DNA from: Patescibacteria group bacterium
Lineage (GTDB): Bacteria; Patescibacteriota; Minisyncoccia; Minisyncoccales; Staskawiczbacteraceae
Reading direction: 5' to 3'
Assembly: GCA_018895235.1 (NCBI GenBank)
Contig: JAHIOM010000036.1
Span: forward strand, 1-50,628
Length of the DNA stretch: 50,628 bases
Within the stretch, counting starts at the first letter, position 1, and the number at the start of each line of letters is the position of its first letter. The notes under the pieces are model-generated. The model was given only the letters and a program-made list of their open reading frames with translations, did no database searches and was not told where the DNA came from. A program made the position numbers and the translations under genes. Shown piece by piece: positions 1-50,628 of the stretch.

Positions 1-286
1 CCTTCCAATCTACAAAAACATCATCATAGGTGTTGGCTTTTACAGAAATCGGCTGGGGATCGGTTATTTCCTTGCCGTTATTTAAAAATGAAACATAGCC
101 ATAAACGTCAGTATCTCCTATATTAAAAACCCGGGCAAAAATCCTGATGGTTTCGCCGTCAAATGGATTATCTTTAGAAAGAGTGATATCAGTATCGGCA
201 ATAGAGAGATCTGTCTTAGCAAAAACCCCAGTAGTCCCGCCCAAAAGGACCGCGAAAACAGCCAGAAATATGAATAACTTTTTCAT
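1..286 (-). CDS. Partial secreted protein (signal peptide plus CARDB/Ig-like domain), runs off the window start
   Basis: Manual translation from CAT at 284-286: MKKLFIFLAVFAVLLGGTTGVFAKTDLSIADTDITLSKDNPFDGETIRIFARVFNIGDTDV..., open to position 1. Confidence 0.7.
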   Translation of the reverse strand, partial: MKKLFIFLAVFAVLLGGTTGVFAKTDLSIADTDITLSKDNPFDGETIRIFARVFNIGDTDVYGYVSFLNNGKEITDPQPISVKANTYDDVFVDWK

Positions 287-415
287 TAATATATTTTACT
301 TGTTATTTAAGATTGAAGCAAGTCTCTCGGCAAGCCCAGAATAAGTAAAATAAGTTGAAATTTTCTTGAAAAAATATCTTCGAAATGATATTATTGAGAA
401 AATAATAATTGATTA

Positions 416-469
416 TTTACATGTTCGAACTACGATAGTATAATAAAATTAATAATAAACGTAGTTCGA
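416..469 (+). promoter_or_regulatory. Sigma70 promoter with overlapping inverted-repeat operator
   Basis: TTTACA(416-421)-17 bp-TATAAT(439-444); perfect 10-bp inverted repeat TCGAACTACG(425-434)/CGTAGTTCGA(460-469) just before ATG 471. Confidence 0.6.
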
Positions 470-470
470 T

Positions 471-1160
471 ATGTTATTAAAAACCGAAGAAAAAGAGAAA
501 GCAATAAACCTAAGGAAGAAAGGATTTTCTTATTCTGAAATTTTAAAACGAATTCCAGTTGCAAAATCAACCCTGTCTTTATGGTTACAGAGCGTAGGGT
601 TAAGCAAAAAACAAAAACAAAGATTAACAGAAAAGAAAATTGCCTCCGCATTAAGGGGGGCGAAAAAGAAAAAAGAAATTAGAATTGCGCTTACAGATGA
701 AATAAAAAACAAAGCAGAAAAGGAAATAGGTAAATTAACAAAGAGAGAATTGTGGTTAATTGGAGTAGCATTATATTGGGGGGAGGGTAGTAAAGAAAAA
801 GATAATCATCCTGGATCTCCTGTTAAATTTTCTAATTCAGATCTAAACATGATTAGGATTTTTCTTAAGTGGCTTTTAGAAATAATCAAAGTTCCCAGAG
901 AAAAAATTTATCCAGATATCTATATTCACGAAAGTCACAGAAGCAGGATAGACAAAGTAATAGATTATTGGGCCAGTAATACAGTTTTTTCTAAAAGTGA
1001 GTTTAAATATATTTATTTTAAAAAAAATAAAATAAATACAAAAAGAAAAAATATTGGAGATTCTTATTATGGTTTATTAAGAATTTGTGTGAAAACTAGC
1101 TCTACTCTAAATAGAACAATTGCTGGATGGATACAAGGTATTAATAAATGTAGTCGATAG
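471..1160 (+). CDS. N-terminal HTH plus LAGLIDADG-like domain protein, tRNA-adjacent
   Basis: HTH-like segment GFSYSEILKRIPVAKSTLSLW; LAGLIDADG-like helix IGVALYWGEGSK; ends 4 bp before tRNA-Gln. Confidence 0.6.
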   Translation: MLLKTEEKEKAINLRKKGFSYSEILKRIPVAKSTLSLWLQSVGLSKKQKQRLTEKKIASALRGAKKKKEIRIALTDEIKNKAEKEIGKLTKRELWLIGVALYWGEGSKEKDNHPGSPVKFSNSDLNMIRIFLKWLLEIIKVPREKIYPDIYIHESHRSRIDKVIDYWASNTVFSKSEFKYIYFKKNKINTKRKNIGDSYYGLLRICVKTSSTLNRTIAGWIQGINKCSR

Positions 1161-1164
1161 TTAT

Positions 1165-1235
1165 TCCGGGGTCGTCTAATGGTAGGACAACAGTTTTTGG
1201 AACTGTATATTTAGGTTCGAGTCCTAACCCCGGAA
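1165..1235 (+). tRNA. tRNA-Gln (TTG)
   Basis: Acceptor stem TCCGGGG/CCCCGGA, anticodon arm ACAGT-TTTTGGA-ACTGT, T-loop GGTTCGAGTCC; CCA not encoded. Confidence 0.95.
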
Positions 1236-1297
1236 CTAAACAAGCTAAAAGGTTTAATTTAAAAATAGGTGTTCTTTTAAAAGAAAGGAGACAAGAG

Positions 1298-1624
1298 ATG
1301 ACAAAAGAAAATCTTACACCCCTACAGATGGTAATTCTTGAAAAAATAGTGAAGAACTCGATAACTGCCATTAGCTACTATCATCCAAAAGAACAAATTG
1401 GCAAATTGACAAAAAGTTATGACGAAATACTAAGGGCCCTTGAATCTCTTAGCCGTGATTTTCAAATAATTAGACTAGATCCCGTATTGAAACTTAAGAG
1501 AAAGTTTTGGTTTAAAACAAGCTGCGGATACAGAGTGGATTTAGAAAAAGCAAAAGAGTTATACGATTCTTTGAAACCAGAAAACTCAGAACCAAAAAAA
1601 GAAAAAAAAGAAGGAGGTAGTTAA
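1298..1624 (+). CDS. Hypothetical protein (possible winged-helix)
   Basis: 108-aa ORF, no recognised motif. Confidence 0.55.
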   Translation: MTKENLTPLQMVILEKIVKNSITAISYYHPKEQIGKLTKSYDEILRALESLSRDFQIIRLDPVLKLKRKFWFKTSCGYRVDLEKAKELYDSLKPENSEPKKEKKEGGS

Positions 1625-1804
1625 ATGACCGAAGAAATAACTCCGCTCACACCAGAGCAAAAAGAAAAAATCTGGAGAGCAATTTCCGACCGCACGTTAC
1701 CGGATGATCGTGATCCTCAAGAAATTATTGCCGAAGATTATAATGGCGATGAGGATAGATATCTGCGCGTAATGGCAAATTGGCACAATATGAAACTTGA
1801 TTAA
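1625..1804 (+). CDS. Small hypothetical protein (59 aa, not in ORF track)
   Basis: MTEEITPLTPEQKEKIWRAISDRTLPDDRDPQEIIAEDYNGDEDRYLRVMANWHNMKLD; ATG abuts the previous stop and a terminator follows. Confidence 0.6.
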   Translation: MTEEITPLTPEQKEKIWRAISDRTLPDDRDPQEIIAEDYNGDEDRYLRVMANWHNMKLD

Positions 1805-1815
1805 AAACCACAAAC

Positions 1816-1846
1816 AGCCCCGAGATAACCTCAAGGGGCTTTTTTC
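1816..1846 (+). terminator. Intrinsic terminator
   Basis: AGCCCCGAG-ATAAC-CTCAAGGGGCT followed by a T-tract. Confidence 0.6.
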
Positions 1847-1982
1847 TATCTAGCCCAGTAGAGTATTTCGGCTTCTTTATGAACAGATTTTTCGGAGAAA
1901 AATGCTGCCAAAATTCTTCTACTGGGTTGAAAATCACCTGTTTTAGGGGTAAAGTGAAGATAATATTCAAAACAAACGAAGT

Positions 1983-2510
1983 ATGGCAGAAGTTAAAATT
2001 TTAGTTCAAGGTTATGCAACCTGCGCCACAATTACTCTGGTTCGAGATAAAAACATTGTAATGGTTTGCGACCCGGGTATTTTGGACAGTCAGCAGATTT
2101 TAGTTGATGCGCTGGCAAAAGAGGGGTTGACCATAAACGACGTTAACTATGTTTTTATAACCCACTCCCACATTGACCATTACCGAAATATCGGAATGTT
2201 TCCGAACGCCAAAACCTTGGAATACTATGGAATTTGGACCGGTGGTAAAGTAGAGGAATGGAAGGAGCAATTTACCGACGATATTAAAATTATAAAAACT
2301 CCGGGTCACAACTACGATGGCCTTACCCTTTTTGTCAAAACAAAAGAGGGGACAGTTGCTATTTGCGGCGATGTTTTTTGGAAAGAAAACTATCCGGAAA
2401 ACGACCAATATGCTTCTGACCCCGAAAAATTGCAAGAATCCCGCCAAAAAGTTTTACAACTCGCCGATTTTATCATCCCCGGCCACGCCGGAATGTATAA
2501 AGTTAAATAA
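1983..2510 (+). CDS. MBL-fold metallo-hydrolase
   Basis: THSHIDH motif, TPGH, CGD, IIPGH. Confidence 0.9.
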   Translation: MAEVKILVQGYATCATITLVRDKNIVMVCDPGILDSQQILVDALAKEGLTINDVNYVFITHSHIDHYRNIGMFPNAKTLEYYGIWTGGKVEEWKEQFTDDIKIIKTPGHNYDGLTLFVKTKEGTVAICGDVFWKENYPENDQYASDPEKLQESRQKVLQLADFIIPGHAGMYKVK

Positions 2511-2663
2511 TTATGAAAATAAAGGATTTGTAAAAATAGAAAAACCCCTAACAGAGTGAATGTAATATTAATAAACTTCTTGACTTTTTTAATCTTCTTT
2601 TGTATCATTTCAATATTGGGACATATAAGTCCCATAAATGAATCTATATTACGAATGAGGAAT

Positions 2664-2705
2664 AAAAGTAAAAATTTATTTTTACTTTTCGATCGAATAA
2701 AGTAA
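2664..2705. promoter_or_regulatory. Tandem inverted repeats upstream of the abiE operon (putative antitoxin operator)
   Basis: AAAAGTAAAAAT-TT-ATTTTTACTTTT (12-bp perfect IR) followed by an imperfect palindrome around TTCGATCGAA. Confidence 0.5.
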
Positions 2706-2731
2706 TATATAATTTATTTATAGATTCTATT

Positions 2732-3373
2732 ATGAAAAGAAAAAACGACCACAAACTTAATACTATCAATGTGCAAAGATTTATTAGAGAAAAATCAAAA
2801 CAGATTTTCTCGCCTTTAGATTTACAAAGATGTTTTAAGGTAAATTATGATACCGCTAGAAAATTCATCTTAAGAGGTGTTAATAAAAATATATATCTTA
2901 AATTAAAAAAGGGGCTTTATTCTTTAGCCGAGACGCCGCCGAATAATTATTTAATTGCTAATCGTCTATATGAACCATCTTATATTTCTTTTGACACAGC
3001 GCTTTCTTGTTATGGCATCATTCCCGAAACCATTTATTCAATTACTTCGGCAACCACTAAAGCAACTCGTCGCTTCATCGTTAAGGGAGTAGAGTATACC
3101 TATAAAAAGCTCAAAAAGGATTTTTTCACCGGTTATCGAGCCGTTAAATATCAAGGAGAAATAGTTTTATTGGCTGAGCCGGAAAAAGCTTTAGCCGACT
3201 ATTTATATTTTATTGAATTGAAAAAACGAAATCTCTCATATGAAAGATTAAACTTAAAAAAAATACAAAAAAGCAAATTGATAACTTATGTGAAATTATT
3301 CAAACGTCCAAAAATGAATAATTTAATTAAAAATATTTATGCTTACTCTCGAAAATCTCAAAGAATTTACTAA
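2732..3373 (+). CDS. abiEi: Type IV TA antitoxin, AbiEi family
   Basis: LYEPSYISFDTAL, PEKALADYLY motifs; directly upstream of and overlapping a nucleotidyltransferase toxin. Confidence 0.8.
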   Translation: MKRKNDHKLNTINVQRFIREKSKQIFSPLDLQRCFKVNYDTARKFILRGVNKNIYLKLKKGLYSLAETPPNNYLIANRLYEPSYISFDTALSCYGIIPETIYSITSATTKATRRFIVKGVEYTYKKLKKDFFTGYRAVKYQGEIVLLAEPEKALADYLYFIELKKRNLSYERLNLKKIQKSKLITYVKLFKRPKMNNLIKNIYAYSRKSQRIY

Positions 3374-4067
3374 TAAAAACCAAACAAGATTAGAAAATAT
3401 CATTCGTGAATATATTCAGCATTTGTTTTTATCGTCTCTTTATAAAATAAAGGGTTCGGAGAAATTGCTTTTTAAGGGCGGGACGGCCCTTAAAATTATT
3501 TACGGCAGCCCCCGTTTTTCTGAGGATTTGGATTTCGATGGGCAAAATATTTATCAATCTAAAGTAATTGACGATTTATTTTTGAAAACGATTTCAGAGC
3601 TCGAAAAAACTGGTATTGAAATTGGTCTAAAAGAAGCGAAAAAAACCACCGGCGGCTATTTAGGAATAATTAATTATCGTCTTTATGATATTTCAAAAGA
3701 AATGAAATTTGAAATTTCTTTGAGAAATGGAGGAAAAGCCGATTACGAGGTGACCACCATTGTTAGTGACTATCTGCCGTTATATTCCATTATCCATTCA
3801 CCTGGTAAAAAGATAGTTCAGGGAAAAATAAATGCCTTGTTAGACAGAGGAAAACCAAGAGATTACTATGATATTTATTTTATTCTACGTCATCCAGAAT
3901 TTCGCAGATTTATCAACAAAAATCAACTAAAAAGAATTGAAGAAAATTTAAAGAAAACAGAAATTAATTTTAAAAGAGAATTATCGGTTTTATTACCAGT
4001 AAGCCATCAGATGATTTTAAAAGATTTTGAAAAAACCCTGAGCCGAGAAATTAAAAAATATTTATAA
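3339..4067 (+). CDS. abiEii: Nucleotidyltransferase toxin, AbiEii/AbiGii family
   Basis: FKGGTALK...RFSEDLDF and RDYYD motifs. Confidence 0.9.
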   Translation: MLTLENLKEFTNKNQTRLENIIREYIQHLFLSSLYKIKGSEKLLFKGGTALKIIYGSPRFSEDLDFDGQNIYQSKVIDDLFLKTISELEKTGIEIGLKEAKKTTGGYLGIINYRLYDISKEMKFEISLRNGGKADYEVTTIVSDYLPLYSIIHSPGKKIVQGKINALLDRGKPRDYYDIYFILRHPEFRRFINKNQLKRIEENLKKTEINFKRELSVLLPVSHQMILKDFEKTLSREIKKYL

Positions 4068-4073
4068 AATTTT

Positions 4074-4742
4074 ATGAACCTAAAATCTTTGCCAAAAGCC
4101 GACCGCCCAAGAGAAAAACTAATTCAAAAAGGCCCTCAAAATTTAAAAGACGAGGAGCTTTTAGCGATTTTACTGGGTACGGGAGTTGAAGGCAAAAATG
4201 TGCTCGAAGTTGCCAAACAAATTTTAAGGAAATATTCTAAGAAAAGATTGTTAAAGATGCAATATAACGACCTGTCAAAAATTAAAGGAGTGGGACCAGC
4301 CAAGGCCTGTACTATTCTGGCAGCCCAAGAATTAATCAAAAGAGCTTTAGAAATAGGGGAGGAAACCCTACCCATTATCCGTTCAACTAAAGACGTCATC
4401 GCTCAATTTACTTATTTGCGAGATAAATCACGCGAACATTTAGCCGGGCTTTATCTTAACGCTCGAAATGAAATGGTTCACAAAAAACACCTTTTTGTCG
4501 GTACCTTAAATGCTAATTTAGTCCACCCGAGGGAAATTTTTGAGTATGCTCTTCTTGGAAACGCCGCTTCGGTGATTTTGGTTCATAATCACCCTTCCGG
4601 CGACCCCGAGCCGTCAGAAGATGATTTAGCAATTACCAAACGTATAATTGAAGCTGGCAAAATAATGGGAATTGACGTTTTAGACCACATAATAATCACC
4701 AAAACCAAAATTTTTAGTTTTAAAGAGAAAAAGTTAATATAA
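4074..4742 (+). CDS. radC: RadC family JAB-domain protein
   Basis: RPREKL, VHPREIF, HNHPSGDPEPSEDD, LDHIII. Confidence 0.95.
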   Translation: MNLKSLPKADRPREKLIQKGPQNLKDEELLAILLGTGVEGKNVLEVAKQILRKYSKKRLLKMQYNDLSKIKGVGPAKACTILAAQELIKRALEIGEETLPIIRSTKDVIAQFTYLRDKSREHLAGLYLNARNEMVHKKHLFVGTLNANLVHPREIFEYALLGNAASVILVHNHPSGDPEPSEDDLAITKRIIEAGKIMGIDVLDHIIITKTKIFSFKEKKLI

Positions 4743-4748
4743 AATAAT

Positions 4749-6737
4749 ATGCCACAAGATTTCTATTCTAAATTAGAGAAATTACTTAAAAAGGACTCTC
4801 GTTTTATAGACCAAGAGGGTGATTTATTAAAAAGTAATGTAATTGACGCGGCTTATAAGGCAGATAAAAAACTCGTTGAATTACTATTCTCTCAGAGAGA
4901 ATTTAAAAGCAAGTTCTTCAGTAAAATTAAAGACGTGCTAGTTTTTAATATTAATGATTTCGTAAATTATATTCAGGACAAAAATTTTCTGGCGGATTCT
5001 TATACTAAATATAGGAATAAAATTGGGTTGAATATTGATGGCAAGTTTTTGAACGAACGCAAAGAGGTGACACTTGTATGGCCTTTTAAAGATTGTATTT
5101 TAGAGGGTGGGATGACTAAAGAAGACGAAAAGCGAGAAGAAATATTTTTTAATGAAACTTTGGCCCAAGATGAAATTGATAAATTATTAGCGCCAAAGGT
5201 TTTAACTAATTGGAAAAGATATACTCAAAAAGGTGAAGAAAAAGTAAAAGAGTTAAAAAGAGATAAAGATGGGGTAACTCGGGAAAATTTAATTATCAAA
5301 GGCAATAATCTTCTGGCACTTCATTCCTTGAAACAACAATTTCAAGGAGAAATAAAGCTTATCTACATTGACCCACCGTATAATATCGGGGGAGATTTTC
5401 AATATAATGATAGTTTCAATCATTCTACTTGGCTGACTTTTATAAAAAATCGTTTAGAAATTGCAAGAGATTTATTGGCAGAAGATGGAGCAATTTTTGT
5501 CCAAATTGATCATCACGAAGTTTCTTATCTTAACGCATTAATGGACGAAGTTTTTGGTCCCGAAAATAAAGTTCAAATAATTTCATTAAAGGTATCTGCG
5601 GCATCGGGTTTTAAAGCGGTTAATCCTGGGCCAATTGACGTAACGGAATTTATTTTTTTCTATACAAAAAATAAAAATAATTTTATTTTCCAAAAAAATT
5701 ATATTGCCACCGGTTACCACGAAAATTACAATTTATATTTAGAAAAAGTAGGCAAAGTTGAAAATTGGAAATTAATTCCGCTTAAAGAAAAAGTTATTAA
5801 AGAAAATGGATATAAAAGCGAGAAAGAAATTAAACAAAAATATGGTGATGTTGCAGATATTATAATTAAAAAAATGATTTCTGATTTCGCTTTTACCCAT
5901 GCAGATAAAGTGGTAAGTATAAGAGATTTACACAAACCATCGGAAAAGACGAGACGCTTAAAAGAAGAATCTCGTAGGATTAGAGATAAAATTATTCCAT
6001 TGAAAAAAGCAGATGGCTCTTATACTTATTTGATAAATGGCGGAGTGATAGCTTTTTATTCTAATAAAATTAAAAACTTAGATGGAAAGCCAAGAGTTGT
6101 AGAACTGTTGACTAATTTTTGGAATCATATTTCTTGGGCAGGTATAGCTCGTGAAGGGGGAGTTAAACTTAGGAATGGCAAAAAGCCGGAAAAATTAATT
6201 AAGCAAATTATAGAAATTGCTGGGATTAAACAAGATGATGTGATTTTAGATTTTTTTCTAGGAAGTGGAACAACTTGTGCGGTCGCTCATAAATTAGGAA
6301 TACAATATATAGGAGTTGAACAGTTAGATTATAGCGATAATGATTCGATTGTTCGTTTAAAAAATGTTATCAATGGCGATCAATCCGGAATTTCGAAAGT
6401 CGTAAAATGGAAAAGCGGTGGAGATTTTGTTTATTGTGAGCTGATGAAATACAATGAGCTATTTGTAGAAGAAACCCAAAAAGCTAAAAATATAAAAGAG
6501 CTTTTGAAAATTTGGGAAGAGATGAAAGAAAAAAGTTTCTTGAATTATAACGTTGATATCAAAAAATTTGACGAGACAATTGATGAATTTAAAAAACTTT
6601 CTTTTGCGAGGCAAAAACATATCCTTTTTGAAATCCTCAACAAAAACCAACTTTATGTAAATTTTTCAGAAATTAATGACTCAGAATTTAAAGTTAATAA
6701 AGAGGATAAAGAGTTAAATAAAGAATTTTATGGATAA
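4749..6737 (+). CDS. mod: Type III restriction-modification methyltransferase (Mod)
   Basis: IYIDPPYN and DFFLGSGTT motifs, central TRD-like region. Confidence 0.9.
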   Translation: MPQDFYSKLEKLLKKDSRFIDQEGDLLKSNVIDAAYKADKKLVELLFSQREFKSKFFSKIKDVLVFNINDFVNYIQDKNFLADSYTKYRNKIGLNIDGKFLNERKEVTLVWPFKDCILEGGMTKEDEKREEIFFNETLAQDEIDKLLAPKVLTNWKRYTQKGEEKVKELKRDKDGVTRENLIIKGNNLLALHSLKQQFQGEIKLIYIDPPYNIGGDFQYNDSFNHSTWLTFIKNRLEIARDLLAEDGAIFVQIDHHEVSYLNALMDEVFGPENKVQIISLKVSAASGFKAVNPGPIDVTEFIFFYTKNKNNFIFQKNYIATGYHENYNLYLEKVGKVENWKLIPLKEKVIKENGYKSEKEIKQKYGDVADIIIKKMISDFAFTHADKVVSIRDLHKPSEKTRRLKEESRRIRDKIIPLKKADGSYTYLINGGVIAFYSNKIKNLDGKPRVVELLTNFWNHISWAGIAREGGVKLRNGKKPEKLIKQIIEIAGIKQDDVILDFFLGSGTTCAVAHKLGIQYIGVEQLDYSDNDSIVRLKNVINGDQSGISKVVKWKSGGDFVYCELMKYNELFVEETQKAKNIKELLKIWEEMKEKSFLNYNVDIKKFDETIDEFKKLSFARQKHILFEILNKNQLYVNFSEINDSEFKVNKEDKELNKEFYG

Positions 6738-7518
6738 TCAAACGGAAGAAGAAATTATAGAAAAAGTAAGTAAACACGAGTTTTATTTTGAAACTCCGCT
6801 TTACGATGTTATAGAAATTGGTAAATTGGATGATGATTTGTTCAAGGGTGATGTAGATGCGTATAACTCCGCTAGTGGTTTTGATACGACATACGAGATT
6901 GAAACAAGTCATATTGGTTATCACGATAATGATTATCAGGGTTTTTATACTGTAACTCTGACATGCAAAAGAAAAGGCGCTGATAAGCTAAGATTTTTTA
7001 TTTATAAAAACAAGGAAGTTGTTGTTAAACTTGGTCAGTACCCATCTCTGGTTGATATTCAATTTTCAGAAATTGGTAAAAAATATGACAGGTTCCTGTC
7101 TCAAGAAGCATTAAAAGAATTTAAGAGAGCAATAGGCCTTGTAACTCATGGTGTAGGTGTGGGTTCGTTTGTGTATTTACGAAGAATTTTTGAGAATTTG
7201 ATATATGAGGCATTTTATGAACATGAGAAAGAAACCGGTATTACCAAAGAAGAATTTTCTAAAAAAAGAATGGAGGATAAAGTTGATATTTTAAAGAAGT
7301 ATCTCCCAAGTCAGCTTGTCGCCATGAAGAGTATATATTCAATTCTAAGTAAGGGAATTCACGAATTGAACGAGCAAATATGTCTTAGATATTTTCCTGC
7401 ATTGAAATTGTCTATTGAATTGGTTTTGGAGCAAAAAATTGATATGGAAATTAAAGAAAAAAGAGATCGAGATGTAAAAAAGCAAATAGAAAGTATAAGC
7501 AAAGAAATTAGTAAATAA
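6730..7518 (+). CDS. Hypothetical protein with possible DUF4145/HEPN-like C-terminal domain, between mod and res
   Basis: 262 aa, overlaps the mod stop and ends 3 bp before res; segment FKRAIGL...VGSFVYLRRIFENLI...LSKGIHEL resembles DUF4145-type helical domains (from recall). Confidence 0.5.
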   Translation: MDNQTEEEIIEKVSKHEFYFETPLYDVIEIGKLDDDLFKGDVDAYNSASGFDTTYEIETSHIGYHDNDYQGFYTVTLTCKRKGADKLRFFIYKNKEVVVKLGQYPSLVDIQFSEIGKKYDRFLSQEALKEFKRAIGLVTHGVGVGSFVYLRRIFENLIYEAFYEHEKETGITKEEFSKKRMEDKVDILKKYLPSQLVAMKSIYSILSKGIHELNEQICLRYFPALKLSIELVLEQKIDMEIKEKRDRDVKKQIESISKEISK

Positions 7519-7521
7519 TTT

Positions 7522-10113
7522 ATGCCTCAGCAATTTCTCTACGAACAATTAGATGGTGCTTCAAAAATGGGGCTTCTTAAAAAGGAAGTTCCGGATTTTT
7601 TGGTTGAAAACTTGAATCCAAATTTTGAATTGAGAGGATATCAAAAAGAGGCATTCGCGAGATTTTTTCATTGCTATAATGGCGATTATGAGAATAAAGA
7701 ATATCCTCTACATTTTCTTTTTAATATGGCCACGGGTTCCGGAAAAACCTTAATAATGGCAGGGCTCATTTTATATTTATACGAGCAGGGCTATCGTAAT
7801 TTTTTATTTTTTGTTAATTCAACGAATATTATTGAAAAAACCAAAGACAATTTTTTGAATAATTTATCCAGTAAATATTTATTTAATGACAAGATATTTT
7901 TCGATAACAAACAGGTTCAAATTAAACAAGTTGACAATTTTGACGGAACGAGCAATCAAGATATCAATATTTGTTTTACTACTATCCAAAAGTTGCACGG
8001 TGATTTATACAACGAAAAAGAAAACTCTTTAACTTCGGAAGATTTTAAGAATAAAAAAATAGTTTTGCTTGCCGATGAGGCGCATCATAGCCAAGTACAA
8101 ACCAGAAATGGCCAAAGAGAAATATTTGAGAAGCCGAATTGGGAGAATACAGTTGAAAAGATTTTCAAACAAAATACCAGTAATCTACTTTTAGAATTTA
8201 CGGCCACACTTGATTTGTCTCAGAGAGAAATAAATGAAAAATATAGAAATAAGATTATTTATAAATACGATCTAAAAGAGTTTAGAAATGATGGCTATTC
8301 AAAAGACGTGGAATTGTTGCATACAGATACGGATAGGCGAGATAGGATAATTCAAGCCATAATCTTAAGTCAATACAGGCAGGAAGTTGCTGGTAAACAT
8401 GGAATTAATCTTAAACCGGTAATTCTATTTAAAGCCCAGAAAACAATAGCCCAATCGGAAGATAACAAGAAATTGTTTCATAAAATAATAGAAAGTCTGT
8501 CAGTAAAGGATATTGAGGGTACCAGAAAAAGAAGCAATATAGAAATTTTGCAAAAAGCGTTCAGTTTTTTTAAGGAGAATAAAATTAGTAATACTATTTT
8601 AGTTAAAAAGCTAAAAGATGGTTTTGCTGAAAACAAAACGTTAAGCGTTAACGAAGAACAAGAAAAGGAAAAATATCAATTACTTCTAAACTCTCTTGAA
8701 GATAAAAACAATCAAATTAGAGCAATTTTTGCGGTACAGAAGCTGAATGAAGGTTGGGATGTATTGAATTTATTTGATATTGTCCGGCTTTATGAAACAA
8801 GGGATGGTAAAAATAACAGGCCAGGGAAGACTACGATTTCCGAAGCTCAATTAATTGGCCGTGGCGCTCGTTATTTTCCATTTAAATTAAGTGAAACAGA
8901 TGATAAATTTAAACGCAAATATGATAAAGAATTACAAAATGAATTAAGAGTTCTGGAAGAGCTGCATTATCATAGCCATAATGAGTCAAGATATATATCA
9001 GAAATTAGGATAGCTTTAGTCGAAGAAGGGATGATTGATGAAAACGAATTGGAGGTCGAATTAAAAATGAAAGAAGAGTTCAAAAAAACACCTTTTTATA
9101 AATCTGGACTAATTTATGCAAACGAAAAAATAAAGAGAAGTTTTGAAAAAGTTAAATCCCTTGATGATTTGGGCGTGAAGAAAAAAAATATAGTGACTCG
9201 AATTATGTCTGGCGGCGGTATGACAACTGCATTATTTGAAAAAGGTTTAGTTATGAAAGAAGGAGTACAAAGAGTTAGGGAGGATTTTAAGATTAAAAAT
9301 TTTGAACCACATATTGTTAAAAATGCTTTAACTAGGAATGAATTTTTTAATTTTTCTTCGTTAAAGAATTACTTTCCGAAATTAACCTCGATTAGAGAGT
9401 TTATTGAAAGTGATAAATATCTAGCTAATTTTGGCATTACTTTCGAGATGGAAAGGTATGCGACTGCGATAGATAATTTAGAGAAATTCAAAGCCATTAT
9501 TAAGTTATTAGAGCAAATAGAAGGAGAAATAAAAGAAAATTTAACAGAATATATTGGGAGCGAAGAATTTACTCCGACTTTTATAAAAAATCACAGAATT
9601 TCTAAAGATAAGAAAATTAAAGTTAAAAAAGACAGCGAGAGATTAGATGGACAGGAAGAATTTTTAGAGGATAAAGATTGGTATGTCTTTAATGCGAACT
9701 ATGGCACTAGTCAGGAAAAAGATTTTGTTAAAATGTTTGCTAGCCAGATAAATGATTTGCGAAGGAAATTTAAGCAGATCTATTTATTCCGCAACGAAAA
9801 ACAATTGAAAATTTATAACTTTAGCAATGGCCAAGCATTTGAACCTGATTATCTTTTATTCCTAGTTAATAAAGTAGGAAATAGCATTACTTATCAGTTG
9901 TTTTTAGAGCCCAAGGGTAAGTATCTAGTCGAAGGCGAAAAATGGAAGAATCAATTTTTAGAGAACATTAGAGATAAATTCAAAGATAAAATTCTGGAAT
10001 TTTCAAAATCAAAAAAATATAAAATCACTGGGGTACCATTTTATCAGAGTGAAAATGAAAATGAGTTTAAGAGAAAATTATTGGAAACCATAGGAATAAA
10101 CTCGAAAAATTAA
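7522..10113 (+). CDS. res: Type III restriction endonuclease/helicase (Res)
   Basis: MATGSGKT, DEAHH, QLIGRGARY, C-terminal FEPDY...FLEPKG nuclease motif. Confidence 0.9.
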   Translation: MPQQFLYEQLDGASKMGLLKKEVPDFLVENLNPNFELRGYQKEAFARFFHCYNGDYENKEYPLHFLFNMATGSGKTLIMAGLILYLYEQGYRNFLFFVNSTNIIEKTKDNFLNNLSSKYLFNDKIFFDNKQVQIKQVDNFDGTSNQDINICFTTIQKLHGDLYNEKENSLTSEDFKNKKIVLLADEAHHSQVQTRNGQREIFEKPNWENTVEKIFKQNTSNLLLEFTATLDLSQREINEKYRNKIIYKYDLKEFRNDGYSKDVELLHTDTDRRDRIIQAIILSQYRQEVAGKHGINLKPVILFKAQKTIAQSEDNKKLFHKIIESLSVKDIEGTRKRSNIEILQKAFSFFKENKISNTILVKKLKDGFAENKTLSVNEEQEKEKYQLLLNSLEDKNNQIRAIFAVQKLNEGWDVLNLFDIVRLYETRDGKNNRPGKTTISEAQLIGRGARYFPFKLSETDDKFKRKYDKELQNELRVLEELHYHSHNESRYISEIRIALVEEGMIDENELEVELKMKEEFKKTPFYKSGLIYANEKIKRSFEKVKSLDDLGVKKKNIVTRIMSGGGMTTALFEKGLVMKEGVQRVREDFKIKNFEPHIVKNALTRNEFFNFSSLKNYFPKLTSIREFIESDKYLANFGITFEMERYATAIDNLEKFKAIIKLLEQIEGEIKENLTEYIGSEEFTPTFIKNHRISKDKKIKVKKDSERLDGQEEFLEDKDWYVFNANYGTSQEKDFVKMFASQINDLRRKFKQIYLFRNEKQLKIYNFSNGQAFEPDYLLFLVNKVGNSITYQLFLEPKGKYLVEGEKWKNQFLENIRDKFKDKILEFSKSKKYKITGVPFYQSENENEFKRKLLETIGINSKN

Positions 10114-10116
10114 TTG

Positions 10117-10155
10117 ACCCCAGTTAAATATTGGCTTTGCCAATTTAACGGGGCA
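10117..10155. repeat. Bulged-hairpin mini-element, family A, copy 1
   Basis: ACCCC-A-GTTAAATATTGGC-TTT-GCCAATTTAAC-GGGGCA; near-identical copy at 10962-11000. Confidence 0.8.
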
Positions 10156-10217
10156 AGGAATAAAAATTATGGGAAATTTGTTAAATTTTAACTCAAACAA
10201 ATTACAAACAAAAGGCC

Positions 10218-10298
10218 TTGACAGGGGTCCTGAGTTTGCTATAATTATAATAGTTAATCCCACCGCCCTCTCGGTTTACCGGGACGGCGGTTTTTTTT
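10218..10298 (+). promoter_or_regulatory. Promoter plus terminator-ended leader (putative sRNA) preceding an NYN gene
   Basis: TTGACA(10218)-16 bp-TATAAT(10240) with TGC extension; hairpin ACCGCC..GGCGGT 10262-10291, then a T-run directly before the ATG. Confidence 0.65.
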
Positions 10299-10859
10299 AT
10301 GAAAAGAGCATTCGTCTTTATTGACGGCGGTAATTTTTATTTTAAATTAAAAGATTTAACATCTAAATTAGATGGAAAATATAGTTTGCTTGATTTTGAA
10401 TTTAGAAAATTTGCCGAATGGTTAGTTACGCCAAACGAATTATTAGAAATTAGGTATTATCTCGGAGCGATTAAGCGCGAACGCAACAATCCAAAGAGCG
10501 AACAGTTATATGCAAATCAGCAAAAACTTATTGGAAAACTCCAGCAGCAGAATATTATTATCACCTTGGGTCATGTTATCCGCCACCCAGACAAAACCCA
10601 CCACGAGAAAGGTGTCGATGTCCGTTTAGCGGTAGAAATGATTAAATTTGCCAGAGAGAATAAGTATGATATTGCTTATTTGGTGAGTTCTGATACGGAT
10701 TTAGTAGCAGCGGTTGAAGAAGTCCGGGCCTTTGGCAAAAAAGTTCAATATGTAGGAATTCCTAAGGGCCAATCGTATGGTCTTTCAACTGTTGCTGACG
10801 ATGTTAGATTATTACGGCCGGAAGAAATAGAACAATTTTTACCTCCGTCGCTTATATAA
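10299..10859 (+). CDS. NYN domain (LabA/DUF88, PIN-like) putative RNase
   Basis: FIDGGNF, EKGVDVRLAVEM, SSDTDL acidic motifs. Confidence 0.9.
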   Translation: MKRAFVFIDGGNFYFKLKDLTSKLDGKYSLLDFEFRKFAEWLVTPNELLEIRYYLGAIKRERNNPKSEQLYANQQKLIGKLQQQNIIITLGHVIRHPDKTHHEKGVDVRLAVEMIKFARENKYDIAYLVSSDTDLVAAVEEVRAFGKKVQYVGIPKGQSYGLSTVADDVRLLRPEEIEQFLPPSLI

Positions 10860-10904
10860 AAATTAAGAAAAATAGCGTTAGCTCTATTTTTAACAAAAAC
10901 TCGA

Positions 10905-11041
10905 ACCCTTCGATGGTTCGACAGGCTCACCACAGACAAACTCAGGGCAAGAAATTAATTGACCCCAGTTAAATATTGGCTTCGTCAATTTAACAGGGCA
11001 AGGGAACCCTAGTAGAAGAAACGAAGTTTCTCTACGGGGTA
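10905..11041. repeat. Stack of four mini-elements at one junction
   Basis: ACCCTTCGA..CAAACTCAGGGCA (10905-10949) containing TGGTTCGACAGGCTCACCACA (10914-10934); family A copies at 10962-11000 and 11006-11041. Confidence 0.8.
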
Positions 11042-11084
11042 AGTAAAAATTATGGAAGATAAAATTTTTGGAGATAAATAATCC

Positions 11085-12926
11085 ATGAAAGAAAAAATTA
11101 GGAAAATAAAAAACAGAAAAAATTGGCATTTCGACAAATACTTGGAGAAAATTAAAGTCTTAGCGGTTTCACGTCGAACCGTTATTTTAGTAGTAATTAT
11201 TTCTTTTCTAACTGTTGCAGGAATTAGTTATGGCGCAATTGGCTACCATAAAATATCAAAAGCGATAGAACAAGCCAGACAATTTACAAAAGAAGAAAAA
11301 TTTGAGGAAGCGATTAATGAACTAGGTCTCGCTCAAATTAGCGGGGTTGTTAAAATAGGAATAAAAAAGCAGGAAATTAATAATGAAATAGAAAAAAATA
11401 AAAAGCTTATTGAAGAAAAATCAAAATATAATAATGCATTGAGCGAACTTAATGAAGAAAGTTATCAAAAGGCAATTAGTTCTTTTTCAAATATTACTGA
11501 AGACTCTCTTTATTATCAAAAAGCCCAAACCAAAATAGAAGAAGCAAAGAGGAAAATGGTAGAAGGGAAACTTTCTGAAGAACAAGTAGCTCGAAAATCA
11601 GCAGAAGTAAAAGCGAAACAAGAAGAATTTGAAAAAAATTTAAAAGAGAAGCAACTAGCGGATAAGGCTGCGGAAGAAAAAATGATGAATACTGACAATG
11701 ATGGCGATAGCCTAACTTATAGAAGAGAATTAGAGTTAGGAACTTCTGATTGGAATATTGATTCTGATGGTGATGGAATAATTGATAGTAAAGACACTCA
11801 TCCAGCTGGTGGAGGACGAAATATACCCCAAACATTTGCTTGGAATTATGGCGGATATAATTGGACTTTTACAACATCAATTGCCGAAGATTGGTACGAC
11901 TATTATAAGGCTAAACCTCGGCTTCCCGCGACTAGCGTAGAGTATATAACTTATAATGACCCATTTATACAAAGAATAAGTAATAAAATACTTGAAGAGT
12001 CTAAAAAAGATAATCTTTGCGAAGCTTGTTTGGCCGCCGCATTTATACAAAGTCTTCCATATATCGAGGATGTATATACCGGTTACGACGAATACCCGAA
12101 ATATCCAATTGAAACCTTTTTCGAAAAGAACGGAGATTGCGAGGACACTAGTTATCTTACAGCTTCTATTATTTTAGCAATGAATATAGATGCTGTTCTT
12201 ATTTTACTCCCAGGACATATGGCGGTTGGTGTTTGGGCAAATTGTGATAATCCTGGCACATATTATAAATTAGGGGATAAATGTTACTACTATATTGAAA
12301 CAACAGGAGATGGTTTTAAATTGGGTGATATACCAAATGAATATCGTTATACTGCCGCCACATTAGTAAAAATTCCTTCTGGAGAAAATATTGCCGTAGC
12401 TCCACAATATAAAAAGCCGTGTGACCCATCGCCGTACTTCATCGGATATTATTATAGCGGAGCTGATTTCTATTCAGATGCCCAATGCAATTATCAAACC
12501 AATTGCTTGCCATGGTCTAGTTATGTTTCAGCTTCTTCTCTTTCCGGATATTATTATAATTCTCAGTTAGAACAAACATATCATGACTCATCTTGTACTC
12601 AGATAGCAGTTAAGGGATGCTATAAATCAAAAACCTATTCAGGATATTTTTACAAATCAGGACTTGCCTGGTATTACGATTCTCAATGTACTCAAACATA
12701 TCAATCTATGACCTGTAGCTATCCCTATTCCTATGTTTATTCTTGTACAACTGAAAGCGGCTATAACTCTAAAAAAAGCAACTGTGATTATTATGCTTCG
12801 TCAGAGTATCTTAAGTCTTTAGCAGAAAGTTGTTATGCCGGACTCGATAAGTGTAGAAGTGATATAAATGAGTACCAAAGTAAGCTGAATGAATATAATG
12901 CGTGTACGGCCAGGAAAGAATATTAA
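11085..12926 (+). CDS. Membrane-anchored multidomain protein: helical/coiled-coil, Ca-binding TSP3-like repeat, transglutaminase-like domain, Cys/Tyr-rich repeats
   Basis: TM segment; DNDGDSL/DSDGDGIID; GDCEDTSYL..GHMAVG; three YY..D..C repeats near the C-terminus. Confidence 0.7.
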   Translation: MKEKIRKIKNRKNWHFDKYLEKIKVLAVSRRTVILVVIISFLTVAGISYGAIGYHKISKAIEQARQFTKEEKFEEAINELGLAQISGVVKIGIKKQEINNEIEKNKKLIEEKSKYNNALSELNEESYQKAISSFSNITEDSLYYQKAQTKIEEAKRKMVEGKLSEEQVARKSAEVKAKQEEFEKNLKEKQLADKAAEEKMMNTDNDGDSLTYRRELELGTSDWNIDSDGDGIIDSKDTHPAGGGRNIPQTFAWNYGGYNWTFTTSIAEDWYDYYKAKPRLPATSVEYITYNDPFIQRISNKILEESKKDNLCEACLAAAFIQSLPYIEDVYTGYDEYPKYPIETFFEKNGDCEDTSYLTASIILAMNIDAVLILLPGHMAVGVWANCDNPGTYYKLGDKCYYYIETTGDGFKLGDIPNEYRYTAATLVKIPSGENIAVAPQYKKPCDPSPYFIGYYYSGADFYSDAQCNYQTNCLPWSSYVSASSLSGYYYNSQLEQTYHDSSCTQIAVKGCYKSKTYSGYFYKSGLAWYYDSQCTQTYQSMTCSYPYSYVYSCTTESGYNSKKSNCDYYASSEYLKSLAESCYAGLDKCRSDINEYQSKLNEYNACTARKEY

Positions 12927-13135
12927 TTTCTCTGTTTCGTGTTTTTAAAATTAGAAAAATCATCAAGGAAGATTACGGAAAAGAAATTTCTGATAAAGAA
13001 GTTAGTAAAATAGGCAACGGCCTCATTAATTATTTTAAATTATCTTTGGGAAATTAACAGCAGGAGAAAATTTTATAAAAAATAGTGTTAACCATGGTTT
13101 TAGTTGGAAAAATTTTCTTTAAAATTTAAAAAGAA

Positions 13136-13645
13136 ATGAAATTAAAAATCATTCCGTATAATAAAAACGTTTCGGAAAGATTTAAAAAAGAGAAGAAAAA
13201 GATTTTAAGAGTTGTTAGAAGGTGCAAGGTTTGGCATATTGGAAGTACTGCGACACCAGGTTTAGGAGGCAAAGGAATTGTTGATATAATGCTTGGAATA
13301 AAAAATTGGAAATATCCGGAAAGTACAATTAAAAAATTAAAAAAGATAGGCTTTAAACACATTCATTCTAAAGAAAAGGGAAGAATTTTTTTGAGCAAAA
13401 ACAAGACGCTTTCTTTGGGTAATATCCACATTCATATTGTCAAAATAGGAAGCAAAACCCAAAAAGAGATTTTGTATTTTAGAGATTATTTAAGGAAAAA
13501 TAAAAAAGAGGCTGAAAGATATTTTAATTTTAAAAAGAAATGGCTAAAAGAATCTTGTAGAAATAGAAAAAAATACAAAAAACTAAAATCTAAATATATT
13601 AACAAGGTTTTATATGGCAAGAAATTAATTAAAAATAATAAATAA
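13136..13645 (+). CDS. GrpB family protein
   Basis: HIGSTATPG..GKGIVDIM, HIHIV, FRDYLR. Confidence 0.85.
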   Translation: MKLKIIPYNKNVSERFKKEKKKILRVVRRCKVWHIGSTATPGLGGKGIVDIMLGIKNWKYPESTIKKLKKIGFKHIHSKEKGRIFLSKNKTLSLGNIHIHIVKIGSKTQKEILYFRDYLRKNKKEAERYFNFKKKWLKESCRNRKKYKKLKSKYINKVLYGKKLIKNNK

Positions 13646-13646
13646 T

Positions 13647-13958
13647 ATGGAATTTAAAGAAATTCAAAAAAAGGTAATTGATAACGCCATCAATTATGGG
13701 AAAAAATACAACGTAAAAATTGATGAAGATTTTGCATTATTTAAATTATATGAAGAGGTGGGGGAATTGGCTCAAGATGTTTTAATTCATAGAAAAAAAT
13801 GCAGACCCGAAAAATATCTTCCGGAAGAAAAATCAAAAGAAGAATTAGCAAAAGAACTTGCAGACGTTTTAGGAATGATAATAGTAAATGCTCATCTTTT
13901 AGACATTGATTTAGAGGATGCAATAAATAAAAAGTGGATTAACAAAGAAAAAAGTTAA
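13647..13958 (+). CDS. MazG-like NTP pyrophosphohydrolase, copy 1
   Basis: KLYEEVGELAQ...ELADVL acidic motif. Confidence 0.8.
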   Translation: MEFKEIQKKVIDNAINYGKKYNVKIDEDFALFKLYEEVGELAQDVLIHRKKCRPEKYLPEEKSKEELAKELADVLGMIIVNAHLLDIDLEDAINKKWINKEKS

Positions 13959-14175
13959 AATAATCAAAATTTAGGCCGAAGTTGAATTATGAAGAAGTAT
14001 TCGTCAAATCGTGCGCAAAAAGGAAAAACTGCTTACCGGACGCCAAGCCGGTTTATTTATAAAATGACGCTTAAATCTATAAAAAATAAATGCAGAATTC
14101 CTCGATAAACTAAACAAAGTTAAACTTAATCAAATTAAGTACAAGTCGCCGAATTATAGAAAAGAGAATTAATTG

Positions 14176-14240
14176 ACCCATCACTGCCAACCCACCACTA
14201 CCAAAAATTGGTGTAGGGGTAAAAATTTGGTGTGAGGGCG
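14176..14240. repeat. Family A element with a sibling nested in its loop
   Basis: ACCCATCACTGCCA[ACCCACCACTACCAAAAATTGGTGTAGGGGTA 14190-14221]AAAATTTGGTGTGAGGGCG. Confidence 0.75.
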
Positions 14241-14317
14241 AGGTCGAAGTTTAAGAAATTTATGATAAAATTAAAGTAATGACTGCCCTTTTTCTAAAAA
14301 ATCAAATAACAACCAAC

Positions 14318-14866
14318 ATGATTTATGTTTTTATAGACGCATCAAATGTTTGGAACGCGGTCAAGTCGGTAAAAAAGTTTATTGAATACAAAACTCTTAA
14401 AGATTATTTTAGGAAAAATTTTAACGCAGACAAGGTTGAAATTTTTTATTACGACGCTTATCCAAAAGCCGGAACAAGAGATTATGACTTGGGTGGAAAG
14501 CATAAGTTCTTTACTTATCTTAAGAAAGGGCTTGGGTTTACCGTAAGAAAAAAAGAGTTAAAAAGAATCTCTGTTATTGGCGAGAGCGGAGAATCTATTA
14601 TAGAAAAAGGAAATATGGATGTGGAAATAACGATTGACGCAATGCATAACATTCATAAATATAACATAGCCATCTTTTTTAGCGGTGACGCTGATTTTCT
14701 TGCACTGGTGAATTATCTGAAAAATAACGGTAAAAAGGTCTATATTTTTTCGTCAAAAGACAATATTTCTCACGAACTAAAAACTGGCGGGGATGGTTAT
14801 TTTGATTTGAAAGATATACATGAATTTTGGGGTAAAGATTTAAAACACCGCGAAAAATTAGTATAA
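14318..14866 (+). CDS. NYN domain putative RNase, copy 2 (divergent; ORF track start 14279)
   Basis: FIDASN, KGNMDVEITID, SGDADF. Confidence 0.9.
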   Translation: MIYVFIDASNVWNAVKSVKKFIEYKTLKDYFRKNFNADKVEIFYYDAYPKAGTRDYDLGGKHKFFTYLKKGLGFTVRKKELKRISVIGESGESIIEKGNMDVEITIDAMHNIHKYNIAIFFSGDADFLALVNYLKNNGKKVYIFSSKDNISHELKTGGDGYFDLKDIHEFWGKDLKHREKLV

Positions 14867-14867
14867 A

Positions 14868-14975
14868 CGAAAACCACCCTCAATTAAGAGGGTGGCCCTA
14901 GGATGTATAACCCTAACGGTTCTATGGAAGAACCGAAAGACGATTTAAGTATAGCAAGCCATAAGGGTTTGTCAA
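14868..14975 (-). ncRNA. Putative small RNA transcription unit convergent with NYN copy 2
   Basis: Minus-strand TTGACA(14975-14970)-16 bp-TATACT(14953-14948) with TGC extension; internal hairpins; terminal hairpin CCACCCTC/GAGGGTGG plus T-rich tail. Confidence 0.55.
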
Positions 14976-14992
14976 GAGTTGAAAATAATCCA

Positions 14993-15032
14993 ACCCCAGT
15001 AGTAGTCCCGTTAAGCGGGACACTACGTGGCA
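14993..15032. repeat. Family A element
   Basis: ACCCC-A-GTAGTAGTCCCG-TTAAG-CGGGACACTAC-GTGGCA, followed by AGTAAAATTATG. Confidence 0.75.
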
Positions 15033-15041
15033 AGTAAAATT

Positions 15042-15371
15042 ATGGAAAAAGAAGGACAAAAAAACCAAATTATTCCAAAAATTGAAGAGTTTTTTAAAGT
15101 ACCAGAGCGAGTGGCTGATAAAATTAAAATTATTGCGGAAAAGGTTAGGGGTGGTTATGTTGTGATTGAAACTAGACCTCGTTGGGATGGAACTCCTGGG
15201 CCTTGGACAAGAAGTCCAGTTGCTAAATTTGTTTTTCATAATCCCTCTTTGTCATGGAGACTTTATTGGATGCGTGCTTCTGGGAAATGGTGGTTTTATG
15301 GAACTTATAAAACATTAGATAAAGTATTGAAAATAATAAAAGGAGATAAAGACGGCTGTTTTTGGGGTTAA
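15042..15371 (+). CDS. DUF3024-like protein
   Basis: PVAKFVF...WRLYWMRASGKW; start placed at the AAAATTATG context. Confidence 0.7.
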   Translation: MEKEGQKNQIIPKIEEFFKVPERVADKIKIIAEKVRGGYVVIETRPRWDGTPGPWTRSPVAKFVFHNPSLSWRLYWMRASGKWWFYGTYKTLDKVLKIIKGDKDGCFWG

Positions 15372-15384
15372 AAATAAAAAAATA

Positions 15385-16290
15385 ATGAAAAAGTTTTTTG
15401 AGAAAAATAAAATATTTTTGGCGATTGTGGTTGGAGCTTTAATTATTGGCGGAGCGATTTATTTATCCAGTATAAATAGGGGAGAGGTTGCTGAGAAATC
15501 ACCGGCGACAGGAGAAAATTGCCAGAATATCCCCGAACTTCCGGATAATACCTTAAAATTGGCGACGAAAATTATTGACGGCGATACTTTTTTGATTGAG
15601 GGCGGCGCTTCAGTAAGAATTTTGGGAATTGACGCTGACGAAAGGGGATATCCTTGTTATGATGCAGCGAAAAATAAATTGGAAGAACTTATTTTGAACA
15701 AAGAAGTAAAATTAGAAAAAGGTCCGGAAAATATCGACCAGTACTGCCGCTATCTAAGATATGTTATTTCTGATGGTCAGAATATCTCTTTGGAGCTGGT
15801 AAAAGAGGGGATGGCAGTGGCGAGATTTTCTCCAGAAGGCACAAAATACCGCGAAGAAATCACTCAAGCCGAAAAAGAAGCCAAAGAGAATAAAGTTGGC
15901 TGCAAGTGGTCTGCCTCCATTGTTCCAGACAGCGGAGTTATGGAGAATAAAGAATTTCAATGGGAAAAGTTAACCCCGGAATTAACGGGACTAAAGGTTA
16001 TTGGCGCCTGTAGCGCCGGTAATTATTACGGGAGGGAGGTAATTGTTGAGGGAAAAATTGCTGATGCTTATTGTTCAAAAACCAATACTGTATTTTTAAA
16101 TTTTGAAAAACCATATCCGAATCATTGCTTTGTCGGAGTGATTTTCAGTTCAGACCAGTATAAATTTGTCCAAAATCCTGAAAATTATTACTCAAATAAA
16201 AATGTTAGAATAAGAGGTGAAATTAAAGAATACCAAGGAAAGCCGGAAATTATTCTAAATGATCCGTCTCAAATCGAAATCGGCAAGTAA
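15385..16290 (+). CDS. Membrane-anchored thermonuclease (SNase) with C-terminal OB-like domain
   Basis: IIDGDTF, VRILGIDADE, DQYCRYLRYV; C-terminal IRGEIKEYQGKPEII. Confidence 0.85.
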   Translation: MKKFFEKNKIFLAIVVGALIIGGAIYLSSINRGEVAEKSPATGENCQNIPELPDNTLKLATKIIDGDTFLIEGGASVRILGIDADERGYPCYDAAKNKLEELILNKEVKLEKGPENIDQYCRYLRYVISDGQNISLELVKEGMAVARFSPEGTKYREEITQAEKEAKENKVGCKWSASIVPDSGVMENKEFQWEKLTPELTGLKVIGACSAGNYYGREVIVEGKIADAYCSKTNTVFLNFEKPYPNHCFVGVIFSSDQYKFVQNPENYYSNKNVRIRGEIKEYQGKPEIILNDPSQIEIGK

Positions 16291-16301
16291 AAATTAAAAA
16301 T

Positions 16302-16961
16302 ATGAAAAACCCAGAACAAGTTCCGAATCAAGAATTAGAGATTAATCCAAAGAAAGAAATAAGCCCAGAGTTAGTTAGGGCTATAGAACAAGAAGCTCTT
16401 CATGTAGATGATAAAGTTAATATACTTTTAACTAAAGCTGGCTTAAAACCAGCCTCGGAGATTACTCTAACTATAAGGACTTGGAACGAGGAAGAAAATA
16501 ACAAGCATATGGCAGAAGACGATATTCAAAGAGATGTTTGGATTATTAAAGAATTAGGGATACCGGTTCAATTCGGAAGCAGAGAAGTTGTTGAGATAGT
16601 GGAAGATAACAAAAAATATCATCGCGAAGAAATACGAATTTTAATAGGGAAAACCCAAAAAGATTTAGATTTTCTTATAGAAGCGCAGAAATCTAAAGAT
16701 AATGAACTATTGGGTAGGGCGTATGGATTTCCGTCCACCGCCGTAGATGCCTGGGTGGGGAAGGGGAAAAAACTTGACGTTAGAAGGTTGCCTAAAAAGA
16801 TTAGAGAGAGCGAAGCGATGCTTTTTTCTTCTCCAACGCTTTCGGCAGATAATTGGCGAAAGGAAATTGAACAGGGGCAACGAGACGCAGATTATATCAA
16901 GGGTATAAGCCCTTTTATTTATAAAGAATTGATAGAGATGATGAAAAGAAGCAGGAAATAA
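16302..16961 (+). CDS. Hypothetical protein
   Basis: 219-aa ORF containing GRAYGFPSTAV. Confidence 0.6.
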   Translation: MKNPEQVPNQELEINPKKEISPELVRAIEQEALHVDDKVNILLTKAGLKPASEITLTIRTWNEEENNKHMAEDDIQRDVWIIKELGIPVQFGSREVVEIVEDNKKYHREEIRILIGKTQKDLDFLIEAQKSKDNELLGRAYGFPSTAVDAWVGKGKKLDVRRLPKKIRESEAMLFSSPTLSADNWRKEIEQGQRDADYIKGISPFIYKELIEMMKRSRK

Positions 16962-17024
16962 CTTTTTGTACCATTGAAAAGTTGAAAAGGGGTCAGGAGC
17001 CTTTTCTTAATAAAAATTAATTAA

Positions 17025-17062
17025 GCCCCGCAAAATAGCAGTGATACTGCCATCGCGGGGCA
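17025..17062. repeat. Family A-like hairpin element
   Basis: GCCCCGC..GCAGT-GAT-ACTGC..GCGGGGCA, between AAAATTAATTAA and AGTAAAAATTATG. Confidence 0.65.
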
Positions 17063-17072
17063 AGTAAAAATT

Positions 17073-17744
17073 ATGGATGAAAAATTTCAAAAAATTAAAG
17101 AGGTAGTTGAGAAAGAACTTTCTTGTTCTGCTCATAGTATGGACCACGTTATGAGGGTCTATAACCTGTCTTTACATTTTGCTAAAAATGAAGACGTGGA
17201 TTCGGATGTATTAAAGGCGTCTGCCTTATTACATGATATCGCCAGAGTAAAAGAAGATAATGATTCTACGGGAAACACTGACCATGCAATTTTAAGCTCA
17301 AAAATGGCAGAGCCGATTTTAAGAGAGCTTGGATTTTCTGAAGAAAAAATTAAGCATATCCAAGATTGTATTATTTCACATAGATACAGAACGGGAAACA
17401 AGCCAAAAACAAAGGAAGCTCAGATTCTGTTTGACGCAGATAAATTAGATGTCGTAGGAGCCATTGGCATTGCCCGAAGTTTTGTTTGGGTTGGTAGAAA
17501 TAATGCTAAGATTTATGCCGATGTAAATATTGATGAATATATTAAAGATAATTTAGGAGGGAAAATCAATGGAAGAATACAGGACAAAACCAAACATAGT
17601 CCGCAAATAGAATTTGAAACAAAGTTGAAGTTTTTAACGGATAAATTATATACTGACAAAGCTAAAACAATAGGCAAAGAAAGATCAGGGTTCTATAAAA
17701 GTTTTTTAGATAGATTAGAAAAAGAAATCAATGGCGAATTGTAG
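17073..17744 (+). CDS. HD-domain phosphohydrolase
   Basis: HSMDHVMRV, LLHDIAR, SHRY, DADKLD. Confidence 0.9.
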   Translation: MDEKFQKIKEVVEKELSCSAHSMDHVMRVYNLSLHFAKNEDVDSDVLKASALLHDIARVKEDNDSTGNTDHAILSSKMAEPILRELGFSEEKIKHIQDCIISHRYRTGNKPKTKEAQILFDADKLDVVGAIGIARSFVWVGRNNAKIYADVNIDEYIKDNLGGKINGRIQDKTKHSPQIEFETKLKFLTDKLYTDKAKTIGKERSGFYKSFLDRLEKEINGEL

Positions 17745-17753
17745 TTTAAAAAT

Positions 17754-18161
17754 ATGATTATAACTATTTGTGGATCAATAAAATTCTTTGAACAAATGCT
17801 TGAGGTGAAGAGCAATCTTGAGAAAATTGGGCATACCGTCCTCATGCCTATAAAAGCAGACGGTGTTGACTACTGGTCAGAAGATAGTGCCGGCAGAGTT
17901 GAGGCAAAGAAAAAATTTGAATTTATTTCGGAACATATGAACAAGATAAAAAAGTCAGACGCAGTTCTAGTGGTAAATGTTACAAAAGGAGATATTAAAA
18001 ACTATATAGGAGCGAACACGTTTCTTGAGATTGGTTTTGCGCATTACATAAATAAAAAAATTTATCTGTTTAACGAAATTCCTAATCAAAAATATATTGA
18101 GGATGAAATTCTGACTATAGAGCCGATTGTACTAAATGGCGATTTAAGTAAAATAACCTGA
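17754..18161 (+). CDS. Hypothetical protein, possibly nucleoside 2-deoxyribosyltransferase-like fold
   Basis: ITICGS...SDAVLVVN...YIGANTFLEIGFA; family assignment from recall only. Confidence 0.45.
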   Translation: MIITICGSIKFFEQMLEVKSNLEKIGHTVLMPIKADGVDYWSEDSAGRVEAKKKFEFISEHMNKIKKSDAVLVVNVTKGDIKNYIGANTFLEIGFAHYINKKIYLFNEIPNQKYIEDEILTIEPIVLNGDLSKIT

Positions 18162-18204
18162 TAAAAAGAAAATATTGTTAGCTCTGGTTTTAATAAAAAC
18201 TCGG

Positions 18205-18226
18205 ACCCTTCGACAAGCTCAGGGCA
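18205..18226. repeat. REP-like element ACCCTTCGACAAGCTCAGGGCA (family B)
   Basis: Matches the outer element at 10905-10949 and the variant at 19252-19272. Confidence 0.75.
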
Positions 18227-18251
18227 AGAAATTAATTGAGGAATAAAATTT

Positions 18252-18998
18252 ATGATGATAGGCTATAATTTAGACAAAATAAAATTCGCTACGGACACAG
18301 CGACTTTTGAAAAGGCGGTTGAAATTTATGAATCGGACGGAGTAAAAAACTTTGAATTTGTCGGTTTGGGATTTTCCGCAAAGGTAAGGGGAAGCAAGGG
18401 GGATTTTTATAATGTTTTTGTATCTGCGAAACATTACGACAGGGGAAACTGCGATTGCTATCTCGGCCAAAATGAGACGCTTTGCAAACATTTAGTGGCC
18501 CTTGCGATTTACGTTGTTATGCGAGGCGATAAATTAAACGCGGAAGATAAAAAAACAATCAGCTCGCCCGAATGTAGCGAACGGTTGGGCGAATTAAGCA
18601 AAGAAGAATTGACTCGGATAAAAAAAGATATTGCGTTGGCAATGAAATACATAAAATCGTACACGGGGCCATCAAAGATTTGGTTTGCTTATCAGGATTC
18701 GCTTTGTGAAGGTTGCGCCCGTTTATCTAAAATAGTTTCAGAGTTGCCCGTGAGCGAGCAGATGGCAAAATTATTGGTTGATATGCTTTTGCGTCTTGAT
18801 AAAAAAATATCTTATGGTGTTGATGATTCAGACGGAACAGTGGGCGGATTTATTGAGGAAGTGGTTTTAATGCTTCAGGAATTTGTAAAAATTGATTCAA
18901 AATGTATCAGGGCGTTTAAAAAACTTTGCGGAAAAGAGACTATGTTTGGCTGGGAAGAACCGCTGGCAAAAATATTTGACGAGCAGGATATTGACTGA
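18252..18998 (+). CDS. SWIM zinc-finger protein
   Basis: CDCYLGQNETLCKHLVAL (CxC..CxH). Confidence 0.8.
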   Translation: MMIGYNLDKIKFATDTATFEKAVEIYESDGVKNFEFVGLGFSAKVRGSKGDFYNVFVSAKHYDRGNCDCYLGQNETLCKHLVALAIYVVMRGDKLNAEDKKTISSPECSERLGELSKEELTRIKKDIALAMKYIKSYTGPSKIWFAYQDSLCEGCARLSKIVSELPVSEQMAKLLVDMLLRLDKKISYGVDDSDGTVGGFIEEVVLMLQEFVKIDSKCIRAFKKLCGKETMFGWEEPLAKIFDEQDID

Positions 18999-19060
18999 CC
19001 GGGCAGGGCTAAACAGAGTTATGGAAAAATGGTGTCAACTCTGGTTTTTTACCCCGGTAG

Positions 19061-19165
19061 TTAAAAAAGGAGCTTAATATTGAGGAGGACGAGGAATCTG
19101 ATAGAGAGGATAAAGAAGAGGATAAAGAAGACGAATCAGTAAATCCTAAAGATATACCATTTTAA
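19061..19165 (+). pseudogene. 5'-truncated acidic tail remnant ending DIPF
   Basis: LKKELNIEEDEESDREDKEEDKEDESVNPKDIPF*; no start codon; begins right after a half family-A element (ACCCCGGTAG 19051-19060). Confidence 0.5.
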
Positions 19166-19251
19166 TTCCTGCCTCGCCTCAAAACAGACGGGTGAAAAAG
19201 TTTCTCCTACGTTGAAGATTCGGATGGACTACGGAAGGGCAGGGAAATTAA

Positions 19252-19310
19252 TCCCTCGATAAACTCGGGACAAGTTGACCCATCACTACTAAAATTTGGT
19301 ATTGAGGGCA
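19252..19310. repeat. Family B variant plus family A element
   Basis: TCCCTCGATAAACTCGGGACA (19252-19272); ACCCATCACTACTAAAATTTGGTATTGAGGGCA (19278-19310). Confidence 0.7.
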
Positions 19311-19342
19311 AGGAAATAAAATAAATTTTAATTTAGAATAAT

Positions 19343-20059
19343 ATGGAATTTGAAAAAGAAATTATTAGAGAAGAACAAGAAAGTTTAGATTTAGAAAAAG
19401 AGGTTGAAAAATTTGAAAAAAATTCAGAAAAATTAAAATTTTTAATTTCAACCATTGATAAATTAACATTTCCAGAAAACCCTCTGCCCGTGGAAGAAAA
19501 TGAAAATATTGGAGGGGTTCTTCCTGATGGCAAGATTTTTCCATTTAGAGCAAGATATAGTTTTTCTGAAAAAGATGGTCGAGTAATAAAAGAAAATTAT
19601 GAAGTTAATAATGTAGAACTAGATAAACGGCATTTAGAGTTTGGCATTTTTTTAAGTTTGGCAGTTCATGAGGTTAGGCATAGAGTGCAATGGACTAAAG
19701 AAAGAGAAAAAACTGAGTTTGAAATCTTTACCGAAAATGACCTTTCAGACTTTTTGGGGGAAACGTCGGAGATTCGGTCTTTAAAGAATTATTCAAAAAT
19801 ACAAAGATATTTAGAAATTAGAAAAGATCTTGCTGGAGATAGTGAAAGCTTTGACAAAGAAATAGATGCCATGATCATCGGTATTTTAGCTGAAATTTTA
19901 TTTAAAAAAAGAAAGGATATTTCAACTATTTCGGGGTTTGTTAAAAGTGATGATAAAGAAAAAATTTTAAAAGAAATTGGTGAGAATAAGAAAGAACTAT
20001 TAGAGGTAATTTCATCAAGGATAGAAGGTAATTTTTTGTATAAAAATGGTGAAAAATAG
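19343..20059 (+). CDS. Hypothetical protein with HExxH motif
   Basis: AVHEVRHRVQW and a downstream EIDA. Confidence 0.55.
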   Translation: MEFEKEIIREEQESLDLEKEVEKFEKNSEKLKFLISTIDKLTFPENPLPVEENENIGGVLPDGKIFPFRARYSFSEKDGRVIKENYEVNNVELDKRHLEFGIFLSLAVHEVRHRVQWTKEREKTEFEIFTENDLSDFLGETSEIRSLKNYSKIQRYLEIRKDLAGDSESFDKEIDAMIIGILAEILFKKRKDISTISGFVKSDDKEKILKEIGENKKELLEVISSRIEGNFLYKNGEK

Positions 20060-20094
20060 GAAAAAAATAATGTCAACTGTCGAAAAATTAATTG

Positions 20095-20128
20095 ACCCGT
20101 CACTACCAATTTTATTGGTGTGAGGGCA
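20095..20128. repeat. Family A element
   Basis: ACCC-G-TCACTACCAA-TTTTA-TTGGTGTGA-GGGCA after AAAAATTAATTG. Confidence 0.75.
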
Positions 20129-20150
20129 AGGGAATAAAAATTATAAAAAT

Positions 20151-20462
20151 ATGGAATTTAAAGAAATTCAAAAAAAGGTAATTAATAACGCCATCAATTA
20201 TGGGAAAAAATACAACGTAAAAATTGATGAAGATTTTGCATTATTTAAATTATATGAAGAGGTAGGCGAATTAGCGCAGTCTGTCTTAATACATAGGAAA
20301 AAGTGCAGACCCGAAAAATATCTTCCAGAAGAAAAATCAAAAGAAGAATTAGCAAAAGAGCTTGCAGATGTTTTAGGAATGATAATAGTAAATGCTTATC
20401 TTTTAGATATTGATTTAGAAGACGCAATAAATAGAAAGTGGATTAATAAAGAAAAGGGTTAG
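20151..20462 (+). CDS. MazG-like NTP pyrophosphohydrolase, copy 2
   Basis: Same length as 13647-13958; about 6 of 103 residues differ by visual comparison. Confidence 0.8.
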   Translation: MEFKEIQKKVINNAINYGKKYNVKIDEDFALFKLYEEVGELAQSVLIHRKKCRPEKYLPEEKSKEELAKELADVLGMIIVNAYLLDIDLEDAINRKWINKEKG

Positions 20463-20477
20463 ACCAAACAGGTTTTA

Positions 20478-20511
20478 ACCCCAGTAGAAGAACAAAGCTC
20501 TCTACGGGGCA
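20478..20511. repeat. Family A element
   Basis: ACCCC-A-GTAGAAGAACAAAGCTCTCTAC-GGGGCA; sibling of 11006-11041. Confidence 0.75.
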
Positions 20512-20521
20512 AATAAAAATT

Positions 20522-20959
20522 ATGGCGAAACAAAGATTTAAAATAATTCCTGCAGTATATTTAATCTTAATTAAGGATGATAAAATTCTTCTTTCTCGAA
20601 GATATAATACTGGTTTTTGCGATGGGGAGTATAGTTTCCCTGCAGGGCATTTAGAGGGAAATGAAACATTCGAAGAAGCTCTTGTTAGGGAAACAGAGGA
20701 AGAAATAGGAATAAAATTAAACCTGAAAGATTTAAAGTTGGTTCATGTTATAGATAGAAAACAACCAAAAGAGGAGAGGGTTGATTTCTTTTTTACAAGC
20801 AGAAAATGGAAGGGCGAACCAAAAATTATGGAGCCTCACAAATGCGATGATTTAGATTGGTTTTCACTCAGTAATCTTCCCGATAATGTAATACCTTATA
20901 TTAGGCAGGTAATTAAATGTGTTTTAACTAATAATTTTTATAGTGAATTTGGTTGGTAA
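20522..20959 (+). CDS. NUDIX hydrolase
   Basis: GHLEGNETFEEALVRETEEEIG Nudix box. Confidence 0.9.
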   Translation: MAKQRFKIIPAVYLILIKDDKILLSRRYNTGFCDGEYSFPAGHLEGNETFEEALVRETEEEIGIKLNLKDLKLVHVIDRKQPKEERVDFFFTSRKWKGEPKIMEPHKCDDLDWFSLSNLPDNVIPYIRQVIKCVLTNNFYSEFGW

Positions 20960-21654
20960 AATTAAAAAACAAAAATAAAATTATGCCAAAGTCTTTTAAT
21001 TATGTTTTTGTTGACGAATCAGGCGATCCCGGTAAACCATATAAAACAGACAAGGGCGGAAATAAAATTCCTACTGGCGCAAGTTTATTTTATATTTTAT
21101 CTGCTGTTTGTGTTGATTCAAAAAAACTATTTGCTATGGAAAATAGAATTATGGAAATAAAGGGTCATTATAGTTATCGTAGCGAATTAAAAGCTCAAAA
21201 TATACCATTAAAAATGTATAAAGATTTATTGGACATAATTAATGAATTGAAAATTAAAATTTATTATAGGCTTATAGATAAAACAAAATATAGAGGAACT
21301 TTTGCGGTTGATGGAAAAAAGAAGTTGCACAATGTTTTTGATGAATATAATTTAGTAAAGTTGGTATCTTTCGCAATTAAAAAATGCAGATTTGATAAGG
21401 CTGAGGTGATTATAGATAGAGCCGATCGCAGATTGTTAGACGGTAGGTTTGATAATTTCAATAATTACTTAATAAATAAAGTTAATACCAAAACAATAAA
21501 AATAGTAGAATTTATTACTCATGTGAACTCGGAATATGTAAATGTGATGCAGATGTCTGATTTAGTAAGTGGTGCTATAAAGGATGACTTTACGGGTAAA
21601 AATAAAGAACTTTTAAAAATTATTAATAAGCGATTTTTGGAAAAAATTTGGTAA
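20953..21654 (+). CDS. DUF3800 domain protein (start may be ATG 20983)
   Basis: YVFVDESGDPG at the N-terminus, QMSDLVSGAI at the C-terminus. Confidence 0.8.
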   Translation: MVKLKNKNKIMPKSFNYVFVDESGDPGKPYKTDKGGNKIPTGASLFYILSAVCVDSKKLFAMENRIMEIKGHYSYRSELKAQNIPLKMYKDLLDIINELKIKIYYRLIDKTKYRGTFAVDGKKKLHNVFDEYNLVKLVSFAIKKCRFDKAEVIIDRADRRLLDGRFDNFNNYLINKVNTKTIKIVEFITHVNSEYVNVMQMSDLVSGAIKDDFTGKNKELLKIINKRFLEKIW

Positions 21655-21662
21655 ATATAAAT

Positions 21663-21733
21663 AAAAAAAAGCGGGCACCCAGACCTGGGACACGCTTCAT
21701 GATTAATAATAGCAGACCTACGCCTATTGTCAA
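21663..21733 (-). ncRNA. Putative small RNA transcription unit convergent with the DUF3800 gene
   Basis: Minus-strand TTGACA(21733-21728)-16 bp-TATTAT(21711-21706) with TGC extension; GC-rich hairpin 21670-21696 followed by a U-tract. Confidence 0.55.
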
Positions 21734-21765
21734 TAGTTTCCAAGGAGTAAGAAATTAATTGAGGA

Positions 21766-21805
21766 ACCCCGGTAGTAGCCCGCCTCAGGCGGATACTACG
21801 GGGCA
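21766..21805. repeat. Family A element in the xseA leader
   Basis: ACCCC-G-GTAGTAGCCCGCC-TCA-GGCGGATACTAC-GGGGCA. Confidence 0.75.
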
Positions 21806-21815
21806 AGTAAAAATT

Positions 21816-23093
21816 ATGGCAAATAATACAGATAAAAAAGAGGATAAAATATTTTCTATTTCAGAATACATTGGATTTCTTAACTCAGAATTAAAAAAAT
21901 GTGCGGCAAAAATTATTGGAGAGGTTGGCAAAGTAGATATTTATCCGAGCGGCCATGTTTATTTTTCGTTAAGAGACGAAAAAGACAAAAGTGTGATTAG
22001 TTGTATAATTTGGAAATCACAATATAAATTATTTGGTATTGAAATAAAAGAGGGCGTTAAGATTATTGCAACTGGTCGTCCGGATATATATAAACAAACG
22101 GGACGACTTTCTTTTATAGCCGAAACAATTGAACTTGCAGGAGAGGGTATATTAAAGAAAGAATATGAAAAATTGAAGAAAAAATTAGGCGACGAAGGAA
22201 TTTTTGAAGAGAGTAAAAAAAGATCTATCCCAGCATATCCTCAAAAGATAGGAATAATTACTTCAAAACAGGGAGCAGTTCTATCAGATTTTCTAAGTAA
22301 TATTGGCAATTATGGTTTTAAAATTAAAATGGTTGATTCCAGAGTCGAGGGACAATCATCTATTACAGATTTACTATCAGCCATTAAGATCATTAAGAAA
22401 AAAGATATCGAAGTTTTGATTATTATGAGGGGTGGCGGTTCTTTCGAATCATTACAGCCGTTTAATAACGAATTATTGGTTAGAGAAGTTGCAAATTTTC
22501 CTGTTCCGGTAATTGCTGCTATCGGTCACGACAAAGATGTGCCGTTAGTTTCCTTAGCCGCAGATCTTGAAGTTTCTACTCCAAGTATTGCCGCCATTAC
22601 GCTCAGTAAATCATGGAAGGAAGCCATTATATTTTTAGAAAGATATGAAAGAAATATTATTGGCGGATATGAAAATATTTTGCAGGACGCCGTTTCTTTA
22701 ATTAATAAATCAATTGATATGGTCCGCGATTCTAAGAACCTGATTATTGACAAGTACAAAAGGGTTGAAAATAAAATGAGAGTTTCACTCCAAAATTTTA
22801 GCAATATCCTTAATAATATTAGTTTAAGGATAGATAATTTAATAGATAGATCTTTTTTTGGCTTAAAATATTTAATTTTAACGGCGCAACAAAATTTAAA
22901 ACACGCTGAGAGAATTATTTCAATTAACAGTCCAGAACGTCAACTTAATTTGGGCTATAGTATTGCCTTTTCTGATGGTAAAATAATCAGAAATACGGAA
23001 GATACTGAAATAGGAAAAAATATAGACCTTCGAGTTGTAGACGGAACAATTATTTCACAAGTAAAAAATATTAATAAAATTAACAAAAAATAA
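21816..23093 (+). CDS. xseA: Exodeoxyribonuclease VII large subunit
   Basis: SGHVYFSLRD, RGGGSFESL, IGHDKD; start placed at AAAATTATG. Confidence 0.95.
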   Translation: MANNTDKKEDKIFSISEYIGFLNSELKKCAAKIIGEVGKVDIYPSGHVYFSLRDEKDKSVISCIIWKSQYKLFGIEIKEGVKIIATGRPDIYKQTGRLSFIAETIELAGEGILKKEYEKLKKKLGDEGIFEESKKRSIPAYPQKIGIITSKQGAVLSDFLSNIGNYGFKIKMVDSRVEGQSSITDLLSAIKIIKKKDIEVLIIMRGGGSFESLQPFNNELLVREVANFPVPVIAAIGHDKDVPLVSLAADLEVSTPSIAAITLSKSWKEAIIFLERYERNIIGGYENILQDAVSLINKSIDMVRDSKNLIIDKYKRVENKMRVSLQNFSNILNNISLRIDNLIDRSFFGLKYLILTAQQNLKHAERIISINSPERQLNLGYSIAFSDGKIIRNTEDTEIGKNIDLRVVDGTIISQVKNINKINKK

Positions 23094-23094
23094 T

Positions 23095-23346
23095 ATGACC
23101 AAAGAAAAACCAGATATTAAAAACCTAAGCGATAATCTTAAGAAGTTGTCGGATATTGCCGATTGGTTTGACAACAGAGAGGATGCTGACATTGAACAAG
23201 GTTTAGAGAAAGTGAAAGAAGCCGTTGTGCTTATTAAGGCAAGCAAAGAACGCCTTAAAGAAATTGAGAACGAATTTGAAGAAATTAAAAAAGAAATAGA
23301 TATTGATGGCGAAAAGGAGGAAGATAATAGTAAACAAGATGTTTAA
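23095..23346 (+). CDS. xseB: Exodeoxyribonuclease VII small subunit
   Basis: Helical hairpin pattern; position directly after xseA. Confidence 0.8.
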   Translation: MTKEKPDIKNLSDNLKKLSDIADWFDNREDADIEQGLEKVKEAVVLIKASKERLKEIENEFEEIKKEIDIDGEKEEDNSKQDV

Positions 23347-23371
23347 CGCCCGATGTTAAACAATAAATTCT

Positions 23372-23587
23372 ATGCCAGCAAAAGATAATCCTAATCCACC
23401 GAAAAGAAACGAGATTAAAATTGGTGAAGCAGTGTGGATTATTGAAAAAGAACATTATGGTACGCAAAACTTCAAACAGGGGATTGTAAAGGAAATTTTA
23501 ACTTCCAAGAATGTCCATTCGCGCGGCATCAAAGTACGGCTTACTGATGGTTTGGTCGGCCGCGTGCAATGGATAATGGAAGATTGA
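23372..23587 (+). CDS. YwbE family protein
   Basis: GIVKEILTS..HSRGIKVRLTDGLVGRVQ. Confidence 0.85.
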   Translation: MPAKDNPNPPKRNEIKIGEAVWIIEKEHYGTQNFKQGIVKEILTSKNVHSRGIKVRLTDGLVGRVQWIMED

Positions 23588-23610
23588 TAAAAAAAAATGA
23601 AAGAGATGTT

Positions 23611-23671
23611 AAGAACCTCGCCTTCGGCGAGAACCTTGATTCGCTAATGTATAATCATATGATCTTAAATT
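23611..23671 (+). repeat. 61-bp hairpin-plus-promoter element (family C)
   Basis: AAGAACCTCGCCTTCGGCGAGAACCTTGATT-N16-TATGATCTTAAATT. Confidence 0.8.
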
Positions 23672-23922
23672 TAACAATACTTGCGACAGTTGCCGGGGTT
23701 CTAATGGCGTTAGCCAATTACCCTCAGGCGATTAAGATTATAAAAAGGAAAAGCTCAAAAGATGTTTCTTTGCTGACTTTTTCTATTATGTTGTTTGGAA
23801 CGATTGTCTGGTTTATTTACGGGATTAGCATTGGCAACCTGCCGGTGATTATTTCTTACGGTATTGGTTTAACCGGCTCTTCTTTTGTAATATTGGCATA
23901 TTTTATTTATAGGGGTAGGTAG
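23647..23922 (+). CDS. SemiSWEET/MtN3 (PQ-loop) sugar transporter; 5' end remodelled by the element
   Basis: YPQAIKIIKRKSSKDVS, three TM helices. Confidence 0.8.
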   Translation: MYNHMILNLTILATVAGVLMALANYPQAIKIIKRKSSKDVSLLTFSIMLFGTIVWFIYGISIGNLPVIISYGIGLTGSSFVILAYFIYRGR

Positions 23923-24012
23923 AAATTAAGGGGTTGAAAAAGAATAAGATTGTGTTAAAGTAGATATTCTTAACGGCCCTTTAACAAAACAAAAACTAGA
24001 AGGAGCGAAAGA

Positions 24013-24963
24013 ATGAATAAGAATGAATTTGAAGAGTTTTTTAAACGCTATGAAGGAAATCCGATTTTAACACCAGAAATTTGGCCCTATAAAGTATCAT
24101 CAGTTTTTAATCCGGGTGCAATAAAATTCAATAATGAAGTATTGCTTTTGGTACGGGTTGAAGATAGGGAAGGTCATTCGCATTTAACTATTGCTACGAG
24201 CAAAGATGGAAAAACAAATTGGCATATAAATCCCGAACCAGCGTTAGCAGCAGAACCAGAGTTTGGTGAAGCGATATTTGGGTTAGAGGATCCGAGGATT
24301 GTTTGGTCAGAAGAGCGACAAGAATATATGATTACCTGTGTTTCTTTCTTTGAAGGAGTGGCTGGAGAACCCCCTGGTATTTCTCTGATAACAACCAAAG
24401 ATTTCTCTGATTTTAAACGCTTGGGTCGTCAGTTAATACCCCCGAACAAAGATGCTTCTTTACTTCCTAAAACTATTAAAGGATACTATGCCCTTATACA
24501 CAGGCCGATTGTTGATGGTAGGACCGATATTTGGGTTTCTTTTTCCAAAGACCTGAATTTTTGGGGAAAAGAGAGGGTTTTAATTCCTGCTAGAAATAGA
24601 ACCTGGGATAATGCTAGGGTGGGATTAGGACCGCCGCCGATTGAAACGCCAGAGGGATGGTTGGTTATCTATCATGGAGCAAAAGATACAGCATCTGGCA
24701 CTATTTATCGAGTTGGCCTGGTTTTATTGGATTTAGAAACCCTTGAGGTGATTCGTCGGAGCAGAGATTGGGTCTTTGGTCCGAAAGAATATTATGAGAG
24801 AGTGGGCGATGTAGATGATATTGTTTTCCCTTGCGGTGCCATTGTTGATGAAAAAACAAATGAACTTTTAGTTTATTATGGGGCTGCGGATTCAGTGGTA
24901 GCGTTAGCCACTGCAAATTTAGACGATGTTTTGACTTATTTAAAAAAGTGCACCGAATATTAA
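24013..24963 (+). CDS. Glycoside hydrolase family 130 mannoside phosphorylase/glycosidase
   Basis: VFNPGA, EDPRI, NKDA, HRP, YERVGDVDDIVFPCG. Confidence 0.9.
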   Translation: MNKNEFEEFFKRYEGNPILTPEIWPYKVSSVFNPGAIKFNNEVLLLVRVEDREGHSHLTIATSKDGKTNWHINPEPALAAEPEFGEAIFGLEDPRIVWSEERQEYMITCVSFFEGVAGEPPGISLITTKDFSDFKRLGRQLIPPNKDASLLPKTIKGYYALIHRPIVDGRTDIWVSFSKDLNFWGKERVLIPARNRTWDNARVGLGPPPIETPEGWLVIYHGAKDTASGTIYRVGLVLLDLETLEVIRRSRDWVFGPKEYYERVGDVDDIVFPCGAIVDEKTNELLVYYGAADSVVALATANLDDVLTYLKKCTEY

Positions 24964-25040
24964 CGAATATTAATCAAAAATGCCTCGCTTTTGCGGGGCT
25001 TTTATTTTTAAGAAAAATAAAGTAAGATAAATAATTATTT

Positions 25041-25235
25041 ATGGAATGCAGACAAAAAGAAAATTTAAAAAGATGCCCTTGCACCTATCCCGATTGTCCG
25101 AGAAAGGGGATTTGTTGCGAATGTTTAAAATATCATTTAGCGAGCAAGGAATTACCTGCTTGCTATTTTTCAAAAGAAGCGGAAAAGACCTATGACCGTT
25201 CAGTTGAAAAATTTATTCAAAATAAAACAAAATGA
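25041..25235 (+). CDS. Small Cys-rich protein (DUF6485-like)
   Basis: CPCTYPDCPRKGICCECLKYH..LPACYF. Confidence 0.65.
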   Translation: MECRQKENLKRCPCTYPDCPRKGICCECLKYHLASKELPACYFSKEAEKTYDRSVEKFIQNKTK

Positions 25236-25855
25236 ATGTTTTTGAAAGATTATACAAAGAACTTAGAAAGAAATACGGGACGCCTAAGGGACAATGGAAA
25301 CTTTGGTGCAAAAGGCCAAAAACCAAAAGAGAAAGAGAAAAAGTGATAATCGGGGCAATTCTAACCCAGAGGACAAATTGGAAGAACGTAGAATTAGCCC
25401 TAAATAATTTAAAAAAGGCAAAAATAAATTCGTTAAGGGATATTTATCGATTAGGCGCAAAGAAATTAGCGCCCTTGATTAAACCATCGGGATTTTATAA
25501 AACCAAGGCGCAATATCTGCTTAATTTAACCAAGTTTGTTATCACAGAGGGGTGGTTAGATAATACTCGCCATACGATAAAAAAGGCGGAACTCGAAAAA
25601 TTAAGGGAAGAATTACTAGAATTGAAAGGCATTGGGCCAGAAACAGCAGATAGTATTTTGCTTTACGTCCTAGACAAACCAATTTTCGTGATAGACGAAT
25701 ATACCAGAAGATTAGTTAAAAATCATAATTTGGCAAGCAGAACTGATTATCAATTTTTACAAAAATTGTTTGAGGAAAATTTAAGAAAGGATTACCGCTT
25801 ATACCAAGATTTCCACGCTTTAATCGTTATTAACGCTAAAAATTCAATTAATTAA
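25232..25855 (+). CDS. Endonuclease III-like HhH-GPD glycosylase, lacking the C-terminal 4Fe-4S motif
   Basis: AILTQRTNW, LKGIGPETADSILLY, FVIDEY. Confidence 0.85.
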   Translation: MNVFERLYKELRKKYGTPKGQWKLWCKRPKTKREREKVIIGAILTQRTNWKNVELALNNLKKAKINSLRDIYRLGAKKLAPLIKPSGFYKTKAQYLLNLTKFVITEGWLDNTRHTIKKAELEKLREELLELKGIGPETADSILLYVLDKPIFVIDEYTRRLVKNHNLASRTDYQFLQKLFEENLRKDYRLYQDFHALIVINAKNSIN

Positions 25856-25859
25856 AAAA

Positions 25860-26459
25860 ATGACACTTATTTTAACTGATGAAAACTTTGAAAAAGAAAT
25901 ACAGAGCATAGATAAACCGGTTTTAGTTGATTTCTTTGCTACTTGGTGCGGACCCTGTACTACTTTAGATCCAATTTTAGAAAAAATAGCTGATGATCTA
26001 AAAGATGAAATTGTTTTGGTAAGGGTTGAGCTTGATAATATTCCTATTACTGCTCAAAAATTTGGAATTGATAGAATTCCAGCAGTTGTTCTTTTTAGGG
26101 GTGGAAAACCAATTAGCGGTTTTATCGGGTTAAGGACAGAGGAATTTATTAAAGAATGGCTGGAAAAAACAATAAAACAACCAGAAGACAATATCCAAGA
26201 AAAAGTTGAAGAATTAAATAGATGGTATGCTAATTACGCTAAAGAAAACGGATTTAACCTGAATCCCAATAAAGAGATGGTCCAAAGATTAATAAGGGGT
26301 TTGCTGGAAAACGAGAAAAAACACGGCCAACGATATTGTCCTTGCAGAAGAGTTACGGGAGATAAGGAAGCGGATGCAAAGAACATTTGTCCCTGTTATT
26401 ACCATCTTAATGAGATTAAAAAAAATGGGCAGTGTTTCTGCGGGTTGTTCTTAAATTAA
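25860..26459 (+). CDS. Thioredoxin fused to ferredoxin-thioredoxin reductase catalytic subunit
   Basis: WCGPC; then YCPCR, ICPCYYH, CFCGLF. Confidence 0.85.
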   Translation: MTLILTDENFEKEIQSIDKPVLVDFFATWCGPCTTLDPILEKIADDLKDEIVLVRVELDNIPITAQKFGIDRIPAVVLFRGGKPISGFIGLRTEEFIKEWLEKTIKQPEDNIQEKVEELNRWYANYAKENGFNLNPNKEMVQRLIRGLLENEKKHGQRYCPCRRVTGDKEADAKNICPCYYHLNEIKKNGQCFCGLFLN

Positions 26460-26588
26460 GAATGGCAAAGTAACTATTTTTTAACTTAACCTTATGATAA
26501 AATCACGAGGTTTTTGTTTTGACTTTTTTTTACTGTTTGGTATAGTAATAGAGGTATTTTTAAAAGTTCTTTAAAAAAGGAGAGTCTA

Positions 26589-27677
26589 ATGAAAAAACGA
26601 AAATGTGATATGATGGGCCGGGGTATTTTGCCGATTAATGCAAAACTTCTGGTTGAAAAAGTTTCTTTTAAGTTAATTATTGAAAGTTTTGGCAGAACTT
26701 GTTTTGAAGCGCGAAATGTTGCTGAGGGAGCAAAACTTTTTAAAAAAATGATTGAAGAAGGTGATACTATTTGGCTTGGCATCGCTGGAGCCGGAATAGT
26801 TGGGGGTTTAGGCGGATATGTTATTGAGCTTATTAAAAGGGGGTTTATAGATGCAATTTGCACCACTGGTGCTCAAGCATATCATGATCTACATTTTGCC
26901 TTTGGTTTGCCTGTAAAACAAGGCGATTCAAAAGCTAACGACAACAAACTCCACAAGCAAAGGATAGTAAGAATTTATGATATGTATATTGACGAAGAAA
27001 AAACACTTTTAGCGCAGGATGAATTAATTAGAGAATTTTGTTCGCACCAGTTGCTTCCACTACGTACACTTGAAAATTTATCAATGTCTAGCGCAGATTT
27101 TAATTTTCGGCTCGGGAATTATGTTCTTGAAACGGCGAAGTTTCCCGAACGATCATTTCTTGCTGCCGCAGCAGATAATGGCGTGCCAGTATATTTTGAT
27201 TCTGGCTCTAACCACTCGATTGGAATGAATCTTGCTGCCGAGTATCTTAATGGATTAAATGTGGAAATTTCATCAAGTTTAGACATTTTGGAAAGCGCGG
27301 CAATTGTTTATAACTCAAAGACAACTGGTTTTTTCGAACTTGGCGGCGGAGGACCCAAGAATTTTATCCAGCAAACAAGTCCAACAATAAAACAAATTCT
27401 AGGAATAGATTTTGAAGGAGCTGACCGAGGGTTACAGATAACAACTGCATTGGAACGGGACGGCGGATTATCAGGCTGTACTTTCAATGAGGGTGTTACT
27501 TGGGGCAAATATAAAAAACCTTCAAAAGATCTTGTTCAAATATTCTGCGAATATTCTATTGTTTTTCCATTGATTGCTGGTTATGTTTTGGAAAATTGTA
27601 AACCAAGAAAACCAAAACAGCTTGTTTTGCAAAATGATAGGATGTTGGAAAAACTTAAAAAAGATAGAAAAAATTAA
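26589..27677 (+). CDS. Deoxyhypusine synthase-like protein
   Basis: GGGGPKNF, DGGLSGCTFNEGVTWGK. Confidence 0.85.
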   Translation: MKKRKCDMMGRGILPINAKLLVEKVSFKLIIESFGRTCFEARNVAEGAKLFKKMIEEGDTIWLGIAGAGIVGGLGGYVIELIKRGFIDAICTTGAQAYHDLHFAFGLPVKQGDSKANDNKLHKQRIVRIYDMYIDEEKTLLAQDELIREFCSHQLLPLRTLENLSMSSADFNFRLGNYVLETAKFPERSFLAAAADNGVPVYFDSGSNHSIGMNLAAEYLNGLNVEISSSLDILESAAIVYNSKTTGFFELGGGGPKNFIQQTSPTIKQILGIDFEGADRGLQITTALERDGGLSGCTFNEGVTWGKYKKPSKDLVQIFCEYSIVFPLIAGYVLENCKPRKPKQLVLQNDRMLEKLKKDRKN

Positions 27678-27699
27678 ATAGAAAAATAAGCCCTTTATT

Positions 27700-27728
27700 T
27701 TGACATAAAGGGTTTTTTATTGTATAAT
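27700..27728 (+). promoter_or_regulatory. typA promoter, with its -35 in the loop of the upstream terminator hairpin
   Basis: TTGACA-17 bp-TATAAT; CCCTTTAT/ATAAAGGG stem. Confidence 0.65.
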
Positions 27729-27741
27729 TGGTTTTTATATT

Positions 27742-29568
27742 ATGAATAAGATAAGAAACATCGCTATAATTGCTCACGTTGACCACGGAAAAACCACATT
27801 GGTGGATGCGCTTTTGCGTCAATCAAAAACCAATTTAAGCAAAGAGGTTGCTAACCAGGAATGCATAATGGATAGCAATGAAATAGAAAGAGAAAGGGGG
27901 ATTACCATCTTTTCTAAAAATGCATCTGTTCTTTACAAGAATGTGAAGATTAATATTATTGATACTCCTGGCCACGCTGACTTTGGAGGAGAAGTAGAAA
28001 GGGTTTTAAATATGGCTGATGGTTGCTTGCTTTTAGTTGATGCAAAAGAGGGACCTATGCCTCAAACAAGATTTGTTTTGAAAAAGGCCTTAGAAATGGG
28101 CCATAAGATTATTTTGGTTATAAACAAAATAGACAAAGACGGAGCCAGACCAGATTTTGCCTTAGAAGCAACCATGGAATTATTTTTAGAATTGGGCGGA
28201 CATGATCAAACCTTAAGCTTTCCCGTGGTTTATGCTTCAGGAAAAGAGGGAAAGGCAGGTAAAACCCCTGATATTAATAAAATGAAAGATATTATTCCTC
28301 TTTTTGAAGAAATTATCCAACATATTCCTTCGCCAATTGGAGATTTTCAAAAACCTTTGCAGATTTTAGTTACTTCTATCAGCGGAGATGATTTTAAGGG
28401 AAGAATTGCTGTTGGTAGGGTATATAACGGTACGATAAAAGCCAATCAAGAGATAATCCATATAAATAGGAATGGCCAATTTAATAAATACAAACTAGTT
28501 TCTTTAATGACTTTTTCCGGGTTAAATAGAGTTGATGCTTCAGAGGTTTTAGCTGGAGATATTGTTGCCTTAGCCGGGATACCGGATGTAACAATCGGCG
28601 AGACAATAACAGACCCTGTAAATCCCCAAGTATTGCCCCTAATAAACATAGAAGAACCGACTGTGAAGATGACTTTTATGATTAACAATTCTCCTTTTGC
28701 CGGCAAAGAAGGCCAGTTTCCGACCTCAAGGCAGATAAGGGAAAGATTATACAAAGAACTGGAAACAGACGTGGCCCTGAAAGTAGAAGACACTAATGAT
28801 GGAAAATGGGTTGTTTCTGGCAGGGGAGAACTGCATTTGTCTATTTTGATAGAAAGAATGCGCAGAGGGGGTTATGAATTTCAAGTTTCAAGGCCTCAGG
28901 TTATTACGCGAGAAATAAATGGTAAAATGATGACTCCTTACGAAAAGGTTTTTATTGAAGTCCCAGAAAAATACCACGGCACAGTGATACAAAAGTTAGG
29001 CGCAAGAAAAGGTGAAATGGTGGAGATGAGAAGCGCCAACACCATAGTATTTTTGGAGTTTATAATCCCGACAAGAGGGCTTTTCGGATACAGAAGCGAA
29101 TTTTTAACTGATACAAAGGGTTTGGGGATAATAAATACTGCTTTTTACCAATACCAACCAGATCCTGGAAATTGGCAGGAAAGAGCCCAAGGGTCTTTGG
29201 TTTCTCATGAAACAGGAGGAACCAATCTTTATGGCTTGAGAAATGTTCAAGATAGAGGGGTATTATTCTTGGGTCCGGGAATTACGGTTTATGAGGGCCA
29301 GGTTGTTGGCCAAAATTCAAGACCTAATGATATAAGGGTGAATGTTTGTAAAGAAAAACAACTTTCAAATATGAGGTCAAGGGGCGAAGGAGTGACAGAA
29401 CATTTTAATGTCCCAAAAACAATGGGGCTAGAAGATGCTTTAGAATATATCGGGGACGATGAATTGGTTGAGATTACTCCAAAGAGTATTCGCATAAGAA
29501 AAATCTATTTAAGCGACAACGACCAAAGAAGAGCAAATAGGAAAGAAAGAGAAAATAGTGTAAAATAA
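27742..29568 (+). CDS. typA: Translational GTPase TypA/BipA
   Basis: [31 protein letters not shown]-terminal [20 protein letters not shown]. Confidence 0.97.
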
Positions 29569-29627
29569 AATAGATAAGATAAAGGTCGGAGATTTTAATT
29601 AACAAATGAAAACAAAAAATATTTAAT

Positions 29628-29903
29628 ATGGTACAAGATGTTATAAAAAAAGACGGGACAAAAGTACCGTTTGACGCAGAAAAAATAAAAAAAGCAATTA
29701 CAGCCGCTGCTGCAGCGACTGATCTTTCAGAGGAAAGAAAAAATGAAGTAGCAGAACAGGTATCGGATACGGTAGTTCAAACATTAGAAAGTAAGAACGA
29801 AGCAACGACAGGCGAAATTAAAACAAATGTTCTTGCTGAATTGGATAAAGTAGAACCTTCCGTATCTGCGGCTTGGAGAAAATACGACCAGGAAAATAAA
29901 TAA
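29628..29903 (+). CDS. Stand-alone ATP-cone domain protein
   Basis: VIKKDGTKVPFDAEKI. Confidence 0.85.
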   Translation: MVQDVIKKDGTKVPFDAEKIKKAITAAAAATDLSEERKNEVAEQVSDTVVQTLESKNEATTGEIKTNVLAELDKVEPSVSAAWRKYDQENK

Positions 29904-29921
29904 TTGTTTGTTTTAATGGAA

Positions 29922-29957
29922 AAAAGCGCCCTACACCTCGAAGTGTAGGGCGCTTTT
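29922..29957. terminator. Bidirectional intrinsic terminator
   Basis: AAAAGCGCCCTACAC-CTCGAA-GTGTAGGGCGCTTTT between convergent genes. Confidence 0.85.
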
Positions 29958-29985
29958 GAAATTTAGTGATGGAATGTCTTTCAAC

Positions 29986-31146
29986 TTAACTAATCGGCAG
30001 TTCTATAAAAAAGGTGCTTCCTTTACCGGGACCTTCAGATTCTACCCAGATTTTGCCGTTGTGGGCTTCAATAATTTTGCTTGATATATAAAGGCCTATT
30101 CCTCTTCCGGTCGTAAAAAGCTTTTTAGCCTCTTCTCCTCTTTCAAAAATTCCGCTAAACAAAGTTTTCATATCTTCTTTTGATATTCCTATTCCTGTAT
30201 CCTGACTTAATATTCGCAATTTTTTATCTGAAATTTGAAATTTTATAGTTATTCCTCCTTGGGCGGTATATTTTATACCGTTATCAAAAATATTAAATAG
30301 CGCTACTTTAAGTTTTTCCGGGTCAGCTTTAATGGGGGGTAATTTTTCCGCAGGCTTATCTAACTTAAGATAAATATTCTTAGTCTGGGCCGTGGGTTGG
30401 AGTTCTTCTACTACCTCTTCCAGAATAGACTTTATTTCAATATTTGGCTGTAAAGATACTACCTTTTTGTCCAATTGAAATTGGGAGATATCCAATAATT
30501 CATTGACTGTTTTAATTAATCTATTGGCAGATGTTTGAATTTTTGAAATTACTTCTTTGGTTTTAAGCTGAACTTTACCGTAGGCCCCTGTTAAAATAAG
30601 TTCCGCATATCCTTTCATTGATGTTAAAGGGGTTCTCAAATGATGTTGGCATGCCATAATAAACTGATTTTTTGATTCATCTAACTTTTCCAATTTTCCA
30701 TAAGCTTCTTTTAGTTCTTTGGTTCTTTGTTCGACTTGATTCTCAAGTCCTTTAGCTAGTTCTTCTAAGGCTTCTTTAGCTTTTCTTTGGGCAAAATAAG
30801 CTTCGATAATTTTCTCCGTACTCTTGTTAAAAAAACGGCCATAAACAATAACTAAAATAAAAACAGAAATAATTACTAATTTTGAAATCTTTCCTTCGAT
30901 TAGAAAAGAAAGAACGAAAATAGAAAAAGTTAAAATCAAGCTGGTTATTAGATACTGATAAAACAAGCAATCACGGAATTTCAATTCACAATATCGACAA
31001 CGCGGAGCTGGGAAATAATTAAGATTTCTGGTTAACCAGCAATTTTCGTTAATATATTCGGGTTTTCCTATTTCCGAATGAATCAAGGTTCTCGCCGAAG
31101 GCGAGGTTCTTATTTTTTCTTTTTGAAATTTTTCAACTTTTTCCAC
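29986..31146 (-). CDS. Sensor histidine kinase
   Basis: HHLRTPL H-box; DNGIKY, DTGIG, GIGL, GKGSTF. Confidence 0.92.
   Translation of the reverse strand: MEKVEKFQKEKIRTSPSARTLIHSEIGKPEYINENCWLTRNLNYFPAPRCRYCELKFRDCLFYQYLITSLILTFSIFVLSFLIEGKISKLVIISVFILVIVYGRFFNKSTEKIIEAYFAQRKAKEALEELAKGLENQVEQRTKELKEAYGKLEKLDESKNQFIMACQHHLRTPLTSMKGYAELILTGAYGKVQLKTKEVISKIQTSANRLIKTVNELLDISQFQLDKKVVSLQPNIEIKSILEEVVEELQPTAQTKNIYLKLDKPAEKLPPIKADPEKLKVALFNIFDNGIKYTAQGGITIKFQISDKKLRILSQDTGIGISKEDMKTLFSGIFERGEEAKKLFTTGRGIGLYISSKIIEAHNGKIWVESEGPGKGSTFFIELPIS
31080..31111 (-). repeat. Truncated family C element inside the histidine kinase coding sequence
   Basis: Encodes RTSPSARTLI. Confidence 0.75.
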
Positions 31147-31172
31147 TTTTTAATTCAAAATTAGAGGTTCTT

Positions 31173-31233
31173 AATTCAAGATTATATGATTTTACATTAG
31201 CGAATCAAGGTTCTCGCCGAAGGCGAGGTTCTT
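31173..31233 (-). repeat. Family C element facing the histidine kinase, followed by an internally deleted copy (31152-31172)
   Basis: TTGATT-N16-TATAAT on the minus strand. Confidence 0.8.
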
Positions 31234-31657
31234 ATCTCTTAAAAATCTTTTTAAAAACAGCGTACATTATAGAGGCTACGCAAACACCAGTGAAGCTAGC
31301 CAAAAGCATTAAAAAAGATACTATTAAAACTAAAATCCAGGCAAAATCAACAAATTTTCCAAAATAGGAAAATAAAAAACCAACGAAAAGAAAGGTTCCC
31401 GACACACTACAGGTAAAAGCCAATTCCCCCAATTCTCTTTTGATTGGTTCCGACTTATCCCCTAATAGTTTCCTTAAGATAAAAAAATGAAGATGATAAA
31501 GAAGATTATATTTTACTGAAAAAACCTCCAAGATCATTAATGTACCAAGTATCAAGACCAACCAAGGATTTCGAAGAAAAAAAGCAAGCAAGGCCAAAAG
31601 CCCATAAATGATTCTGGAAAATTTTAAAGAGCGATCATAGATTAAACATTGTTGCAT
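31232..31657 (-). CDS. DUF4395-like membrane protein
   Basis: Four TM segments, terminal GVCVASIMY. Confidence 0.6.
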   Translation of the reverse strand: MQQCLIYDRSLKFSRIIYGLLALLAFFLRNPWLVLILGTLMILEVFSVKYNLLYHLHFFILRKLLGDKSEPIKRELGELAFTCSVSGTFLFVGFLFSYFGKFVDFAWILVLIVSFLMLLASFTGVCVASIMYAVFKKIFKR

Positions 31658-31739
31658 AAAAGTATTAAAATTATTTTTTAAAATATTCTTTTATTTATTT
31701 TTACTTATTTACGACTTTTTTACAAACACAAAGAGGCAG

Positions 31740-33101
31740 TTACCATTGGCCTGAACATATCTTTTTTACAGCCAAGCATGCTTTTCTCACATCTTCAAGA
31801 TCGTTATATATGTAAAAACTTAATCTGCAACTTGCAGGAGGATTTAATTCAAAATAATGATGAGCTAAAGTTGCGCAATGGCAACCAGCACGCGATTCTA
31901 CGCCTAATTTAGTTAGTCCTTCAGCAATTTCAAAAGGATTTTTATCTCTATCTGTGAATGCAATTAAAGAAGTTCTGTCTTCGGGATTTTTTGGACCATA
32001 GATTTTTATTGATGGTATCTCGCCTAATATTTCTAGCGCTTCTCCTATTAAAATTTTCTGATGAAACTCTACGTTTTTCATGGCTTCCTCTATATCCTTT
32101 CTTTCCAATTTTTTATCAGTCATAAAATACTTATATTTAACAGGATTTAGGGAAAAATCTATCAATAACCTTATAGCCTGAGCAGAAAGAATTGTTCCTA
32201 AAATATTGGGGGTTCCTGCTGTAAATTTCCAGGGAAGAACGTTATATTCTACTTTTTCCGGGCTAACCTTTCCTTCCGCGATCATGTCTCCTCCATAAAG
32301 AAATGGCCTCATTCTTTCAAGTAATTCCTGCCTTGCGTATAAAGCTCCGACGCCAAAAGGAGCAAGCATTTTGTGAAATGACCAGACAAGAAAATCCGCA
32401 TCTAAGTCTTTGACATCAGTAAATATATTCGGCACAACCTGCGCGCCATCAATTAATAGATAAGATTTTTTTTCGCCATCCGGTTGTATATAACCACTTG
32501 AATCAGCGATTTCTCTAATTTTTTTTATTGGATTTTTTGTTCCCAAGAAGTTTGAGGCACCCGAGCAACATATAAGTTTAGTCCTTTGGTCTACTAAAGA
32601 TTTTAGATGAGTTAAATCAAGTTCGCCCGTTTCTTTGTTAAACTTTACTAGCCTGTATTCCACATTGACTCCAAACTTTGATAATATTTCTTTGCATAGC
32701 CCATACCAGGGCACATAGTTTGAATTGTGCTCCATAAACGTTGAAATTACGTTGTCTCCGTCCTTAAATTCGGTCATCAAAGAATACATTACTGAATTAA
32801 TCGCCTCGGTGGCATTTCTATATAAAACGATGTTTTTTCTTGATGGAGCATTGATAAACTGCGCGATAGTATCATAAGAAGATTCAAACCTTTCAGTAGT
32901 CAATAAAGAGGCAGCAGACTGCCCCCTATGAACATTGTCGTATTGTACAATAAGTTTTTCAAATAAGTTCAATAATTGAACTGGAACCTGCGTGCTCGCT
33001 GCATTATTTGAAATAGTTCTTCCGGCTTTTATTGCGGGAAAAAATTTTCTTATTTTTTTTGTATTAATCATAATTTTTAAATCCAACAAATCGTTGCACA
33101 C
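31740..33101 (-). CDS. Cysteine desulfurase-like class V aminotransferase (SufS type)
   Basis: NNAAST, EHNSN, DGAQ, SFHKM, RAGCHCA, RLSFYIYN. Confidence 0.9.
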   Translation of the reverse strand: MCNDLLDLKIMINTKKIRKFFPAIKAGRTISNNAASTQVPVQLLNLFEKLIVQYDNVHRGQSAASLLTTERFESSYDTIAQFINAPSRKNIVLYRNATEAINSVMYSLMTEFKDGDNVISTFMEHNSNYVPWYGLCKEILSKFGVNVEYRLVKFNKETGELDLTHLKSLVDQRTKLICCSGASNFLGTKNPIKKIREIADSSGYIQPDGEKKSYLLIDGAQVVPNIFTDVKDLDADFLVWSFHKMLAPFGVGALYARQELLERMRPFLYGGDMIAEGKVSPEKVEYNVLPWKFTAGTPNILGTILSAQAIRLLIDFSLNPVKYKYFMTDKKLERKDIEEAMKNVEFHQKILIGEALEILGEIPSIKIYGPKNPEDRTSLIAFTDRDKNPFEIAEGLTKLGVESRAGCHCATLAHHYFELNPPASCRLSFYIYNDLEDVRKACLAVKKICSGQW

Positions 33102-33153
33102 AATTTTCCAAACGCAGCAAAATTTAACCGCCAGTATCCAGTATGTAACAATC

Positions 33154-33603
33154 CTAGCCCAATTTCTCTTTAACTAACTTAACCAATTCCGAAGGAGGAC
33201 AATTTGTTTTAATAATATATTTTTCTATGCTAAGGTTCTCGCACTTTTTTTTCAGTTCGGGATTAATGTAGTTAGTAAAAACAAAAACGGGCACCTCTTT
33301 TGTCTTCGCGCTTTGTCTGATCTTTTCTAGAACCTGGGTACCGTCGATATCCGGCAAAATAATGTCTAATAAAATCAGACTGGGCGTTTTCGCGTCTCCC
33401 GCTTCTATTTTTTCAATACACTTTACCATATCTTGACCAAGAGTGAAAGCTTCAACCTTAAAACCGGCGTTTTCTAGGGCGGTTTTATAAACTTCAATTA
33501 TAAGCGTATCATCTTCGACTAAAAATATAAGAACCCCTCGCTTCGCTCGAGAACCTTGATTCGCTGATGTACGATTATATAATCTTGAATTTGTTTTTGG
33601 CAT
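33154..33603 (-). CDS. Single-domain response regulator with a 21-aa repeat-derived N-terminal insert
   Basis: MPKT-[21 aa]-IFLVEDD, LLDIILP, FTN, IK. Confidence 0.85.
   Translation of the reverse strand: MPKTNSRLYNRTSANQGSRAKRGVLIFLVEDDTLIIEVYKTALENAGFKVEAFTLGQDMVKCIEKIEAGDAKTPSLILLDIILPDIDGTQVLEKIRQSAKTKEVPVFVFTNYINPELKKKCENLSIEKYIIKTNCPPSELVKLVKEKLG
33529..33591 (+). repeat. 63-bp family C element, antisense within the response regulator gene
   Basis: AAGAAC..GAGAACCTTGATT-N16-TATAATCTTGAATT. Confidence 0.8.
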
Positions 33604-33794
33604 GTTTTTTTTTGGATATATTATTTTATGTGTTGTTGTTATTATTATTATATTACAATTGTCCAAAATTTTAAAGAAGGGAAGAGGGAATAACTCACAA
33701 TTCCAAAAATATGGTACAATTAGTGACAAAGTCACAATAATTACAAGTTTGCGCCTTTATAAAAATAGTATTAAAATATATTAAGATACAAAAT

Positions 33795-33934
33795 AAAAAC
33801 CTCGCCCTTGGCGAGAACCTTGATTCGCTAATGTATTGCAGCTCACGCTGCATAATTGTGCGTTCGGTTGAAATACAAAAATTTATTTTTGCATTTCTTC
33901 CTTGCTTACAATTATAATTATATAATCTTGAATT
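33795..33934 (+). repeat. Family C element split by a 79-bp insertion (33836-33914), ending at the gspE/pilB ATG
   Basis: 5' part to ..CGCTAATGTA, resumes at TAATTATATAATCTTGAATT. Confidence 0.7.
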
Positions 33935-35680
33935 ATGAAAGTTGATCTAAAACAGTTAAAATCGTCGATAATAGAAATGGGACTGCTTAATAAAAAGCAA
34001 TGTGAAGACGCTTCTAAAAGAGCGGAAAAAAACCATCAAAGCTTTGAAGACCTGCTTATTATTGAAGGCCTGATTTCGCAAAATAAACTTTCAAATTTAA
34101 AAGCGTTTATTTTGGGGGTGCCGTTTGTGAATCTAGAAGGGGTGATTATCCTTCCAGAAATTTTAAAAATTATTCCGGAACCGATAGCCAGGACTCACAA
34201 TATTATTGCTTTTAGAAAAGACAGCAACAACTTAGAGGTGGCGATGATTAATCCGGAAGATCTGGCGACAGTCGATTTTATTGGGAAAAAAGCAAACTTA
34301 AGAATATTGCCCCGTCTTACCACGCCCGATAGCATCAAAAACGCCCTAGGGCAATATCAAAAAACTCTTGAAAAAGAATTCGGCAATATTATTAAAAAAG
34401 AAACCGACGATATGTTGATCAAGACAGATGGAAAAAAAGGAGGGGATGAGGAATTGAAGAAGGTGGCCGAAGAGTTGCCGATAATCAAGATAGTGGATAC
34501 CTTGCTCAAACACGCCATATTGCAAGGGGCTTCGGATATTCATATTGAGCCGTCTGAAAAAGAAATGATAGTTCGTTACAGGATTGATGGTATTTTGCGG
34601 GACGTTATGGTTTTGCCGGTACTTATTAATTCCGGAATCGTAGCGAGAATTAAAGTATTATCTAATTTAAAACTGGATGAACACCGCCTTCCGCAAGACG
34701 GAAGGTTTAAATTCGAAAGCGGGGAAGATAATTATTCTGTTCGTGTTTCTATTTTGCCAATTTTTGATGGTGAGAAAATTGTAATGCGTCTTTTGTCAGA
34801 AAACACACAAGCAATTTCCCTAGAACAACTGGGCTTAAGCGGTGCGGCTTTGGATATGGTTGAGGGAAAATTAAGAAAGCCGGTCGGAATGACTTTGGTT
34901 ACGGGTCCAACCGGATCGGGCAAGACAACCACTCTTTATTCGGTGCTTGAAATTTTGAATACTTCCCAAGTGAATATTTCCACTATTGAAGACCCTGTTG
35001 AATACAGAATACCTAGAATCAATCAAACGCAAGTCAATTCTAAAATAGGTCTTACTTTTGCCTCAGGTCTTAGATCATTGGTCAGACAAGACCCGAATGT
35101 TATCATGGTCGGAGAAATACGCGACAACGAAACCGCTTCATTGGCGATTAATGCCAGTTTAACAGGCCACTTGGTTTTATCCACTCTTCACACAATTAGT
35201 GCCGCAGGAGCCATTCCCCGTTTAATTGATATGGAGGTTGAGCCTTTTTTGCTTTCTTCAACCCTAAACATTATTATCGCTCAAAGATTGGTAAGAAAAC
35301 TTTCTTCTAAAAAAGAAAAATACACATTAAAAAACGAGGATTTAAAAAATCTATCCAAATATTGCGATTTAGACAGGGTCTCGCGGGTTTTAAAAGAAGA
35401 AAAAGTAATAAAAACCAAAGACACCATAAAAGATGTTGTTTTTTATCATCCTCAACCCTCGCCAGAATCGCCTGATGGGTATAGCGGAAGAATTGGTATT
35501 TATGAGGTTTTAAATGTTACAGAAACAATAAAAGAGATGATCGTTAAACGCAACACCTCGGACGAAATCCAAGCTCAAGCGCAAAAGGAGGGAATGAAAA
35601 CGATGATTGAGGACGGGTTTGTTAAGGCTGCTCGAGGAATCACCACTATTGAAGAAGTGTTAAGAGTTATTATGGATTAA
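33935..35680 (+). CDS. pilB: Type IV pilus/T2SS assembly ATPase (PilB/GspE family)
   Basis: GPTGSGKTTT, TIEDPVE, LVRQDPNVIMVGEIRD, TGHLVLSTLH. Confidence 0.9.
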   Translation: MKVDLKQLKSSIIEMGLLNKKQCEDASKRAEKNHQSFEDLLIIEGLISQNKLSNLKAFILGVPFVNLEGVIILPEILKIIPEPIARTHNIIAFRKDSNNLEVAMINPEDLATVDFIGKKANLRILPRLTTPDSIKNALGQYQKTLEKEFGNIIKKETDDMLIKTDGKKGGDEELKKVAEELPIIKIVDTLLKHAILQGASDIHIEPSEKEMIVRYRIDGILRDVMVLPVLINSGIVARIKVLSNLKLDEHRLPQDGRFKFESGEDNYSVRVSILPIFDGEKIVMRLLSENTQAISLEQLGLSGAALDMVEGKLRKPVGMTLVTGPTGSGKTTTLYSVLEILNTSQVNISTIEDPVEYRIPRINQTQVNSKIGLTFASGLRSLVRQDPNVIMVGEIRDNETASLAINASLTGHLVLSTLHTISAAGAIPRLIDMEVEPFLLSSTLNIIIAQRLVRKLSSKKEKYTLKNEDLKNLSKYCDLDRVSRVLKEEKVIKTKDTIKDVVFYHPQPSPESPDGYSGRIGIYEVLNVTETIKEMIVKRNTSDEIQAQAQKEGMKTMIEDGFVKAARGITTIEEVLRVIMD

Positions 35681-35690
35681 TAAAGAATAT

Positions 35691-35751
35691 AAGAACATCG
35701 CCTTCGGCGAGAACCTTGATTCGCTAAGGTGTAATTATATAATCTTAAATT
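35691..35751 (+). repeat. Family C element upstream of pilC
   Basis: TTGATT-N16-TATAAT; ATAT on both flanks. Confidence 0.8.
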
Positions 35752-35756
35752 ATATT

Positions 35757-36971
35757 ATGCCGCGCTATTCCTATATCGCAAAAGATTTTAAAGGGAAAAT
35801 AAAATCAGGGATTTTAGAAGCTGAAAATGAATCGGCTCTTACCCAAATCCTCAAAGATAAAGGATATTTTTTGATTAAAACGGACACTGGGACAATTCCT
35901 AAAAAAAGATTTGAGATTCATTTGCCGTTTTTTAATCATATTTCTTTGGTTGAAAAATTAATGTTTACCAACAATCTTCAACTTATGGTTAGCGCTGGAG
36001 TGTCTTTGCCTCGCGCCATCCGTATTTTATCGGAACATACTGAAAACAAAAAATTTAAGAAGATTCTTTGGGAAATTTCAGAAAAAATCACTAAAGGGAA
36101 TAATCTTTCCGAATCTTTGCTGGACTACCCCAATGTCTTTCCTGAGATATTTTTCCGTATGATAGAAGTAGGTGAGGAATCGGGAACATTGGAAAAGGTT
36201 TTAGATATTTTGGCGAAACAAATGGAAAAAGATCACGAATTAAAATCTAGAGTAAGGGGCGCCATGATTTATCCTGCCGTAGTGTTTTCTTTTATGTTTG
36301 TTATTGGTATTGTGATGATGATTATGGTTGTGCCAAAATTTTCAGAAATGTTTAACAGCCTTGGAATTACACTTCCTCTTACTACGCAAATACTCATCTT
36401 TGTCGGAAATTTATTAGCAAATTATTGGTACACGCTTCCAATAATTTTTTGTCTTTTATTCCTATTTTTACGTTTTGCTCTAAAAACGAACTCGGGCAAA
36501 TTATTTTGGGACAAGTGGTCGCTGAAGATCCCCATCATAGGAGGGATTATTAAAAAAACCAACACCACTCAAACAGTAAGAACCCTTGGTTCGCTTATCG
36601 CTTCAGGGATGCCCATTGTTAGATCTTTAGAAATTGTTTCAAAAACCTTGGGAAATATTTATTATAAAAAAGCTATTGCTGAAACCGGGGAAAAGGTGAA
36701 AAAGGGTTCCAGTTTGGCTGCGGCCCTTCAACAATACAAAAATCTTTACCCTCAACTGGTTATTCAAATAACTGAAATTGGAGAAGAAACAGGTAAAACA
36801 TCAGTTGTTTTGGGAAAAATCGCTGAATTCTTTGAAAAAGATATTGACAACATTACTAAAAATTTCTCTTCTATTATAGAACCGTTTTTAATTATCTTTA
36901 TTGGTCTTGCCGTCGGATTTTTCGCTTTATCTATAATCCAACCTCTTTATAGTATGTTGGGTGCAGTATGA
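35757..36971 (+). CDS. pilC: Type IV pilus platform protein (PilC/GspF)
   Basis: GEESGTL, GAMIYP, GEETG, IIEP. Confidence 0.9.
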   Translation: MPRYSYIAKDFKGKIKSGILEAENESALTQILKDKGYFLIKTDTGTIPKKRFEIHLPFFNHISLVEKLMFTNNLQLMVSAGVSLPRAIRILSEHTENKKFKKILWEISEKITKGNNLSESLLDYPNVFPEIFFRMIEVGEESGTLEKVLDILAKQMEKDHELKSRVRGAMIYPAVVFSFMFVIGIVMMIMVVPKFSEMFNSLGITLPLTTQILIFVGNLLANYWYTLPIIFCLLFLFLRFALKTNSGKLFWDKWSLKIPIIGGIIKKTNTTQTVRTLGSLIASGMPIVRSLEIVSKTLGNIYYKKAIAETGEKVKKGSSLAAALQQYKNLYPQLVIQITEIGEETGKTSVVLGKIAEFFEKDIDNITKNFSSIIEPFLIIFIGLAVGFFALSIIQPLYSMLGAV

Positions 36972-37408
36972 AAAACACCAACGCTTTTTCTTTAATAGAA
37001 CTTTTAGTTACTCTAGCGGTTATTTGTATTATAATCGGCATCGCTATTCCTACTTATATAACTCTCAGGCCTGATATTCAGTTAAACGAATCGGCTAGGG
37101 ATTTTATAACCGACCTTCGTTACGCCCAACAAATGACAATAACAGAACAAATTGAATATTGCGCCAAGCTTTTTTTATTAGAAAGAAAATATCAGATACT
37201 TCAGTGCGACCAGAGTATTGTTGTCTTAGAGAAAAAGTTCCCAAACGAAATCATAGACGTCAGTGTTACTGGCTTCAGCAACAACGAAATAAGGTTTAAC
37301 CCTTACGGAGCGGTAAAGGAAAGTGGAAGTATATTTTTAAAAAACACCAAAGATAATATAAAAACCATTGAAGTCAAACCCTCTGGCTTTATAAAGATGG
37401 GGGATTGA
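36968..37408 (+). CDS. FimT/GspH-like minor pilin
   Basis: A|FSLIELL prepilin motif. Confidence 0.8.
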   Translation: MKNTNAFSLIELLVTLAVICIIIGIAIPTYITLRPDIQLNESARDFITDLRYAQQMTITEQIEYCAKLFLLERKYQILQCDQSIVVLEKKFPNEIIDVSVTGFSNNEIRFNPYGAVKESGSIFLKNTKDNIKTIEVKPSGFIKMGD

Positions 37409-37466
37409 CAAAAATGAAAAATTCCGGAAATGAAAAATAAAAAATCTTATCTTCACAACGGGTTTA

Positions 37467-37566
37467 CCCTTCACCTTTTATTTTTTATATGAACCTTAGA
37501 AAAAGTAAAATTAATAAACAATCAAAATATCGCTTTTTTCATAACGCCATTAAAAAAGGTGAAGGG
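37467..37566. mobile_element. MITE-like insertion in the pilin leader
   Basis: 13-bp terminal IR CCCTTCACCTTTT/AAAAGGTGAAGGG; GGGTTTAC duplicated, net 104 bp. Confidence 0.7.
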
Positions 37567-37956
37567 TTTACATTAATTGAATTGCTCGCAACAATTTTTG
37601 TTTTGACAGTTGGAATTTTAGCGATTCTGATTATGTTTCCCTTGGGAACAAAAATAATTAATTCTTCAAAAATGGCGGCAACGGGAATTCAATTAGGACA
37701 AGAAAAGATTGAGGAAATTATCTCTTTGTCTTACGAAGCGATTTCTGTGGAAGAAAATATTGAAGCCGAACTGCCTTCGCCATTCATTTATTATAGGCGT
37801 GAAACGCGAATAACTTATGTTGACCCATCATTAAATCTTCAGGAAATCAGCACTGATAAAGGGGTAAAAAAAGTGGAGGTTACGGTCTCTTGGCAGTCGT
37901 CTTTAGTAACAAGCAGAAAAAGCGTTGAATTAACGACCATCATCAGTAAAAAATAG
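37489..37956 (+). CDS. PilV-like minor pilin with leader rebuilt by an insertion
   Basis: G|FTLIELL; orphaned ancestral-looking leader MKNKKSYLHNGFT at 37430-37468. Confidence 0.8.
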   Translation: MNLRKSKINKQSKYRFFHNAIKKGEGFTLIELLATIFVLTVGILAILIMFPLGTKIINSSKMAATGIQLGQEKIEEIISLSYEAISVEENIEAELPSPFIYYRRETRITYVDPSLNLQEISTDKGVKKVEVTVSWQSSLVTSRKSVELTTIISKK

Positions 37957-37974
37957 AAATAACAAGCCATTTAT

Positions 37975-38028
37975 ATAATTACTTCATTCGGTCGTCCGCC
38001 CTAGGCGGGTTTCCTCATTCGTAATTAT
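37975..38028. repeat. Short element with terminal IR ATAATTAC/GTAATTAT
   Basis: Internal CCGCC-CTA-GGCGG hairpin and TCATTCG direct repeat; right end overlaps ATG 38027. Confidence 0.55.
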
Positions 38029-38911
38029 GAAAAAACTGCTTTTTGGGGAAAAATTAAATAAGGAATTTACCCCGGTTGAATGCCAGCGGGCAATTCCGCC
38101 AAAGCGGAATTATTCAACTGGGTTTACGCTCACAGAAATCATTATTGTCACCGCAATTTTTACGATAATTGCTGGAGTTATTTTTTCAGCTATTATTTAC
38201 AGCCAAAAATCCTATGCGCTCGGAGGGAACGTCGCCCAAAGCATCCAAAACGGCAGGGTAATTATAGAAAGAATATCAAGGGAAATCCGTCAGGCAAAAA
38301 AAATTATTACCCCTTTGCCGGAGGAAAGAATTAACCCTTCCGGTGAAATTAATTTCCAGGACGGCCACCTGTTAGAGATTTTGGAAGAAGACCAGGCACA
38401 AGGAGGAAGTAATAATACAATTACCCTGTCTTTAAACGCCCAGAATAGCAATGATTATTACAAAGATTTTTTTATTAAAATAATAAGCGGCTCTGGAAGC
38501 GAACAAATAAGAAAGATTACAAATTATGACGGGATTTCAAAAACAGCGCAGGTAGACCAAAATTGGACAATTACTCCGGATGTTACCTCGTTTTATAAAA
38601 TAGACAGTTCTTTTTATTACATCCATTACTATCGCGACGCAAATAATAATATTTTAAGGAAGGTGACTACCTGCTGTTTTTCAGAGGACTTTTTAACATG
38701 CGTTTCCCCCGAAACCTACGTTTCTTGTATTGCAACTCCGCCGGAGAACCAGACCCTTTTGGAAATAGCTTTGGAATCTCCCAGAATAATTGGCGAATAC
38801 GTCAGTAATTTGGAATTTTACGGCGCAAGAGTCATTAATATCTTTATGGAACTGAATATAAAAAACCAAACTATGCAATTAGAAACCAAAATATTCGGCA
38901 GAAATTTATGA
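38027..38911 (+). CDS. PilW-like minor pilin with in-frame palindrome in the leader
   Basis: EFT-PVECQRAIPPKRNYSTG-FTLTEII. Confidence 0.8.
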   Translation: MKKLLFGEKLNKEFTPVECQRAIPPKRNYSTGFTLTEIIIVTAIFTIIAGVIFSAIIYSQKSYALGGNVAQSIQNGRVIIERISREIRQAKKIITPLPEERINPSGEINFQDGHLLEILEEDQAQGGSNNTITLSLNAQNSNDYYKDFFIKIISGSGSEQIRKITNYDGISKTAQVDQNWTITPDVTSFYKIDSSFYYIHYYRDANNNILRKVTTCCFSEDFLTCVSPETYVSCIATPPENQTLLEIALESPRIIGEYVSNLEFYGARVINIFMELNIKNQTMQLETKIFGRNL

Positions 38912-40404
38912 TAAGAAACCAGCGGAAAAAAGGAACTATTCTAATTTCCGAGCGAAGCGAGAAAACAAGATTCTGCCAAATAGAGAGAGGCACGGCTCTT
39001 ATTATCGCTTTTTTGGCAATGAGTATACTTTTTATCTTGGGCTCGTATTTGCTGGTTTTTACTTTAACTGATTTTAAAATATCAAAAAGCCAGAAATCGG
39101 GAATTAAAACATATTACTTGGCAGAAGCCGGAATAAATGAGGCGATTTGGAAACTAAAAAATGATGACACCACATCCGACGGCGACAGCGCCTGGAAGCT
39201 CGACTTTATTGATTTAAATAAAAACCCTTATCCTGATGGAAGTTACTGGCAAGCATCTTTTTCCCGCGACTTCGGCGGCGGTTCTTATGCGATTACCATT
39301 AAAAATATTAGTCGGGGCAAAGGCGAAATAATTTCTACTGCCATCCTGTCTCTTCCTGAAAGTAAAACCAGCCGCAGAGTTGTAAAAACTACTGTTTTTA
39401 AGGCGCTTGCGAGCCCGGTAAAAGACAGCGCTGTTTTTACCGGCGGTCCCAGCGAGAATATTAACATTAACTTCAGCAATGTAAAAGTGGATAAGGGTAA
39501 TCTTTTTTCAAATAATAATTTAAATATTTTTTTCAGCACAATAGGGGTTTACGATGACCCTAAGACAGAGGATATTTTGGAGGGACAAATTTGGGCGGCT
39601 AATAATTATATTAATATTTCCAGCTCAATAACCGCCCAGGCAATATGCGCAAAAAACTCTTGTACTCTAAAGTGTCCCGATTATACTCTCGGTGAAACAA
39701 AATGCCCGCCAGCCTCTGTTTCTGTTCCTGTGGTTGATTTTGATTCTGCAAGCCCTCATTCTTTTAAAAGCAGGGCTCAGGCGGCTGAAAATTCCGGGCA
39801 ATGCCAGGCGCTTTGCAACGGAATCCCGTGTTCTAACCAGTGTGTTTATTCGACAAACGAATTTGAAGATATTTTGTGGCAAGCAGGACAGGGAGGAACC
39901 TTAACATTGAATAACGTTATTACTTATGTTACGGGTTTTGTTGATATAAAAGGAGGCCGTTATGTTATAGTTAATGGTTCTTTGGTAGTTGATGATAACG
40001 TTTATATCGGGGAAAGATATTCTTGGACGCGGCAGGGGAAAAAGGATAGCGGATTTTCCCAAATAACCGTAAATAGTCCTGGAGAAAACCTGCCCTCTGG
40101 AATTTTGACTAAAAGAAAAATAAATTTCGGATTGTATTGCGCCTTTCAGGAAATAAATATTACGGGCGTAATTTATGCTAATGACGAAATAAGAATAATC
40201 AGTGTTCCAACACCTTTTAACGTCGTAGGCGGAATAATCGGCAGAAAACTGTCCCTAACAAGTGTGTGGCAGTGGTTAAACATTGTTTTAAATAATGATA
40301 TAATTATATATGGTCTGGGCTATAAGATAGATGATGCTCCCGTCAGCCCGGACTCAACATTCTCTCCGGTAATCACAATAGATCATTGGGAGGAAAGTTA
40401 CTAA
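38908..40404 (+). CDS. PilX-like protein
   Basis: G(T)ALII start, TYYLAEAGINEA, HWEE end. Confidence 0.75.
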   Translation: MIRNQRKKGTILISERSEKTRFCQIERGTALIIAFLAMSILFILGSYLLVFTLTDFKISKSQKSGIKTYYLAEAGINEAIWKLKNDDTTSDGDSAWKLDFIDLNKNPYPDGSYWQASFSRDFGGGSYAITIKNISRGKGEIISTAILSLPESKTSRRVVKTTVFKALASPVKDSAVFTGGPSENININFSNVKVDKGNLFSNNNLNIFFSTIGVYDDPKTEDILEGQIWAANNYINISSSITAQAICAKNSCTLKCPDYTLGETKCPPASVSVPVVDFDSASPHSFKSRAQAAENSGQCQALCNGIPCSNQCVYSTNEFEDILWQAGQGGTLTLNNVITYVTGFVDIKGGRYVIVNGSLVVDDNVYIGERYSWTRQGKKDSGFSQITVNSPGENLPSGILTKRKINFGLYCAFQEINITGVIYANDEIRIISVPTPFNVVGGIIGRKLSLTSVWQWLNIVLNNDIIIYGLGYKIDDAPVSPDSTFSPVITIDHWEESY

Positions 40405-40422
40405 TTGCGGTTTCTTAAATTT

Positions 40423-41538
40423 ATGTTTAATTCTTTAAATATAAATCCAACGGCATTTGGCCTGGATGTCTCTAATTCATCTATAAAAATTATCCAACTT
40501 AAAAAAAGCGGGAAGCTTTTTAAATTAGTTTCCTGGGGGGAAACGCAAATAGAGCCAGGTGTGATTGAAAATGGAGAAATAAAAAACGAAGATAAATTTC
40601 TTGGACTTTTGAAGCAGGCAATAAGAAATGTCAAAGGGAAAAAAATAAAAACAAAGAACGCCGTTGTCTCCTTATTGGAGAAAAAAACATTCTTAGGGAT
40701 AATCCAACTGCCAATGATGACAAAAGAAGAACTGCGGTCCGCTATTACATTCCAAGCAGAGAACTATATTCCTTTACCTATAAATGAAGTATATTTTGAT
40801 TTTCAAGTTATCCCGCTTGATTCAAAAATTAAAGATCGCTGTGACGTTCTATTAATTGCTTTCCCTAAAAAAATCATAGATCAGTATCTGACAATTTTTA
40901 AAAAAGCCGGTATTTTACCCATAGCGCTTGAAACTGAATCTCAAGCGATAACCCGCGTTTTATCAAAAAACAATGCAGAGGGTTCTTCCTTTTTTGTGAT
41001 TAATTTTGGTAAAAGCAACACGATTTTTGCGGCATTTTCAGATCACTCGCTACACTTCAGTTCATCAATACCAATCTCTTCGCAAGACCTAACAAAAGCC
41101 ATCTCTCAGTCGCTTAAAGTTAAACTAGAAGAAGCGGAAAAATTAAAATTAAAATACGGCTTAAGGGCTTCTCAAGGTTCTAAAAAAGAGGGAGAAGAAG
41201 TTTCCAAAGCGATAGAGCCGATTTTTAACGATTTATGTAAGCAAGTAAAAAAATACATCAGTTATTATCGAACTTACGGTTATCCTGAATATTCGAATGC
41301 TGACGAAAATAATACAAAAAGCAAAAAAATAGAAAAAATTATTCTTTGCGGAGAAGGAGCAAACCTAAGGGGACTACACGATTTCTTCTCCTCGAGATTG
41401 GAAATACCGATAAAATTAGCGAATCCATGGTTAAATATTTTTAAAAAAGAAAGCGTTAGCCTGCCGTTAAAGGAGCCGCTGGGGTATGTTGTTGCTTTAG
41501 GGTTAGCCCTGAGAATAACGGAAAAAAATTATGATTAA
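40423..41538 (+). CDS. pilM: Type IV pilus assembly protein PilM
   Basis: FGLDVSNSSIK, EVYFDFQV, GEGANL, ALGLALR. Confidence 0.9.
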   Translation: MFNSLNINPTAFGLDVSNSSIKIIQLKKSGKLFKLVSWGETQIEPGVIENGEIKNEDKFLGLLKQAIRNVKGKKIKTKNAVVSLLEKKTFLGIIQLPMMTKEELRSAITFQAENYIPLPINEVYFDFQVIPLDSKIKDRCDVLLIAFPKKIIDQYLTIFKKAGILPIALETESQAITRVLSKNNAEGSSFFVINFGKSNTIFAAFSDHSLHFSSSIPISSQDLTKAISQSLKVKLEEAEKLKLKYGLRASQGSKKEGEEVSKAIEPIFNDLCKQVKKYISYYRTYGYPEYSNADENNTKSKKIEKIILCGEGANLRGLHDFFSSRLEIPIKLANPWLNIFKKESVSLPLKEPLGYVVALGLALRITEKNYD

Positions 41539-42109
41539 TCTTTTACCACCGAAAGCAAAAGAGGAAATTTTACTGGAAAGAAAAAAAAGAGTGGTTTTGT
41601 CAAATTGGATTTTAGTCCTGTTGTTTTTTGTATTTTTGCTTTCCGCGATGTTTTTAATAAAATTTTATTTGCAAATACAAACAACTTATTTAAAAGCGCA
41701 ATTAGTAACCAACAAGCAAATTTTAGAGAGAAATATGAATGAAGAAATTCTCAATAAGATTAATCTATTTGATTCCTCTTTTGAAGAATTAAACGCTTTT
41801 TATAGACAAAGAATATATATTTCTGAGGTTTTAGCAAAAATTTCCCGACTACTTCCTAATACGGTGTATCTGACAAATTTTTTTGTTTCTCCAAATTTGG
41901 TGCTTGAGAATAATGATGATGAATTAAACCAACTGGTTGGTTTTAATATCTATGTTGCCGGATTCTCGCCAACAAGGGAAGAAGTGCTTCAACTTAAGGC
42001 GAATATGGAGAAGGAGGAGGATTTTAAAGAGGTTTTCTTCCCCCTGACGAATTGGGTAAAAACAACGAACATTGACTTTTCTTTAAGTTTTAAAGTTATA
42101 AAGCCATGA
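41531..42109 (+). CDS. pilN: PilN-like protein
   Basis: MINLLP start, TM segment, operon position. Confidence 0.75.
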   Translation: MINLLPPKAKEEILLERKKRVVLSNWILVLLFFVFLLSAMFLIKFYLQIQTTYLKAQLVTNKQILERNMNEEILNKINLFDSSFEELNAFYRQRIYISEVLAKISRLLPNTVYLTNFFVSPNLVLENNDDELNQLVGFNIYVAGFSPTREEVLQLKANMEKEEDFKEVFFPLTNWVKTTNIDFSLSFKVIKP

Positions 42110-42651
42110 ATTTAAGAAAAAAGATATTTCTAATTTTTATAATCTTCGGAACGATAAGTATCGCTATTTTGGTTTTTATATTTTGGTATCTTTTCCCCGC
42201 CATAAAAGAAGCATCTAAAGAACTAACCTTGACAGAACTAAGTTTACTATCAACTAACAACGAACAATCAGAACAAATCAAGAATACCTATGAAAAAATG
42301 AAGCAAGACTATCAAAAAATTGGGGATCTTTTTTCAAATCCCACCACCCCTTTAAACTTAATCAGTTTTTGGGAGAAAATTACGGGAGAAGAAAAACTTA
42401 TTATGAAAATTTCTCCAATTACTATTAAAGAATACAAATATGACCTCTGGAAATTTTTAGGTTTTGAGATAACCCTTTCGGGGTATTTTGTTAACATTCA
42501 AAGATTTATAGAGAAAATAGAGAACAGCAAATATTTCTTTGAGATTAATAGTCTGGTTATTAAAAAGGATTCAACGGATCAAAAATTAGATGAAGTAACG
42601 GCTATTATACTATTAAAAACGTACACTAATCAAAATGAAGGACAAAACTAA
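42106..42651 (+). CDS. pilO: PilO-like protein
   Basis: TM segment, GYFVNIQRFIEKIEN, operon position. Confidence 0.65.
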   Translation: MNLRKKIFLIFIIFGTISIAILVFIFWYLFPAIKEASKELTLTELSLLSTNNEQSEQIKNTYEKMKQDYQKIGDLFSNPTTPLNLISFWEKITGEEKLIMKISPITIKEYKYDLWKFLGFEITLSGYFVNIQRFIEKIENSKYFFEINSLVIKKDSTDQKLDEVTAIILLKTYTNQNEGQN

Positions 42652-42928
42652 AAATATTTTAAGCCATCTTGGTAAAATCCCTGTTTTTCTGGCAGGACAT
42701 TTTCTTTTTTCTTTTTTTCTGGTCATTTTTTTCGTTATTTTTTTAGCGAATCTCTTATTTTATAAATATTATATTCTAAATCAAGAAATAACACCGAAAG
42801 CCGAGCAAGGACAAGTTGTCATTAATGAGAAAAGCCATAATGACCTTCTGAAGATATGGGAAGAACAGGATGAAAAATTCCAAAATTCCGATTCGAAAAA
42901 TTATTCAGATCTTTTTAAAGTAAGATAA
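42635..42928 (+). CDS. Small membrane protein ending the pil operon
   Basis: Single TM segment, overlaps pilO. Confidence 0.55.
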   Translation: MKDKTKNILSHLGKIPVFLAGHFLFSFFLVIFFVIFLANLLFYKYYILNQEITPKAEQGQVVINEKSHNDLLKIWEEQDEKFQNSDSKNYSDLFKVR

Positions 42929-42957
42929 TTGTTGGCCGTGGCGGGGCAGAAATACAG

Positions 42958-43152
42958 ATGGAAAAAAATATGACAGTAAACGAAAAAGAATTATTAGAAA
43001 ACCCAGAAGTTTTAGCATCAATTTCTTCTATCGGAAATTGCGGCATCTGCCAAAAACCAATAACCAATGAGCATCCCGACGAAGTAAGAATGGTCGACGG
43101 CAAGCCCGTTCATGAAGATTGCTATTTTAACTTTGAGATTGCCTGGATGTGA
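42958..43152 (+). CDS. Small putative Zn-binding protein
   Basis: CGIC...HEDC. Confidence 0.45.
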   Translation: MEKNMTVNEKELLENPEVLASISSIGNCGICQKPITNEHPDEVRMVDGKPVHEDCYFNFEIAWM

Positions 43153-43237
43153 TTGTTTTTTTCTTTTTCGCCTCGTGAATCGGGGCGATTTTTATTATGG
43201 TAGTTTTTTTATTTATGTGATAGGATAGAGAATAAAA

Positions 43238-43630
43238 ATGCAAAATAATAATTTGAGGAAAAAAAATATCTTTTTGAGCGCGCAAAATGCTTGGAAAGGT
43301 TTTTGGACAGCTCTTATCCAAGAACCGGCTTTTAAATATATGGTGTTTTCGGCCCTGCTGGTTGTTGGAGCAATGCTTTATTTCCCGACAAGCAGAACAG
43401 AAAAAGCAGTGCTTTTGGCAATGATTTTTTCCGTACTTGGATTAGAAATGATTAATTCTATTATGGAGCGCTTTCTAGACTTTTTGCAGCCAAATCACGA
43501 TCCGCGAGTTAAAATAATCAAAGATTTGCTTTCAGGTTTTGTTTTTTTGATTGTTATAGGTTCGGCAATTATCGGTCTTCTTATTTTTTGGCCGCACCTT
43601 AAAACGCTTGTCAGTTTTTCTTCGTATTAA
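43238..43630 (+). CDS. Diacylglycerol/undecaprenol kinase family (DgkA)
   Basis: LEMINSIMERFLD, KIIKDL. Confidence 0.85.
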   Translation: MQNNNLRKKNIFLSAQNAWKGFWTALIQEPAFKYMVFSALLVVGAMLYFPTSRTEKAVLLAMIFSVLGLEMINSIMERFLDFLQPNHDPRVKIIKDLLSGFVFLIVIGSAIIGLLIFWPHLKTLVSFSSY

Positions 43631-43654
43631 AAAGGTTCTCGCCTTTATTTTTAT

Positions 43655-44089
43655 ATGAATAAAATAATTTTAATTATAATTTTAATAATAATTGTGGTTT
43701 TGGTGGTTTATTTTCTTTTTCCCAAACCGAAAACAGCAAGTACGCCAAACCAATTTAACATTCAGGGTATGAAAGTAGAAATTTTAAAAGAGGGGAGTGG
43801 AGTAGAGGCTAAAGTCGGTGATACGGTTTCTGTTCACTATGTGGGAACCTTAGAGAACGGCACGAAATTTGATTCAAGTATTAGTAGAGGCCAACCATTC
43901 TCTTTTACTTTAGGACAAAACAGGGTAATACAGGGCTGGGAAAAAGGAGTTTTGGAAATGAAAGTAGGGGAGAAGCGAAAATTAACAATACCTCCGGAAT
44001 TGGCTTATGGAAACCAGGGGGCTGGTGACGTAATTCCTCCAAACGCGACCTTAATATTCGAAGTGGAGTTATTGGGAATCAATCAGTAG
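43655..44089 (+). CDS. FKBP-type peptidyl-prolyl isomerase
   Basis: VHYVGTLENGTKFDSS, VIQGWEKG, IPPNATLIFEVEL. Confidence 0.95.
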   Translation: MNKIILIIILIIIVVLVVYFLFPKPKTASTPNQFNIQGMKVEILKEGSGVEAKVGDTVSVHYVGTLENGTKFDSSISRGQPFSFTLGQNRVIQGWEKGVLEMKVGEKRKLTIPPELAYGNQGAGDVIPPNATLIFEVELLGINQ

Positions 44090-44183
44090 TTGACAAAATT
44101 ACTTTGTTGCGCAAATATTAAGTAATTTTAAAATACTAATTAATAACAGTTAACCTTAAAATAAAACAAGCTAACCATAAAAT

Positions 44184-44408
44184 ATGAATAAATTATCTTT
44201 TTCATCCGCAGTTTTAGCAGTTAGTGGTTTTTTTATCAGTGCTACGCAGGCATTGGCAGCAATTTCCGGAGAAGAGTTAACAGCGAATCTTGCCTTAGCT
44301 GATTTTTTGGCAATTGGCTCAAGATGGTTTAATTACCTCTTGGCAGCGTTTATTGTCTTTATCGTTATTTATGGTATTTATTATTTTATAAAGAGAAAAA
44401 AGAAGTAG
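44184..44408 (+). CDS. Small membrane protein with signal peptide
   Basis: Signal peptide, C-terminal TM segment, basic tail; terminator follows. Confidence 0.6.
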   Translation: MNKLSFSSAVLAVSGFFISATQALAAISGEELTANLALADFLAIGSRWFNYLLAAFIVFIVIYGIYYFIKRKKK

Positions 44409-44489
44409 GTCTAAAATACGGATAAAAACAATGTACAAAAAAGCGGTGTATATTGCGCCGTTTTTTTTTATTTAACTGGGTAAATTTGT

Positions 44490-44527
44490 TTATCACTCTT
44501 GACTTCTGCAATAATTTGCAATAGAAT
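44490..44527 (+). promoter_or_regulatory. Promoter with one CIRCE-like half-site, upstream of HNH-grpE-dnaK-dnaJ
   Basis: TTATCACTC (8/9 to TTAGCACTC), then TTGACT-17 bp-TAGAAT; the right CIRCE half is poorly matched. Confidence 0.5.
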
Positions 44528-44537
44528 ATAGCAAACT

Positions 44538-45011
44538 ATGAATAAAAAAAATAACAAAAATTATTTTAATAAAGAATGGCTTTTAATGCAATACTGTGAA
44601 AAACATTTGTCTGTTTCAAAAATTGCTGATGAGTGCGAAGTTGGGTTCACAACAATTTCAAGATGGCTAGAAAGATTCGAAATTAGAGAAAAAAGACCAT
44701 ATAATGCTGATAGAAAAGGGGTAAAAGCTCCATTTTGGAGAGGAGGAAGATATAAAGATAATCATTCTGGCTATGTTTGGGTTTATAATCCTGAACATCC
44801 TTTATGCAATAAAAGGGGATATGTTCTAGAACATAGATTAGCGATGGAAAAATTTATAGGTAGACATTTGAGAGGTAACGAAATTATACATCATAAAAAC
44901 AAGAAAAAAGATGATAACAGAATCAACAATTTAGAAATTATTTTTATTGGCGAACCCAACTGCGGTAAAATCATTTGCCCGTTTTGTAATAAAGAGTTTA
45001 AAATGGGATAA
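44538..45011 (+). CDS. Free-standing HNH endonuclease with N-terminal HTH/NUMOD-like region
   Basis: YVLEHRLAMEK..EIIHHKN..DDNRINNL. Confidence 0.85.
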   Translation: MNKKNNKNYFNKEWLLMQYCEKHLSVSKIADECEVGFTTISRWLERFEIREKRPYNADRKGVKAPFWRGGRYKDNHSGYVWVYNPEHPLCNKRGYVLEHRLAMEKFIGRHLRGNEIIHHKNKKKDDNRINNLEIIFIGEPNCGKIICPFCNKEFKMG

Positions 45012-45043
45012 TTAATAATTTATACAAATAAGCTATAAATAAA

Positions 45044-45565
45044 ATGGACGAAGAAAAAAATATAAATAGCGCAGATATAAAAAAACTGAAAAAAGAACTA
45101 GAAGATTGCAAAGCAAAATGCGAGGAATATTTAGATGGCTGGAAAAGAGAAAGAGCTGACTTCCTCAATTACAAAAAAGAGGAAATGGAGAGAATCGTAG
45201 AATTAATAAAATATGCCAATGAGGAATTAATTTTAAAGATGCTGCCGATTTTGGATAATTTCTTGATAGCAGAGAAAAATATTCCAGAAGATATAAAAAA
45301 AGACAAAAACGTGGCAGGCCTCCTGCAAATTCACCAGCAATTAAGAGATTTTTTGAAATTACAGGGCATTGAAGAAATTAAGGCAGTAGGGGAGAAGTTT
45401 GACCCAAATTTCCACGAAGCAGTCGGCGAAACAAAGGTTACAGAAAACGGGGATCCGACCCCCGGAGAATCTAAGGAGCCAGGCATTATTATAGAAGAGA
45501 CCCAAAAGGGTTATATCTTGCAGGGAAAAGTAATAAGACCATCAAAAGTTAAAATTAATAAATAA
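45044..45565 (+). CDS. grpE: Nucleotide exchange factor GrpE
   Basis: [30 protein letters not shown]. Confidence 0.95.
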
Positions 45566-45581
45566 TCTAAAGAGTAAAATT

Positions 45582-47465
45582 ATGAGCAAAATTATAGGTA
45601 TTGATCTAGGTACAACTTTTTCGGCAGTAGCTGTAATGGAACAAGGCCAGCCGAGAATCGTAGAAAACAAAGAGGGGGCAAGAACTACACCCTCTATGAT
45701 TGCTTTAACAAAAACTGGCGAAAGATTGGCCGGGGTTTTGGCAAGGCGCCAGCAAATTACCAATCCAAGAAATACAGTTTATTCCATTAAAAGGTTAATT
45801 GGCAGAAGGTTTTCTGATGCTGAAGTGCAAAAAGACAAAAAGCTCCTGCCTTATGAAATGAAAGAAGCCGGCGACGGCGGGGTTGAAATAAAGATTGGCG
45901 AGAAATGGCACAAACCAGCTGAAATATCAGCAATGATTTTGCAGAAGCTGAAACAAGACGCCGAAGAGAAATTAGGCGAGAAAATCACTGATGCCGTAAT
46001 CACTTGCCCTGCCTATTTTGATGATTCTCAAAGAAAAGCAACCAAGGTAGCAGGGGAAATAGCCGGGTTTAATGTAAAGATGGTTTTGAATGAACCGACC
46101 GCAGCTGCTTTGGCTTATGGCTTGAATAAGAAAAAAGGCGAACAGGTTTTGGTTTATGATTTTGGCGGAGGAACCTTTGATGTTTCTATTTTAGACATCA
46201 GAAAAGATCCTGATACCGTTGAAGTTATTGGTGTTGGCGGAGATACCCATTTGGGTGGTGATGATTTTGACCAAAGAGTAATGAGTTGGATTATTGATAA
46301 CTTTAAAAAAGACCAGGGTATTGATTTGTCAAAAGATATGTTGGCTTTGCAAAGAATTAAAGAAGCAGCTGAAAAGGCAAAAATTGAACTATCCACCGCA
46401 ATGGAAACAGAAATTAATCTGCCCTTTATTACTTCAGACGCTTCGGGGCCAAAACACTTGTATTTTAAAATGACAAGGGCTCAATTAGAGAACTTAGTTA
46501 AAGATTATCTTGATAAATCAATCGAGTTAGTTGATCAAGCCCTAAAAGACGCTAAATTAAAAGCAAAAGATATTGAAGAAATTGTTCTAGTTGGCGGGCA
46601 AACAAGAATGCCAGCAATGCAAGAAGCAGTTAAAAAGTACTTTGATAAAGAACCAAACAGGTCGATTAATCCTGACGAAGTGGTAGCGATTGGCGCTGCT
46701 ATCCAAGGTGGAATTATGAGCGGTGAGGCAAAAGAAGTTCTTTTGCTTGATGCCACGCCTTTATCTTTAGGGATTGAAACTTTAGGTTCAGTAAGCACTG
46801 TTTTAATTCCGAAAAACACCATTTATCCTGTTTCCAAATCCCAGATTTTCTCAACCGCAGCTGATAGCCAAACATCAGTAGAAGTGCATGTTTTACAAGG
46901 AGAAAGGCCAATAGCTCAAGACAATAAAACTTTAGGCAGATTTATACTGGACGGCATTCCTCCTGCCCCTCGAGGCATACCCCAAGTAGAAGTTTCTTTT
47001 GATATTGACTCAAACGGCATTTTAAATGTTTCTGCTAAAGATAAAGCAAGTGGCAAATCGCAGTCAATTAGAATTGAGGGTTCGATTGGAATATCCAAAG
47101 AAGAAATTGAGAAAATGAAAAAAGAGGCGGAAATACACGCCGAGGAAGATAAAAAGAAAAAAGAAGTTATTGAAGTAAAAAACTTGGCAGAAAACCTGAT
47201 TTATACCTGCGAAAAAACCATAAAAGAAGCGGGTGATAAGGCTAGTGCTGATCAGAAAAAAGAAGTAGAAGAGAAGATAGAAGCATTGAAAAAGGTCAAA
47301 GATAGTGATAACATAGATGAAATTAAATCAAAAACACAGGAATTATCCCAGGTTATTCAAAAACTGGGAGCTGATCTTTACAAGTCCCAGCCAGAGCAGC
47401 CAGAGAAAAAAGAAAAAAAGAATGATTCAGATGCAGAAGAAGGGGAGTATAAAGAAAAGAAATAA
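45582..47465 (+). CDS. dnaK: Chaperone DnaK
   Basis: [34 protein letters not shown]. Confidence 0.98.
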
Positions 47466-47495
47466 AAAACAGCAGGTTATTTATAACCCAATAAA

Positions 47496-48614
47496 ATGGC
47501 TAAAAATTATTACGAAGTTTTAGGAATAACAAAAGGCGCTTCTCAAGAAGAGATTAAAAAGGCGTTTCACCGACTTGCCCACAAGCATCATCCCAATAAA
47601 GGCGGAGAAGAAAAGAAGTTTAAAGAAATAAACGAGGCCTACCAGATTCTTTCCGATAAGGAAAAACGGGCTCAGTATGATCAGTTTGGCCAAGTTTTTG
47701 AAGGAGGAATGCCTGGCGGAGGAGCGGGTTTTGATCCGGGCTGGTTTTGGGGAAATAACAAGCCGGAAGGATTTAATGTTGAATTTGATTTGGGTGATTT
47801 GGGAGATATTTTCGGAGATTTATTCGGCTTTTCTTCCAAAAAAAGAGCAAAAGATATAAGGAAGGGAAGCGATATTAAGATTGAGATAGAAATTAATTTA
47901 GAGGAAACCTTAAAAGAAACGAAAAAAGTAATATCCTTAAAAAAGATGAGCGTTTGCAGCCGTTGCGAAGGCAGGGGAGCTGAACCGGGAACAAAAATTG
48001 ACGAATGTTTTTCTTGCAGAGGTATGGGACAGGTTCAGCAGATTAGAAGAACGGTTTTAGGTTCGTTTACTCACTTAACGCTTTGTCCTGAATGTGGAGG
48101 AGAAGGTCAAAAACCAGAAAAACCCTGTAATGTTTGCAAGGGAGAAGGGAGAATAAAAGATGAAGAAGATATTGCAATTTTTATCCCGGCTGGGGTAGAC
48201 ACAAACCAAATAATAAAGGTTTCTGGCAAGGGGAATACCGGCAGAAGAGGAGGAAAAACAGGAGATTTATATATTAGAGTTTTTGTAAAGCCGCACCCTG
48301 TTTTTGAAAGAAGAGGAGATGACCTATATCTCACAAAAGAGATATCCTTGACGCAGGCAGCTCTTGGTGATGAAATTGAAATGCCGATATTGGATGGTTC
48401 GGCAAGCTCACCACAAGGCAAAACCAAGATTTTACTGACTGTATCGGCTGGTACAGAATCAGGAAAAATATTAAAGATTTCCGATAAAGGAATCCCGCGT
48501 TTTGGCGGATATGGACGAGGCAATTTGTTTGTAGAACTTATTTTGAAAACACCAAAGAAATTAACAAAGAAACAGAGGGAATTGTTAGAAAAATTAAAAG
48601 AAGAAGGGCTTTAA
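47496..48614 (+). CDS. dnaJ: Chaperone DnaJ with a 7-aa repeat-derived insertion
   Basis: J-domain (HHPN), four CxxCxGxG repeats. Confidence 0.97.
   Translation: MAKNYYEVLGITKGASQEEIKKAFHRLAHKHHPNKGGEEKKFKEINEAYQILSDKEKRAQYDQFGQVFEGGMPGGGAGFDPGWFWGNNKPEGFNVEFDLGDLGDIFGDLFGFSSKKRAKDIRKGSDIKIEIEINLEETLKETKKVISLKKMSVCSRCEGRGAEPGTKIDECFSCRGMGQVQQIRRTVLGSFTHLTLCPECGGEGQKPEKPCNVCKGEGRIKDEEDIAIFIPAGVDTNQIIKVSGKGNTGRRGGKTGDLYIRVFVKPHPVFERRGDDLYLTKEISLTQAALGDEIEMPILDGSASSPQGKTKILLTVSAGTESGKILKISDKGIPRFGGYGRGNLFVELILKTPKKLTKKQRELLEKLKEEGL
48395..48415 (+). repeat. REP-like element inside dnaJ
   Basis: TGGTTCGGCAAGCTCACCACA vs intergenic TGGTTCGACAGGCTCACCACA (10914-10934), 19/21 identical. Confidence 0.75.
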
Positions 48615-48621
48615 AATACAG

Positions 48622-48697
48622 GCCCCTATAACTCAATTGGTAGAGTAACAGCCTTTTAAGCTGTGAGTTGCAGGTTCGAGTCCTGCTGGGGGCACCA
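48622..48697 (+). tRNA. tRNA-Lys (TTT)
   Basis: GCCCCTA/TGGGGGC acceptor stem, ACAGC-CTTTTAA-GCTGT anticodon arm, GGTTCGAGTCC, encoded CCA. Confidence 0.95.
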
Positions 48698-50215
48698 AAT
48701 TGGACTTCGTGATTTTTTGTGGGGGGAAGCAGAGGTTTGCTCGCCGCGCCTGCGGGCGCGGCTCGCAAGGAATTGGGCGGTAAAATCAAACGGCGGGACG
48801 AAATCCCAAGACACAATTTTTTCGGAAATGAGGCGGTTCGTTCCAATTTTTTGCGCAAAATGAGCAATCTCTTGCGGAGATTGCTCCGAGGCGATTATTC
48901 CCGCGTAAATTAAGGTGTTTATGTATTCCCGCAATGGTTCGTTCCACCCGCTCATTCGCTTTCGCAGAAGCGTATCCTGCTCGCCCTTCAAGGCGATTTT
49001 TTGTTGCACCAAATTTTCTTTTTTTCGTCTGTAAGTGTCCTCGTCAATAAGATTGTCTAAATATCCTTCAAGCAATTTATCCAGTTTTTCTTGAAGGGCG
49101 AGAATCTTTTTTCTGTTCGCTTCTGCGAAAGCGTCCGCTGATTGGATTTGCAATTTTTCTTCACGCTCCAATTTTTCCAACATTTCTTTTGACCAATCGG
49201 CAGGCAAAGCAATTGTTTGCGACTTTTCAATGATTTGCTTTTGCAGTTCGTTTTCTTGGATATACTTTTCGGCGCAAGCCCCGTGCTTTCTGGTGCAACG
49301 GTAATAGCGATATAAGCCCCCATTTCCTTTCGCGAATTGCGCCGTGAACATGGAACCGCACGAGCAATTGAAAAGTCCGACAAACGGAAAATCGTGTCGT
49401 TTCTTGCTCTTGCGGGGCTTGCGCCTGTTCGCCAAAACTTCCTGCACCTTCGCAAACAATTGCTTTGTTATGAGCGGGCGGTATTTGCCTTCGTGCGCTT
49501 CGCCGTTCCAGCGCATAATTCCGATATAGCGGTCATTGGTCAAAAGATTTTCAATAGAATAGTTGGAGCGTTCTTTTCCACCGCCAAGATCGGCGAGGCG
49601 AGCCGAAATTGATTTGAGTGTATGTCTGCCAGTCGCGAACTCCTCGTAGATTTTCTTTACGATTTTGGCCTCTTTCGGCTCTGGCACGATATTTCGCAAG
49701 CGATGGTCGTAAATGTAGCCGAAAGGTTTTTGTCCGGGCCATTCGCCTCGCCGCAGCTTGGCGCGGTTCCCTCGCCGAACATTTTCGGCCAGATTGTCCA
49801 CATAGTATTTGGCGTTTGATAATCCGATAGCTAAAAAGAATTTCCCTGACGGATTATTTTCAAAAGCGAAAGTTGGAAATTTCAAACCGCCAAGTTTTCC
49901 GGTATCCAAAAGGTATATCAAACGCCCGCCGTCTACGGAATTTCTGGACAATCTGTCCGGATGCCACGCCAAAATACCGATGAGATGAGGAAGACCGCCA
50001 TCAATTTTATTGAGCATGGAATTGAAAATTTCCCTGCCCGGAACTTTGGCGGTTTTCTTTTCAACAAATGTTTCTATGATTTCCAAACCTTCTTTTTCCG
50101 CATATTCTTTCAATTCCGTAAGTTGCGCTTCCAAACTTAAAACTTGGCGGTCTTCCTCATCGGTGCTTTTTCTGATGTAGAGAAAATATTTTGTTGGTTG
50201 TTGTGGTGTGTTCAT
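48656..50215 (-). CDS. Large serine recombinase whose C-terminus runs antisense through tRNA-Lys
   Basis: YIRKSTDEEDRQ, DRLSRN, recombinase domain, Zn-ribbon (CSCG..YYRC..C), coiled coil; ends WCPQQDSNLQLTA. Confidence 0.92.
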   Translation of the reverse strand: MNTPQQPTKYFLYIRKSTDEEDRQVLSLEAQLTELKEYAEKEGLEIIETFVEKKTAKVPGREIFNSMLNKIDGGLPHLIGILAWHPDRLSRNSVDGGRLIYLLDTGKLGGLKFPTFAFENNPSGKFFLAIGLSNAKYYVDNLAENVRRGNRAKLRRGEWPGQKPFGYIYDHRLRNIVPEPKEAKIVKKIYEEFATGRHTLKSISARLADLGGGKERSNYSIENLLTNDRYIGIMRWNGEAHEGKYRPLITKQLFAKVQEVLANRRKPRKSKKRHDFPFVGLFNCSCGSMFTAQFAKGNGGLYRYYRCTRKHGACAEKYIQENELQKQIIEKSQTIALPADWSKEMLEKLEREEKLQIQSADAFAEANRKKILALQEKLDKLLEGYLDNLIDEDTYRRKKENLVQQKIALKGEQDTLLRKRMSGWNEPLREYINTLIYAGIIASEQSPQEIAHFAQKIGTNRLISEKIVSWDFVPPFDFTAQFLASRARRRGEQTSASPHKKSRSPIWCPQQDSNLQLTA

Positions 50216-50340
50216 AATTTTATATTTTGGCGTGGCTTATGTTCGGCGAGGAAATGAAAAATCGCCTCAATCCCGCAAAGCGGGATATTTTGCGCAAAAA
50301 ATCGGAATAAAAATTTATTTTTATACATAACTTCGTTATG

Positions 50341-50532
50341 ACGAACCGCCTCATTTCCGAAAAAATTGTTTCTTGGAATTTCGTCCCGCCGTTTGATTTT
50401 ACCGCCCAATTCCTTGCGAGCCGCGCCCGCAGGCGCGGCGAGCAAACCTCTGCTTCCCCCCACAAAAAATCACGAAGTCCAATTTGGTGCCCTTTGTTTG
50501 AAAATGCGCGAACCTTCTTTGAACGAAACTGA
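50341..50532 (+). pseudogene. Inverted copy of the recombinase 3' end with an alternative, attP-like C-terminus
   Basis: 152-bp inverted repeat of 48690-48841 with 2 mismatches seen, continuing as WCPLFENARTFFERN*. Confidence 0.75.
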
Positions 50533-50628
50533 CGCTCCGCCCCGCCGCCGCTCGCTGACGCTCGCCACCCCGCAAAAAAGTTTTCTTCGCATTTTTTATT
50601 TTGCGCGCGCCCGATTTTTTCTTCTAAA

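Follow-up and report, generated by a model that had tools for sequence, protein, structure and literature searches.

Introduction

Why should the gene for a large serine recombinase (LSR) lie between two long inverted repeats, one of which runs into a tRNA gene? The question is raised by the end of the stretch of DNA analysed here (50,628 nucleotides; 'the window'), which is one whole contig, C36, of a k=141 assembly, the value of k following from the fact that every shared contig end is exactly 141 nt. A first-pass annotation had proposed that the two 152-nt copies offer the recombinase alternative C-termini, that the left copy is a tRNA/element hybrid and the right copy an unrecombined attP-like site, and that inversion would swap the C-terminus and could act as an activity switch. 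The analysis described below suggests that the region is probably the recombinase module of an integrative LSR element of about 6.5 kb, a member of a Patescibacteria-wide family, which is inserted at G71-C72-A73 of tRNA-Lys(UUU).

The recombinase gene and its inverted repeats

The earlier call of a serine recombinase holds. The 519-aa ORF matches the Pfam families Resolvase (PF00239, E=2.3e-18), Recombinase (PF07508) and Zn_ribbon_recom (PF13408), the first of these marking a resolvase-type catalytic domain, and R15-K16-S17 are invariant across the 5 paralogues in the genome. Among solved structures, those of the A118/LI (4kis, 6dnw) and SPbeta (9dxh) integrases match best; residues 164–360 align to the C-terminal domain of the A118 integrase and residues 9–405 to the SPbeta integrase. 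Residues ~335–420 are heptad-like and, in a sequence alignment, correspond to the coiled-coil region of the SPbeta integrase.

The gene is bracketed by the two 152-nt arms of inverted repeat 1 (Table 1). A repeat search recovered the claimed arms with 2 mismatches (99% complementary), which map near 48805 and 48813, and the arm is present in 2 copies only genome-wide. The repeat begins, as had been reported, with the last 8 nt of the tRNA, GGGCACCA, as delimited by ARAGORN, and the left copy does run into the antisense tRNA: the recombinase ORF ends ..SPIWCPQQDSNLQLTA*, its last 11 codons being antisense tRNA-Lys. The patchy homology that was seen inward of the arms is also real, with 95% identity between 48841–48861 and 50287–50307 and about 77% over 60 nt, and it is interrupted, as described, by a 34-nt insert and by hairpins that differ between the two copies. 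On the left, a 10-bp hairpin (gagcaatctc/gagattgctc) lies inside the coding sequence; upstream of the gene there is a different hairpin (atcccgc..gcgggat) together with the insert, which is AT-rich (about 50307–50340). All features of this upstream region are common to a 92%-identical sister element, L065. The raised GC content noted in the first pass amounts to 0.43–0.51 in the region, against 0.35–0.41 in neighbouring genes and 0.363 genome-wide.

Table 1. Coordinates of the recombinase module and its attachment sites in the window
Feature	Position	Strand	Remarks
tRNA-Lys(UUU), encoded CCA	48622..48697	+	integration target, B half of putative attL; ARAGORN tRNA-Lys(ttt); Rfam tRNA 73.3 bits
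Large serine recombinase, 519 aa	48656..50215	-	Resolvase 11-159 (PF00239), Recombinase 180-264 (PF07508), zinc ribbon 277-331 (PF13408)
tRNA T-loop GTTCG	48674..48678	+	16 nt before core; proposed B half-site recognition motif; read from sequence
Core GGGCA	48690..48694	.	tRNA positions 69-73; common to attL, spare attP and attR
Inverted repeat 1, left arm	48690..48841	.	element P arm within attL; codes recombinase residues ~459-508, minus strand
Degenerate inward extension, left	48842..48900	.	conserved box GGAACGAACC (codes GTN of ..KIGTNR)
Region upstream of recombinase gene	50216..50340	.	right copy's degenerate inner extension at about 50256-50307
64-codon open frame over spare attP	50338..50532	+	copy of recombinase 3' end running into native tail ..WCP LFENARTFFERN*
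Inverted repeat 1, right arm	50341..50492	.	P arm of intact, inverted second ('spare') attP
Second inverted repeat 'X', first 141 nt	50488..50628	.	long P' arm; inferred length 261 nt
P' half-site of spare attP	50493..50517	+	CGAAC box 50509-50513

An alternative raised in the first pass was that the right copy is the remnant of a second, related element, and an amplification or assembly chimera was named as the result that would undo the main proposal. The right copy lies 136 nt from the contig end and differs from the left copy by indels in its inner part, as might be expected of a decayed, head-to-head second element or of a chimera; the indels, however, are conserved in L065. The repeat-pair layout is, moreover, a family rule. 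Each of the 5 paralogous recombinases in the 837-kb genome has its own inverted-repeat pair and converges on a tRNA 3' end, a repeat pair accompanies about 70 of 80 relatives in species-representative genomes of other Patescibacteria (57 of the 80 with a convergent tRNA), and the same layout is found in the complete chromosomes CP060229.1 and CP174360.1. As for the assembly, no exact stretch of the repeat reaches 141 nt, so unique k-mers support the path through both arms; the 2 arm mismatches do count against a chimera, as was argued in the first pass, since they leave unique 141-mers that span the arms. With the layout also recurring in independent assemblies, a chimera is ruled out, the remnant is not borne out, and this whole line of explanation is scarcely credible.

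The attachment sites

The reading of the left copy as a hybrid site, that is, an attL, is supported by L065, which lies at tRNA-Ile rather than tRNA-Lys and whose similarity to the window element ends exactly at ..CCAATTTGGTGC (TGGTGC). Contig C36 and a second contig of the same assembly, C6, part 5 nt inside the repeat edge, and the junctions in the W lineage read IWC followed by P, A or V. Sister-element comparison narrows the putative crossover to G71-C72-A73 (48692–48694).

The right copy fits its description as an unrecombined attP-like site: its outer arm codes a tail that is conserved in the family and has the motif CGAAC 5–6 bp further out than the T-loop. The different ending noted for this copy was confirmed in the ORF at 50338–50532 (+), which reads MTNRLISEK..SPIWCPLFENARTFFERN*. 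This 64-codon frame probably does not represent a gene, since no start codon is conserved at this place in the family. Its expression as a mini-protein was considered and rejected, an in-frame ATG being present in just 12 of 54 elements, with stops mostly just upstream; an ATG at the repeat edge occurs only in the window's element among the 54 and, by eye, in the C6 spare copy too. At the level of sequence, the attP is shown to sit inside the recombinase ORF, where integration swaps the native tail (..LFENARTFFERN) for antisense tRNA, the recombinase ending ..WCPLFENARTFFERN in the native form and ..WCPQQDSNLQLTA in the integrated form. Rebuilt across the spare attP, the tail follows one conserved pattern in about 50 elements, [ILV][ILV]xx[AIV]RT[FYH]F[EKQ]xN. 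Such conservation need not mean that the peptide is important, because the tail is encoded over a DNA site with constraints of its own.

The CGAAC box is invariant in the P' arm across the family elements compared. In the window it ends 21 nt past the core TGCCC (50488–50492), compared to 16 nt for the tRNA T-loop, and in 41 elements the offset between box and T-loop, relative to the crossover, was +5 in 23, +6 in 16 and +4 in 2. In LSRs the motif for the zinc-ribbon domain is shifted by 5 bp, lying nearer the crossover in attB than in attP (PMC3783163); the offset measured here between the B and P' halves agrees with this shift. The arginine codon at the P' box is CGA in nearly all elements, compared to 16% of arginine codons in recombinase ORFs. 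No recognisable symmetric motif was found in the P arm or on the B' side.

The element beyond the window

Inspection of the sequence past the end of the window, a check named in the first pass, found that the element continues and that a second inverted-repeat pair, X, flanks a restriction–modification cargo of 4.2 kb. The X sequence at C36 50488–50628 is 100% identical to C6 5372–5512, and the inverted partner of X ends at the C6 tail as attR, with ..AAACAAAGGGCA abutting TATGGAAG. Contig C24 fits between the X copies; 4193 nt of it are unique, and its terminal inverted repeat of 141 nt has a 21-nt overlap with both ends. The ends of C36, C24 and C6 were joined via exact 141-mer and 21-nt overlaps, from which the 261-nt length of X and the X–C24 link were deduced; the join was confirmed in an independent contig, L204. 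The outer arm of the spare attP recurs as attR about 4.7 kb beyond the window end, and the element measures about 6.5 kb. In fully assembled relatives, too, a second, abutting repeat pair overlaps the first, by 3–7 nt. The window element has a convergent recombinase with its own repeat pair, a second abutting cargo pair that shares the core, and the conserved spare-site tail.

The cargo module encodes a C5-methyltransferase, an R.HinP1I-like endonuclease, Vsr and a 537-aa protein, and no candidate for a directionality factor gene was recognised in it.

The host site can be reconstructed from relatives. In 29 of 29, dnaJ is followed by tRNA-Lys(ttt), the ancestral order being dnaK-dnaJ-tRNA-Lys; next come homologues of C6 genes or tRNA-Ala(ggc), the latter being found on C6 at its far side. 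A recombinase at the dnaJ-tRNA-Lys site was found in none of the 29. An insertion sequence or transposon with terminal inverted repeats was considered and rejected, since the right copy is internal to the 6.5-kb insertion and gene order resumes at the C6 tail.

The family in Patescibacteria

There are at least 575 matches to the family in one-genome-per-species collections, almost all of them in Patescibacteria. Within the 837-kb genome the five element copies make up roughly 4% of the sequence. Enzymes at least 85% identical to one another are found at 11 or more tRNA genes. The repeat sequences are element-specific across paralogues and relatives: the duplicated arms, 80–260 nt long, are kept near-identical within an element, with a mean arm identity of 95% compared to 86% between sister elements. 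No description of the family was found in the searchable literature, nor any paper that joins large serine recombinases with the Candidate Phyla Radiation, and the one paper to bring together serine recombinases and Patescibacteria deals with another subject.

Orientation of the recombinase module

Two loci from two samples, L213 and L214, have the same recombinase module at the same tRNA-Tyr locus in opposite orientations. They represent a sister element with a 96%-identical protein, and they have in common 121 nt of identical host flank, the tRNA-Tyr gene and a module identical over 1508 nt. The tRNA-side arm of L214 equals the spare arm of L213 at every position that distinguishes the arms, the first of which is 27 nt from the tRNA end. 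The comparison indicates that the orientations were exchanged at the core and that flipping or re-insertion happens. Homologous recombination within the long arms was considered as a way of flipping and is not supported, the tRNA-side arm of L214 being all spare-type from 27 nt on.

There are 6 flipped loci (L080, L098, L161, L199, L214 and L217) and 6 native-tail ORFs, among them the W-lineage ORFs of L173 and L204. The predicted swap of the C-terminus by inversion thus has natural examples, in both orientations at L213/L214 and as native-tail ORFs at L173 and L204. Pairing L161 or L199 with canonical loci as a second same-locus orientation pair was rejected, since identities of 77–93% indicate different populations. 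Among the loci whose orientation could be scored, about 100 converge with the tRNA compared to 6 that are flipped (about 15:1), and a bias of this strength is therefore not that of a freely toggling switch. The L213/L214 recombinase has a shared +2-nt frameshift, so their exchange either needs enzyme in trans or predates the frameshift. By analogy, the window copy would be able to flip as well, and its tail may influence activity.

The length of the arms invites a structural explanation, in which they do not serve as substrates for recombination once integrated. At 84–261 nt they far exceed an LSR half-site (~25 bp), GC hairpins abound in them, and they evolve in concert while having hairpins of different sequence at equivalent positions in the two copies. 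They could separate the tRNA from the recombinase as bidirectional terminators or insulators, exert long antisense or double-stranded RNA control on the recombinase mRNA, or fold as single-stranded DNA during uptake. However, a promoter and terminator consensus scan found sites no more numerous than in shuffled sequence, and an Rfam search over the repeats and X arms found no known RNA family, the only hits being tRNA and a group I intron elsewhere. The outer 25 nt have an attP-type box at attP-type spacing, and the exchange point at the core in L213/L214 shows the spare site in use, so that a purely structural role is very unlikely.

A model for integration and inversion

In the proposed mechanism, the free element would contain two inverted copies of a long attachment region (a P arm of ~150 nt, the core and a P' arm of ~260 nt), which would separate the recombinase module from the cargo module. 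Entry would occur via the attP copy that the recombinase ORF contains at its 3' end, generating attL (tRNA and P arm; the left copy) and attR (P' arm and host DNA). The second attP, consisting of the right copy and the next ~25 nt, would be left intact and inverted, and it is this that would account for both inverted-repeat pairs. The enzyme would read the T-loop and acceptor end of the tRNA as the B half-site, leaving the B' side free, and in the P' arm it would read CGAAC as a mimic of the T-loop; the mimic's position 5–6 bp further out would tell attP from attB. Reading the T-loop with a free B' side would explain how near-identical enzymes come to be at 11 or more tRNA genes. Core exchange between attL and the inverted attP would then place the module in the opposite orientation, and excision followed by re-entry via the other attP would lead to an identical arrangement. 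In that orientation the native tail would be restored and the gene set downstream of the tRNA promoter.

The same anatomy could exist without any inversion in situ. A free circle would enter by either attP, with entry via the ORF-internal copy dominating or persisting, and the repeat would be a by-product rather than a switch. The reaction between attP and attB is the sole LSR reaction that proceeds without a directionality factor (PMC3783163). Its product would be structurally the same as that of inversion, so L213/L214 fits both routes, but the circle would have had to excise and re-enter at the same tRNA in the same population, as judged by the identical flank, despite the 11 or more tRNAs used, and the L213/L214 recombinase is frameshifted. 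The strong convergent bias is what would be expected if integrated copies persisted to different degrees. A free circular form was not identified. No LSR is known to recombine attL with attP, and the flipped state may arise by excision and re-integration only. A repeat that never serves inversion in place is nevertheless considered unlikely.

Returning to the model in which the spare site is used, it is tempting, if doubtful, to regard the tail swap as a built-in directionality lock that replaces a separate directionality factor. If so, loss of ..ARTFF.. would leave the enzyme unable to use free attP and attB, or to excise. The element would be parked, and its intact spare attP would pose no danger to a chromosome in which tRNA targets abound. 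Rare core exchange with the inverted spare attP would bring back the full-length enzyme, now placed after the tRNA promoter, and re-arm the element. Such a lock would also explain the roughly 15:1 orientation bias, and it would give the 'suicidal' integrases of archaea a parallel among bacterial serine recombinases, one that can be reset.

Relation to known systems

The window enzyme shares its triad of resolvase, recombinase and zinc-ribbon domains with the phage-type large serine integrases (A118/LI, SPbeta SprA/YokA, phiC31 and Bxb1), and in both the distal half-site motif lies further out in attP than in attB. The family differs in that its attP lies inside the enzyme's own ORF, with a C-terminal tail that is swapped on integration, and in that its elements always carry a second, inverted attP. 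Its arms are 80–260 nt long instead of ~25 bp, it can use nearly every tRNA as a target, at the T-loop and acceptor end and with B' unconstrained, its enzymes at least 85% identical are found at 11 or more tRNA genes, and it is without an evident directionality factor gene.

An attachment site within the integrase gene and a tRNA target are also features of the SSV-type 'suicidal' integrases of archaeal viruses and plasmids (SSV1, pTN3 and pT26-2). There the gene is changed by integration, and it has been suggested that this controls excision (PMC8371274). Those enzymes are archaeal tyrosine recombinases whose gene is split into two large parts, whereas the window family consists of bacterial serine recombinases that lose just the last 12–20 codons and retain a spare intact end.

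With the Hin/Gin/Cin/Pin invertases (e.g. PinQ, PMC12529663) the window shares a serine recombinase gene and a segment bounded by inverted repeats; both orientations occur in nature for the sister element at L213/L214. The invertases are proteins of ~190 aa with a C-terminal helix-turn-helix, sites of 26–34 bp and an enhancer that depends on Fis, and they do not integrate. The window enzyme, in contrast, is a 519-aa LSR with 152-nt repeats whose 'inversion sites' would be attL and attP, and the orientation in its family is biased by about 15:1.

Integration-dependent immunity in mycobacteriophages, as reportedly described by Broussard and colleagues in 2013, places attP in the repressor gene, and integration alters the C-terminus and behaviour of its product. 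As in the window, the attP lies inside a coding sequence; the integrase there is a tyrosine recombinase, the gene affected is that of the repressor, and the system lacks a duplicated, inverted attP.

Tycheposons and other tRNA-targeting islands resemble the window element in being small, modular cargo elements at tRNA genes (bioRxiv 10.1101/2020.12.28.424599). Tyrosine recombinases are used by 910 of 937, and large serine recombinases by a minority; a text search of the preprint found no inverted-repeat modules, ORF-internal attP or spare attP.

Implications

These observations would extend the scope of LSRs to an attachment site in the recombinase's own gene, an obligatory second, inverted site, and universal recognition of the tRNA T-loop with one half-site left free, by which near-identical enzymes could therefore serve many targets. 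An integrase that needs one conserved half-site, and that possibly contains its own directionality control, may be of interest to genome engineers. Self-disrupting recombinases are known only in archaea according to a published review (PMC8371274), and the family would be their bacterial counterpart. The elements explain many contig breaks in Patescibacteria assemblies, and they appear to be a main route by which these ultra-small bacteria gain defence systems and spare aminoacyl-tRNA synthetases.

The inverted repeat and the recombinase gene

The first-pass annotation described a 152-nt inverted repeat with two mismatches, whose identity stops at the last 8 nt of tRNA-Lys, and this is exactly what is found. 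The weaker homology that it saw running inwards, interrupted by different small hairpins, is likewise present, together with a 34-nt insert, and GC content is raised across the repeats and the recombinase as it had suggested. The repeat has two copies in the whole genome and no others. Judged by its domain content, the 519-aa ORF is a predicted large serine recombinase. Its C-terminus (..WCPQQDSNLQLTA, then stop) is encoded by antisense tRNA, and the right arm on the plus strand carries an open frame running to ..WCPLFENARTFFERN and a stop. A hairpin, ATCCCGC-loop-GCGGGAT, occurs in the spare-copy regions of both the window element and the element on contig C6 of the same genome (locus L003), and is absent from their coding copies.

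Coordinates of features in the window and at related loci
Feature	Location	Strand	Remarks
tRNA-Lys(UUU)	48622-48697		last 8 nt (GGGCACCA) are the start of the left arm
Inverted repeat 1, left arm	48690-48841		152 nt, 99% complementary to right arm
Inverted repeat 1, right arm	50341-50492		152 nt, 99% complementary to left arm
Recombinase ORF	48656-50215	-	519 aa, between arms; Resolvase, Recombinase and zinc-ribbon domains
Putative crossover triplet GCA	48692-48694
Box GG[AC][AT]CGAACC	48836-48845
Hairpin	50263-50282
Same hairpin, L003 (C6)	~120-137
End shared with C6	from 50488		final 141 nt of contig C36
Further element, L003	C6:1-1840		target tRNA-Ala(ggc)
Further element, L006	C20:1-1940		target tRNA-Ala(tgc)
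Further element, L007	C22:1-1900		target tRNA-Cys(gca)
Further element, L008	C27:1-2054		target intron-containing tRNA
Target tRNA of L008 (C27)	1758-2054	-
Synthetase cargo	C30:158-1648	-
Synthetase cargo	C26:1552-4342
Site without element, L036	~2670-2700		closest relative, G003
Joined recombinase and arm, L200	1-3931		metagenome contig Ga0209211_10030568
Frameshift, L213	~3375
Frameshift, L214	~8970

The element beyond the contig end

The source genome (837 kb) is assembled into 40 contigs, and the window is one of these, C36, in its entirety. Shared contig ends are all exactly 141 nt, indicating an assembly graph with k = 141; owing to the two mismatches no exact repeat reaches this length, so the path across both arms is supported by unique k-mers. 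The final 141 nt of C36, which begin 5 nt within the repeat, recur exactly at the end of C6, where they adjoin host-like DNA (..AAACAAAGGGCA followed by TATGGAAG). A third contig, C24 (4475 nt), has a 141-nt terminal inverted repeat, and its two ends overlap those of C36 and C6 by 21 nt. On the simplest reading the order would be C36, a second repeat arm X (261 nt), 4193 nt of unique sequence, X inverted (X'), and C6 reversed. The 21-nt join is confirmed by an independent metagenome contig (L204), unbroken from the 3' end of a 92%-identical recombinase through X to the end of C24. An insertion sequence bounded by the repeats in the window is rejected, since the insertion of ~6.5 kb runs on through X, cargo and X' to C6.

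The cargo of C24 comprises a C5 cytosine methyltransferase, an R.HinP1I-like endonuclease, Vsr and a 537-aa protein without a Pfam match. Five contigs of 4.5–5.7 kb each (C17, C24, C26, C30 and C32) have the same 141-mer at both ends, inverted, and are cargo modules held between perfect inverted repeats of 150–261 nt; their orientation is not resolvable from the assembly, and flanks of C17 were not found. Cargo on C30 and C26 includes an additional methionyl-tRNA synthetase, which has diverged from the chromosomal copy on C10 (47% identity), and two histidyl-tRNA-synthetase-like genes that share 25% identity with the corresponding C10 copy.

Insertion boundaries and crossover

The gene after dnaJ is tRNA-Lys(ttt) in 29 of 29 relatives, none of which carries a recombinase at this site. 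After tRNA-Lys come homologues of C6 genes in several relatives (74–87% protein identity) and, in others, tRNA-Ala(ggc), which is found at the far side of C6. This points to an ancestral order of dnaK, dnaJ, tRNA-Lys, C6 genes and tRNA-Ala, with ~6.5 kb inserted behind tRNA-Lys. At the element-free site of the closest relative (L036), CCAAATT comes next after tRNA-Lys. The window's repeat arm begins with these same bases after A73, which may be a scar left by an earlier insertion, or a coincidence.

A 92%-identical element, L065, occupies tRNA-Ile(tat), and its likeness to the window element ends at ..CCAATTTGGTGC. Both target tRNAs read G71-C72-A73-CCA, and GGGCA is common to three sites of the window element: the tRNA edge, the place where the right arm meets X, and the place where X' meets host DNA. 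Together, the limit of similarity and the shared GGGCA place the crossover within GCA. By inference, the crossover dinucleotide is more likely to be CA than GC, because the palindromic GC would give no polarity.

A two-repeat layout across the family

The genome holds five paralogous recombinases, 39–41% identical to that of the window, each with its own element-specific inverted repeat (84–152 nt, 86–100% identity). All five converge on tRNAs—Lys(ttt), Ala(ggc), Ala(tgc), Cys(gca) and one containing a group I intron—and in each case the repeat has the last 3–8 nt of the tRNA as its outer edge; each of the five contigs ends ~136 nt past the upstream repeat copy, inside a second repeat that leads to a contig with terminal inverted repeats. 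Counted with their cargo contigs, the four further elements account for ~4% of the genome and for many of its 40 contig breaks. A group I intron of 224 nt (RF00028 in Rfam; 73.5 bits) splits the target tRNA of the fifth element; a default tRNA scan misses this tRNA, and ARAGORN with introns allowed reads it as Thr(tgt).

Complete loci from other genera within the taxonomic family and order of the source genome run tRNA, repeat 1, recombinase, repeat 1', X, 1.8–3.7 kb of genes, X', and their repeat pairs overlap by 3–7 nt. A one-genome-per-species scan returned at least 575 relatives, nearly all from Patescibacteria. Among the best 80 of these, which include two complete chromosomes, ~70 have the repeat pair, 57 have a convergent tRNA, and an abutting X pair is present in ~20 of the loci whose upstream sequence is long enough to show it. 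The two-repeat layout is the rule of the family and no accident; a literature search found no description of this family. Four Bacteroidota-labelled loci (L097, L100, L103 and L110) carry homologues 42–44% identical that converge on tRNA-Ser or tRNA-Pro, without a long inverted repeat around the gene, so tRNA targeting may predate the spare attachment site.

Attachment sites within the reading frame

To reconstruct the native C-terminal tail, the frame of the recombinase was followed out of the repeat, over the core and into the X arm, as in an unintegrated attP. The resulting tail is conserved in ~50 diverse elements as [ILV][ILV]xx[AIV]RT[FYH]F[EKQ]xN, with a stop after 12–20 codons; in its place, integrated ORFs run into antisense tRNA. 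As DNA, the X arm has an essentially invariant CGAAC, the reverse complement of the tRNA T-loop sequence GTTCG. The Arg codon of the tail is CGA in nearly every element, against 16% of Arg codons in the recombinase genes.

Distances from the repeat edge to the arm box and from the same edge to the T-loop box were compared in 41 elements. The arm box lies farther out by 5 nt in 23, by 6 nt in 16 and by 4 nt in two (21 nt versus 16 nt in the window). In serine integrases, the zinc-ribbon-domain motif of attB is shifted 5 bp toward the centre relative to attP (PMC3783163). The match between these offsets makes the right copy plus ~25 nt an attP by sequence criterion; the left copy with the tRNA is an attL, and the far X' with host DNA an attR. 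The first-pass annotation had read the left copy as a tRNA/element hybrid and the right copy as an unrecombined attP-like site, and the conserved native tail and the box offset of 4–6 nt (n = 41) support it on both counts. Support is good for this anatomy and for the assignment of the sites. The element would hold two long attP regions, inverted to each other, one of which was used for insertion, an arrangement that would produce both inverted-repeat pairs.

A third T-loop-like box, GG[AC][AT]CGAACC, lies at the repeat's inner edge or just within it, with an equivalent site in 67 of 68 relatives. It encodes a conserved KIG[ST]N motif using rare codons, in one subfamily forms a hairpin with a downstream GGTTCGT, and could be an accessory binding site.

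Comparison with known systems

The system works like that of serine integrase elements, and its protein belongs to the large serine recombinases; a Hin-type invertase switch is rejected as its identity on that ground. Unlike serine integrase elements, the window family has attP inside the ORF, always carries a spare inverted attP and targets the end of almost any tRNA; its arms are very long (80–260 nt), whereas an integrase half-site needs ~25 bp, and a directionality factor is not evident. Among integrases that alter their own gene, the closest counterparts are the SSV-type tyrosine integrases of archaea, described in a review as exclusive to that domain (PMC8371274).

Target range and arm evolution

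Recombinases at least 85% identical to that of the window target Arg(ccg, gcg, tcg, tct), Leu(gag), Tyr(gta), Lys(ctt, ttt), Ile(tat) and Val(tac, gac) tRNAs. This variety suggests recognition by features common to tRNAs, with the host-side half-site unconstrained. On three metagenome contigs of the window lineage (L154, L155 and L220) the ORF ends in neither antisense tRNA nor native tail, and ARAGORN finds no tRNA downstream of these recombinases.

Substitutions between the window element and L065 are mirrored in both arms within each element. Across 19 window-lineage elements, arm identity averages 94.9% within an element versus 86% between equivalent arms of different elements; some elements of this lineage have mosaic arms. 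On L200, a recombinase with 95% identity to that of the window adjoins another element's outer arm (tail ..KIVRTHF..). Beyond this arm lie two further pairs of inverted repeats, another recombinase and tRNA-Lys(ttt), apparently a tandem or mosaic array formed by inter-element exchange.

Inverted states

In the two scans together, ~100 loci are convergent with their tRNA and six (L080, L098, L161, L199, L214 and L217) have the tRNA upstream and co-directional. In these six, the arm after the tRNA encodes the usual integrated tail, antisense. Recombinase ORFs with a native tail are found on six further contigs, those of the window's own lineage being L173 (..VWCPLFKNARTFFERN, then stop) and L204 (..IWCPLFENARTFFERN, then stop).

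Loci L213 and L214, from two samples, encode recombinases with 96% protein identity to that of the window. Their host flank and tRNA-Tyr are identical (121 nt), as is the recombinase module over 1508 nt, and the orientations of the module are opposite. The two arms of L213 differ at 12 positions; at 12 of 12, the first 27 nt from the tRNA end, the tRNA-adjoining arm of L214 matches the spare arm of L213. This places the exchange at or beside the core and does not support homologous recombination along the arms. Inversion between attL and the inverted attP, or excision followed by re-entry via the other attP, would account for these data equally well. In both L213 and L214 an A-run near codon 325 of the recombinase carries the same +2-nt insertion, a frameshift that could reflect inactivation or a slippage-prone tract; the enzyme for this event may therefore have been supplied by another copy.

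Flipped states do occur naturally in sister elements. The window copy may itself be active, and the swap of C-terminal tails may control the activity of the recombinase.
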